Shown here: piece after piece, positions 1-64,000 of the stretch
Numbering within the stretch: position 1 is the stretch's first letter
Layout: each line of letters begins with the position of its first letter
Assembly: GCA_964016885.1 (NCBI GenBank)
Contig: OZ024753.1
Location: forward strand, 20,894,001 to 20,958,000
Reading direction: 5' to 3'
Source of the DNA: Eledone cirrhosa
Taxonomy: Eukaryota
DNA length: 64,000 bases
The notes under the pieces: model-generated
What the model was told of the DNA's origin: nothing
What the model saw: only the letters and a program-made list of their open reading frames with translations
The model's database searches: none
Position numbers and translations under genes: made by a program

Positions 1-136
1 AGACTTGGAGTCTAGTCTGGGGTGCCAACTGAGATACCAGCAAGCTGCTTAAGAAACATTTGTAACCAGGATTGAGCAATAAATTTCTTGCGTAACACCT
101 CCATATTGTTCTTATTATATGTATATATATAATCCA

Positions 137-380
137 TCATCATCATCGATTAACATCTATCTTCCACGCTCACATGGGTTAGACAAGTTTGTCCCATTTA
201 GAAGCAAGTTGAGTCAGGTGACCATGTCTTGCTCATATAGAAGTGTTTCTGGCTGGTTTTCTATGGCTGGATGTCCTTCCTAGTTCCAACCACATTGACA
301 GTGTGTGCTGGGTACTTTTTGTCGTGTCTCCTACATGACCACTTTACAGTGTGAGCTGGGTGTTTTGTGGTACCAGTATA
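137..380 (-). mobile_element. Diverged SINE/RTE 3' tail fragment
   Basis: (CAT)n followed by the reverse complement of the GGAAGGGCATCCAGC-type 3' UTR motif shared with the RTE at 8815-9210. Confidence 0.65.
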
Positions 381-849
381 ACACACATATATATATATAT
401 ATGTACATGCATGCATCATGATACTGATATACATATATATATATATTTGTGTGCACTTACATATACCATACATATACATATATATATATAGATATATACT
501 CACATATCATACATATACATACACACATTATATATATATACTCACATATATATATATATCATCATCATCCTTGTAATTAAACATCCATCTTCATGGGAAG
601 GATGGATTGACCATTAGGGAGAAAAACACGTCAGAGGACCATGTTTAGCTCACTTGACATACATGCACACACATACATACAAATAGACTTATACACACGT
701 AAAAGGCATGCATGTAAGTAAAGAGTACTTACATAAGCTCAGTACTGTAAGATGGAGCGAAAGAGGGTGTAGGTGGGGTGGAACGGAGGGAGAGGGAAGG
801 GGTATATGTTGAGTATAGTGTTTTTTGAAACTATCATTCTGGAGGCAGA

Positions 850-1420
850 ACTGGTTTACCGGATTTATATGTTACGTAGTTATTGTGCATGCAGAGTTCG
901 GCCAGTGTTCAGAGGGTTTGTTCAGGGTCAGGCCCTTGGCAAATAATATTTCATAGCTCTCCAAAATACAAAGGTCGCAGCACTTATGACCACCTATATA
1001 TTAGCACGCTCTGGAGTAATTTCCATTTGAGCATGACGGAGGAGGGTTCATCTTGAGATGCCAGACTTCAGCAGCTAGTCTCATTTGGTTGGATATGACC
1101 TTGTCTTCTGAACGAGTGGGTATGGGTTCATCACCAGATCTTAAAATTAGATGTCATTCTGATATATGTTTTTATGCTGTTGTCAATGCCTGAGACAACA
1201 TCGCATTTATATATGATGTCATTTATCAGGCATTTGTTTTCGAGTGGGCATGCTTCCTTATTGTGGAAATTGCACAAGGGTCCCATCAAGGGGTAGTTTC
1301 AGGGCTAGCAGGCTTATTTAATTTAGTAGTGTTGAGGTTGGCTATATTCCTAGCTAAGTTAGGTGTAGTGGATTTTTTTTTTCGCCTGGAAGTGAAAGAT
1401 ACCAAGTTGTTGTCACAACA
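850..1420 (-). mobile_element. Decayed PLE GIY-YIG endonuclease fragment (Hydra-like type)
   Basis: Minus strand at ~940-995 reads GGHKCCDLCILESYEILF, the same CxLC..E motif as in the PLE fragments at 24.6, 45.3 and 54.2 kb. Confidence 0.65.
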
Positions 1421-1499
1421 CCTTTCTAGGAGAGGGAAACTCTGAAAAAAAACCTGTGGCTTCGGAAGCATCCAATGATGTTGACCAGTTCTCCTTTTT

Positions 1500-1524
1500 G
1501 TATATATATATATATATATGTATA

Positions 1525-1577
<53 letters not shown>

Positions 1578-1582
1578 GTATG

Positions 1583-1671
<89 letters not shown>

Positions 1672-1722
1672 GTAAATATATATGTATATATATATGTGTA
1701 TATATATATATGTATATATATA
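1500..1722. repeat. (TA)n/(TATG) microsatellite
   Basis: Direct reading. Confidence 0.95.
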
Positions 1723-1946
1723 CAGTATTGACGTATCGAGAGAGAGATAAAAAAAAAGGAGGGAGGATAGGTGATACATATAGTTATTTGCCAAGTAGCG
1801 TATGCCAAAGGTGCTCGATACTAGTGCCGGCAGTATTAAATATTCGAAGTGTTAATATTTAGTGGGCTAGAGAGTTAGCAGAGCGTAAGCACGTGGGAAA
1901 GTAGGAAATCGGAGAATAGACCATTAAAACATGTTTATTTAAAACA

Positions 1947-1986
1947 GCACCTACGTACATTTCGCCCAGTTGGGCTTTTCAAGGGC
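1947..1986 (-). ncRNA. Minimal type I HHR, U3-A8 core variant
   Basis: gccc UUGAAAA gccc-aacu-gggc GAA augu-acgu A ggugc: helix II 4 bp, near-palindromic helix III, GUA site. Confidence 0.65.
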
Positions 1987-2103
1987 ATAAATAATCAAAA
2001 GTGTTCCTTACATTGCTCGGAAAGAGTTTTTTGGGCTAAATCCACGTCAAGGTTCATTGCTCGCAAAAATAGCTTGTTTAAACAAGCTATTTTGATTATT
2101 TAT

Positions 2104-2143
2104 GCCCTTGAGAAACCCAACTGGGCGAAACGTACGTAGGTGC
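2104..2143 (+). ncRNA. Minimal type I HHR, U3-A8 variant (inverted copy)
   Basis: gccc UUGAGAA acccaacugggc GAA acguacgu A ggugc; A-C mismatch at the base of helix II. Confidence 0.55.
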
Positions 2144-2258
2144 TGTTTTAAATAAACATGTTTTAATGGTCTATTCTCCGATTTCTTACTTTCCCATATG
2201 TATATATATGTATATATATATATATATGTATATGTATGTATATATATATATATATGTA

Positions 2259-2605
2259 TCATCATCATCATCATCATTTCATTTTACGTCTGCTTTTCCC
2301 TGCTTGCAAGGGTAGGACGGGAACTGATTCTGGCTTGATTTCTACAGCTGGATGCCCTTCCTAACACCAACATCATTTACAGTGAGTACTGGGTGCTTTT
2401 TTGCCGTGGCACCTCCACGACCACTTTGCAGTGGAATGATAGAGACCCCAGTCTCTATCATTTCATTTCTACAGCTGAGTAAACTGGAGCAATGTGAAAT
2501 AAAGTGTCTTGCTCAAGGAAACAACACTTCACCCGGTCTGAGAATTGAACTCACAACCTTTCGATTGTAAGGCCAATGCTCTAACCACTAAGCCATGTGC
2601 CTCCA
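2259..2605 (-). mobile_element. Full-length tRNA-derived SINE with RTE-type 3' tail
   Basis: Minus strand: A box TGGCTTAGTGG, B box GAGTTCAATTC, central TCCTTGAGCAAGACAC domain, then GGAAGGGCATCCAGCTGTAGAAA and a (GAT)n tail like the RTE 3' UTR. Confidence 0.85.
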
Positions 2606-2652
2606 ACTAACAGATCATTAGCGAAACACTTGTCACAAATCAATAAACACAA

Positions 2653-2820
2653 TGTATATATATGTATATATATATATATATATGTATATGTATGTATATA
2701 TATGTATATGTATGTATATATGTATATGTATATATATATATGTATATGTATGTATATATATATATGTATATATATATATGTATATATGTATGTATATATG
2801 TATATATGTATATATGTATG

Positions 2821-2915
<95 letters not shown>

Positions 2916-3338
2916 CTATGTATATATATATATGTATATATATATATATGTATATATGTATATATGTATATATGTATGTATATAGATATATATGTATATA
3001 TATATGTATATATATATATATGTATATATATGTATGTATGTATATATATGTATATATATATGTATATATATATATATATATCTATGTATATATATATATG
3101 TATATATACATATATATGTATATATGTATATATATATATGTATATATATATATGTATATGTATATATGTATATATATATATATGTGTATATGCATATATA
3201 TATATATATATATATATGTATATGTATGTATATATATATATATGTATATATATATATGTATATATGTATGTATATATGTATATATGTATATATGTATATA
3301 TATATATATGTATATATATATGTATATATATATATATG

Positions 3339-3378
<40 letters not shown>

Positions 3379-3406
3379 TATGTATGTATATATATATATA
3401 TCTATG

Positions 3407-3464
<58 letters not shown>

Positions 3465-3544
3465 AATATATGTATGTATATATATATATATATATATTTG
3501 TATATATATATGTATATATATATATATATGTATATATATGTATG

Positions 3545-3599
<55 letters not shown>

Positions 3600-3606
3600 A
3601 TATATA
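2653..3606. repeat. ~950-bp (TA)n/(TATG) microsatellite
   Basis: Direct reading. Confidence 0.95.
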
Positions 3607-3883
3607 ACTTTGAATAACTTTGAAATGTTTTGGCCAGTATTGGCCCAGGCCATGTCTAACTTAATAGCACCACCTGGCGAAGTCTTTCAATTCAGGATTT
3701 GGGCACCATGGCCCATTCGAGAAGAGAATTACTGTTTGCGGAGACATATCCGGGTGTGGGTGGTTTGTCCGGGATTACTTGGAGGAATTTGTCCAAAGAC
3801 TTCTTGAATTTTGTGTGGTCAGTTTCTGTTTTGATGTGTCCTGGTGTGATGTTGAAGAGAGCAGGGCCGATTGAGGTGAAATA
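3607..3883 (-). mobile_element. CR1-group LINE 3' end fragment
   Basis: Translates [14 protein letters not shown]...[21 protein letters not shown]...*, a typical CR1-group ORF2 C-terminus; tail ends in a CAAAGTTAT repeat. Confidence 0.75.
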
Positions 3884-4099
3884 ATTGTATATATGTATAT
3901 ATATATATGTATATATATATGTATATGTATATATGTATATATATATATATGTATATCTGTATATATATGTATATAGATATATATCTGTATATATATATAT
4001 ATGTATATATGTATGTATATATATATATATATGTATATATGTATATATATATATGTATGTATGTATATATATATGTATATATGTATATATATATATGTA

Positions 4100-4442
4100 T
4101 CATGATCATCATCATTTCATTTTACGTCTGCTTTTCCCTGCTTGCAAGGGTAGGGCGGGAACTGATTCTGGCTTGATTTCTACAGCTGGATGCCCTTCCT
4201 AACACCAACATCATTTACAGTGAGTACTGGGTGCTTTTTTGCCGTGGCACCTCCACAACCACTTTGCAGTGGAATGATAGAGACCCAGTCTCTATCATCT
4301 CATTTCTACAGCTGAGTAAACTGGAGCAATGTGAAATAAAGTGTCTTGCTCAAGGAAACAACACTTCACCCGGTCTGAGAATTGAATTCACAACCTTTCG
4401 ATTGCAAGGCCAATGCTCTAACCACTAAGCCATGTGCCTCCA
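4100..4442 (-). mobile_element. tRNA-derived SINE (near-identical to 2259-2605)
   Basis: Same A/B boxes and tail, and the same 50-bp flank. Confidence 0.85.
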
Positions 4443-4546
4443 ACTAACAGATCAATAGCGAAACACTTGTCACAAATCAATAAACACAATGTATATGTAT
4501 GTATATATATATATATATATATATGTATATGTATGTATATATATGT

Positions 4547-4914
4547 ATATTTTGTTTTAGTCTCATTCATTCTCAGCCCCACACTCATCGACACAGTCTC
4601 AACCTCCCCCATCAAATCCTCTGCCTCCTTCACTGTATTTGTCACCAAAACTATGTCGTCGGCAAATTCAGCATCAGAGGAGACTGAGGTTGGCTGGACA
4701 TGCTCACCGACATCCAGAGTTGACATTGCACTCAGTGCTCCTTTGGGAGCTCCTACATGGACACACTAGAAGAGGAAGACCAAGGTTAACATATGTTGAT
4801 GCCCTAAGGACAGACACTGGTCTGTTGGAGATGCAGGATATGGCAGCGATAATGAGGGACAGAGACCGCTGGAGAGAACTCGTCCATGGATCTCGGGAAT
4901 TTTACCCGCCTTAG
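4547..4914 (+). mobile_element. Short RTE copy (family B) with inverted 5' piece
   Basis: 4547-4675 minus encodes DAEFADDIVLV...TKTKY; 4675-4914 plus encodes QRRLRLAGH...GRPRL...EFYPP*, followed by (ATAG)n. Confidence 0.85.
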
Positions 4915-5039
4915 ATAGATAGATAGATATATGTATATGTATGTATATATGTATATGTATATATATATATGTATATGTATGTATATATATATATATATGT
5001 ATGTATATATATATGTATATATGTATATATGTATATATG

Positions 5040-5075
<36 letters not shown>

Positions 5076-5087
5076 TATGTATATATA

Positions 5088-5338
5088 TCATCATCATCAT
5101 CATCATCAACGTTTAACGTCCGTGTTCCACGCTTGCATGGGTTTGGATGGGGGTAGTCCCACTTGAGGCAAGAGTGATTGTCTTGCTCGCATAGGACTTT
5201 CTGGCAGGTTTTCTACAGTTGGATGCCCTTCCTAACACCAACCACATTTACAGTGTGGGTCTGGGAGGTTTTTACCGTGTTGCCTACACGGCCACATTAC
5301 AGCGTGGACTGTGTGTTTTTTTGTCGTGACACCTACAC
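5088..5338 (-). mobile_element. RTE family A 3' UTR fragment
   Basis: Reverse complement of 8955-9210, with (CAT)n. Confidence 0.85.
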
Positions 5339-5340
5339 AA

Positions 5341-5612
5341 GTGGGACTGGCTTTGTGCAGTGCCTTTGCTCACTATAAAAGCTTCACGGCACAGGCATTG
5401 CTTTATATCTGGAGATCTCTCTGCACTTGTCGTCACATGGAACCATGGGCCCAGCACTATGTGTCAATAATTGTCACAAGTGTAGTGTTTGTTCCAGAGT
5501 TTTCAAGTCGCTGGCTGGACTAAAATGTCACACTCGTTCAGCGCATCGGTAGGAGTTCTCCTACATGGATATAAAGTAGTGGCCGTACTCGAAAACGAGT
5601 TGGCAGCCACCA
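5341..5612 (+). repeat. Non-coding interspersed element X, 3' part
   Basis: Near-identical to 18853-19122 and inverted at 19258-19427; ends GGCAGCCACC into TA. Confidence 0.75.
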
Positions 5613-5730
5613 TATATATGTATATATATGTATGTATATATATATGTATATATATGTATGTGTATATATATGTATGTATATATATATGTATATATATGTA
5701 TATATATGTATATATATGTATATATATATG

Positions 5731-5995
5731 TCCAGGCCGAAACAAATGAGGTCGTCTAGGTGTCACGACAAAAAAACACACAGTCCACGCTGTAATGTGG
5801 CCGTGTAGGTAACACGGTAAAAACCTCCCAGTTCCACACTGTAAATGTGGCTGGTGTTAGGAAGGGCATCCAGCCGTAGAAAACCTGCCAGGCAGTCCTA
5901 TGCGAGCAAGACAACCACTCTTGCCTCAAGTGGGAAAAATCCCGTCCAAACCCATGCAAGCGTGGAATATGGACATTAAACGATGATGATGATGA
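5731..5995 (+). mobile_element. RTE family A 3' UTR fragment
   Basis: Matches 8932-9210; (GAT)n tail. Confidence 0.85.
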
Positions 5996-6042
5996 TATAT
6001 GTATATATATGTATATATATATATATGTATATATATGTATGC

Positions 6043-6079
<37 letters not shown>

Positions 6080-6145
6080 TATGCATATATATGTATATAT
6101 ATATATGTATATATATGTACATATATATGTATATATATATATATG

Positions 6146-6183
<38 letters not shown>

Positions 6184-6253
6184 TATGTATATATATGTAT
6201 GTATATATATATGTATATATATGTATGTATATATATATGTAAATATATGTATG

Positions 6254-6284
<31 letters not shown>

Positions 6285-6313
6285 ATATATATATGTATAT
6301 GTATATATATGTA

Positions 6314-8814
6314 TAAATAACCTAACTATCTGCAACACTAACTTCAAAAAACGAGACAATCACTTGATCACCTATAGATCAGGGGAACATACCAGCCAGG
6401 TAGATTATATCCTTACCAGAAAACGTGACAGAGTGTCTGTTGTTAACACTAAATCCCTCCCCCATGAAGAATGCACCTCCCAACATAGACTGATAATTAG
6501 CGACCTAATAGTCAGGACGAGACGTACTAGGCAACAAAAGAGGACTACCCTCAGGAGAAAAATATGGAAGCTAAAGGACCCCACAGCCAAAAATAAATTC
6601 CAAAGCATATTACTTGATGCTTTCGACAGTAAGGAAGAGCAAGTAGAGTCGTACAAGGTAGAGGAACAGTGGGAATTCCTGAAAGCAAACCTGCTGACGG
6701 CGACAGACAAAGTCTGTGGCTGGAGCAGGCCTGTAGGCAGGAGGAGAGTAACATGGTGGTGGAACAGTAAGGTGGAGGGGTCAATTAAGGCCAAAAAGCA
6801 GGCTTGGAAAGTATGGCAGGATGGGGGAAGCAGAGAAGACTATAAAGTGGCCAGGAGGGAAGCTAGGAGACAAGTGTACTTCGCAAGAAGGGAAGCAGAG
6901 GAAAGAAAGTTCAAGCATGTTCTACAACGTGAGGACCAAAAACGTGAGGTGTTCAGGATTGCCAGGCAATGTGTCAAGGAAAACAGTGATACTGTCGGGG
7001 AGAAGTGTGTACTTAACGATGACGGCGTACTTGCCATCACCGACACCGATAAGAAGGTAGCTTGGAAGTGTCACTATGAAAGGCTACTCAATGAGGAGAA
7101 TAAATGGGAGAAAGACAGTCTCCCCCACATCGACCCAATAGAGGGACCAGCAGTGTTAGTCGAGGGTAGTAAAATAAGTAAGGCAATCAAAGATATGAAG
7201 ACAGGCAAGGCGGCTGGGCCTTCGGAAAAAGTTGCCGAGATGCTGAAGGCATCTGGTACGGTGGGACACACCATGGTCACCCGGATAGTCAACCAAGTCA
7301 TACAGAATGGGGTTGTTCCGAAGGACTGCCGTAGCAGCATTATCGTTAACTGTTATAAGGGTAAAGGAGATGCCCTAGATAGGAGTAACTATAGAGGCAT
7401 TAAATTAATCGACCAGGTCATGAAGGTCACGGAAAAAGTAATAGCGCAACTAATCAGAGAGCGAATTGATCTAGATGAAATGCAGTTCGGGTTTGTGTCA
7501 GGAAAAAGTACCACAGACGCTCTTTTCATTGTACGACAACTACAGGAGAAGTACCTAGCTAAAAGTAAACCCCTATACTTAGATTTCGTCGACTTGGAGA
7601 AGGCCTTCGACAGAGTCCCCCGTTCCATTATCTGGTGGGCTCTTAGAAAACTAGGTGTCGATGAATGGCTTGTGAGAGCTATACAAGCCATGTATAAAGA
7701 AACAGTCAGCAAGGTTAGAATTAACAACAAATATAGTGAAGAGTTTAGTGTAAAAGTTGGTGTTCATCAGGGCTCTGTTCTTAGCCCCCTACTATTTATT
7801 ATTGCCCTCCAGGCTATAACAGTGGAGTTCAAGACCGGCTGCCCATGGGAACTCCTATACACAGATGATCTAACGCTCATAGCTGAATCAATGGCCGAGC
7901 TAGAGAAGAAATTCCAAACTTGGAAGCACGGGCTAGAATCAAAAGGCCTTAAAATTAACCTGGCTAAGACTAAAGTTCTAGTTTGTAAGAAAGAAAATAA
8001 GGCGGCGGTCCCCTCCGGGAAGTGGCCATGCGCAGAGTGTAGGAAAGGCGTAGGTAGAAATTCCATTTTGTGTCCCAAATGCAAAGTTTGGGTTCATAAA
8101 AGATGTAGTGGGATCACAGGTAAGCTAACTAAGAACATAGATTTTACATGTGGCCGGTGTTCTGGGGCAATAAGTAGCAGCAAGTGCCCACAAAATACTA
8201 GCTCTTTCAACTGCGCAGAGGGTTCTATAGAAATAGTGTACAGCTTCCGTTACCTGGGTGACAAAATCAGCAGTGGGGGAGGGTGCTCTGAAAGTACAGT
8301 AGCTAGAGTCAGAACTGGGTGGAAAAAGTTCAGAGAGCTTATACCACTATTAGCCGCTAAAGGGTTCTCCCTAAAAATGAAAGGCAGGTTGTATGATGCC
8401 TGCATACGAACAGCAATGTTGCATGGCAGTGAGACCTGGGCATTGTGTGTAGAGGATATACGCAGACTAGAGAGAAACGAAGCTTGCATGCTCCGCTGGA
8501 TGTGTAATAGTAATATACGTGAACGACAAAGCATAAACGAACTAAGGAAAAAATTAGAAATAAGAGGGATCAGATGTTGTTTACTAGAGAGAAGGCTACG
8601 TTGGTATGGTCACGTGATGCGCATGAAGGACGATAGCTGTATAACAAAGTGCAGGGCAATAAAGATAGACGGTAGCCACGGAATAGGCAGACCCAGAAAA
8701 ACCTGGGACGAGCTGATAAACTCCGACCTCACACAGTTATACCTCACCAAGACAATGTCACTGGACCGAGACCTTTGGCGGTACTCAGTAATAGAGAAGA
8801 CCCGCCTTACCTAA
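6314..8814 (+). CDS. RTE LINE ORF (5'-truncated): C-terminal part of AP endonuclease plus reverse transcriptase with internal PHD-type finger
   Basis: Open frame of ~830 codons: [72 protein letters not shown]. The first ~110 aa of the listed ORF are microsatellite. Confidence 0.92.
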
Positions 8815-9210
8815 ATACAAAGTAAAACCTACTACAGCCAGTAGGCATCTCTAACAAAATACACCCCCGTCCCACCACCCCCACCCCATCCACACCGCCC
8901 CCTCTATGTAAAGTTATGTTGGTGCCACACCATCCAGGCCGAAACAAATGAGATCGTGTAGGTGTCACGACAAAAAAACACACAGTCCACGCTGTAATGT
9001 GGCCGTGTAGGCAACACGGTAAAAACCTCCCAGACCCACACTGTAAATGTGGTTGGTGTTAGGAAGGGCATCCAACTGTAGAAAACCTGCCAGACAGTCC
9101 TATGCGAGCAAGACAATCACTCTTGCCTCAAGTGGGAAAACCCCCGTCCAAACCCATGCAAGCGTGGAACACGGACGTTAAACGATGATGATGATGATGA
9201 TGATGATGAT
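6314..9210 (+). mobile_element. RTE LINE family A, young 5'-truncated copy in a TA tract
   Basis: ORF plus ~370-bp 3' UTR ending GACGTTAAAC(GAT)n. Confidence 0.92.
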
Positions 9211-9338
9211 ATATGTATGTATATATGTATATATATGTATGTATATATATATGTATATATATGTATATATATATATGTATATATATGTATATATATGTAT
9301 GTATATATATATGTATATATATGTATGCATATATATAT

Positions 9339-9371
<33 letters not shown>

Positions 9372-9404
9372 AGTATATATATGTATATATATATGTATAT
9401 ATAT

Positions 9405-9545
9405 GCAGGAGGTGAGTTTTATTGTAGTACAATAAAGCAATGCAGATATCGGATAAGTAGCACTCTACAGTTTGTAGGACTGGAGTATAAATAATATATA
9501 AGATACATGGAACTCTTTTAACCATCTTTTGATCTTATATATTAT
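9405..9545. repeat. ~140-bp unit; empty-site counterpart of 23592-23688 + 25809-25860
   Basis: GGAGGTGAGTTTTATTG...ATAATATATA|AGATACATGGAACTC is contiguous here and split by a PLE at 23.7-25.8 kb. Confidence 0.85.
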
Positions 9546-9780
9546 ATGTATATATATATATATGTATATGTATATATATGTATATATATGTATATATATA
9601 TATGTATATGTATATATATATATGTATATGTATATATATGTATATATATGTATATATATGTATGTATATATATATATATGTATATATATGTATGTATATA
9701 TATGTATATATATGTATATATGTATGTATGTATATATATATATGTATATATATATATGTATATATATGTATGTATATATT

Positions 9781-12700
9781 CTAAGGCGGGTAAAATTCCC
9801 GAGATCCATGGACTAGTTCTCTCCAGAGGTCTCTGTCCCTCATTATCACTACCATGTCCTGTGTCTCCAACAGACCAGTGTCTGTCCTTAGGGCATCAAC
9901 ATACGTTAACCTTGGTCTTCCTCTTCTAGTGTGTCCATGTAGCGGCTCCCACAGGAGCACTGAGTGCAATGTCAAATCTGGATGTTGGTGAGCATGTCCA
10001 GCTAACCTCAGTCTCCTCTGTGTTACTGTTGAGCTGACTTTTGGGATGCTCCCATACAGCTCTGAGTTTTTCAACCTCAGTGTATACAGATTAATGTTCA
10101 GAGCCATCCTCAGCATTCTCCTCTAGCACCCATCCACCATCTGAGTGAGTTTCTTGGTCAGTGTCCTAGGCTCAGACCCATACAGCAGCAGACTCCACTA
10201 CAGCAATGAAGAGGCGGATTTTCAGGTCTCAACGAAGGTCCGACTTCCACACTGATCTCAAGCTGTGGCACGCTGCCCAGGCTTTGCTCTTCCTCTCAAC
10301 CACATCAACTTCCGTATTCCCAATCTTTGCTCCCAAATACAGGAAGCCCTCAACCAATTCTAGCGGCTTCCTGCCTACATTAGTGATCCCCTCTTGCTTC
10401 TCAACATTCTCTACCAGATATTTTGTTTTAGTCTCATTCATTCTCAGCCCCACACTCATCGACACAGTCTCAACCTCCCACATCAAATCCTCTGCCTCCT
10501 TCACTGTATTTGTCACCAAAACTATGTCGTCGGCAAATTCAGCATCCGATACCTTTTTCGCCCTAACTCTCCTCCTCTGAGCTGGTGCTACAGTAAAGCC
10601 AGAGTCCTGGTGTTTCTCCAGTGCAAGGCGCATACAATAGTCCACTACGATGATAAAAAGGTAGGGAGCCAATGTATCTCCCTGGAGCACTCCAGCCAGT
10701 ATCTCAAAGAACTCTGTCATCCCATCAGGTGTAGTAATGACTTGGGCTTTGGTGTTGGTGTAGAGCAGTGATATCAGGTCCACTATCTTCTTGGGGATTC
10801 CATAAGCCTGTAAGATCTTCATCAGTCAGTAACGGTCCACAGAATCAAAGGCCTTCCTAAAGTCAATGAAAACCATGACCGCAGTAAGGCACTTTGCTCT
10901 AGCTCCCTCTAATATCCTCCTCAGCATCATGATGTGACTGGTGGTTGATCTTCCCTCTCTGAAGCCGTTCTGGTTGTCCGTGAGCTTCTTCTCCATCTCA
11001 GGCTGGATCCTGTTAAGAATCATCCTGTTGAGGGTTTTTACCACAAGTGACATCAGTGAGATCCCCCTGTAGTTGTTGGTGTTAGAGAGATCTCCCTTCT
11101 TTGGCACTTGGACGATGTTACTGATCCTCCACTGATTCGGGGCAACTCCTTTCTCCAGTACCCGGTTACAGAACCCAGGATTATATCATCAAAATCACAC
11201 CTCTTCATCACCTCTGATGCCACTCCATCATCTCCATGAGCCTTGCCCTCCTTGATACTCTTCTTGGCTCTCTGAAGCTCCTCTCTGGTGAAGGGCTCTG
11301 TCTCAACATGCAGTTCCTCAAACAGCCGCCTGATCTCCCCAGTGCTCTGGGCTGAGTATGACATTAAACTACATCCTGGGTATGTCATTAAACTACATCC
11401 AGTGGCAAGGCTCCAGTTCGGGAGTTCAGGAGTTGTGGGGAATGTGGAGTTACCCCGTAGTTGTCATGACTCCCAAGTCTGCCCTGGCCCGCGGTAGTAG
11501 TACCTGTTAGGGCTCCATTTATGGGTTAAATAACTACCTTATTCGAGTGGCGCCGGTAAGGTATTGTCAGCCATTGAAAAGAAATATGGAGAGTCGATCT
11601 AACAGCACTAGGGTTAGAGCCCCTAATTACACTGTCAAGGAGCAGCCTGGTCGTTATGACTCTGCTGGCTTAGAGCCACAGAGAGGGCCAGTGGATGATG
11701 GATCAGCTGTCTCTGAGACAAATATAAAGAATGCAGTTTTGTCCTGCAGAAGAGCCATCAAAATGGGCACTTTGAATGTGAGGACTATTCGGACGCTGGA
11801 GAAGAGAGAGGAGTTGGGACATCTGTTCGAGGAGAGTGGTATACAGATACTTGCGATCCAAGAACACAGGATCCTACATGATGAGCCCGTGAGGAGTGTG
11901 ATGATCGGGAAGAGGAACCAGCTCATCACTACATCGGCAGTGAAGAACACAACAAATGCTGCAGTAGGAGGAGTGGGTTTTGTGTTCAGTGCAAAGACCA
12001 ATCTATTGGTGAGGGAAATAATGCCTGTCTCCCCGCGAGTGTTGAGGGTGACCTTCAATGGAAACTCAAGACTGACAGTCATCTCGGCCTATAGTCCAAC
12101 CGAGGGGGACAGTGATGTGAGTGCAGAAGAGTTCCATGAGGAGGTGTGTAGAGCTGTCAACACCACTCAAGCAGACAATATCCTGCTTGTTTTGGAGGAC
12201 TTCAATGCACATCTGAGTAAGGAGGGCAGTGAAGATCCTTGCTGGTACTTCCATAACAACACCAACCGAAATGGAAGACTACTGAGAGACACCCTGCTGG
12301 AGGCGAACTTGATAGCGACCAACCTAAGGTTTAGGAAGAATCTGGGGAAGATGTGGACCTACATCTCAGATATGCACCTGTCAAAGTCCCAGATTGATTT
12401 CATTCTGGTGAGGAAAAAGTGGCGGAATAGTGTTCTGAACACAGAACCATACAACTATTTCAGTACACTGGGTAGTGACCACCAGCTTGTTATGAGTGAA
12501 ATCCGGGTGAGCTTAAGAAAGAGGAAGGCTCGGCCCCGGAGAGCAATCTATGACTGGGGAGCTTTCAAGGAAGGTGATAAGCTACAGGAGAGGTTCACAG
12601 TGGAAGTGAGAAACAGGTTTAGTGCTCTGTGTGGAGATTCAGAGGAGAGAGAGATTGGATGGACTGAGGAGAGTGTGACGAGGAGGTACGGGCACTTCAC

Positions 12701-13056
12701 CAATGCAGTGGCGGAAGCAAGTGAAACCCTGGTGCAGAGGAAAAAGAACAAAAGGAAGCACGTCAGCTCTGCAAACCCAAAAGTGTGTGCAGCCAGAGAA
12801 CACCTGAAAGCTGCCAAGGACCAATTCTATGCTGATCCTATGGAGGAGAGGATGGAGACTGTGGAGGTGACTGCACCGCTTACACTGAGGTCAGAGAGGA
12901 GGCACTGATAGAGAAGATGAGAAGTGTGGAGAGAGCGGTTGACAGATCTGGATCCGGATGTAAGGATCAACGAGATCACAGGGAGGAAGAGAAGGTGTTC
13001 GAGTCAGATCCAGGGAACGGGGCCCGAGGATAGGAAGAGGAAATGGCTAGACCATG
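9781..13056 (-). mobile_element. Near full-length RTE LINE family B with 5' inversion (frameshifted)
   Basis: 9781-11340 minus: RT (NYRGISL, FIDFRKAFDSV, GVLQGDTLAPYLF, FADD) to EFYPP*. 11341-13056 plus: 5' UTR and APE domain (GTLNVRT, AIQEHR, DFNAH, QIDFIL, SDH). Confidence 0.9.
11586..12908 (+). pseudogene. RTE AP-endonuclease domain ORF (inverted 5' half)
   Basis: APE motifs listed above; frameshifts near 12870 into KWLDH. Confidence 0.85.
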
Positions 13057-13190
13057 TATATATATATATGTATATATATGTATATATATGTATATATATA
13101 TATGTATGTATATATATATATATATATGTATATATATGTATATATGTATGTATATATATATGTATATATATATATGTATATATATGTATG

Positions 13191-13224
<34 letters not shown>

Positions 13225-13273
13225 TACGATATTAATAAATGGAAAATATATTTATAAAACCATATTTATTTCA

Positions 13274-13327
13274 TTATACATATTTCAGGGATACCAAATT
13301 AAATTATGGTATGCCTTCATCAGACAA
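13274..13327 (-). ncRNA. Minimal type I HHR
   Basis: uug-u CUGAUGA aggcauacca-loop-ugguaucccu GAA auaugu A uaa; helix II covaries with the 29.0/29.2 kb copies; helix I needs one extra U before C3. Confidence 0.65.
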
Positions 13328-14699
13328 AATACAATATATAACAGTTTTACAAATAAGCTTTGACGTACCCTTTTAAAATGCGACCATTATTTTTGGAAGC
13401 CATCTGGATAGTGAATTGTTTATATTATTTTAATAAGTCTTAGTGTTAAGGACAATTAGAAAAAGACGGAGAGAGAGAAAAAAGAAAAAGAAAAAACGTG
13501 GAGAAATATCGGAGAGAGAGAAATGCTTGGAGAAAAAAGAAAGAGATAAATAAAGACAGGAGGAAAGAAAGAAAAAAGAAAAAAGAAAAAAGGAAGAAAT
13601 AAGAAAAACAGAGGAAAGCAACAGAGAGATATCAAATCATCAGACAGATAGAAATACTCAAGAGAGAGAAATAATATATAGAGAGAGGGGGAGATAATGA
13701 AAACTTTACGTCATGTCATATTAAGTTGAGTTAACAATTTATATGAAATGAATAATAAAAATATAAATATTAATATTCATGAATGGGACATAAATATATA
13801 ATATGAGAAATTAAACATTGTTTAATAATGATTATATGTTTAGTTTAAAAATTGAGATCGATATACTAAAATTTGAATTTAGCATCCAAAATGTACACAT
13901 TGCTAGAGAAACCACTATCTTACGGCAAAGATACACAAATATATATATATATATACGCACATCCTGAAAATAGAAATTATATCTACTCAAGCCTACAATA
14001 TAGACATACAAAACACAACTGATTTCTCTTAATCACTGCTATACATTCCTTGTGTTATAAAAAGTTCACAGTATATATACATAAATATATACGATTAACA
14101 TTCATGCTTTCATATATACGATTACCATTCATGCATTTAACATTCTGTTAAAATTATGCATATCTGCAATCAAAACTGCGTGGGTAGGCATGCACACACA
14201 TAACTCTCACCCACACACATACATATACATATATATATATACACATACTCATATGTATAAATAAATGTTTGCGTGCGTTTTCACCAATTGTTAGACCCGC
14301 ATCACTCATGTACACATACAGACAGATATACAATCATAAAAAAACATATAACACTTTTATATGCATGTTAATACACATACATATTTGTATAGAGATAATC
14401 AAATGTCAATATATTACTAAAGGATTATACTTTGGAAATATAATTATAAAAATATAAATTTAAAATACCAAAGGATTATATTTTGGAAATACAATTATAT
14501 CAGTATAGTCTAAAAGACAAACGAATTCTAGAAATATCAAAACATTAAATATCCCTAAAACACTATAGAGTATCTTAAGTTGAAATAATATGTCTCATAT
14601 ATTTAGTATAGAAATTTATCCTACGTATATTTCAATCAAGATTTTGAAAGGGTAGACTTATGAAAATTATGAGAAGCTATCAGAATCAAAACAAACCTA

Positions 14700-14767
14700 A
14701 TAAAAATAAATAAAAATAAAAATAAAAATAAAAATAAAAATAAAAATAAAAATAAAAATAAAAATAA
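14700..14767. repeat. (AAAAAT)n minisatellite
   Basis: Direct reading. Confidence 0.9.
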
Positions 14768-14920
14768 TACTTGCGGAGTGCTTTATATCAGTTATAAAAA
14801 TATTTACTTGTTGTATCCCAACAATTTTAAAAAGAACTTTTGCATATATATATATATATGTATGTATATGTATGTATATATATATATATGTATATATATA
14901 TGTATGTATATATATATATG

Positions 14921-15098
<178 letters not shown>

Positions 15099-15111
15099 CA
15101 TATACATATAG

Positions 15112-15666
15112 CTGTATAAAAAAGTGCAGGGCAATAAAGATAGACGGTAGCCACGGAGTAGGCAGACCCAGAAAAACCTGGGACGAGCTGATAAATTCCG
15201 ACCTCACACACTTACACCTCTCCAAGACAATGTCACTGGACCGAGACCTTTGGCGGTACTCAGTAATAGAGAAGACCCGCCTTACCTAAATACAAAGTAA
15301 AACCTACTACAGTCGGTAGGCATCTCTAACAAAATAACCCCCGTCCCACCACTTCATCCACACCACCCCTTTCAATGTAAAGTTATGTTGGTGCCACAAC
15401 ATCCAGGCCGAAACAAATTAGATAGTGTAGGTGTCACAACAAAAAAAACACACAGTCCACGCTGTAATGTGGCCATGTATGCAACATGGTAAAAACCTCC
15501 CAGCCCCACACTGTAAATGTGGTTGGTGTTAGGAAGGGCATCCAGCTGTAGAAAACCCGCCAGATAGTCCTATGCGAGCAATGACAACCACTCTTGCCTC
15601 AAGTGGGAAAACTCCCGTCCAAACCCATGCAAGCGTGGAACATGGACGTTAAATGATGATGATGAT
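15112..15666 (+). mobile_element. RTE family A 3' end
   Basis: KCRAIKIDG...KTRLT* plus 3' UTR and (GAT)n. Confidence 0.9.
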
Positions 15667-15864
15667 GGTATATGTATATATATATGTATATATATGTATA
15701 TATATGTATGTATATATATATGTATGTATATATATATGTATATATATGTATGTATATATATATATGTATATATATGTATGTATATATATATGTATATATA
15801 CGTATGTATATATATATGTATATATATGTATGTATATATATATGTATATATATGTATGTATATA

Positions 15865-16772
15865 AAAAACCACCAGTGTATGGAATCTATAACCTATGAA
15901 AGGCAGACTATAGACACGATAATTAAAAATATAAATTAAAGCGTAAATAAATACCTTTATAACTATATAACACACGTACAAATCCAAAGATATGTTTCAC
16001 GCTTTAATTTATATTTTTTAATTATCGTGTCTATAGTCTGCCTTTCATAGGTGATAGATTCCATACACTGGTGGTTTTTTTACCTGTATTATTGATAACG
16101 CACTATATATCTCTCTCTGGTGTGTTACCTTCTCAACATATTATATTTTAAAAGGCTCAGGATCTCTTCTCCTTTGAGCACATTATTTACAGGGAATAAC
16201 TACGGCCTATGCCTCCGTTAATTTATCGTGATATTTCGCTCCTAATAACAGTCTTTCCCAACTCTGTTTGGTTGAGCACACTTCTCTGAGTGGCTTTGGG
16301 CTGCCCTTTCTAGCAGTTCGTCTCTCAGAGGCCACTGGTTCACTGCCCCTAAACACGCTGTGACTTCTCTCTCCCACGTGTAGCTGGACAGTCAATTGTA
16401 AAATTCTCTTAGTGTTGTCTGAAATGTATGCCCTTACACACGCTGATGAACCGAGACTAAACCATTTGTTTCAACAAATTTTTTGGTGAAACATATCTTT
16501 GGATTTGTACGTGTGTTATATAGTTATAAAGGTATTTATTTACGCTTTAATTTATATTTTTAATTATCGTGTCTATAGTCTGCCTTTCATAGGTTATAGA
16601 TTCAATACACTGGTGGGTTTTTTCCCTGTATTATTGATAACGCACTATATATCTCTCTCTGGTGTGTTACCTTCTCAACATATTATATTTTAAAGGGCTC
16701 AGGATCTCTTCTCCTTTGAGCACATTATTTACAGGGAATAACGACGGCCTATGCCTCCGTTAATTTATCGTG

Positions 16773-16776
<4 letters not shown>
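15865..16776 (+). mobile_element. ORF-less HHR element: inverted fragment plus ~1.4 tandem copies of a ~542-nt unit
   Basis: 15999-16234 repeats at 16542-16776; 15865-16000 is the reverse complement of 16486-16622; TA flanks. Confidence 0.8.
16436..16516 (+). ncRNA. Canonical type I HHR with full helix III
   Basis: acacacg CUGAUGA accgaga...uuuuggu GAA acauauc-uuug-gauuugu A cgugugu: helix I 7 bp, II 7 bp, III 6 of 7 bp; GUA cleavage after 16509. Confidence 0.9.
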
Positions 16777-16805
<29 letters not shown>

Positions 16806-16839
16806 TAACTATATATATGTATGTATATATATATGTATG

Positions 16840-16873
<34 letters not shown>

Positions 16874-16890
16874 TGTATATATATGTATAT

Positions 16891-18110
16891 AAGATGTAGT
16901 GGGATCACAGGTAAGCTAACTATGAACATAGATTTTACATGTGGCTGGTGTTCTGGTGCAATAAGTAGCAGCAAGTTCCCACAAAATACTAGCTCTTTCA
17001 ATTGCGCAGAGGGTTCTATAGAAATAGTGGACAGCTTCCGTTACCTGGGTGACAAAATCAGCAGTGGGGGAGGGTGCTCTGAAAGTACAGTAGCTAGAGT
17101 CAGAACTGGATGGAAAAAGTTCAGAGAGCTTATACCACTATTAGCCGCTAAAGGGTTCTCCCTAAAAATGAAAGGCAGGTTATATGATGCCTACATACGA
17201 ACAGCAATGCTGCATGGCAGTGAGACCTGGGCATTGTGTGCAGAGGATATACGCAGACTAGAGAGGAACGAAGCTTGCATGCTCCGCTGGATGTGTAATA
17301 GTAATATACGTGAACGGCTAAGCATAAACGAACTAAGGAAAAAAATTAGAAATAAGAGGGATCAGATGTTGTTTACTCGAGAGAAGGCTACGTTGGTATG
17401 GTCACGTAATGCGCATGAAAGACGACAGCTGTATAACAAAGTGCAGGGCAATAAAGATAGACGGTTGTCACGGAGTAGGCAGACCAAGAAAAACCGGGGA
17501 CGACATGATAAATTCCGACCTCACACGCTTACACCTCTCCAAGACAATGTCACTGGACCGAGACCTTTGGCGGTACTCAGTAATAGAGGAGACCCACCTT
17601 ACCTAAATACAAAGTAAAACCTACTACAGTAAGTAGGCATCTCTAACAAAACAGACCCCCGTCCCACCACCCCCACCCCATCCACACCGCCCCTTTCAAT
17701 GTAAAGTTATGTTGGTGCCACAACATCCAGGCCGAAACAAATGAGATCGTGTAGGTGTCACGACAAAAAACGCACAGTCCACGCTGTAATGTGGCCGTGT
17801 AGGCAACACGGTAAAAACCTCCCAGCCCCACACTGTAAATGTGGTTGGTGTTAGGAAGGGCATCCAGCTGTAGAAAACCCGCCAGACAATCCACGCTGTA
17901 ATGTGGCCGTGTAGGCAACACGGTAAAAACCTCCCAGCCCCACACTGTAAATATGGTTGGTGTTAGGAAGGGCATCCAGCTGTAGAAAACCTGCCAGACA
18001 GTCCTATGCGAGCAAGACAATCACTCTTGCCTCAAGTGGAAAAACCCCAGTCCAAACCCATGCAAGCGTGGAACACGGACGTTAAACGTTGATGATGATG
18101 ATGATGATGA
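16891..18110 (+). mobile_element. RTE family A 3' third (frameshifted; ~110-bp tandem duplication in the 3' UTR)
   Basis: Matches 8100-9210; extra A near 17341; 17778-17887 repeated at 17890-17999. Confidence 0.9.
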
Positions 18111-18142
18111 TTTATATATATATATATGTATATATATATATG

Positions 18143-18297
<155 letters not shown>

Positions 18298-18299
18298 GT

Positions 18300-18349
<50 letters not shown>

Positions 18350-18432
18350 GTATATATATATATGTATATATATGTATATATATATATGTATATATATATA
18401 TATGTATATATATTTATATATATGTATGTATA

Positions 18433-18475
<43 letters not shown>

Positions 18476-18517
18476 TTATATATATGTATGTATATATATA
18501 TATATATGTATATATGT

Positions 18518-19122
18518 CAGGTCACGACTTAGTGCTACTGGTAACATGTATTCCAGTACAACCTGTCCCATGGTCGGGTCGTTGGCGACTAAACTGGCAA
18601 CCCCACTAAGGTTTCTTGGTGAGGAGGGTGACTTTGGACATCCTGCAGGACTAAAAACAAAACCTGTCAAAAGGCAAAGGAGCTCTTAAGAGTCAATGGC
18701 CATCCAAAATCACCGGGAGAGATGACCCCTTAGCCTTTGTCAAGGCATAATTCTAGGAGAAGGAAACTCTGATATAACACCTGCAACCCTGATGGTATCC
18801 AATGATGTTGACGTGTTCTTCTTTTTGGTAAATATCATCTTGGTTAAGAGAGTGGGACTGGCTTTGTGCAGTGCCTTTGCTCACTATAAAAGCTTCATGG
18901 CACAGGCATTCTTTTATATCTGGAGATCTCTCTGCACTTGGCGTTACATGGTACCATGGGCCCAGCACTATGTGTCAATAATTGACACAAGGGTAGTGTT
19001 TGTACCAGAGTTTTCAAGTCGCTGGCTGGACTAAAAAGTCACACTGGTTCAGCGCATTGGTAGGAGTTCTCCTACATGGATATAAAGTAGTGGCCGTACT
19101 GGAAAACGAGTTGGCAGCCACC
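18518..19122 (+). mobile_element. Non-coding element X, longest copy (RTE 5'-UTR-like head)
   Basis: Contains GGCGACTAA and CTAGGAGAAGGAAACTCTGA motifs (the latter also at ~1426); TA flanks; no ORF. Confidence 0.55.
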
Positions 19123-19189
19123 ATATATATGTATGAATATATATATATATATATATATACATATATATGGCAGCCACCATATATATGTA

Positions 19190-19244
<55 letters not shown>

Positions 19245-19585
19245 TTACATATATATATGGTGGCTGCCAACTCGTTTTCCAGTACGGCCACTACTTTATA
19301 TCCATGTAGGAGAACTCCTACCAATGCGCTGAACGAGTGTGACTTTTTAGTCCAGCCAGCGACTTGAAAACTCTGGTACAAACACTACCCTTGTGACAAT
19401 TATTGACACATAGTGCTGGGCCCATGGTCGTGGAGGTGCCACGGCAAAAAAGCACCCAGCACTCACTGTAAATGGGGTTGGTGTTAGGAAGGGCATCCAG
19501 CTGTAGAAATCAAGTCAGAATCAGTTCCCGTCCCACCCTTGCAAGCACGGAAACGTGGACGTAAAATGAAATGATGAAAATGATG

Positions 19586-19621
<36 letters not shown>

Positions 19622-19656
19622 GTATGTATGTATATGTATATATATATATATGTATG

Positions 19657-19704
<48 letters not shown>

Positions 19705-19863
19705 CATATATATATGTTTATATATGTATGTATATATGTATATATATATATGTATATATATGTATGTATATATGTATATATATATATGTATATATATGTA
19801 TGTATATATGTACATATATATATATGTATATATATGTATGTATATATATGTATATATATGTAT

Positions 19864-20558
19864 GAACGGAAAAATGAAACAAAATTTCATTTCCTACTCT
19901 TAGTACGGCTATTACTTAAATATAAGTATGTACACGTACATACATATATGTATACAGACGTACAGTAGTATGTATATATATATACATACTTGCACACATA
20001 TATATATGTACGTATGGATTCACCGAACATTTATTATAATGCTCGGAGTGTTTGTAAACAATCATCCCGTATTAAGCCATAGTGTCCAGCAACCATCGTT
20101 GCTCGTTTGTTCAACACTGACAAAGGAACACTGTACTAGTTTCAAGCTTATTAACTATCGTCAGCAACGTATACCTTCCTGCCAGATCGTTGAACGTATA
20201 TACTAACCTTATGCATATTAATGGCTGAGTAGCCCAATTTGCATATCGAGTGGGTTAATCGGCTGGGTGCACCGAAAACGATAAACGGAAGAAATGAAAC
20301 GAAATTTCATTTCCCACTCTTAGTACGGCTGTTACTTAAATATAAGTATGTACACGTACATACATATATGTATACAGACGTACAGTAGTATGTATATATA
20401 TATACATACATGCACACATATATATATGGATGGATTCACCGAACATTTATTATAATGCTCGGTGTGTTTGTAAACAAACATCCCGTATTAAGCCATAGTG
20501 TCCAGCAACCATCGTTGCTCGTTTGTTCAACACTGACAAAGGAATGCTGTACTAGTTT
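19864..20558 (-). mobile_element. Retrozyme-like tandem HHR repeat, ~420-nt monomer (1.65 units)
   Basis: 19891 repeats at 20311 (period 420); no ORF; TA flanks; related copies at 55.7 and 59.7 kb. Confidence 0.8.
20129..20169 (-). ncRNA. Minimal type I HHR with palindromic helix III
   Basis: cguug CUGACGA uaguuaauaagcuu GAA ACUAGU A cagug. Confidence 0.8.
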
Positions 20559-20703
20559 ATGTATATATATGTATGTATATATATATATATGTATATATAT
20601 GTATGTATATATATATATGTATATATATATGTATGTATATGTATATATATATATATGTATGTATATGTATATATGTATGTATATGTATATATATATATGT
20701 ATG

Positions 20704-20741
<38 letters not shown>

Positions 20742-20974
20742 CATATGTATATATATATATATGTATACATGTATGTATATGTATATATATATATATGTGT
20801 ATGTATATGTATATATATATATATATGTATGTATATGTATATATATATATATATGTATATATATGTATGTATATATATATATATATATGTATATATATGT
20901 ATGTATATATGTATATATATGTATGTATATATATATATATATGTATGTATGTATATATGTATATATATATATGT

Positions 20975-21005
<31 letters not shown>

Positions 21006-21049
21006 TCTATATATGTATATGTATGTATGTAAATATGTATATATATATA

Positions 21050-21836
21050 TTTTCTCTTTCTCTTAATTTCGAGTTTTTTTTTTTTTGACCGGCCACCTTC
21101 CTGGTAGCAAGGTTGTAAAAGAAAAGAAATTGTCGTCCCTTGAATCGCAAGAATTTTTTTGAAATTTTGAAGGTGCCAGCTATCGCAGCCATTTGTAGAC
21201 TATGAATTAGGGAGCCGCGCTTTTTGTCCGCAAATCCAAGTTCAGTCATACTTTGGTCCAAGCGGGTTGGTATATAACCCGTAGCACCAATAATGATGGG
21301 TATGAAGCTAAAGGTGTATCTTGGATACTGGATTTGTAAACTCCTCATCAATGGTCCGTAGATGTCCTCCTTCTCCTGTATTTTTCTGACAACGTTTACA
21401 CAAGTGGGCAGCTGATCTCCACAACAGAACACGTTTTCAATGTGTGGTCCCAAACAACAATATCAGGCCGGTTGTGCTTTAATTTGGTGGCAGTTTTTAT
21501 TTTCAGGTTCCACCAGTATTCCCTAGTGCCATCTGTCTCAATATATTCTTCCTCGTTTGTTGTTAATTTTGTTTTCCGAAGTGCGTTCCAGATGGTTCTA
21601 GCTATTCCATCGTGTCTCATGGGGAGGTAGTAGCGAGATGACATTCTTTCGCAGCTGGCAACAATGTGGCTTACATCCTCGATCTTTGTTTTACATAGCC
21701 TACATTTATTGTCAGCTGCTGGCCCTCCTCTTTTGTGCAGCAGATATTTGGTAGGGAGTTCTTGTTCCTGTATTGCATAGAGATATCCCTCAAGGTGTGA
21801 TGTCATAAACTTGTCGGAACTCCATGCCAGGCTTTT
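21050..21836 (-). mobile_element. R4/Dong-clade non-LTR 3' end (restriction-like endonuclease)
   Basis: AIQEQEL, CRLC...SHIVASC zinc knuckle, RHD, NRPDIVV..E motif; one frameshift; inserted in TA. Confidence 0.85.
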
Positions 21837-22087
21837 GTATGTATATATATATGTATGCATATATATATATATGTATGTATATATATATATATATGTATGC
21901 ATATATATATGTATATGTATGTATATATATATAATAGTATGTATATATGTATATATGTATATGTATGTATATATATATATATGTATGTATATATGTATAT
22001 ATATATATGTATGTATATATGTATATATATATATATGTATGTATATATGTATGTATATATGTATGTATATATGTATGTATATATGTA

Positions 22088-22121
<34 letters not shown>

Positions 22122-22203
22122 TGTATATATGTATAAATATGTATGTATATATATGTATGTATATATGTATAAATATGTATATATATATGTATATATATGT
22201 ATG

Positions 22204-22250
<47 letters not shown>

Positions 22251-22315
22251 GTATATATATATATGTATATATGTGTATATATGTATATATATATATATGT
22301 ATATTTGTATATATG

Positions 22316-22346
<31 letters not shown>

Positions 22347-22427
22347 GTGTATATATATATGTATATATGTGTATATATGTATATATATATATGTATATGT
22401 GTATATATGTACATATATATATATGTA

Positions 22428-22502
<75 letters not shown>

Positions 22503-22692
22503 TCAGGTTTGAGGTTCACCACTGTATAGAGCTGGTCTATTCCGTATGGTCAATCGTAATGCAATAATATAGAGAGTACTCAACGTAAGGCAGTTCAACC
22601 GTCTTTGTTTTTGTAGTTGGTGGTGCTATTACGGAGTTAAATATTATAATGAAATGACAGTAGGCTGGATTTGTGTAAATCCTTGAAAGGTT

Positions 22693-22750
22693 ATACTATG
22701 ATCATTTCAATGACCGGGTTCCGTATGAATCCGGTGATATCATCAGGTAT
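22693..22750 (-). ncRNA. Minimal type I HHR
   Basis: auac CUGAUGA u-aucaccgg...ccggucau-u GAA AUGAUCAU A guau. Confidence 0.85.
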
Positions 22751-22918
22751 TCGAAATATAATACGTGAATGTAATAGATAAAATCCATGGGGCTGAAAAT
22801 CGAGGACCCGAGGGCGACCGCTATTCTGAGGTTGAAGGAACAGAATAGCGGTCGCCCTCGGGTCCTCGATTTTCAGCCCCATGGATTTTATCTATTACAT
22901 TCACGTATTATATTTCGA

Positions 22919-22975
22919 ATACCTGATGATATCACCGGATTCATACGGAACCCGGTCATTGAAATATCATAGTAT
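22919..22975 (+). ncRNA. Minimal type I HHR (inverted copy, 1-nt loss in helix III)
   Basis: Same fold, GAA auaucau A guau. Confidence 0.75.
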
Positions 22976-23133
22976 AATAAACCTTCCAAGGATTTACACA
23001 AACCAGCCTCCTGTCATTTCATTATATTATATATGTATATATGTATATATATATATGTATGTATATGTATATATGTATATATATATATATATATGTATAT
23101 GTATATATATATATATGTATATATGTATATATG

Positions 23134-23193
<60 letters not shown>

Positions 23194-23327
23194 CATATGT
23201 GTATATGTATATATGTGTATATATATATGTATATATGTATAAATGTGTATATGTATATATGTATATATATATGTATATATGTATGTATATATGTATGTAT
23301 ATATGTATATATATATATGTATATATG

Positions 23328-23368
<41 letters not shown>

Positions 23369-23370
23369 GC

Positions 23371-23448
<78 letters not shown>

Positions 23449-23531
23449 GTATGTATATGTATGTATATATATATGTATGTATATGTATGTATATATGTAT
23501 ATGTATATGTATGTATATATATATATGTATG

Positions 23532-23564
<33 letters not shown>

Positions 23565-23688
23565 GTATATATGTATGTATATATATATAATGTAGGAGGT
23601 GAGTTTTATTGTAGTACAATAAAGCAATGCAGATATCGGATAAGTAGCACTCTACAGTTTGTAGGACTGGAGTATAAATAATATATAC

Positions 23689-25811
23689 ATTGATGCTAAC
23701 GCCAATTACTATAATAACGCACTTTCTAAAGCCGGTTATCCTGATAAAATTAAATATAGTAAAGAAACAAATTCTAGAAGATCTTACAGTAGAATAATTA
23801 ATCATGATCATTCCAATAACTTTAATAAAAGACCTAGATACAAAAACATAATCTGGTATAATGCTCCTTTCTCCATCTCTATTAATAATAATATTCCTAA
23901 ATTATTCTTTAGTGTCTTAAATAAATGCTTCCCTCCCTCACATATCTATAGTAAAATATTTAACAAATAACATTTTCCTATTCGACCTCCTCCAACATCT
24001 CCAACATTATCTCTAAACACAACAATAAAATACTAAATACTAAATCTCTTCCTTCCAACACTGAATATCATAATTATAGTAATAGTACTCCCGACATCAT
24101 TGTAAACTCTAGGCTAATTTCTGCAAACCCAAATACAACGTCAAACGCAACTTCGTTAAATGTTCTTAATCCCAATCTAAATCAAAAAACTATTATTCCT
24201 ATCGTAAATAACTTCTCCAATCCAATTCCTTCTATAGATAACACTAGGTCACTTGTTAATAACTCTGTTAATTTCTCTAATCGCAATTGTAATTGCCCTG
24301 TTAAAAATAAATATCCTCTCAACAACCATTGTCTTGAAGAAAACTTAATCTATGAATGTAATGTTATAACTGATACCAATTCCTTTACCTATTTTGGCTC
24401 CACTTCCACCTCCTTTAAAGCTCGTCTTTATAATCATTATTCGTCTTTTAAATACCAACTTAAAAGAACCAACACGGCACTCTCAGAACTCATATGGTCC
24501 TTGAAAGACAAAAATATTAACTATAACATCTCTTGGAAGAAGGTTTGTTCCGCTTCTCCATACCTGAATGCCTCTCTATCCAAGACATGTAATCTCTGTT
24601 TATGTGAGAAATTTACCATTATATCTAATTTAGATTCTATAATAAATAGACGCACTGACTTGTTTTCTCTCTGCTTGCATAAATTCCACAGAACATTCCA
24701 TAAAGTATACAGCTAATATCTAATACTTTACCAATTTAAAATCCTTTTTCTCAAAGGCACATATATATATATACATATATATTTCTTTAAAAATATACCT
24801 ATCTTTCTACCTTATTTCAATGTTATTTATTATACATTATATAATACTTGTTACTCATTCTATATCACTCCTATTTATCACTTCCCTTTCTTTCTTTTTT
24901 TCCTTTTTACTTTTAATTTCTAACCTCTAATCTGTACCTTTTCTTCCTAGATACTTCTCAATTCTCATTATTACTCACCACAATCCCCCCAACGTTGACT
25001 TTGCCTTTCATCCTTACGGGGTCGATAAAATAAAGTACTGGGAAATTGTTGGCCTTGTGCCTAAAGTAGAAACAATTATTACTCACCACAATATATCCAC
25101 TCTTCCTTCTTCCATCCTATCACTGGCCATAAAATTTAGTATCACCTTGAAAAATACTTCGTAAACATAAACATTTTTTTTACGTTAGATTATTCATCCT
25201 CAATTCATTATTTTTTTCTCCCTTTCATGCTCATCTAACTTCTACATATTACACATATTCATCCACTCTTCTACTTCTTTTCACAATATATGCTTAATTA
25301 CATTACTATTTTTATATTTTTTTAATAATACATATTAACAATTTCTTTTCATCGCACATATTATTAAACCCTTCAATATACAAACCTTAATTTAACATTA
25401 TTCTTAAATTTTTTTCTGCGTTAATTTTCAAATTCTTTTAATTTATATATTATCTTCCAACGATTTTTTAACCTCTCTCTGTAAAACAATATATTTTTCT
25501 CAGTTATAGAAGCTATCTCTCTCTCTCTCTATCACCCATCTCTCCTCCTATCTCATCCTTCCTTATTATACTCCTCCCCCTCCATTCTTTACTCTCATCT
25601 CCTCCTCTTTTTCATCCATTTCAACCACCAACCCCCTGAATTTTTCTTTTTTTTTTCCCAATATCACACATCAATCTAAAACCACTTTTCATATGTTGAT
25701 TTAAAACTGCACTATTCACAAGTGTTTTTTAACCTTCATATGATGTCTCCCGATTTTATCTGACGAAAACGCAAATGTCATCGCATGATATTTGTTTTTG
25801 AAATGCGCATA
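23689..25811 (+). mobile_element. 5'-truncated PLE (Hydra-like GIY-YIG) with 1.1-kb 3' UTR
   Basis: [57 protein letters not shown]; stop at 24716; Meta-type SINE piece at 24990-25080. Confidence 0.88.
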
Positions 25812-25814
25812 ATA
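25757..25814 (+). ncRNA. Type I HHR at the PLE 3' terminus
   Basis: uau CUGACGA aaacgcaaaugucau-cgc-augauauuuguuuuu GAA AUGCGCAU A aua: helix II 14 of 15 bp, palindromic helix III, cleavage after 25811. Confidence 0.88.
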
Positions 25815-25854
25815 TAATACATGGAACTCTTTTAACCATCTTTTGATCTTATAT

Positions 25855-25878
25855 ATTATATATGTATATATATGTATG

Positions 25879-25935
<57 letters not shown>

Positions 25936-25990
25936 GTATGTATATATATATGTGTATGTATATATATGTGTATATCTATATATATATGTA

Positions 25991-26021
<31 letters not shown>

Positions 26022-26032
26022 ATATGTATATA

Positions 26033-26063
<31 letters not shown>

Positions 26064-26096
26064 GTATATATATGTATATATGTATATATATATATG

Positions 26097-26127
<31 letters not shown>

Positions 26128-26342
26128 GTATATATATATGTATATATATATATGTATATATATATATATGTTTATATGTGTATATATATATTTATATGTA
26201 TATATGTATGTATATATATATATGTATATATGTATATATATATATGTATATATATATGTATATATGTTTTATGATATATATGTATATATGTATATATATA
26301 TATGTATATATATATGTATATATATATATGTATATATATATG

Positions 26343-26389
<47 letters not shown>

Positions 26390-26452
26390 GTATATATGTA
26401 TATATATACATGTATATATGTATATATATAAATATGTATATATATATGTGTG

Positions 26453-26493
<41 letters not shown>

Positions 26494-26646
26494 ATATGTA
26501 TATATATATGTATATATGTATATATATATATATGTATATATGTGTATATATATGCATATATGTGTATATATATGTATATATGTGTATATATATATATGTA
26601 TATATGTATATATGTGTATATATATATATATATGTATATATGTATA

Positions 26647-26691
<45 letters not shown>

Positions 26692-26731
26692 ATATATATA
26701 TGTATATATATATGTATATATATATATGTAT
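25855..26731. repeat. ~880-bp (TA)n/(TATG) microsatellite
   Basis: Direct reading. Similar tracts at 5995-6313, 9546-9780, 18111-18517, 20559-21050, 21837-22501, 23026-23589, 29324-29620. Confidence 0.95.
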
Positions 26732-28295
26732 AATAAAGACAAAACAATGCAGGTATGGACATAGAATAAAGAATGCAAATGCAAAAGATATTGTTGACAA
26801 TTAGTCTTTTACCTTAGATTTATTTAAATGTCCTTAATTTTCGAGATAATATCTCTGCTTCAGAGGGAAGTAAACCTGTTAATCCAGTATTCTAAATAGC
26901 TTGCCAAGTCATGCTGACAGGAAATGGTATAGAGTATCTGTTCTATCTCTAATGTCAAAGAGTTAAGATTAGGTGGATAAAGAGTAGTCTCCCTTTAAAA
27001 GGTTTTTTGGGTTTTTTTTTTTGTACATGCCTGTTTAGGTGTGTGGGAGAATGCATGAAGGTGTAAGTATGTGAGTGTGTGTGTGTGAGTGTGAGAAGAT
27101 ATGTCTATACGTAAATGTGGGGGATAGATGTTATCTCCTGTTAGAATTGGTTTTGTGTGTGTATGTGTGAGAGAGAATAAGTGGAGGTGTGTGTGTGAGG
27201 TGTGTGTGTAAATATGGGTCTAGAAGCTCTATCAAGTTATAAATTGGGTGTTGAGTTCTAGTCTATTATTGATTGGTGGTTGTGTTTTGTCTATAATTAG
27301 TGCTTCCTTAATTCTAAGATTGCCGAGGTTTCTTTCCTTAGTTTCTATCCTAACTGTTTTAGTTTTGTCGGTGTTTTTGCATTTAGCTAGGTGTTTCTTA
27401 AATGAGGAAGCGTTAGTATTGAGGTGTTCTTTTATTCTTATGTGGAGTGGTCTGGTGGTGCTACCTACGTAGAAGTTGTTGCATTTGTCACACTCTAGTC
27501 TGTATACGACGGGTAACAGAGGAAGGCAACATCCACACCTGCTTCTATAAAAAAGCCGCCAGCAGGGACCTGTTCGTACATTTCAGATCGGCCCTCCCAG
27601 CCGGCGCTAAGTTCGGATACATAAGGAACGAACTAACACGTATCCGGAACAAATGCACCGACGCTAGAGACCGAGACACACACAACACACATTTCCTGGA
27701 AGTACTCAAACTGAACGCATACACGACATCCACCACAAACCGTGCCAGAAAGAACAGAGGACACCACACCTGAGGCACTAACACTTGCTTCCTGAAGCTC
27801 CCACACTTCAGTGAAGAAACAACAACAGCCATCCGCAGAGCTATCAGACGAGAGGGACTAGTTATCCAACTGGCCCACTCAGGTCCTTCTCTACGCGGAC
27901 AGCTAACCAAAAGACACTCCACCAGACATGACAACTGCTGCAGACTAACCAATTGCCCCATCAACGACTAAGACCTATGCCACCAGGCTTACGTCGTATA
28001 CAGACTAGAGTGTGACAAATGCAGCAACTTCTACGTAGGTAGCACCACCAGACCACTCCACATAAGAATAAAAGAACACCTCAATACTAACGCTTCCTCA
28101 TTTAAGAAGCACCTAGTTAAATGCAAAAACACCAACAAAACTATAACAGTTAGGATAGAAACTAAGGAAAGAAACCTCGGCAATCTTAGAATTAAGGAAG
28201 CACTAATTATAGACAAAACACGACCACCAATCAATAATAGACTAGAACTCAACACCCAATTTATAACTTGATAGAGCTTCTAGCCCCATATTTAC

Positions 28296-28327
<32 letters not shown>

Positions 28328-28596
28328 GCTCACACGCTCACACCTCCACTTATTCTCTCTCACACATACACACACAAAACCAATTCTAACACGAGATAAC
28401 ATCTATCCCCCACATTTACGTATAGACATATCTTCTCACACTCACATACTTACACCTTCATGCATTCTCCCACATACCTAAACAGGCATGTACAAAAAAA
28501 CAAAAAAAAAACCTTTTAAAGGGAGACTACTCTTTATCCACCTAATCTTAACTCTTTGACATTAGAGATAGAACAGATACTCTATACCATTTCCTG
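26732..28596 (+). mobile_element. PLE (Nematis/Poseidon-like CCHH GIY-YIG) with inverted 5'-truncated copy
   Basis: 27511-28270 plus: FYKKAASRDLFVHFRSALP...VVYRLECDKCSNFYVGSTTRPLHIRIKEH...EALII...PPIN; 26918-27510 is the reverse complement of 27993-28596. Confidence 0.9.
26832..26866 (-). ncRNA. Very minimal HHR-like motif
   Basis: ccu CUGAAGC-A gagau-auu-aucuc GAA AAUU A agg; one extra or changed core base. Confidence 0.5.
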
Positions 28597-28997
28597 ACTA
28601 GTCCAGAATTAGCCGTCGAAACGGCTTGAGCTCAGCCGTTGGGGTCATACTCGTTCCTATTACCCACTCTACTACCCTAAGTATTGAGTACTTTGGTGCG
28701 TTATGGTCCACCTGGTTCCTTACCACATTTCCTTCATTACATATATATATATATATATGTACATATATATATATACATATATATATACATATATATATAT
28801 ACATATATATATATATAAGTATATATGTATATATGTATGTGTATATATATGTATATATCTAGAAGTTCTATTTAAATTGTTGGGATACAACAAGCAAATA
28901 TTTTTATAACTGATATAGAGCACTCAACAAATTATTGGAGTAAAAATACGATATATTAACAAATGGAAACTATATTTATAAAACCATATTTATTTCA

Positions 28998-29051
28998 TTA
29001 TACATATTTCAAGGACACCAAGTTAAATTATGGTGTGCTTTCATCAGATAA
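28998..29051 (-). ncRNA. Minimal type I HHR
   Basis: CUGAUGA aagcacacca...ugguguccuu GAA auaugu A. Confidence 0.65.
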
Positions 29052-29218
29052 AATATAATATAGATCAGTCTTATAAATAAATATTGACATACCCTTAAAG
29101 AATGTGACCATTTCTGTTGGAAGCTCCCGGATAGACTATCCGGGAGCTTCCAACAGAAATGGTGGCATTCTTTAAGGGTATGTCAATATTTATTTATAAG
29201 ACTGATCTATATTATATT

Positions 29219-29272
29219 TTATCTGATGATAGCACACCATAATTTAACTTGGTGTCCTTGAAATATGTATGA
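29219..29272 (+). ncRNA. Minimal type I HHR (inverted copy)
   Basis: CUGAUGA uagcacacca...ugguguccuu GAA auaugu A uga. Confidence 0.65.
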
Positions 29273-29360
29273 TGAAATAAATATGGTTTTATAAATATAG
29301 TTTCCATTTGTTAATATATCGTATATGTATATATGTATGTGTATATATATATGTATATAT

Positions 29361-29392
<32 letters not shown>

Positions 29393-29425
29393 GTATATGT
29401 ATATATATATGTATATATGTATGTG

Positions 29426-29457
<32 letters not shown>

Positions 29458-29897
29458 TATATATATATGTATATATGTATGTGTATATATATATATGTAT
29501 GTATATATGTATATATATATATATGTATATATATAGTGTATGTGTGTATATGTATAAATGTACGTGTATGTGTATATATATATGTATCAGTATATAGATA
29601 ATTATATAGATATATATATCCGTCTAAACCCATGCTCACGTGGAAGATAGACGTTAAACGTTGATGATGATGATGATGATATAAGTTTGTGTATTTGTAT
29701 CTCTACGTTTATGTATATGTGTGTGTGTGTACTTGTATGTTTACATAAGTATAAATATCTGACCAGTTCAGAACAAAAATTTACTTTGCCCACTTAGATA
29801 TAGGTGGGAGTTGGTATTTCAACTGTTTGTACATGTGTGGGTGTCTGTATGTATATAGAGTTGTGTATGTGTGTGTATACATATATGTATTTATTTA

Positions 29898-30165
29898 TCA
29901 TCATCATTATCATCAACACCGTTCTTCCATGCTAGCCTGGGTTAGACGGGTTGCCCTGTTGTGGGCAGTGTCTGGTCGGCTGAACTTGTCTTGCTCATAT
30001 GGGAACTGATTCTGGCTTGATTTCTACAACTGGATGCCCTTCCTAACACCAACCTCATTTACAGTGAGTGCTGGGTGCTTTTTTTCCGTGGCGCCTACAC
30101 GTCCACTTTACAGTGTGGGCTGGGTGCTTTTTTGCCGTGGCACCTCCACGACCACTTTGCAGTGG
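29898..30165 (-). mobile_element. 5'-truncated SINE (RTE-type tail)
   Basis: Matches the 3' half of 51770-52170. Confidence 0.75.
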
Positions 30166-31217
30166 GAGGGTGTGGGGGCATATTGTCTATATGCTTATAT
30201 ATATTTATGTGTGTGTGTGTATGTGTGTGTATGTGTATATGCATGTGTATATGTGTGTGTCTATATATATATGTGTGTGTGCGTGTAAGGTATATCAGTA
30301 ATCGGTTTCCGTTATTCCAATCGATGAATCTCCTTAAACATATATATATATATATATTACTGCAAAATATTAATAAATATAGACATTCATGTGATCAAAT
30401 ATATTTTATTATACATATTTATTCATTGATTAATCAATGAACCTTGTTAAACTTTTGATTATATATATATATTTGTAGTTTTGGTTTTCAATCAAGATCC
30501 TTATTTTTTACAAACTAATGAATTTGATTGGTCAAACCTGTTACTGTCACACTTAGAGAATATTTATTTCCATAAGAAGCTGGGATGTTGTACAATGACT
30601 GTTCTCAAATTTAACATCAAACAGCAATGAATCTTTAATTGATAGCTCTAACACAATGATGGCATGTGGCTGTTCATCTTCAGTTCTTTAAAAATCTCCC
30701 ATACATTAGCGAGGGTTTGAAATAAATTGTATTTGCCATTAACATCAGTGAACAATGTCTGCCTGACAAGATCATGTCAGTTCAATTAACATCCATGTAC
30801 TTTTATATTTATACTTTTTGTTTTTGTTCTTTTATTGCGAATGTATGTTGTGTGTGTCTGTATTATATAGCAGGGTGGTTTATATATACTTTGGGTGGTT
30901 GTCTGCTAGCATGTGTAGTGTGTATATTGATATTATATATATACTAACATGTGTAGTGTGTATATTGATATTATATATCTGCTAGCATGTGTAGTGTGTA
31001 TAATGATATTATATGCAAGTATATATACACGTAGATATGATACATCAAATAAAATCGTAATTGACAATATACACAGAAATTGAACGAAGACTGCGTTACA
31101 CTGTCTTATGTAATCAGTAACGTAATCCATGATACATTAAAAAAAGACGATATTATATATAAACTGAATTAGGAGAAAATTAGTCACAGAAAATTAGTAT
31201 GTTTATTTAAGTGATCG

Positions 31218-31310
31218 CCACCGGAAGTGTTGACATCACACACTCTCTCTTTCTATATATATGGTAGTTGAAGGGGTGGTGGTGGTGGCAACGATATACC
31301 GGAAGTGCAA
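31218..31310. promoter_or_regulatory. Possible promoter: two ETS/GABP sites and a CRE-like site
   Basis: CCGGAAGTG at 31221 and 31299, TGACATCA at 31231, inside a TE-poor island. Confidence 0.35.
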
Positions 31311-31407
31311 CTTTGAAAAGAAGTCAATTTTAAATTATTTATTTGTACGAAATTATTTTTGTTTACGAAATTTAGTAGATAAATTATGTAATATTCATTC
31401 ATTATTT

Positions 31408-31520
31408 ATTCAAATCCCGGCGACGTTAACTTTGCCTTTCATCCGGTCGATAAAATAAAGTACCAGTAACACACTGGGTAATTGCTGGCCTTGTGCCAAA
31501 AGTAGAAACAATTATTTATT
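31408..31520 (+). mobile_element. Meta-domain-type SINE fragment (also ~35505, 38365, 40605, 41620, 50205, 60600)
   Basis: ACTTTGCCTTTCATCC..GGTCGATAAAATAAAGTACCAG...GGCCTTGTGCCAAAAGTAGAAAC(ATT)n. Confidence 0.7.
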
Positions 31521-32296
31521 CAAAGTAATCCAACTTAATTTACTAACGGGATAAAAAAAAAAAACGTATGCAGTCCCACAGACCTTCCTTTATTATAGTT
31601 TAGAGATATATATTATCCATAGAAAACCTTCTTTTCTCTACATCTCACAAACCTTGTCATCCCTACACCATTGCTAAACTCAAACTATTTTGAATAGCAT
31701 TTTGAAGCTATTGTTTTGAAACAGTTTTTTATTTAGAAAATTTTAAAAGAATTCTTAGAGGTGTTTTGTGGGGAAGATTCTCTAAAATCTTTGGCTATTT
31801 TTGGAAATTTTAAGTTTTTTTTAGCATTCTTATAATCTGTTATTATAGAGAATGATAAATGAGTAATGAACTTTCAACCTATGTGAAATATTGATGATGC
31901 ATTTATAAACTCTGATGATTCCGACCTCGAACCAACACCTGATGGTTAAGTTATAAACTATAAAATCTAAAATTTTTGAATTTTAAACGTTTGAAATTTT
32001 TGAATTGTAATATTATGACCCTAAGGTAAATTTAGGCCAGCAGAAACATATGTCAGTTTGACAATGCCTTGACTCTTCAGTATTTTTGAAATTAAAATAT
32101 AACAGCTCTGCATGAACTCCATTGAGCTTTTAACCATCCGCAATTATTAATAATATTATTATTACTACTATTATATTTATATATATAGCGAAAATCAGTT
32201 CCTGTATAAGCAAGACAAGGTCAGCCGACTGGACACTGCTCACAACAGGACAACCCGTCTAACCCTTGCTAGCGTGGAAGAACGGACGTAAAACGA

Positions 32297-32344
<48 letters not shown>

Positions 32345-32347
<3 letters not shown>

Positions 32348-32749
32348 TAGGTTATGCAAGAAATACTTAGGATTATCCTGAATGCAGTAATGGTTAATTA
32401 CTACACTAGATAGGGTCGACGTACGGTGAGGGGTTACTCAACGAGTTACAAAAGAACAGTTAAAGAAACTCGGTTTCCAATTCTTCTATATTCCGGAGTG
32501 AAGATAAAGAATGATTAATAAAAAGGTAATTTATTCCAAGTGTTTACAAATGTTTCTTTAGTAGTTACACAGTCTAGTCATTCTATATGCAAATTAGTAG
32601 TTATTAATTTGCAGATACTCAATTTTCAAATGCTGTTCGTACCACCAAATCTTCAGAACGAATGGCTGAATCATGGTTTCTTTCTATTTCTTAAAGGGAG
32701 TAATTGGGGAAGATAGAATAGAAAAAGAAGAGAGAAAGAAATGGAGAGG

Positions 32750-32827
<78 letters not shown>

Positions 32828-33762
32828 TAGGGGTAGGAGAAATGGGAGAGAGTAATACAGATAGCTTAATCTAAATGTTGTGATAGGGGTCAAACAAGTG
32901 GTTTTATTATACTGCTTACTCTCAAAGTGACAACTTATGCATTGTGTTGATATTATCAAGTTTGGAATTATTTATTGCCACAGAGAGCAGGTTAATAGAT
33001 GTAGAGAAGGAGGGAGATAGACAGAGAACGAGAGAGAGAGAAAGAAAGAAAGAAAGAAAGAGGGAGAGAGAGAGGGGACAGAAAAAAATTAGTCCATAGT
33101 ACAGTTGTTACCCATAACAAAAACTGTAATTGCCACCTACCCGAGAGATGCCCATTGAAGAATAAATGCCTGGAGTCCAACATTGTTTAGCAATTCACTG
33201 TCGAATCAAACGACCAGAAATGGTATTACGTCGGGTCTACCACTATCTCCTTTAAATCACGCTGGTATCGTCATCGATTTTTTATTAAACATCCTGAACA
33301 CCGTTATGTAACTACACTCGCTAATAAGACCTGGCAACTCCGTGAATACAACCGGCAGTTCACTCTAAAATTGGATAAATTATCCAGCGCTAGTGCATAT
33401 CGGAGTGGATTACTGCAGATTATGCAACCTTGAACTCTTTTATATCTTGAAATCTAAAAACAATTTACTAAATGACAGAATCGAACGGTCATTATACTGC
33501 AACCATAAACTTAAGGCTACATTTTCTCCCTATAAAAGTAACTTAACATAATTTGAACCCGAGACTATTACACCACTTTCTCGCTAACTAATTTCACTCA
33601 ATACTTACTTCCTAACTATATCCCCCTCCCACCTACACACACACACACACAGTACCTTGCTTATCGTAATAAATGGATACTTAAGTTCGATCAGCAAACT
33701 ACAACTATCAACTCGGTGTATATCGCCTTTCCTTCCTCTTCTCTTAGCCTTTTTCTGTGCCA

Positions 33763-33811
<49 letters not shown>

Positions 33812-34002
33812 GTCTCCCTGCTTCTCCACATCTATTAACCTGCTCTCTGTGGCAATAAATAATTCCAAACTTGACAATATCAACACAATGCCTAAGTTGT
33901 CACTTTGAGAGTAAGCAGTATAATAAAACCACTTGTTGGACCCCTATCACAACATTTAGATTAAGCTATCTGTATTACTCTCTCCCATTTCTCCTACCCC
34001 TA

Positions 34003-34058
<56 letters not shown>

Positions 34059-34320
34059 CCTCTCCATTTCTTTCTCTCTGCCTTTTCTATTCTATCTTCC
34101 CCAATCACTCCCTTTAAGAAATAGAAAGAAACCATGATTCAGCCATTCGTTCTGAAGATTTGGTGGTACGAACAGCATTTGAAAATTGAGTATCTGCAAA
34201 TTAATAACTACCAATTTGCATATAGCATGACTAGGCTGTGTAACTACTAAACAAACATTTGTAAACACTTGGAATAAATTACCTTTTTATGATGTCTACC
34301 TGTTTTATTAATCATTCTTT
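32345..34320 (+). mobile_element. PLE (Hydra-like) EN fragment with inverted 3' UTR copy
   Basis: 33100-33545: CNCHLPERCPLKNKCLESNIV...YVGSTTISFKSRW; 32520-33030 is an inverted copy of 33790-34290, including the (CT)n tract. Confidence 0.85.
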
Positions 34321-34329
34321 ATATATATT

Positions 34330-35155
34330 TCGTTTCTGAATTTGTTTAGCAAGATTCTTTATCTGAAAACGTGTGTTGAAACCGATATTGTTATACTTTG
34401 GGAGGGTCATGTTGCCAATAAGAAACACACGCACCAGTTGCTTTCACTCCAATTTATTATAAATTAAATTTATAAATTTCCGGTTGGTTGGTTGGTTCCA
34501 CAACCGGACGGTTGTTCATATATTGCCAAAGTTCTTTCGTCATACATTCTGTGACCTCTTCAATGACTGGAGATTCTTTTCTTTGTTTTGTGCCTCTCCA
34601 TTGTTCTGTCCTACGCCATCTTGTTGTTGTGTGTGTTGTGTACTTAGTTTGCGCATGTGTTACATCCGGGCGTCTGTGTGTGTTTTTATTTGTTTATTTA
34701 TATGTTACTGGTTGGTTGTTTGTTCTATGTGTGTGTGTGTTTTCATTTTGTCCTTAATTATAAGTTGTGATGTTGCTATTCCATTCATGTTTTCTATTTA
34801 ATTTTGGTTGCAATTCATTTATGTTTATTGCCTCTGTGATTTGTCTAAACATTGCGTCTTTTCTGTGTGTAGATTCTATTTTTATTTCTATGTTCTCTAA
34901 TTTGCCCTTATGTTCTATTTTAGCATGTTGGTGGAGTATTGATGATTCTTTTTTATCTTGAAGCTCTCACCAGTGTTCATTTAACCATTCTCCTATACTA
35001 CGAGCTGTCTCATCTTTGTACACTATATTATATTCTTTTCATTGTCCTTCAGTACATCTTATGCTATATACTACATTTCTAGTTTTACAGTTAATATGGG
35101 GGCTTAGTTTACAGATTATGCATTTCTTGTCTATACAGGGAGGTCTTTTCAAAGA
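34330..35155 (-). mobile_element. Decayed PLE GIY-YIG fragment (Neptune/Nematis-like) with degenerate HHR at 34525-34567
   Basis: CIDKKCIIC...CKTRNVVYSIRC...ETARSIG..LNEH...RQITEAINI...LNRKHEW; guca UUGAAGA g-guca..ugac GAA agaacu U uggc. Confidence 0.75.
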
Positions 35156-35609
35156 CCTCCCTATATAGATAAAAACTCATGCCATCTTTGATGTTGAATC
35201 CTGTTGGTAGTGTGGGAACAGAGTTAATCATTATTGAGTAAAATTATATGAGGCCGGAAGGTGAAATTCCTCCAAAGTTTTATTTCTGCAAACACTATGT
35301 ACATTTCAGTAGCCAGGTAAATACATGCCATACGTACATATACATGCATATTGTGCATGTATATGTACATACGGCATGCGTTTTCACGTATGCACGTGTA
35401 TGTATGTATATAGATGTGTGTATGTATATATTTAATTATTATTACTTTTATGATTTTATTAACCGCCGTCGTTTTAGTTCAACAAATTTATTTGCATTAT
35501 TCTTAACTCCAAGGTTAACTTTGCCTTTCATCCTTACGGGGTCGATAAAATAAATTACCAGTAATGCACTGGAATAATTGCTGGCCTTGTGCCAAAAGTA
35601 GAAACAATT

Positions 35610-35882
35610 CTTAACTCCCAAGCCGAGGATCATTCGGTTTCCTAAATAGAATATTAGTCTAATGACTTCATTTATACCATAAACGTGGTTTGTCTTTGCG
35701 TGTATTTGTTCTCACCACTCCAAATAATGACGTATTATCTTTGCTTTTTTCCGTTCATTGCCAGGGAACGTCTTCACGAACCAAAGTATCATCTTCCTGT
35801 CTTCCTTCGGTTGCAACGTATTTCGAAATATTTACCTCTGCGTCCACAGGTTGATTTTTTTTTTAGTTTCAGAAGATCCCGC
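35610..35882 (+). mobile_element. Diverged pseudo-LTR fragment of the 52-55 kb PLE family
   Basis: Similar to 52620-52853; broken inside the HHR-like motif by the adjacent RTE. Confidence 0.7.
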
Positions 35883-37683
35883 TGGTAATAATACAAACCA
35901 TTACAGTATTGAGTCCATCTATGGAGGACCTCTTCACTGTCCTTCAGCAGCTTACCATGCTTGTCCTTTATGACTGTTGCCCTCGACTGGCTAGTCTTAG
36001 GGAGGGATTTAAGAGTATTATAGACCTGTTTGCTATCGCCAGTATACATATCCTTCTCAATAGCTTTGCCCTGTTTCTTTATCCACTCCACTTCAGCTGC
36101 CCCCATTTTCTTCCGTACTTCACTGTGCATTTCCTGATATTATACATGGACATTGGCACTTGAATGTTTCTTTCCCTTTAGCTCTCTCCTCTTGTCACAT
36201 AAATCCAAGACCTCATTCGTGACCCACGGCTGGGTTTTCCTTCTTCGTTTGCCCAAAACTTCTTCAGGAGTTGTGAATAACACTTCTTTTATGTGACCTG
36301 CAAAAGTGTCTATGTCATTGTTAAGTAGGTTGAGGGCTGCAAACTTGCTGCCATCAACAATTGAGCCACTTTAGAGTATTTTAGTTTTTTTAGGTCAAAG
36401 CAGATGTGGGGGTCCTTTGGACAATGCTTGGTTTTCAGCTTTAATTTAAAAGTTGTCATCACAAGATCATGATCGCTGCCAAAGTCTGGGCCAGGAAATG
36501 TACTTGTGAGCCCCTTATTAATACTGGATTTATTGTGTTGAGGAACCAGAAGGAAGTCAATCTGGTTATGGATCTTCCCATTAGGTAAGTACCAGATTGT
36601 GGTTAAAGATAGCTTATGGGGGTGGAGAGCGTTGGCCAAGGTGAAGCGATGACTTCTGTCAAACTTGAGCAGTCTAAGTTGGTCTCCCCTAAGCCAAATC
36701 TTCCAACTGTTCCTCTCCAGTTCACGTATGTATCCAGTCCTACTTTGGCATTCCAATCCCCTTGTATGATGGTGATATCTTTCTTGATTTCTTAGGGTAG
36801 ATTCTAGTAGTTCATAGAATTCTTCAACTTCCTCACCATCATGCTCTGATGTATGTTGGAACATAGACCTGGATGATGGTCATATTGTATGGTTTGACTG
36901 ATACACAGATGGAAATGAGTCTGCCAGAGATGGAAGTATAGCTGATGACATTAATTGTAATTCCTTTCCTTACAATAAATGCCACCCCATGCTGGTGCTT
37001 CTTTTCCTCTCCAGAAAACCAGATCTTGTGTCCATCTTGTATTGTTGTTTCACCGAAACCAACCCATCTGACCTCAGACATCCCAATGATGTCCTAGCAA
37101 CAACATTTCAGTTTGTGGATGAGTTCTTGTGTTCTTCCAGGGGCGTAAAGGCTGCAGATGTTCCATGTTCCTGTTATTATCTTTTCCAATGATAGCCTGA
37201 TGGTATTCTTCAATTCAGATCCTGACTTATCACACCAATCCTAAAGCAAGTTAATGGGACGTGAGGCTGTTATTATTCCTGGCCTCCACCAATCTGGCAT
37301 GGTGATACTTTATTTCTTGTTCATGATCTTTCAGTAGGCTTGTAGATAACTTGGCATCACCCATCTCCTCTCCAAGTCCTTATCCGACTGCCCTAAATCC
37401 ACTAATGTGATACAAATCACCTTCAGTCAGTGCACTAGGCCATTGAGTCCATTGGTATACCTTCTTTCTTGACCATTATCAGCTTCTCTAGATCATCCGC
37501 CCAGTAGTGCAGTGCAAACATTACCCCCTCGCTTGGAGTGGTTTACTGGGGTATGGCGCGTGGAGCCAGCATGTGAGAGATTTAAGGGATAGGTGAAGAC
37601 CAGTGTTGCCCGTTCACCTTAATAATAAGGTGCAGCAGCCGAACAACAGAGGTACTACTTCAACCCATTGACCCCTACACCCT
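35883..37683 (-). mobile_element. Decayed RTE LINE family C, 5' half (UTR + APE)
   Basis: SEVRW, HQHGVAFIV, IIQVYVPT, HNQIDFLL, GSDHDLV; many stops and frameshifts. Confidence 0.85.
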
Positions 37684-38645
37684 AATTGTAAATATAGAGT
37701 AATGTAAATGCTAAAGGGTTAAAATGTGTATCAGCAATAGCTGGGAATTTAACCCTGCAATGGCTAACATCCTGCCCAGGGGAAACTTTTGACCTCTCAG
37801 TTGCTTAAAGCCGCTAGACTTGAGAAAGACTTTAGAAAAGTAGACAGTCATGAATATTTTCAATATTCCATCAAAGGAATTATTTTTCTGATATTACTTA
37901 ACAGACAAGAAAGAATGTTTGCAGCTTCACAGCTGCCAATTTGTGATCAGACCGACAGATATATTTCCACTTTGTGAACAAGACAGTCATTGTTGAAAAT
38001 TTTACATTTGTCTGAACATTACTTAAAGATGGAAAGATTGAACTTACAAAGGATGACATAAAAGAGAAAAGAAGACTTTTCAAAACGCTATTAGTAATCA
38101 ACATGTATTTCCTCTGACACAATCAAATCTAATCAATATCATACGATAGAATAAAGGGGGAAAAGCCAAGCTGGTCAAGTGGTATGGGTAAAGAATTGAA
38201 CAAATAGGAATATTGCATTAATAGTTCAACATTCTCACTCTCTCTCTCCCTATATATACATATATATATATCAAATCAAAAGGTTGAGTTAAAAACTCAC
38301 AAAAATCCCCTGCGATCAAATAAGCTCAAGGAACAGACTCCTAGCTCTTTATAAATCATAATAATTGTTTCTACTTTAGGCACAAGGCCAGCAATTACCC
38401 AGTACATTTCTGGTACTTTATATCATAATAATGAGAGAAAAATATATATTAAAATACGTCAGATAATAGGGGGTATAATATGACTCTGGTAAAGAACATA
38501 TTAACCACGGATGGAGTGGTATATAAAAATTAATTAAAAGAATAAATCAAAGTATACAAACCAGAACATTTCTAGTCTGCCATAATTGCCCCGAGCAAAG
38601 TTATCTCCAGTGCTATGTGATACATTTCTAGTGTCTTTATGATCT

Positions 38646-40490
38646 ATGAATGAGGTATGCTGTCGAATACCTTCTTGTAGTCTATCCAGGCCATTGACAG
38701 GTTTTTCTTTTTCTGTTTGCAATTTTCCATTATGAGTCTATTTATCAGTAGCTGATCTTTGCACCCATAACTCTCTCGTTTACAGCCTTTTTGTTCAGGT
38801 GGCAATAGATCTCCACAGACGAATTTATTGTAGACCCTGTTGGTAATCACTTATGTGAGGGCTTTGTATAACGTTGGGAGATATGTAATTGGTCTGTAGT
38901 TTGGGGGATTTTTCTGTGCCTTCATTCTTTGGTAGAAGATACGTTATGCCAGTTGTCATCCACCTTTTTGACTTCTCTTGGATTTGCTACAATCCTGGAG
39001 AATTCATGGAGCACATCCAGATGTTTCAGCCAGAAATTCTGCATGCTATCTCTGCCCAGTGATTTCCAGTTTCCAACATTGCTGACTGCTGTTTTTATTT
39101 CTTGTGAGGTGATCTTACTCCATTCCTAGGTGCAAGCAGGGATTTCCAATTGTCCCAGCCATGTGGAATTGGAGTTGTGGTCCTGAGTTTTTTCCCTGAT
39201 ATTTGCCAAAAAGTGTTCAACCTCATCAAGTTCAGGTGGTTGCCTTATTTCAATATTTTTCTTACCTAACTCCCTGTAAAATCTTTTGGCATCTTTGGCA
39301 AAGATTTTGTTTTGTTTAAAGAAGTTAGCTCTTTTTTTTTTTTTGCATCTTCTTAGTCTCTGCACTTTTGTCTGTATCTTTTGCTTGATTAATTCAGCAA
39401 TTTCTTTCCAGTCTCCTGTCTGGTTGGCCTTGTATTTTTTCTTCCTCAGCCTAGAAAGCTTTTGGGGTTGATGTCAGTTCCCTTATCTATTTCAGATACA
39501 AGAGTAACATCTCTCCTCAACTCTGTAATTTTGTTCTCCAGCTGTCTCTGCCATTTCGGTATTCCCTTTGTATTTATTTCCTTGTTCGTATTTTGGGTGC
39601 AGCTTGCCAGCAATCGTGGTTACAGTGGCATATAACAGCTGATTAATCTCATCAAGTGTCAGTGGTTTTCTGTGTTCGCCTCTGATTACCTCTAGTGTTT
39701 TGTTAGCTAGGTTAACCTTCTTTTTTAGTTGATGCATGACTTTGGGCACTTTCTGGAGTTTTGTCCGGTCTATCAATTCCTGCATTTTCAGAATCTCCGT
39801 CTCATGCAGAATATCTTCTTTCATTGTCCAGACAGCTGTATCAACCAGTGAGCCATCACTGGTTGATATTGAGGGAGTTTCTCATCTGTGTTTCAGTAAT
39901 ACTCTCCCCGTCTGCTTATGTTGTATGCAGGTCTCCTTCTTGACTAGGGTTGTTATGTTGCTCACTTATCTCTGCTTTGATGGTTTCCAGTTCTGATTTG
40001 GTGTCTCTTTAACATTAGCTAACCTATCCATGTCCATGTATTCTCTGGAGTTAGGGTTGGAATTACTCCTGATAGGAGACAGGATGGCAGTATAGTACGC
40101 AACCATCACTGCTTTGTATTCCTATCTGGTCCATGTTTGTCGTGGTTTTTTATGATGTACCTTGGTGTTGTCACCCTGTGGCTCATTGTGAGGTCTGTAC
40201 TCGGTATGAGGGTCGCTGGGAGTGTATTGGAGATGGTTGTTCCACTTGCTGATTTTTGGTGTGGGTCCTCACCCGATACAGTATGATTTACTTCTTGTTT
40301 GTACCATCATGTTGTTAAGAGGTTAGTTGTCTTTCTGGGTACTCTCCCATAGCCGCTGATCCTAGTATAGGTCTAGCCCATGTCCCAGTGGGGTTCGTGA
40401 TCCAATGAAGTGTCGAGTACCAAAACGATATTAACAGGGCATGGTGTCCCATTAAGGTTCCTCCATTCCCTACTACTGGCACTTGTTATT
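38646..40490 (-). mobile_element. Decayed R4/Dong-clade element, 5' half and RT start
   Basis: N-terminal WTR.EYKAVMVAYY; QNKIF..DAKRFYREL; LPPEQKGC...GCKDQLLI...AWIDYKKVFDSIPH. Confidence 0.85.
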
Positions 40491-42609
40491 GATTTTTCTC
40501 TAACTACCTCTCCTCAACAATACTTCCAGTTATGAAATATTGTAAGTTCATTAAACAGTAAATAACATGACAATCATATACCAAAATATTTTTATTATTA
40601 TTATTGTTAACTTTGCCTTTCATCCTTACGGGGTCGATAAAATAAAGCACCAGTAATACACTGGGATAATTGCTGGCCTTGTTCCAAAAGTAAAAACAAT
40701 TAATTATTGGTACATAACTTTGAATTTCATCTATTTGAAGTTTGTACTAGTACTGGGGTTGATTCTTCCTCTAAATCTCTTCCTCACTTCCCTTCTCTCT
40801 CTTTCTTTGGAAAACAATCTGCTGTATTCAGACCTGGAGAGGAGATGGGCTCTGCCAGGTCTAAAGAATGCTTTAAGACATGTTGTGTGTCAAATATTGT
40901 AATGCATTGCATTTATAGCAGTGAGCTACCATTATCACCACTCTACTATGTTTTCCTTTTATGAAACATTAAAAAGTTGATAAAAATAGAAAAAATCAAA
41001 GAATTTTAACTGTCTTTAAATAACTCCATTGAAGTTATGTGAAATAGTACATTAACAAATAACATATTGATTTATTACGCGTTTTTGGTTATTTTTGTTT
41101 TTAAAATTCCAACATTTTGATTTTTAAAGAAACCACTTTCTTTTCATAATCAAAGTATGGATTTCTAAATCTTTACAATTTAATTAATTTTATTCCTTGT
41201 TCTCTGGTGCATTGCGGGGGAGGGGGGGGGGGGGATAAAAAAACATAGCTATAAAGAAAGGAGACCAAATATTTAAAGACTTGAAGAAGTTGGATCATCA
41301 TTAATTTATTAACATTAGTTTTTCCCAAGAAGGCATTAGATGGATGGGTCTGCAATATAGCAACCTTTTGTCAATTATCTCAGATTTGCTTCATTTTAAT
41401 GTGATAATTACTATCCTGACATCTGAGGGGACTACTTCTTCCTCCTATGTGGATACCTTCTACCAGCACCACATTTTCATCTAGTGTTCCTCGCATCACA
41501 GTGTATGCATCTCTTTTGAATACTTCATCTCTTAACTTTAATATTCATCTGATTTCTCATCTCACTTGAACTCCATCTTTCTTTCATGCAGGTAAATAGT
41601 GATTTCAAGACCAGCATAAGGCAAAGTTGATTTAAATCAACCCCAGTACTTGACTGGTACTTTATTTTATCAACTCCAGAAGGATGAAAGGCAAAGTTGA
41701 CCTCAATTGGATTTGAACTCAGGATGTTAAGAGCCAGAATAAATAGCACAATGGCATTTTATCCGATGCTCTACCAATTCTCCAATCCATTATCCTTGTT
41801 AATGTTAAGCATGCAAGTTACCATTGTACATCAAAATAATGTCACATCTGAGTTGTGACTAGCAGATTGTATTAATAAGGAATAATAAATCAATGAAACA
41901 TAGTTTCTTGGATCTCATCTGATTAACTCTTTTTGACATTTTGTAGAATAGTTTAACACTTTTTCTTTTTAATAAATACACTTTTATTCCTAGAATATAA
42001 TTACATAAAAATAATTGAGCAGTGTCAAAAGCACAACACACTACTAAAGGGAACAGAAAAGAAAGGGAGAGGGGGAGGGGCGGATATTACACCCCAGTCT
42101 GAGTGGTGCTTCAGCGGTACCCTGTGGATAAAGTGGCATTGGTGTTACCATGAAGAATGGCCAGAGACACCTGCTGCAACAGCCCCCCACCCCACCTCAC
42201 AGGGCTCCCTCCTCAAGCAAATTGCCATCTTTTTCCCTTTTTTTATTTTAATAGCTTAGTAGTAAAATAACTAAGTCATGTGACAGTAGAACTGACTGCT
42301 GTCTAGCCATCATTGAAGGTGTTCATCCTTTTAATCCTTTCTTTACTGGATTTCTAACAGAATACACTGACTTTATTTCAAATAATTTTCTAAATAATCA
42401 TGCATTTGGAGGAATTTAATATAGCTAGCATATACACTGGAATATAAACCGAGGAATATGTGACCAAAAACTTGATAGTAAAATGGTGGGTCAGCTTATA
42501 TACACCATCTAAACAATATGTTCATCAGCTGCTTCAGCTTATAAAAAGGTTTGGATTTTTACCAATTTCTCAGACATAAAATAGGGGTTGGCTTATGTTC
42601 GAATCAGCT

Positions 42610-43082
42610 TGTAGTGACCTACAATCTGCGGGCTCACATGCATTCTCTGTGCGTGATTTGGCTCAGCTCAGCCAATCAGCGCCAGCAGAAGAGGATGTAT
42701 CCCTACGCGTCCTGAGAGAGAAATTACCCGCGAAGATTTGAAGAAAATCTCTCTCTCGCACCTGGGACTTCGAACCAGCAACACGTACATGTGACGGTGA
42801 GATTTTGCACCTTAACCTGCCGACTTTCCGGCGCAATGACACATTCCCTTTTGTAACCTCATTTTTATGTGTAACTTCAACCATACAAGTTAACCAACAT
42901 TATTTGTGCTACATTTCATCTCTAATTTCTGCTCTTGACATCCTTATTATGTTACTCGTGTCTCAATAACATTTAATTTACCATGTCGATTATTTGGCAA
43001 CCGGCTCTCTGTCAGTTCACTCACGAGTAAGTTTGTTAACCTTATTATATCGGTATCGAATTTAATTAGTGGTTGGCCTGCA
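42610..43082 (+). mobile_element. Probable solo LTR
   Basis: TGTAGTGACC...CTGCA termini; first ~90 bp resemble the LTR starting at 57826 (minus); no TSD seen. Confidence 0.5.
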
Positions 43083-43701
43083 GTGGCATTTACCAAAGTA
43101 AATAACCCTGTGACCAATTCCCTAAAAGCTTATATCCAAGCATATAAAAGTTTTTCTTTTGTAAGCTGATATTTAGAATGTAACAAAAATAAGGGGGATA
43201 AACAGTTTTAAATGAACAGTTTTGTATCACAAACCCAGAGAAATTTCAGGGAGTTTGACATAAAAAAAGTGATGTGTAAGGATTGAAGTCTTTGAAATAT
43301 CCTTGTGAACTTAAACTGTACAAGTGATATTTTAATAGAAGCTTAAAGGCCACACAATCTTAACCATATGTCAATTAAGTACGACATTTAAACAGCTGGA
43401 TATTATATATGTATCAAGCGTTAACCTAATATATCCTTTCCATATACTGTACCGATTGTGTTGTTATTTCTGTTTACATTATATATATATATATATATAA
43501 TATTAAGGATACTATTTATAGTTATGTTATTTTAAACTTTTTATAGTTATGTATATTTTAAACTATAAACAGGGAAGGTCAGTAATTTATTACTACCTTA
43601 TTACCAGTAAAATAAATAGCTCAATGTAAGAACATCAGTTGTTCTACAGAGTAATTATATAGAATTCACAAGGATCAAAGCTATGTTCAAAGCATTTATT
43701 C

Positions 43702-43746
43702 ACTTACAATTATTTCATCCAAACCTAGGCTTGAAGTCTTCAGAGC
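43702..43746 (-). ncRNA. Minimal type I HHR in PLE 3' pseudo-LTR
   Basis: gcu CUGAAGA c-uucaagcc-ua-gguuugga-u GAA auaauugu A agu. Confidence 0.75.
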
Positions 43747-46700
43747 ATTTTTCAATGCTTGTACATATAATTGACCTCCTATCCAACACAAGAGACATAC
43801 AGATACATCATCATCATTTAACGTCCATCTTCCACGCTTGCATCGGTTTGGAACATATATATACAATATATATACATACATATATATTGATGTACAGTGG
43901 AGTGACATATATTATACTATACTATACTATACTATATTTGTATAGCAATTCAAATTTAAAATCAAAATTAAAATACATGCGGCAGATAACACAGATAATG
44001 CAAGAGGATAGTTCGATAATCAGATCTAGTAGATAGTGTATGCGTTAGTCATACATGGAGCATGCAAGCGTGTCTCATTTATATACGAGTATTGTGTGGC
44101 AAGGTATTACATGTAATACAAGCACTTTAAGCGGGTAAGCAAGAGTATTATGGTGGTTGTAGTGGGAGGGTATTTTTTGTATAGAACAAAAAAGTATGTG
44201 TGCAGAAAAAGAAAAAGAAAGTTATAGTTTTCGCATCCACCACCATTTTCACATTCAGAAAAAGGAAGTTATAGTTTTCACATCCATCACATATGTTACA
44301 ATGAATTCGTATTGAATGTTTGATCTAGTAAATGATTGTAACGTATTGAGGCTCAGTGTTATTTAATCCATATTTATAGAATAGGTTCTTTCTGCTGCGA
44401 GAATTTACAGTGGTTTATTATCCAGAAGTAGGTGTGTAATTAAGGAGAGTTAATGTGTAAGTGGAGATAACTAGCTGATTCTCATAACTAAATTCATTGT
44501 CTTAACATACATTATATGGTGCCTCAATTGAGTCCCTTATATAAAAGGTTATATATTTATATTTAATTTTAAATACAGTCTACTCTATCATAATGTATTA
44601 AAGGTATCTATAGGAAGTTGATTAGTCCTTATTATATAGCGCTATAATTGAATCTCCCACACAAAGTGCTATATCTTTATATCAAAATTCACTGTAAATA
44701 CAGTATACTCTCAAAACATATCAAAGGACCAATTAGAGTTTTGTCTACTTGGTAAGCTATGGAGCAGCATACGGCTGTTTGCATGATAAAATCAAATACA
44801 TCCCTCATTTACAATGTCATTAATCCATCCATTAAGTTATACATGCATATATAATTCATATATAATTGCACCACCCTACATATAAGTTAGACAGATCCCT
44901 TATGTTAATAAATTAATCCTATATATATCTAATGTTATTACTCTATACATTTAATTACAGATGCATATATAATTCATTGTTGTATCTAGTATTTAAAGTT
45001 TATATAGACTGTATTATATTTCAATCCCTATATAATTATAAGTAATTAAAAGTAATTATATTAAAAGTTGGTGTTTATGGGGATATTTCTAAGGTATAAA
45101 GTTATAGATAGATAGAATGATTTGTGTCGAGGAAAGGGTGGATCAGAGAGTGTGGTGTAGTGGTTGAAGGCAAGCCCTTGAGGTGTGGTGTTAGAAGCAG
45201 TGATGGGTTCAAGTCTGACATTGTTATATATTAGGTTTAAAGCTTTGGAAGGAGTGTCGGAAGCGGTGCTGGCACGATGCAAACACTTCCGATTTTTTAT
45301 TAAGGAGGTTTATGTTCGAAAAGATTATAGTATGAGTCTCTAGTAGACAGAGGTTACAAAATTTATTAGGTGGTTTGTACGATGCCGCCTTACCTATCAC
45401 TTCCCATTGAAGTGTATACGATCTATTTCTAGTTTTCAGATAGTGGATGTAGCTAGATAGTGAAGTGGAGTTGGCTAGACTGTGTTTTTTGAAAGAATGG
45501 AGATGTGAGTTGTATTTCGTTTTGAAGCAGTTTGAAGTAGAGCCTATATAGGTTTCAGAAGAGTTGCTAGTTCTGACCATGCATGAATAGATGATGTCCT
45601 TGATTAAGCAGTTTTTACCTCAAGGGCAAGTTCTATTAGATCTACAGTTACATTTATTTTGGATGTTAACCTGTCGGTTATTATGTAGTGTAGAAGTCTG
45701 GTTGCTAGGTATTGCATTATGGCTATGAAGGTTGTCGCTCCTAATGCTATTGATTTCATTAGTGTTATTACTATTATTACTATTGATATCAGGGTTTGTA
45801 GTTATTACGTTGTTTTGAAAGTTTACCCCCTGCTGTGTTTTAGTTTGTTGAAAGTAAGTATTAAGCTTTCTTTTATTGCTACTAGCTATGTGGTATGCTA
45901 TGTTAGGCGTGGTAGAGTAGTAGATTTTAATGGTGTTTTTATTTATAAGACTATGGTACTTGTGGCCAGATGGGAAGTTTTTATCCAGGATTGAGAAGAA
46001 AGCCTTAGGTAGGTTGGTAGAGACGTTTAGATTGAGAGGGGGGTTGAAAAATGTATTAGTTCTTCTTCTATTTTTGTTTTTTATATCTGTTGAGCTGTTT
46101 CCGTTTATGGTATTTTGGTGTCTTCTCTGGTGCGAGTTACGTTTGTTGCTACCCTTCATATTAGTGTGTGTGTGGTTATTACTCTTATTACTATTTTTTC
46201 CTCATGGACATATTGTGAGAAATAATGTTGTAACTATGTGTTTTTATAGGAAGGAACTCAATCTCATTATTATGGCCTGATCTAGCTAATGCCTGATTAT
46301 AGTATTGTGAGTTTTTGCTAAATATGGTTTCGTCATAAGATAGATTAGAGATTCTATTGGATATTCCTTTAGAGATAGAGTTTAATATTGATCTAGGGTG
46401 GTTAGACTTGGTATCTACATAAATTAGTTTTTCGTTAGGTTTATGGAATGATGTATATATTTTAGAGTCTAGGTAAAGGAAGTTAATGCTTAAGTACGCG
46501 CTTAAAGTGCTTGTATTACATGTAATACCTTGCCATACAATAGTCGTATATAAATGAGACACGCTTTCATGCTCCATGTATGACTAACGCATATACTATC
46601 TACTAGATCTGTTTATCGAACTATCCTCTTGCATTATCTGTGTTATCTGCCGCATGTATTTTAATTTTGATTTTAAATTTGAATTGCTATATAAATATAG

Positions 46701-46808
46701 TATAGTATAATATATGTCACTCCACTGTACATCAATATATATATATATATATCTGTATGTCTCTTGCGTTGGATAGGAGGTCAATTATATGTACAAGCAT
46801 TGAAAAAT

Positions 46809-46853
46809 GCTCCGAAGACTCCAAGCCTAGGTTTAGATGAAACAATTGTAAGT
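46809..46853 (+). ncRNA. HHR in the inverted pseudo-LTR (U4C substitution)
   Basis: gcu CCGAAGA ... GAA ACAAUUGU A agu; palindromic helix III. Confidence 0.6.
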
Positions 46854-46888
46854 GAATAAATGCTTTGAACATAGCTTTGATTCTTGTG

Positions 46889-46952
<64 letters not shown>

Positions 46953-47139
46953 TTAAACGATATACAAACATTTTCATATATCTTGTTCATAACTAGATAT
47001 ATGAAAAAGATTTTTTTCTATATTGGTATAAATTATGTGCTCTGAGCTGAATGCTCATTGAGCTTTTCTTGTTGAGTAACTTAATCAATATACACTGTAT
47101 ATGTATAGATTTGATTCTAATTATTGTGTGTATGTATAT

Positions 47140-47820
47140 ATAGGGAAGGTAAAATTACTGAGATCCATGGGCGAGTTTTCTCCAGCAGCCTCTGTCCTTC
47201 ATCATCGCCACTATGTCCAGAGTCAGCCCTTAGGGCATCAATATATGTCAACCTAGGTCTCCCTGTTCCAGTGTGACTGTGTAGGGGTTCCCACAGGAGC
47301 ACTGAGTGCAGTGTCATCTCTGAATGTCGGTGAGCATGTCCAGCTAACCTCAGTCTCCTCTGTGTTACTTTCGAGCTGACTTTTGAGAGGCTCCCATACA
47401 GCTCTGAGTTCTTCATCCTCAGTGTATACTGATTAATGTTCAGAGCCATCCTCAGCATTCTCGTGTAGCACCCATCCACCATCTGAGTGAGTTTCTTGGT
47501 CAGTGTCCAAATCTCAGACCCGTACAGCAGCACAGACTCCACTGCAGCAACGAAGAGACGAATCTTCAGGTCTCAACGAAGGTCCAACTTCTGCACCGAT
47601 CTCAAACTGTGACACGCCACCCAGGCTTTGCTCTTCCTCCCAAACACATCATTCTCTGTGTTCCCGATCTTTGTTCCAAGATACAGGAAGTCCTCAACCA
47701 ACTCTAGTGGCTTCCTGCCTACATTCATAATCTTCTCTGGCTTCTTAATGTTCTCTACCACATACTTCGTCATCCTCTAATTCATTCTCACCCTCACACT
47801 CTGCGACAGTCTCCACCTCC
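47140..47820 (-). mobile_element. Older RTE family B 3' fragment
   Basis: FLYLG, ESVLLYGSEIWTL, RRLRLAGH; similar to 9781-10480. Confidence 0.85.
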
Positions 47821-47966
47821 TAAAATCCTAAAATTGGAGGTATTTGATTCAGAGTCAGCCTGCATCCAGTTAATTAGATTGACCACCCCCTAATTTTTTT
47901 ATTTTTTATTTTTTGTCTCCGTGTACCCAGCTTGTGTTACCATGATTCCTTTATTACTTATGCAAT

Positions 47967-48019
47967 GAACCTGATGATGTCACTGAAATTCTACTGGCCA
48001 TTGAAATACATGTAGTGTC
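47967..48019 (+). ncRNA. Degenerate HHR (22.7-kb family)
   Basis: gaac CUGAUGA ... GAA auacaugu A guguc; helix II decayed; 48345-48435 resembles the reverse complement of 22502-22590. Confidence 0.5.
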
Positions 48020-48456
48020 TACAAAAAACCCTTTAGCATTCACATTATTTTATATATACTATTATATTTTCATGGTAAAGGCTTTACCTCACATAATATC
48101 GAATCTATAAGATTTTGAAAGTATTTATTTTGAGAACAATAGCTTAACATCAGTTTGAGTGACCAGTTACAGCCAGTTTCAACAGAGATAGGTAGAGAAT
48201 TCTGGCTGATTTTGGCCGGTTTTGGCCAGTTTGAACACTAAAGGGTTAAAGGAATTTCAATTTTCTGTCCTCCTGTCGCTTTATTCAATAATATTTAATA
48301 ATATTCACACACCACCAACAGAATCTTACACCAAAGATGACTGATCACGTTGGGTGCTTTTCCTACTATTGTATCATGGTTACTTATATGGAATACCAGT
48401 TCTATCCAGTGGTGAATCACCAACTTCAATGAATGTGTATATATATGTATATATAC

Positions 48457-49052
48457 GTGATGTGCATGAAAGACGACGGCTGTATAAAAAAGTGCAGGGC
48501 GATCAAAATTGATGGTAGTTACGGAGTAGGTAGACCCAGATAAACCTGGGACAATTTGATAAATTCCGACCTTATACACTTGCACCTCTCTAAGACAATG
48601 TCACTGGACCGAGATCTTAATACAGAAGACCCGCCTTGCCTATGTACAAAGCGAAACCTACAGTCAGTAGGCACCTCTTAACCAAATATACACCACAATC
48701 CACTACCCCTACCCTATCCTCCCACTCCCACCAACACCACTTTCTCTCTGTAAAGTTGGTACCACAACATCCAGTCCAAATAAATGAGATAATGAGATCA
48801 AGATCGTGTAGGTGTCACGACAAAAAACACAGTCCACGCTGCAATGTGGTTGTGTAGGTAACACGGTAAAAAGTTCCCAGTTCCACACTGGTGTTAGGAA
48901 GGGCATCCAGCTGTAGCAAACCTGCCAGATAGTCCTATATGAGCGAGACACGGTCACCCGACCAACCTTGACTCAAATTGGGACAACTCCCGTCTAACCC
49001 ATGTTAGCGTAGAAAATGGACGTTAAACGATGATGATGATGATGATGATGAT
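48457..49052 (+). mobile_element. Diverged RTE family A 3' end
   Basis: Matches 8612-9210; (GAT)n tail. Confidence 0.85.
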
Positions 49053-49499
49053 ATGCCACATGCAATGTCTATCTTTTCTGTTAACCTGCCTACAGTTTCA
49101 CTACACCTCTTACATTTACATGTTTTACATTGAATATTTGTAAAAAGTTAAATAAGACAGTAAAACAAACAATAAGTTTGAAAAAACAAGTGTCTACATA
49201 AGAATAAAAATCCAAATGAAATAAACAGAGCCAGATTTAAAATTAGTGGGACCCTAAACCACAAGAAAGCTTTGAAAACTCTTGATAAAGTCTCACAAAA
49301 TATTGAAAACATATATGCCATTAATTATCATGCAGTTTGGGAGGTCCTGAGCTGTAACTTATTTAGATTATGCATAAATCTAGCATGGGACATATACTCA
49401 AGTATAAGTCCACTCCCACCCCTTATTTTATGTCTGAGAAAATCCAAATCCTATTTATAAACCAAAGTAGCTAATCATCACTAATGACGATGGCTTTGT

Positions 49500-49795
49500 A
49501 CCTAGAAAATTCCCCACCACAGTACAAGCCTAGACAAGGTTGTGGAAGAGCATCAGTCGCCCATGCATACCAGTCTCCCTTTTCAATGCCACCAATCCTG
49601 TCCAAGGGAAAGGCAATGGCTGGTACAGCTTGGCTCCAGTGACGTTGAAATTCATTTCAACAGCTGATTAAACTGGAGCAACATGAAATAAAGTGTCTTG
49701 CTCAAGGACACAACACATTACCAAGTCCAAGAATCAAACTCACAATGTTTCAATTGTGAGCCCAATGCTGTAACCACTAAGCCATAAGCTTTCAC
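49500..49795 (-). mobile_element. tRNA-derived SINE (same head, different body)
   Basis: Head matches 2470-2600. Confidence 0.7.
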
Positions 49796-50799
49796 AAATT
49801 TCTCCTCCAACTAATGTTTCAGGCAGAAACTTTAGTTGGAGGAGAAATAAGAAGTGATTGATGTGTAACACTTAGTTAACACTCACCATGTTAACCTATA
49901 GTACACATCCCAACAGAATGACTGGAAAAATAAATTGACCCCTTTTGATACCAAACTGTTTGAAACTGGTCTTAGTTCTATAGAAAAACTAACATCATAA
50001 CTATATGTAAGAACTTTTGTTTAGTTATATTCCAAATACCAGCTTGATAATGAGTCATATTGTCGGTTTTTTTCCCCGTAACTCCTGTTGGAACAGTAGG
50101 GCACCGTATTGATATGCAGTAGTCCAAGGGCATTTTTTATACTTACATCAGATTCTTCCAGAAAAGGATAAAAAGAATTGAAGTGAGAAAGAGATATTGA
50201 GGAAGAATCGACCCCAATACTAGACTGGTATTTTTTTATCGACCTTGAACCAATAAAAGGCAAAGTTGACCTCATTGTCACATTACTAAACAGTGTCTTT
50301 TCTGAGGAAATATGGTAACAAAAGGACTAAGAAGTCATTTCTCAGTGCTTTATCTTTGTTAACAAGAGAAGGACAACTATAGACATGTTTCAATATATTA
50401 GATTTCATCAGCATAGCATAGTCTAATTAAACCTGCCAATCAGTTGTCAAAGCTCATTTTATTCTAACCAAAAATTATTCTATCTAAAAGTGTAAGGGAA
50501 ATACTTCAAATTCTTATCATTATCATACATCTGCTTTTTATACTGGCATGGGTTGGACATGTTTTCTGGTGCAGTGCTTTATGGCCTGCTGCCCTTCCTG
50601 CTATCTTTCACATGAAAACATTATATGAAGAGAATAGTTTTTCTAGTGAAACAGTTAACTTATTAAGGATGTTATGGAGATGTTTTCATTTTAGTTGCTC
50701 ATTGTATGTGTCATAAACTGTCTTATGACTCACATCTACAGTAGAGGTTTCGTTCCCTGCTGAGTCACATTTTCTTTTATGGCAACCTTACAGTAACAA

Positions 50800-51400
50800 T
50801 GATATAGAAATAATCCCAGTGGAAGGAAGCCGCAGTAGAGGAAGACCAACCAAGGAAGACTTGTATGGAAGAGGTTAGAACTGATCTTAAGTCGCTAAAA
50901 TTCATGAAGGAGATGATAAAGAATGTGACAGGAGGAGAGTTGCAGCACTGAGAAGGACCCCACCAACCCATACAAGCATAGAACAACAGATGTAAAATGA
51001 TGATGATTATTATGATGTAAAGTGGGCATGTAGGCATCATGGCAAAAAGCAGCCACTCTACACTGTAAAGTGGTCACGTAGGTGTCACGTCAAAAGGCTC
51101 CCAGTCCACACTGTAAAGGGGCCATGTAGGTGTCACGCCAAAAGGCTTCCAGTCTACACTGTAAAGTGGTCATGTAGGCGTCACGACAACAAGTGCTCTG
51201 CCCACACTGTAAAGTGATTGTGTAGGCATCATGATAAAAGTGTCCAGTACACACTGTAAATGTTATTGGAGTTAAGAAGGGCATCCAGCTGTAGAAATCC
51301 AGCCAGAAACAGTTCTCTATAAGTAAGACATGGTCACCTGATCTGACTTGTTTATCCCATGATAGTGTGGAAAAATAGACGTTAAACTGTGATGATGATG
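50800..51400 (+). mobile_element. Old RTE 3' end / SINE tail with ~39-bp tandem repeats
   Basis: RGRPRKT motif; CACTGTAAAG..GTAGG.GTCACG units at 51016-51260. Confidence 0.65.
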
Positions 51401-51769
51401 ACTACTGTGCAGTTATTTCAACAATATCTGTAAACTAGCAATACAAAGAACAAATTGTCAACAAATGTATTCACTTATCTTTTGTGAACATTTTGATATG
51501 TACAAAGACTGCAAAAATGAGTGACGAAAAATCAAAGAAAATTATTCTTCTCTCTTGAACATGAAAGCAGACAAGGCGTCTTAATGGCTTCTAGCTAAAC
51601 TACTGTAGTACCATATACTTTGAAATTACCAATCCCAGATGAAAATCAGTCAGCTGCTAAAGAAACTGATACACACATATTCATCATTCCCTTCCTCTCT
51701 CTCCCTCTCTGTCTATCACCAACTATAGCCATTATGTATAAAATATATATATATATATATATATACATA

Positions 51770-52170
51770 TCATCATCATCACCGTCCATTCTTCCACGCT
51801 AGCATGGGTTAGACGGGTTGTCCTGTTGCTCATACGGGAACTGATTCAGGCTTGATTTCTACAGCTGGATGCCCTTCCTAACACCAACCTCATTTACAGT
51901 GAGTGCTGGGTGCTTTTTTTCTGTGGCGCCTACACGTCCACTTTACAGTGTGGGCTGGGTGCTTTTTTGCCGTGGCACCTCCACGACCACTTTACAGTGG
52001 AATGATAGGGACCCCAGTCCTATCATCTCATTTCTACAGCTGAGTAAACTGGAGCAATGTGAAATAAAGTGTCTTACTCAAGGAAACAACACATCACCCG
52101 GTCCGAGAATTGAACTCACAACCTTTCGATTGCAAGCCCAATGCTCTAACCACTTAGCCATACGCCTTCA
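51770..52170 (-). mobile_element. tRNA-derived SINE
   Basis: Same architecture as 2259-2605. Confidence 0.85.
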
Positions 52171-52907
52171 TAAGCATTCTAACCATCCTGCCAGCATAAC
52201 CAAGAACCTGGTAAGAAACGTTTCTTTGAGGCTTTCCCGTCTATCTACAAACTAGCATATTTTCAACGACCATTCCACATATTACATGGAAGCTCTTGTT
52301 CGGAGTGGATTTGTCGATAAGGTAGCATATACAGAGTACGAGAATAGACCTAGGAAAAATAGATCCCGACGCATTATATGGTATAACCTACCATATAATA
52401 TGGAGGTGGCCACACCATTAGCTAAGATCTTTCTCTCCCTTATTATGAAGCATCCCTCCTCCCCAGCACATAAATATAGTAACATTTTTAATAGAAATAC
52501 CATTACGACTTCAGTTACGTGGTTTTGTCTTTGCGTGTAATTGTTCTCATTCTTCCACATAATGACGTATTATCTTCGTTTTTTCCGTTCATTGCCAGAG
52601 AACGTCTCTATGAACCACCTAATAGAGTATTAGTCTACGGCTTCATTTATACCATAAACGTTGTTTTGTCTTTGCGTGTAATTGTTTTCTCCGCTCCAAA
52701 TAATGACGTATTCCTCGTTTTTTTTTCGTTCTTTGCCAGGGAACGTTTCCACGAACCAAAGTATCGTCTTCCTGTCGTCCTTCGGTTGCAACGTTTTTTG
52801 AAATATTTACTTCTGCGTTCACAGATTGACTTTTTTAGTTTCGGAAGATCCCGTTAAGGGTGAAAGCAGCGATTCTTTGCTTAAACTTTAATCTGTTATT
52901 TTAATAA

Positions 52908-52910
<3 letters not shown>
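52171..52910 (+). mobile_element. Internally deleted inverted copy of the adjacent PLE
   Basis: KHSNHPASITKNLV...FNRNTI joined at ~52506 directly to the pseudo-LTR. Confidence 0.85.
52837..52887 (+). ncRNA. HHR-like motif with non-canonical position 4 (mirror copy 53034-53083 minus)
   Basis: aguuu CGGAAGA u-ccc-guuaa-ggg-u GAA agca-loop-ugcu U aaacu. Confidence 0.55.
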
Positions 52911-53002
<92 letters not shown>

Positions 53003-53008
53003 ATATAT

Positions 53009-55687
53009 GTATTTATTAAAATAACAGATTAATGTTTAAGCAAAGAATCGCTGCTTTCACCCTTAACGGGATCTTCCGAAACTAAAAAAAGTCAATCTGT
53101 GAACGCAGAAGTAAATATTTCAAAAAACGTTGCAACCGAAGGAAGACAGGAAGACGATACTTTGATTCGTGGAAACGTTCCCTGACAAAGAACGGAAAAA
53201 AACGAAGATAATACGTCATTATTTGGTGCAGTGAAAACAATTACACGCGAAGACAAAACTACGTTTATGGTATAAATGAAGTCGTAGACTAATACTCTAT
53301 TAGGTGGTTCATAGAGACGTTCTCTGGCAATGAACGGAAAAAACGAAGATAATACGTCATTATGTGGAAGAATGAGAACAATTACACGCAAAGACAAAAC
53401 CACGTAACCGAAGTCGTAGACTAAAATTTTATTTAGGAAACCGAATGATTCTCGGCTTCAGAATTAAGAATAAAGTAAATAAAATACAGAGGTAATTGAA
53501 AATATATACATACACACATCCATATACGTACATACACAAGCATACGCGTAACCACTCCCCATGGGTATGCAAATACCAGCACGTATACACAAAAAAAAAC
53601 ACATACACACGCACATGCATAACCCACGCAACGCCTGTACCGCACACATACGAACGTATACACCAAATACACGTAAAAAAAGAAAAATCATATATATATA
53701 TATATGCACATGTGTGTGTGTGTGTGCGTGTATACATAATTAAATAAACGTATATAAATATGCACACATAAATACGTATACAACGCGCGCACACACACAC
53801 CCACATGTATAGATACATATGTTCGCGGACGTACGTCAACCAAAACACAAAGTACACATATACACACACCCTACATACGTACGAACCCGCATACTCACAC
53901 AGACGCAAAACTCCCGTATATACATAACCAAATACACATGTACCAGTATATAAAGCATATACAAGCAAATATACGTACGAGAAAATATACGTACCTTCAC
54001 AAAACATACAGGTAATATATACTTACCTATACGAATAAGTAATAGTATTAACATTACATATACTTAGCTACCACATCAAGACGTAAAATATCCGCGTATA
54101 GTTCGTATTATCCGTTAGGGTATAATGTGGGGCTGTAATACAGGAAAGTGTTGTGCAATTTATGTTTACAAGCCGAGATTGCCTCAGATTTTTTGTTTAA
54201 GATGTGGTTTTTGGCGTAGAGTATTTCCAGGGCCTCAGCGGCGCAAAGGTCACATGGTCCTTTATTTTCGTTATACGATCTAGCCTTAGCTAGGATCTCC
54301 CAGTGTAACTTATATTGGGTGTGGTTGTCTTTTAGACTCCAGATATAAGCTGAAAGTGACGTCATATTCCTTCTTAAAGGGTTAAGAAAAGAATGGTATG
54401 CATGTAAAGACGCTGCTTGAATCTATTGGCGGTTAACCCTATGTAGGCCCTACGGGACGTGGGTGTTTCAACCTTATATTTGTAGACAATGTTACTAGAG
54501 AGGCATTTCCCGGAAAAGGGGCAGTCAACGCGATTCCTACAATTACAGTTAGTACTAGCTACAGGGTTGCACGTGTTCCTACGGCTAGGTAATTTAGCTA
54601 AATTTGAAGCTGTGATGTTATGTGCAAGGTTAGGAGTCGTAGAGTAAGAAATTTTAATGGTATTTCTATTAAAAATGTTACTATATTTATGTGCTGGGGG
54701 AGGGGATGCTTCATAATAAGGGAGAGAAAGATCTTAGCTAAAGGTGTGGCCACCTCCATATTATATGGTGGGTTATACCATTTATGCGTTGGGATCTATT
54801 TTTCCGAGGTCTATTCTCGTACTCTGTATAAGCTACCTATCGACAAATCCACTCCGAGCAAGAGCTGCATTGTAATATGTGGAATGGTCGTTGAAAATAT
54901 GCTCGTTTGTAGATAGACGAGAAAGCCTCAAAGAAACGTTTCTTACCAGGTTCTTGGTTATGCTGGCAGGATAGTTAGAATGCTTACTTATGTAATTAAG
55001 CGTAACATTCGGCTTTCTATACGGGTAGTGCAAGCCATTCGACAAATCGAGGGTAACGTCGAGGTAATTAACGACCGAGAGGTTGGCCTCAACCTGTATA
55101 GAGAAGTTGAAGCCTTTAAAGAAGGCTGTGCGTTCTTTTCTGAACCTGTCGTAAGCACGTAGGCCGCACTTTGTCATGGTCAAAAGACCGTCATCACGGT
55201 ACAAACCACCGCCCACGTTGAGGAATTATTCCTTAATAGAGAAGAGAAGGAAATAGTCGTAGAAATTAATCACCGACTTACGGGCATTGATGATGACATC
55301 AGCTTCGAAATCTTTAACCACTGAGAGTGTTTTAGCGAAATTGATAGCTCTAAGGAGAAGTGGTAAAGTGATGGAGGAGAAGTAATTATTGATGTCGAAT
55401 TGGATAAAATGGCAAAGTTCCCTGTTACATATGCCGTTGAACCAATCAATCACCGCGAAAGAATTGTTCCACAGTGCAAGAGGGGCCAAACTTCTAATTA
55501 CAGGTATAATCCTATCTAAAATCCTACCTAAATCGGGCTTCGTAGGGTTAATAAGCCGAATAGAAGGGTTGTTCGGGAAATTGGATTGTTATTTTAATAA
55601 ATATTTGCTCTACGGTTCTTATATATTTGATATATATTTATCCTTATCGAGCCCTCTTTGGATTTTAGTCTTCAAATTTATTATTAT

Positions 55688-55690
<3 letters not shown>
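53009..55690 (-). mobile_element. 5'-truncated PLE (Hydra-like): RT + GIY-YIG + 3' UTR
   Basis: IRLINPTK, FIQFDINNYFSSI, GLYRDDGL, VNYLDVTLDL, YRKPN, CNC..CP..GKCL, CDLCAAE. RT motif 4 is deleted. 55587-55690 begins with an inverted match to the 3' tail. Confidence 0.9.
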
Positions 55691-55747
<57 letters not shown>

Positions 55748-55752
<5 letters not shown>

Positions 55753-56270
55753 TATGTACACATACATACATATATGTATACAGACGTACAGTAGTATGTA
55801 TATATACATACATGCACACATATATATATGTACGTATGGATTCACCGAACATTTATTGTAACGCTCGGTGTATTTGTAGACAAACATCCCGTATTAAGCC
55901 GTAGTGTCTAGCAACCATCATTGCTCGTTTGTTCAACACTGACAAAGGAACGCTATACTAGTTTCAAGCTTATTAGCTATCGTCAGCAACGTATACCTTC
56001 CTGCCAGATTGTTGAACGTATATACTTACCTTATACATATTAACGGCTGAGTAGCCCAATTTGCATATCGAGTGGGTTAATCGGCCGGGTGCACCGAAAA
56101 CGATAAACGGAAAAAATGAAACGAAATTTCATTTCCCACTCTTAGTACGGCTGTTACTTAAATATAAGTATGTACACGTACATACATATATGTATACAGA
56201 CGTACAGTAGTATGTATATATATATACATACATGCACACATATATATATGTTCGGTGAATCCATACGTAC
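55748..56270 (-). mobile_element. Retrozyme-like HHR repeat, copy 2 (HHR 55951-55991)
   Basis: cguug CUGACGA u-agcu-aaua-agcu-u GAA ACUAGU A uagcg; ~1.2 units plus a 22-nt inverted piece at 56251-56272. Confidence 0.8.
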
Positions 56271-59200
56271 ATGGTAAAAGGACACTTTTTCTTCATCAAC
56301 AGAATTCATAATTGGAGCATAGACACTCACCAGGGTCGCATATCTTCCTTTGTCCAGCGGAATTCTCATGGACATAAGACGCTTACTAATCCCCACTGGG
56401 AATTCTTTTAATTTATCCACAAGAGCAGTCTTAACAGCAAATGCTACCCCAACCTCTCTGGTTCCTGGTGACACCGCTTCGCAACAAGGATGGCAAGGAA
56501 CTTCTTCGTGACTCACAAGGAATTCTACGAAGGTGGCGAGAGCACTTTGATGAACTGTTGAATCAGCCGTATGTTGTCAATGAAGATTTCCTCAATCTCA
56601 TTCCAGGAAAACCTGTGAAAGTAGCTCTCGCAGAACCTCCGACGCTTGTGGAGGTTGCAGTGGCTATCTCGAAGCTGAACAGTGGAAGGTCTCGAGGTAT
56701 GGATGGCATACATGCAGAGCTCCTACAATATGGTGGTGAGAGACTTCTGCAACATCTTTTAGAAGTAGGTATTTTTGTGGATGTTCACCAATTTAGAGGA
56801 AGATAGGCTGGTTGGAGAGAGATATATGGATATAGATATGTGTTGTTATGAATGTTAATATTTGTTTGCGGTTTGTATCACAGAGAGTAACCGAAGCAGT
56901 CCAAGGGAATGTTGTGGCAAATATCATCATAAGGCATTACAATGTTTTTTATATATAATTTATTTAAAAAACATGAGAAGTTGAGTTAGCAGTAATGACA
57001 TGTTGTGGTTAGTGGTTAACCATGTTGCTGCTGATGATGATGATTTTGTTGATGTTAGCCATGTTGTAAAAAAGAATTTTATCTCTTGTAATTTTTTAAA
57101 AGAGAGCTAATTTTTTTTTTTTTTAAGAATGTTGTCTCATGCGGGTTCATTGAAGTTAAACCATGTGTTGTGCTGTTATCAACAAAAAGGTTTTTAAATG
57201 GTGCTGATACTATACAAGAAAGCTTGCGTGTTGTTCTTTTTAAAAAAATACCACTTCTTATTGTTTTTTGTAAAGGAACATTTAATTCAAAAATGTTCTC
57301 GTGACTGGGTCACCAATATAGAAATAGGTATTTTTGTGGATGTTCACCAATTTAGAATGAGTATTTTTGTTGTGAGTTAATTGAGAGAGTTAATAGATGA
57401 TATACTGTATCTATTGTTGAGAATGTATGTATTTGTTTGTGTATTGTATCAGAGAAGTCACCATTGAAGCAGTCCAAGGGACAAAAACAGAAGTTGTTGA
57501 GTTAGCAGTAATGACATGTCATAAGAAATGAAACAATACAAATTAAGATGCTGTAAAAGAATACGCAGACCGATGGCTGAAGTTAGAAGCCACGGCAGCG
57601 GTAATTGTTTGATAGCTACATTTTGGAAAGTTTGTTGAGTAAAATCAAGAGATGTTTACCTTCCGGTGTCAAGATTCGAAAAGAGAGTTTTTCAAAGAGA
57701 AGCCGGAATTTTTCCCTTTCGGCAGAAGTTGAAATACATCTCCCTATGCTGGTAGCGATTGGCTGAACTGAGCCAAACAACGTACGGAGAATGTATTCAA
57801 GAGCCCTCAGAATGTAGGTCGCTACAATCTTCACTCTTTGTTTGGCAGGATATGGACTAATGAACCCATACCTGAGGACTGGAAAGATGTACTAATGGTG
57901 GTCTTGTACAAGGGAAAGGGTAACAAGAATTATTGAGGAAACTACAGAGGTATATCATTGCTTTCTCTCATAGGAAAAATGTTATGTAGGGTGCTTCTGG
58001 ACCGTCTTCTGACACACATTGCAGATTGTGTTCTTCCTGAAAGTCAATCTGGTTTTCGTGCTTGACACAGCATTACTGATATGATCTTCTCAGCTAGACA
58101 GCTCCAGGAGAAGTGCATGGAACAAGGTTTGGATCTGTATCAGGTTTTTATCGATCTGACAAAAGCTTTCGATACTGTTAACAGAAATGCATTATGGAAG
58201 GTTCTCCAGAAACTTGGTTGCCCTGATAAGTTCCTTGCTTTAGTTAGGTCTGTCCATGACGACATGAAGGCTTGGGTTAATGTCGGAGGTAACATGTCGG
58301 AGCCTATCTCATTAAAAAATGGAGGGAACAGAGGGATATTCCAGCACCGACCCTGTTTGCCATATACTTTGCAATGATTTTCTATATTGCATTCAGGAAT
58401 TGTGAGCATGGTGTTTACATCCAATATCAAACCTTAGGCAGCATATTATCAGGTGCTTCGCTGCAAAAACAAAAGTATTTACATCAATCATAAGAGACCT
58501 CTTGTATGCAGATGCTTGCGATCTTGTAGCGCACACAGAGATTGATATGCAACACATTTTGAATGCATTTTCTGATGCTTGCACTTCCCATGTACCAACC
58601 AGCCCCTGATAAGCAGTACAGTGAGCCAAATATCTATGTGTATGATAAACGACTTGGAGTGGTTGATCAGTTTGTCTACCTGGGAAGCATTGTCAATCGA
58701 TACAGCAACCTTGATAATGAAATCCCACTCAGGATTAGGAAAGCAAGTGATGCTTTCTGAAAGCTAGAAAGGCGACTCTGGGGTTGGCGGGACATATGCA
58801 AGAAGACAAAGGTAAAGGTGTACAATGCATGTGTGCTCTCCTATCTTCTTTATGCCTGCGAAACCTGGGTCACATATCGACACCACCTTAAGCAATTGGA
58901 GCGTTTCCATCAGATGTGTCTCAGACGGATCCATGGCGTTCACTGGAGGGACCACATCAGTGATGTCAAGATTTTGTAAAGCTCTCTGTGTGACAGTATA
59001 GAAGCTCTTGTGCTTAAGCAAAGGTTCCGTTGGTCACCTTGCCAGCATGAAGGATTCTAGACTACCGAAACAACTCATTTATGGAGAGTTAGTTAAAGGA
59101 AAACGACCTCCACATAAACCAAAAAAGAGGTATAAGGATTCCTTGAAAGCCTCTTTGAAAGACGCTAACATCTCTGCTGATACATGGGAAAATGTTGCTG

Positions 59201-59646
59201 CTGATCGTAATAAATGGAGAAAGATTGTTTATGAGGGGAAAGTTGCCTTTGAGGCATCTCGAATCGCATACGAGAAAGTAAAGTGGGATGTGAGGAAGGG
59301 CATTGCTGTTGCATTTCCAGACTGTGAAGGTCTTCTTATGGCGCTGACATACAGTGTCTGTGCGAGACTCTGCCTAAGCAAAGCTGGACTCGAAAGTCAT
59401 CTTCGCAGTCATAAAGTGAGACCAGTGGTTGACTACCAGGCTGCTGTTGGAGATGTTACTTATCATGCTTGCCAAACATGTGGTAGAGAATGAAAATCAG
59501 CAGGAGGGTTCAAACGACGTGCAAAAGTACATGAACTCCAACCACAGCCGGCTATCCCCAGTGAATGTTTTGGTTGCCAACTCTGAGCAAGACATTTTAG
59601 ATCATTGGCTGGGCTAAAAATCCACATTCGATCGCAGCACTCTTAA
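56271..59646 (+). mobile_element. Decayed BovB-like RTE family D with 5' inversion and C-terminal C2H2 fingers
   Basis: 56271-56468 minus APE piece (LVSVYAP); plus strand RWREHF, FIDLTKAFDTV, LYAD, FVYLGS, RLPKQLIYGEL, C..C...H...H repeats; interrupted at 56759-57826. Confidence 0.88.
56759..57826 (-). mobile_element. Internally deleted Gypsy-type LTR element remnant
   Basis: TSD ATCTT (56754-58, 57827-31); 5' LTR 57826-57317 starts TGTAG; PBS TGGTGACCC at 57315-57307; partial second LTR 56759-57005. Confidence 0.75.
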
Positions 59647-59667
59647 GTGCTATCATGTGTGTATGTA

Positions 59668-59730
<63 letters not shown>

Positions 59731-59732
59731 AT

Positions 59733-59841
59733 TGGAATAGAATGAAATGAAATTTCATTTCTCACTCTTAGTACGGCACTTACTTAAATGTAAGTATGTA
59801 TGTATACGTACATACATATATGTATACAGACGTACAGTAGC

Positions 59842-59890
<49 letters not shown>

Positions 59891-60312
59891 CAGGCACACA
59901 TATATATATGTACGTATCAGTTTAGCGAACATTTATTATAATGTTCACTTTGTTCGTTTGTAAACAAACGGACAGCCTGATTTATGCCGTACGGTGTTAA
60001 GGCAACCACGTCACCTTTTTGTTCAACACTGACACAGGAACGATGTACTAGTTTCAAGCTTGTTAGCTATCGTCAGCACCGTATACCCTTCTGCCAGATG
60101 GTTGAACGTTCGAAAGTATATACTTTCCTTATGAAAATTAACGGCTGAGCAGCCTAATTTGCATATTTGAGTTCAGTCGGCCAGGCGCACCGAAAACGAT
60201 AAATGGAATAGAATGAAATGAAATTTCATTTCTCACTCTTAGTACGGCACTTACTTAAATGTAAGTATGTATGTATACGTACATACATATATGTATACAG
60301 ACGTACAGTAGC

Positions 60313-60363
<51 letters not shown>

Positions 60364-60474
60364 CAGGCACATATATATATATGTATGTATCAGTTTAGCG
60401 AACATTTATTTGTTCGTTTGTAAACAAACGGACAGCCTGATTTATGCCGTACGGTGTTAAGGCAACCACGTCAC
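59733..60474 (-). mobile_element. Retrozyme-like HHR repeat, diverged subfamily (HHR 60041-60081)
   Basis: Period ~472; cggug CUGACGA u-agcu-aaca-agcu-u GAA ACUAGU A caucg. Confidence 0.8.
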
Positions 60475-60819
60475 ATTTTAGATCATTGGCTGGGCTAAAA
60501 AGCTTATATTATTATACTTATATTATTATTGTTGTTGTTGTTATTATTATTATTTTCGTTATTATTATTATTGTTATTATTGTTATTATTATTATTATTG
60601 TTCTGAGTTCAAATCCCGCCGAGGTTAACTTTGCCCTTCAGGGGTCGATAAAATAAAGTACCATTAATGCAATGGGTAATTGCTGGCCTTGTGCCAAAAG
60701 TAGAAACAATTATTATTATTATTATTATTGTTATTATTATATTTTTTTCGTGCAATGGCCATACTCAGTAACGAGGAGGCAGCCATCATATATATATGTA
60801 TATATACATATATGCATGT

Positions 60820-61347
60820 GTAGGACTATGATGAACAGGAGAGGGCTAAGAACAGAGCCCTGGTGGACACCTACCTGTACGCTAAATTCCTTGCTACACT
60901 CATTGCTAATCCTAACTTTGCTGGCTGCTCCTCTATACATGGCGTGTACAGCTTTCACAAGCCATTCATCTACTCCTAGTTTTCTAAGAGCCCACCAGAT
61001 TATAGCACATGGAACTCTGTCAAAGGCTTTCTCGTGATCGACGAATGTCAGGTAGAGTGGCTTACTTTTAGCTAGGTACTTTTCCTGTAACTGCCTCACA
61101 AGGAAGAGGGCATCTATGGTGCCTCTTCCTGGCACAAACCCAAATTGCATCTCATCTAGTTTCACCAGGTCCCTAATCAACTGTGCTATAACTCTTTCTG
61201 TTACTTTCATGACCTGGTCCATCAGCTTTATACCTCTATAGTTTCCTCTATCTAGTGCATCATCTTTACCTTTTTAGCAGTTGACAATGATGCTACTGCA
61301 CCAATCCTTTGGTATGACACCTTCTAGTATTACCTGGTTAACAATAC
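60820..61347 (-). mobile_element. RTE RT fragment (family A relative)
   Basis: [10 protein letters not shown]...MQFGF...KAFDRVP...[13 protein letters not shown]. Confidence 0.9.
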
Positions 61348-63930
61348 GTGTGGTTATGGTGGGACCTACTGACCCAGATGCCTTCAGCATCTATCTCGGA
61401 CGAACCTGGAAACAGAAGCCTGCCTGGAGAAGAAAGTGTCGGCGTGTCCGGTGGCTGTGAGGGGGCCGCTCATGCAACCAGGCAGTTCTTCAACAGCTGC
61501 CCATCGGAACCGGCATCCAGGGACTCCAGGCACCTCATTGTCAAGCTTGACATGAGGAATGCCTTCAACTCTTTACGCCGGGATCATCTGCTCGAAGCCT
61601 GCCTCAGCCGAGCCCCTCTGTCTACCTGCTGGCCTACCTGTCATATCGAGCCACGAGCATGCTCCTTGCTGCTGATACGGTCATACCCTCGGCTACTGGG
61701 GTCCAACAGGGCGATCCTTTGGGCCCCCTCCTGTTCGCCCTTGGTATTGACCACATCAGCCAGAGTATCATGGCCCCTACAACGTTTGGTATCTGGATGA
61801 TGCTACGTTGGGCGGCCCCGTACGGACAGTCTGCCATGACCTTCAATCGGTGATTCCTGCCCTGGCGGGAATCGGCCTCCAGGTCAACTCGGCCAAGTCG
61901 GAGGTGGTGAATGTCAGCCTCGATGCAGTGAGCTTTGCAGCCTCCATCTTGGATGTGCGGTCCATTCTCCGCCAGGTTCAGGTGATCCCCAAAGAGGATA
62001 TCCTCATCCTCAGGACACTGATCCACCCGCCGGCCATCCGCTCCACCATCAGGTCCAGGCTTCAACAGCTCCAGACTCTCACGAGTAGACTGGGCTTGAT
62101 TGGCGGCCACCCAGCTCTCTTTCTGCTGAGGAACTGCTTCACCATGCCGAAGCTCCTCTATACACTCCGCAACGCTCCATGTTACACCCATACATCTCTC
62201 CTCGCTGACCTCGATACTTGTATCCGAGCAGCAGCCGAGGAGATATGCAACATCAAGTTTGACGACATAGGGTGGCAACAGGCCACTTTACCTGTCAGGA
62301 GTCGTTCACCTGTCAGGAGTCGTTCACGTTATTTCGCGACTCCACGTCGGCGTACTACTTCACTCGCCAGCAATCCATTATTTTGCTGGTATCATGCCAC
62401 CTTCGCGGATAAGGCAAAACATTGCCGGCCTCCATGTAAATATTCAGCTTCGGGAAATGTAGATCAGAGTCACTAAAGGCGGCAAGTGAACTCTGCGAGA
62501 CACAACAGAACCGCCATTTCTTCATAGAGGACCTCCTGTCTGGAAGAACCTTCCTCGTAGACATGCATGATCTCATCAGACAGCTTCATGCAGTATTTGG
62601 CCTGTCAATTGTATGACAGTAACTCCTCCTGAATCATCAATGAATCTACAAGCTGTCAATCATTCACCGATACGGACTTTTGGACAAATCTCGCTTCCTC
62701 TGCAATTCAGAAATCTTCGAGAATTCAAATGGATTTTTACAGTTGCTGACCTACCACATCCGATCTTGGGAGCGGATTTTCTACACCATTTTGCATTGAC
62801 GGTGGACGTCCGTGGCCGACGCCTAGTAGACGACATTACTGGTTTTTCTCTTCGTGGCCAGAAAGCTAATTTTCCAACAGTTAGCCCGACCTTTTTCATC
62901 GCTATTGCTGGGAATCCCTATCATGCATTGTTGAATTCTTTCCCACAGCTTACTCTTTCTGTTGAGCGTGCTACACCCACACATCTCTCCTCGCTTACCT
63001 CGATACTTGTATCCGAGCAGCGGCCGAGGAAATATGCAATGTCAAGTTTGACGACATTGGATGACAACAGGCTACTTTACCTGTCAAGTATGGTGGCCTT
63101 GGCCTCCGGTCCCCGATCTCACTGGCTTTGCCGGCGTATCTTTCGTCGGTAACCTCGTGCCACGTCCTCGTCAGCAGGGTTCTTCAAAACACAACAGAAC
63201 CCTCTGTGTTCAGAGAATGTGAGGCCACCTGTGAGACGTGGGACCGGTTGGGACTTAGCCTGGTAGACGTCCCTCTTTCTTCTCCCCTTGTTGATGTCAA
63301 GTCCCCCCAAAGCACTTGGGATGCCATCCAGTACAGCCGGGCCTCAGACAGGCTCATGCGCCAGCTCGACCAGCACCGCCTTGCTTGTTTTCGTGCGGCC
63401 TCCAAACCCTACAATGGTGCCTGGCTCCATGCTCTGCCCTCCTTCTCCACTGGCACGGAGCTAGACAACCATAGCCTGCGCATCGACGTTTCCCTGAGGC
63501 TTGACCTCCGGATCTGCCAGCCACACCAATGTCGCTGCGGTTCCATCGTGGACTCTTTCGGCCTCCATCCGCTTTCCTGTCGCCACAGTGCTGGCCACAT
63601 TCCATGACATGCTGCCCTCAACGAGGTCATTAAGCATGGCTTGGACGTTGCAGGCTTCCCTTCCCAGATTGAGCCGGTGGGGCTGGATCGAGGGGATGGC
63701 AAAAGGCCAGATGGCATGACCATCTTCCCATTACACGGTGGCAAACCCCTCATCTGGGATGCCACTTGCACTGACACTTTCTGCAGCCGCAGGTCTGAGC
63801 CCCGCGAGTGGCTTTTCCAACGCGTCTCCCTTGCCGTCTTCCGGGGAATACGCCTTCTCCATTCTGTCCGCTGGGGCTGTGGGTGGGCCCCATCGCGTAC
63901 CGTTATAGTTGTTGTATACAGATATTAACT
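61348..63930 (+). mobile_element. Decayed CRE-clade non-LTR element (RT + RLE)
   Basis: GVSGGCEGAAH, KLDMRNAFNS, GVQQGDPLGPLLF, WYLDD (frameshifted), CRCG...HPLSC, GKRPDG..WDATC. Confidence 0.85.
62298..62968 (+). mobile_element. LTR-less Gypsy gag-protease fragment inside the CRE element
   Basis: RSRS, CWYH..F...A..C..PC, FLVD, LQAVN.SPI.TFG, ADL..PILGADFL. Confidence 0.85.
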
Positions 63931-64000
63931 CATCAATCCCATATAGAAGGCGAATTATGTATATGTAGATATATATATATATGTGTGTATAAATATATAT

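Follow-up and report, generated by a model that had tools for sequence, protein, structure and literature searches.

Three short stretches of a 64,000-nt window of the Eledone cirrhosa genome (the whole stretch of DNA that was analysed) raise the question of how a small non-coding element that carries a predicted ribozyme is copied into new sites. The mobilisation of animal retrozymes is an open question, for which a role of PLEs has been proposed from co-occurrence, shared hammerheads and, in Xenopus, pLTR homology. Such mobilisation was put forward in PMC7229834 and PMC7761336, and has been argued from homology in 10.64898/2026.07.22.740005. We believe with good confidence that a high-copy, non-coding tandem element with a predicted hammerhead has left a 5'-truncated copy at each of the three loci, and that it is moved by a PLE protein acting in trans and is thus a non-LTR retrozyme. 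That the element is non-autonomous and PLE-driven is, taken by itself, very highly probable. It likely represents a new family of the non-LTR retrozyme type, for which the evidence of PLE mobilisation, as read from genomic copies, appears unusually direct.

The first-pass annotation had reported 1.2-1.65 tandem copies at 19864-20558, 55748-56270 and 59733-60474, and these coordinates and copy numbers hold, with all three loci on the minus strand. Locus 1 (19864..20558, minus strand) is a single 5'-truncated arm of subfamily A, comprising 1.65 units of 421 nt with a TA run on either side. Its 3' end lies at the outer, tailed site s2 (19864), and a 52-nt ‘tail’ (19864..19916, minus strand) spans s2 and the inner site s1 (about 19917), two fixed 3' ends that we infer to be reverse-transcription start sites. 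The type I hammerhead of this locus occupies 20128..20170 (minus strand), with a predicted cut after GUA between 20134 and 20133 and a helix I that extends distally over about 20110-20195. A half-site at the 5' end (20544..20558, minus strand) lacks the CUGA strand and consists of the palindromic helix III strand, the cut site and the 3' strand of helix I. Locus 2 (55748..56254, minus strand) has 1.2 units of subfamily A and ends at the inner, tail-less site s1, within a TA run. Its hammerhead (55950..55992, minus strand; predicted cut between 55956 and 55955) has a private C>T change at the first helix I pair, and an inverted 29-nt stub of the unit at its 5' end (56244..56272, plus strand) is likely the remnant of a second arm.

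Locus 3 (59733..60474, minus strand) belongs to subfamily B, with about 1.6 units of 472 nt, a 3' end at s2 and one internal deletion, in its 5' copy. Its hammerhead (60040..60082, minus strand; predicted cut between 60046 and 60045) carries the G-U pair of subfamily B in helix I. Loci 1 and 2 are 95% identical, and locus 3 is 78% identical to them. The unit of about 420 nt noted previously is correct for loci 1 and 2 but not for the subfamily of locus 3, whose unit of about 470 nt varies in length with an internal TA run. Each locus is a partial tandem with one complete hammerhead only. A 29-nt direct duplication also flanks locus 3 (59592-59620 = 60473-60501); its source lies about 110 nt past the 3' end and is repeated at the 5' junction, an arrangement that does not fit an ordinary target-site duplication.

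On the minus strand of every locus is an intact CUGACGA...GAAA-CUAG-UA core (CUGA at 20164, 55986 and 60076), which confirms the earlier reading of an intact CUGACGA/GAA core with a palindromic ACUAGU. The motif runs from the helix I 5' strand through CUGACGA, U, helix II, U, GAA, ACUAGU and A to the helix I 3' strand. Helix II consists of 4 bp on a U-U base and is closed by an AAYA loop, and folding gives a helix I of 6 bp that runs on into a long distal stem. Folding z-scores are about -2 for each hammerhead examined and -6.9 for the whole unit, the latter partly owing to a TA hairpin. By comparison with the hammerhead consensus, loop-loop tertiary contacts may form in this motif. Rfam has no hammerhead model that matches it: no hammerhead family was returned in a scan of 20040-20300 even at E<=10, nor among the 150 of 278 matches listed for the window, a list swamped by TA-driven miRNA matches.

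The ribozyme had been classed as a minimal type I hammerhead, and this assignment we do not retain, given that helix I has 6 bp and that helix II has 4 bp, a U-U base and an AAYA loop. In the accounts of PMC7229834 and PMC4209133, non-LTR retrozymes carry classical hammerheads and PLEs minimal ones. The minimal hammerheads described for PLE pLTRs (PMC4209133) share with ours the type I topology, the palindromic helix III region and a predicted dependence on dimers. However, their helix II is 7-8 bp long with G10.1-C11.1, whereas the one modelled here has 4 bp and U-U, and their helix I is 4-5 bp long, whereas ours has 6 bp and a long distal stem and stands without an attached ORF. The combination of a long helix II with G10.1-C11.1 and a short helix I was not found in this family. 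As modelled, the ribozyme is a canonical-like (classical) type I hammerhead of retrozyme type rather than of the minimal PLE type.

Helix I had also been described as different in every copy yet always pairing over 5 bp. The strings stand as they were written, but the helix is actually 6 bp and continues distally, and the claim that it covaries needs to be narrowed, as two of the three window variants are one-sided C>T changes. In subfamily A, helix I most often reads CGUUG/CAGCG (66 of 106 copies). The CAGUG of locus 1 is a one-sided C>T change from it at a pair that is G-U in 11 of 130 loci and a broken A-C in 5, and the UAGCG of locus 2, likewise one-sided, is found in that copy alone; broken versions also occur at the helix I pairs altered in loci 1 and 2. 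Within the family, the sole helix I pair that truly covaries is the middle one, which differs between subfamilies (U-G in 76 loci, G-U in 47 and A-U in 9). When a 310-nt sister family (see below) is added, 7 of 12 pairs are altered on both sides and pairing is kept in all 60 cells, although this comparison draws on two families and five sequences and therefore on few independent events. Conservation was assessed on 250 aligned copies from 130 loci, with 20 of 270 left out for indels or truncation. The core is intact in 227 of the 250, recurrent variants occur in 0 of 12 core columns and 0 of 12 helix II/III columns, whereas N7, loop 2 and 7 of 45 flank columns do vary recurrently. For a natural dimer, the double-hammerhead fold (-189.3 kcal/mol) beats two single hammerheads (-181.7) by 7.6 kcal/mol and lies 6 kcal/mol above the MFE (-195.3).

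The genome-wide copy-number search that had been suggested gave 23,477 exact matches to a 33-nt core pattern in the 3.0-Gb genome and 0 to the reversed pattern, so the hammerhead core is not a product of chance. The 28 nt immediately past the cut have 24,847 matches, the best BLAST copies are 96-98% identical, and the copy set is very large and young. We analysed 137 of its loci: 82 ranked by BLAST (8 of 90 were dropped as overlaps or as the window itself) and 55 ordered by position, the latter being the stretches that hold the first 100 core-pattern matches along contig C1, with flanks that are unbiased apart from the requirement for an intact core. The tandem period is about 420-500 nt; it is 420 nt in subfamily A and about 470 nt in subfamily B, where unit length changes with an internal TA run. 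The GC contents are 0.36 and 0.35 and the longest ATG frames 92 and 64 aa, figures that agree with the non-coding nature, low GC and lack of LTR organisation of retrozymes. Head-to-tail repeats range from dimers to multimers, and folding and cross-family covariation indicate a classical type I hammerhead in each unit. The proposal of a non-coding, tandem, retrozyme-type family is supported in each of these respects.

Metazoan non-LTR retrozymes of coral, mussel and axolotl (PMC7229834) are similarly described as short, non-coding tandem units with GC below 50% (here 35-36%), a classical type I hammerhead per unit and arrays from dimers to 50-mers. The basal U-U pair of helix II recurs in axolotl HHR_Amex2, and the one-pair helix III with a palindromic loop in HHR_Amex1; axolotl motifs with a U-U pair and a weak palindromic helix III are reported to cleave well only as dimers (PMC7229834). 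Our unit, with its internal TA microsatellite, is at or above the top of the 150-450 bp range given there, and within the 51-972 bp range given for vertebrate retrozymes in 10.64898/2026.07.22.740005. Expression, cleavage and circles have been demonstrated for the metazoan elements and are predictions for the present family. Conversely, a PLE tail, fixed internal 3' ends and two-arm insertions are not among the retrozyme features given in the parts of PMC7229834 that bear on this comparison. Under the definition of an ‘active’ element as two consecutive complete hammerheads (10.64898/2026.07.22.740005), the window loci are inactive fragments, whereas many loci elsewhere in the genome have at least two. 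We located no description of this family, of cephalopod retrozymes or of the pairing rule discussed below in a literature search conducted mostly outside subscription journals, Repbase and supplements, and repeat catalogues may already list the family under an unclassified or a Penelope entry.

Arrays of the family reach 50 hammerheads. The longest (50 and 34 hammerheads) are satellite-like, at C1:51.77-51.79 Mb and C1:118.08-118.10 Mb (L218-L223), and are built from 4-mer and 7-mer higher-order repeats of diverged units; several short arrays are also heterogeneous. Because such higher-order repeats exist, neither tandem length nor an ABAB pattern can by itself demonstrate rolling-circle copying, and the ABAB array L163 was for this reason rejected as proof of dimeric circles.

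A general hammerhead scan revealed the sister family, which has a 310-nt unit with the same hammerhead architecture and a helix III of ACGCGU, and which dominates the 9,689 genome matches to a core pattern. Nothing outside the core could be aligned with the main unit. The sister family is much younger than the main family. Its arms hold up to 27 near-identical hammerheads, nearly star-like around one variant per array, and it has its own 35-nt tail. Representative copies are at L133:6744-9100 and L168:490-2930 and on contig C1 at C1:36.48 Mb and C1:43.58 Mb (L206-L209).

The ends of the copies bear directly on how the main family moves. Among the 137 loci, 211 of 259 arms terminate at s1 or s2, about 217 nt and 269 nt downstream of the cut and 52 nt apart, and 193 of these 211 run into TA. 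There are 79 head-to-head arm pairs, and in 54 both ends lie at s1 or s2; the other 25, with an end elsewhere or at the locus edge, were left unscored. Fifty of the 54 join one s1 end to one s2 end; the remaining 4 combine two s2 ends, and there is no s1+s1 pair (binomial p ~1e-11). In the position-ordered sample all 22 scorable pairs are s1+s2, one of them at a duplicated locus. This one-end-each rule is kept by 5 sister-family pairs in which both ends are clearly read and by 5 clean pairs of an ORF-bearing PLE family of the same genome, and broken by one complex ORF-bearing-PLE cluster in L003. Non-LTR retrozymes, where they show target-site duplications, are expected to have ones longer than 4 bp. 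Such duplications are clear at three loci (9 bp at L160, 8-12 bp at L018 and 6-9 bp at L005); of the 58 unpaired arms inspected, most have none or lie in TA sequence that prevents one from being read.

These features are those expected of PLE mobilisation: an optional 3' tail, an inverted 5'-truncated arm, and TA or AT-rich targets. The tail, the inverted arms and the TA bias are described PLE features, and the tail is often or optionally present at one end only (PMC8557442, PMC3846280). In an Anolis PLE the tail marks two internal RT start sites (PMC11167929). By analogy, the s1/s2 ends are the PLE ‘tail’ of this family. The likeness to that Poseidon element of Anolis, PAc, extends to the presence of two internal starts downstream of the cut and an optional tail (PMC11167929), and the likeness to PAc and EN+ PLEs generally to AT-rich targets, inverted 5'-truncated arms and a tail that is often at one end only (PMC11167929, PMC8557442, PMC3846280). 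However, the tails described in those sources are 30-40 nt long, whereas ours is 52 nt and lies in a unit without an ORF, and the PAc start site is reported to be alike on both strands in vitro (PMC11167929), whereas our two arms almost always differ. The conclusion is the same as that reached for vertebrate retrozymes as PLE derivatives (10.64898/2026.07.22.740005), by a different route: there the evidence is co-occurrence and pLTR homology, and here it is an insertion signature, with pLTR homology not found among the PLE pieces compared.

One tailed and one untailed arm might also arise together if priming happened once and fold-back copying and endonuclease resolution came after it. Published views lend this some weight, with self-priming favoured for head-to-head PLE inversions (PMC3846280) and the tail ascribed to endonuclease resolution (PMC8557442), and in 14 of the 50 s1+s2 pairs the two 5' ends are no more than 30 nt apart, some of them at internal palindromes. 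However, the 5' ends of the other 36 pairs are 30-210 nt apart and evenly spread. Furthermore, in 20 of the 50 pairs neither arm is contained in the other, each holding private sequence (arm ends were derived from BLAST, with a 12-nt tolerance), and fold-back copying is excluded for these 20 because each arm has sequence that the other lacks. We consider fold-back an unlikely source of the overall pattern, although some pairs may owe their form to fold-back or to annealing at palindromes. The non-nested arms instead make priming at both DNA ends the probable mode. The near-strict s1+s2 rule, together with these arms, puts a number in place of the qualitative remark that the tail is often at one end, and yields a model, open to experiment, in which PLE integration is primed from both DNA ends.

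A different challenge comes from the possibility that the unit is simply the pseudo-LTR of an autonomous PLE and that its copies are the 5'-truncated ends of that element, as the first-pass annotation had warned would follow if the unit were always attached to a PLE ORF. We looked for such attachment and did not find it. The PLE-type tail and inversions are compatible with a pseudo-LTR, and a PLE ORF does lie just downstream of locus 2. This degenerate, 5'-truncated PLE (52504-55690 of the window, minus strand) runs from RT to GIY-YIG with an internal RT deletion and has a long 3' UTR and a tail of about 100 nt; a descriptor search found no hammerhead in its 3' region. Its part at 54100-55690 adjoins locus 2, and 6 of the 55 ordered loci contain copies of this PLE family close to the unit. 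However, the element ends in a 3' terminal sequence of its own, and a TA target common to both joins it to the unit, with an inverted fragment of its 3' end lying between the two across the TA run; it was rejected as the partner. PLE mobilisation is likely from the insertion signature, but a role of the local PLE is not supported, as this neighbour shares with the unit only its TA target.

Wider comparisons agree. The unit has no significant match in the 3' regions of nine PLE ORF pieces (two of them without usable downstream sequence), with one exception that is an independent unit insertion in a flanking TA run. Past s2, 99 of 100 listed copies (of 1,101 matches) enter the next unit and none enters an ORF, although the pattern used is biased toward off-register continuations. 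The 101 unpaired arms have no recurrent ORF-derived flank, and PLE coding sequence occurs at a 5' junction in L160 only. That junction of unit and GIY-YIG was considered as an autonomous element and rejected, as it is an antisense dimer insert with a 9-bp target duplication. The host at L160:4805-7870 is a PLE with the antisense retrozyme dimer in its linker, and was itself inserted, together with that dimer, as a two-arm inverted element. The hammerhead, too, differs from the minimal PLE type. On these sequence comparisons, in which continuity with an RT/GIY-YIG ORF was not found, the unit is not a PLE pseudo-LTR, and we regard that explanation as highly improbable.

No autonomous partner sharing the terminal sequence of the unit was found among the PLE pieces compared. 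Among the sampled loci, long open frames are present in at least three kinds of PLE, which we take to be of Hydra-, Poseidon- and Neptune-like clades. One family, with a 775-aa open RT/GIY-YIG frame at L129:252-3540 (minus strand), is also present in the window at 9403-9552 and 23588-25863; it is young, has its own hammerhead with a long helix II, and gives 8,482 matches to a 20-nt terminal motif. In about one-third of 100 listed copies of this family, counted by eye, the 5' end falls on a single position some 70 nt upstream of the hammerhead, which is possibly the transcript start. This family is a candidate partner on a single junction among the 137 loci, a unit arm that meets one of its arms head to head with 4-nt microhomology (L003); the unit was present in 0 of 100 listed copies at the 5' hotspot. 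A Pfam search with ten window ORF pieces and the 775-aa ORF gave no match, and a homologue search with that ORF returned 19 unnamed or hypothetical PLE-like proteins. Another PLE 3' end, at L139:4360-5635 (minus strand), has a different hammerhead and terminates a few codons past the beginning of its own ORF, as has been described for other PLE tails; we take this element to be Neptune-like.

If a PLE protein supplies the machinery, it remains to ask what RNA it copies. Among the first 100 matches listed to the 28-nt post-cut sequence, no copy begins at the cut, and a manual count found 7 truncated within 61 nt upstream of it, the nearest 13 nt off; same-array matches in this set are not independent and the anchor letter loses some truncated copies. 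Of 100 paired 5' ends, 5 are no more than 10 nt from the cut, the number expected by chance, and 78 of 100 paired arms cross the cut at least once, in a sample that favours such arms. Because copies do not start at the cut and arms read through it, the cut linear monomer is not the usual template, which is likely to be a circle or an uncleaved multimer. Two other signals were set aside: a cluster of 5' ends just upstream of CUGA was selected by the search pattern, and a joint that reaches back 420 nt, in one of four contig runs at locus 1, is also produced by tandem DNA.

Between these templates we lean slightly towards the circle, given that the units of young arrays (L138, L144 and the sister arrays) differ little from one variant and that paired 5' ends of the main family show no sharp hotspot. 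It is nevertheless possible, if somewhat doubtful, that the same element and the same PLE machinery use an uncut linear multimeric transcript, with a hammerhead that is slow or otherwise employed and an array length renewed by DNA-level duplication or template jumps. Read-through of the cut is no less compatible with a linear precursor, because the one PLE studied in vitro inserts normally when its hammerhead is mutated and uses mainly uncut RNA as its substrate (PMC11167929); the hammerhead activity of that element is thus dispensable for insertion in vitro. In addition, only 1 of 9 predicted Xenopus retrozyme dimers was reported to cleave in vitro (10.64898/2026.07.22.740005). The higher-order repeats of long arrays also suit a linear template, as does one sister-family insertion in which a unit variant is shared between arms, with 308-nt units throughout both. 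In contrast, the nearly star-like young sister arms, the lack of a 5' hotspot such as that of the ORF-bearing PLE copies and the conservation of the core across subfamilies argue against it.

Taking the circle as the template, we can outline how the retrozyme might move. Tandem loci would be transcribed on the hammerhead strand, and adjacent hammerheads would likely pair via the ACUAGU palindrome as a double hammerhead and excise monomers, which ligation would convert to circles. A PLE protein, likely a dimer, would nick both strands of TA-rich DNA; for one PLE in vitro, internal RT starts and extension of both strands are reported and a dimer is predicted (PMC11167929). One cDNA would be primed per DNA end, one at s1 and the other at s2, and each would continue across the cut junction, in many cases over more than a unit length, until it halts at a variable point; the two would then be joined head to head. 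Some arrays would enlarge later through DNA-level duplication.

The most specific form of this proposal is that small ribozyme-made circles template a functionally asymmetric PLE dimer that cuts both strands of TA DNA, with an s1 subunit and an s2 subunit, so that an insertion is two rolling-circle cDNAs set head to head. We offer it tentatively, as plausible rather than favoured. If true, it would account for the tail and the inverted ends of PLEs at large, and would reveal how animal retrozymes move from a record of tens of thousands of natural insertions. For comparing circular and linear templates in vitro, ready substrates are available in the fixed start sites and the younger 310-nt sister family.

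Other repeat families in the window also contain hammerhead-like motifs, at 13331, 29055, 29215, 32664, 34144 and 50411, with 29055/29215 and 32664/34144 forming inverted pairs. In addition, a long open LINE RT frame, presumably RTE-like, lies between TA runs at 5980-8814.
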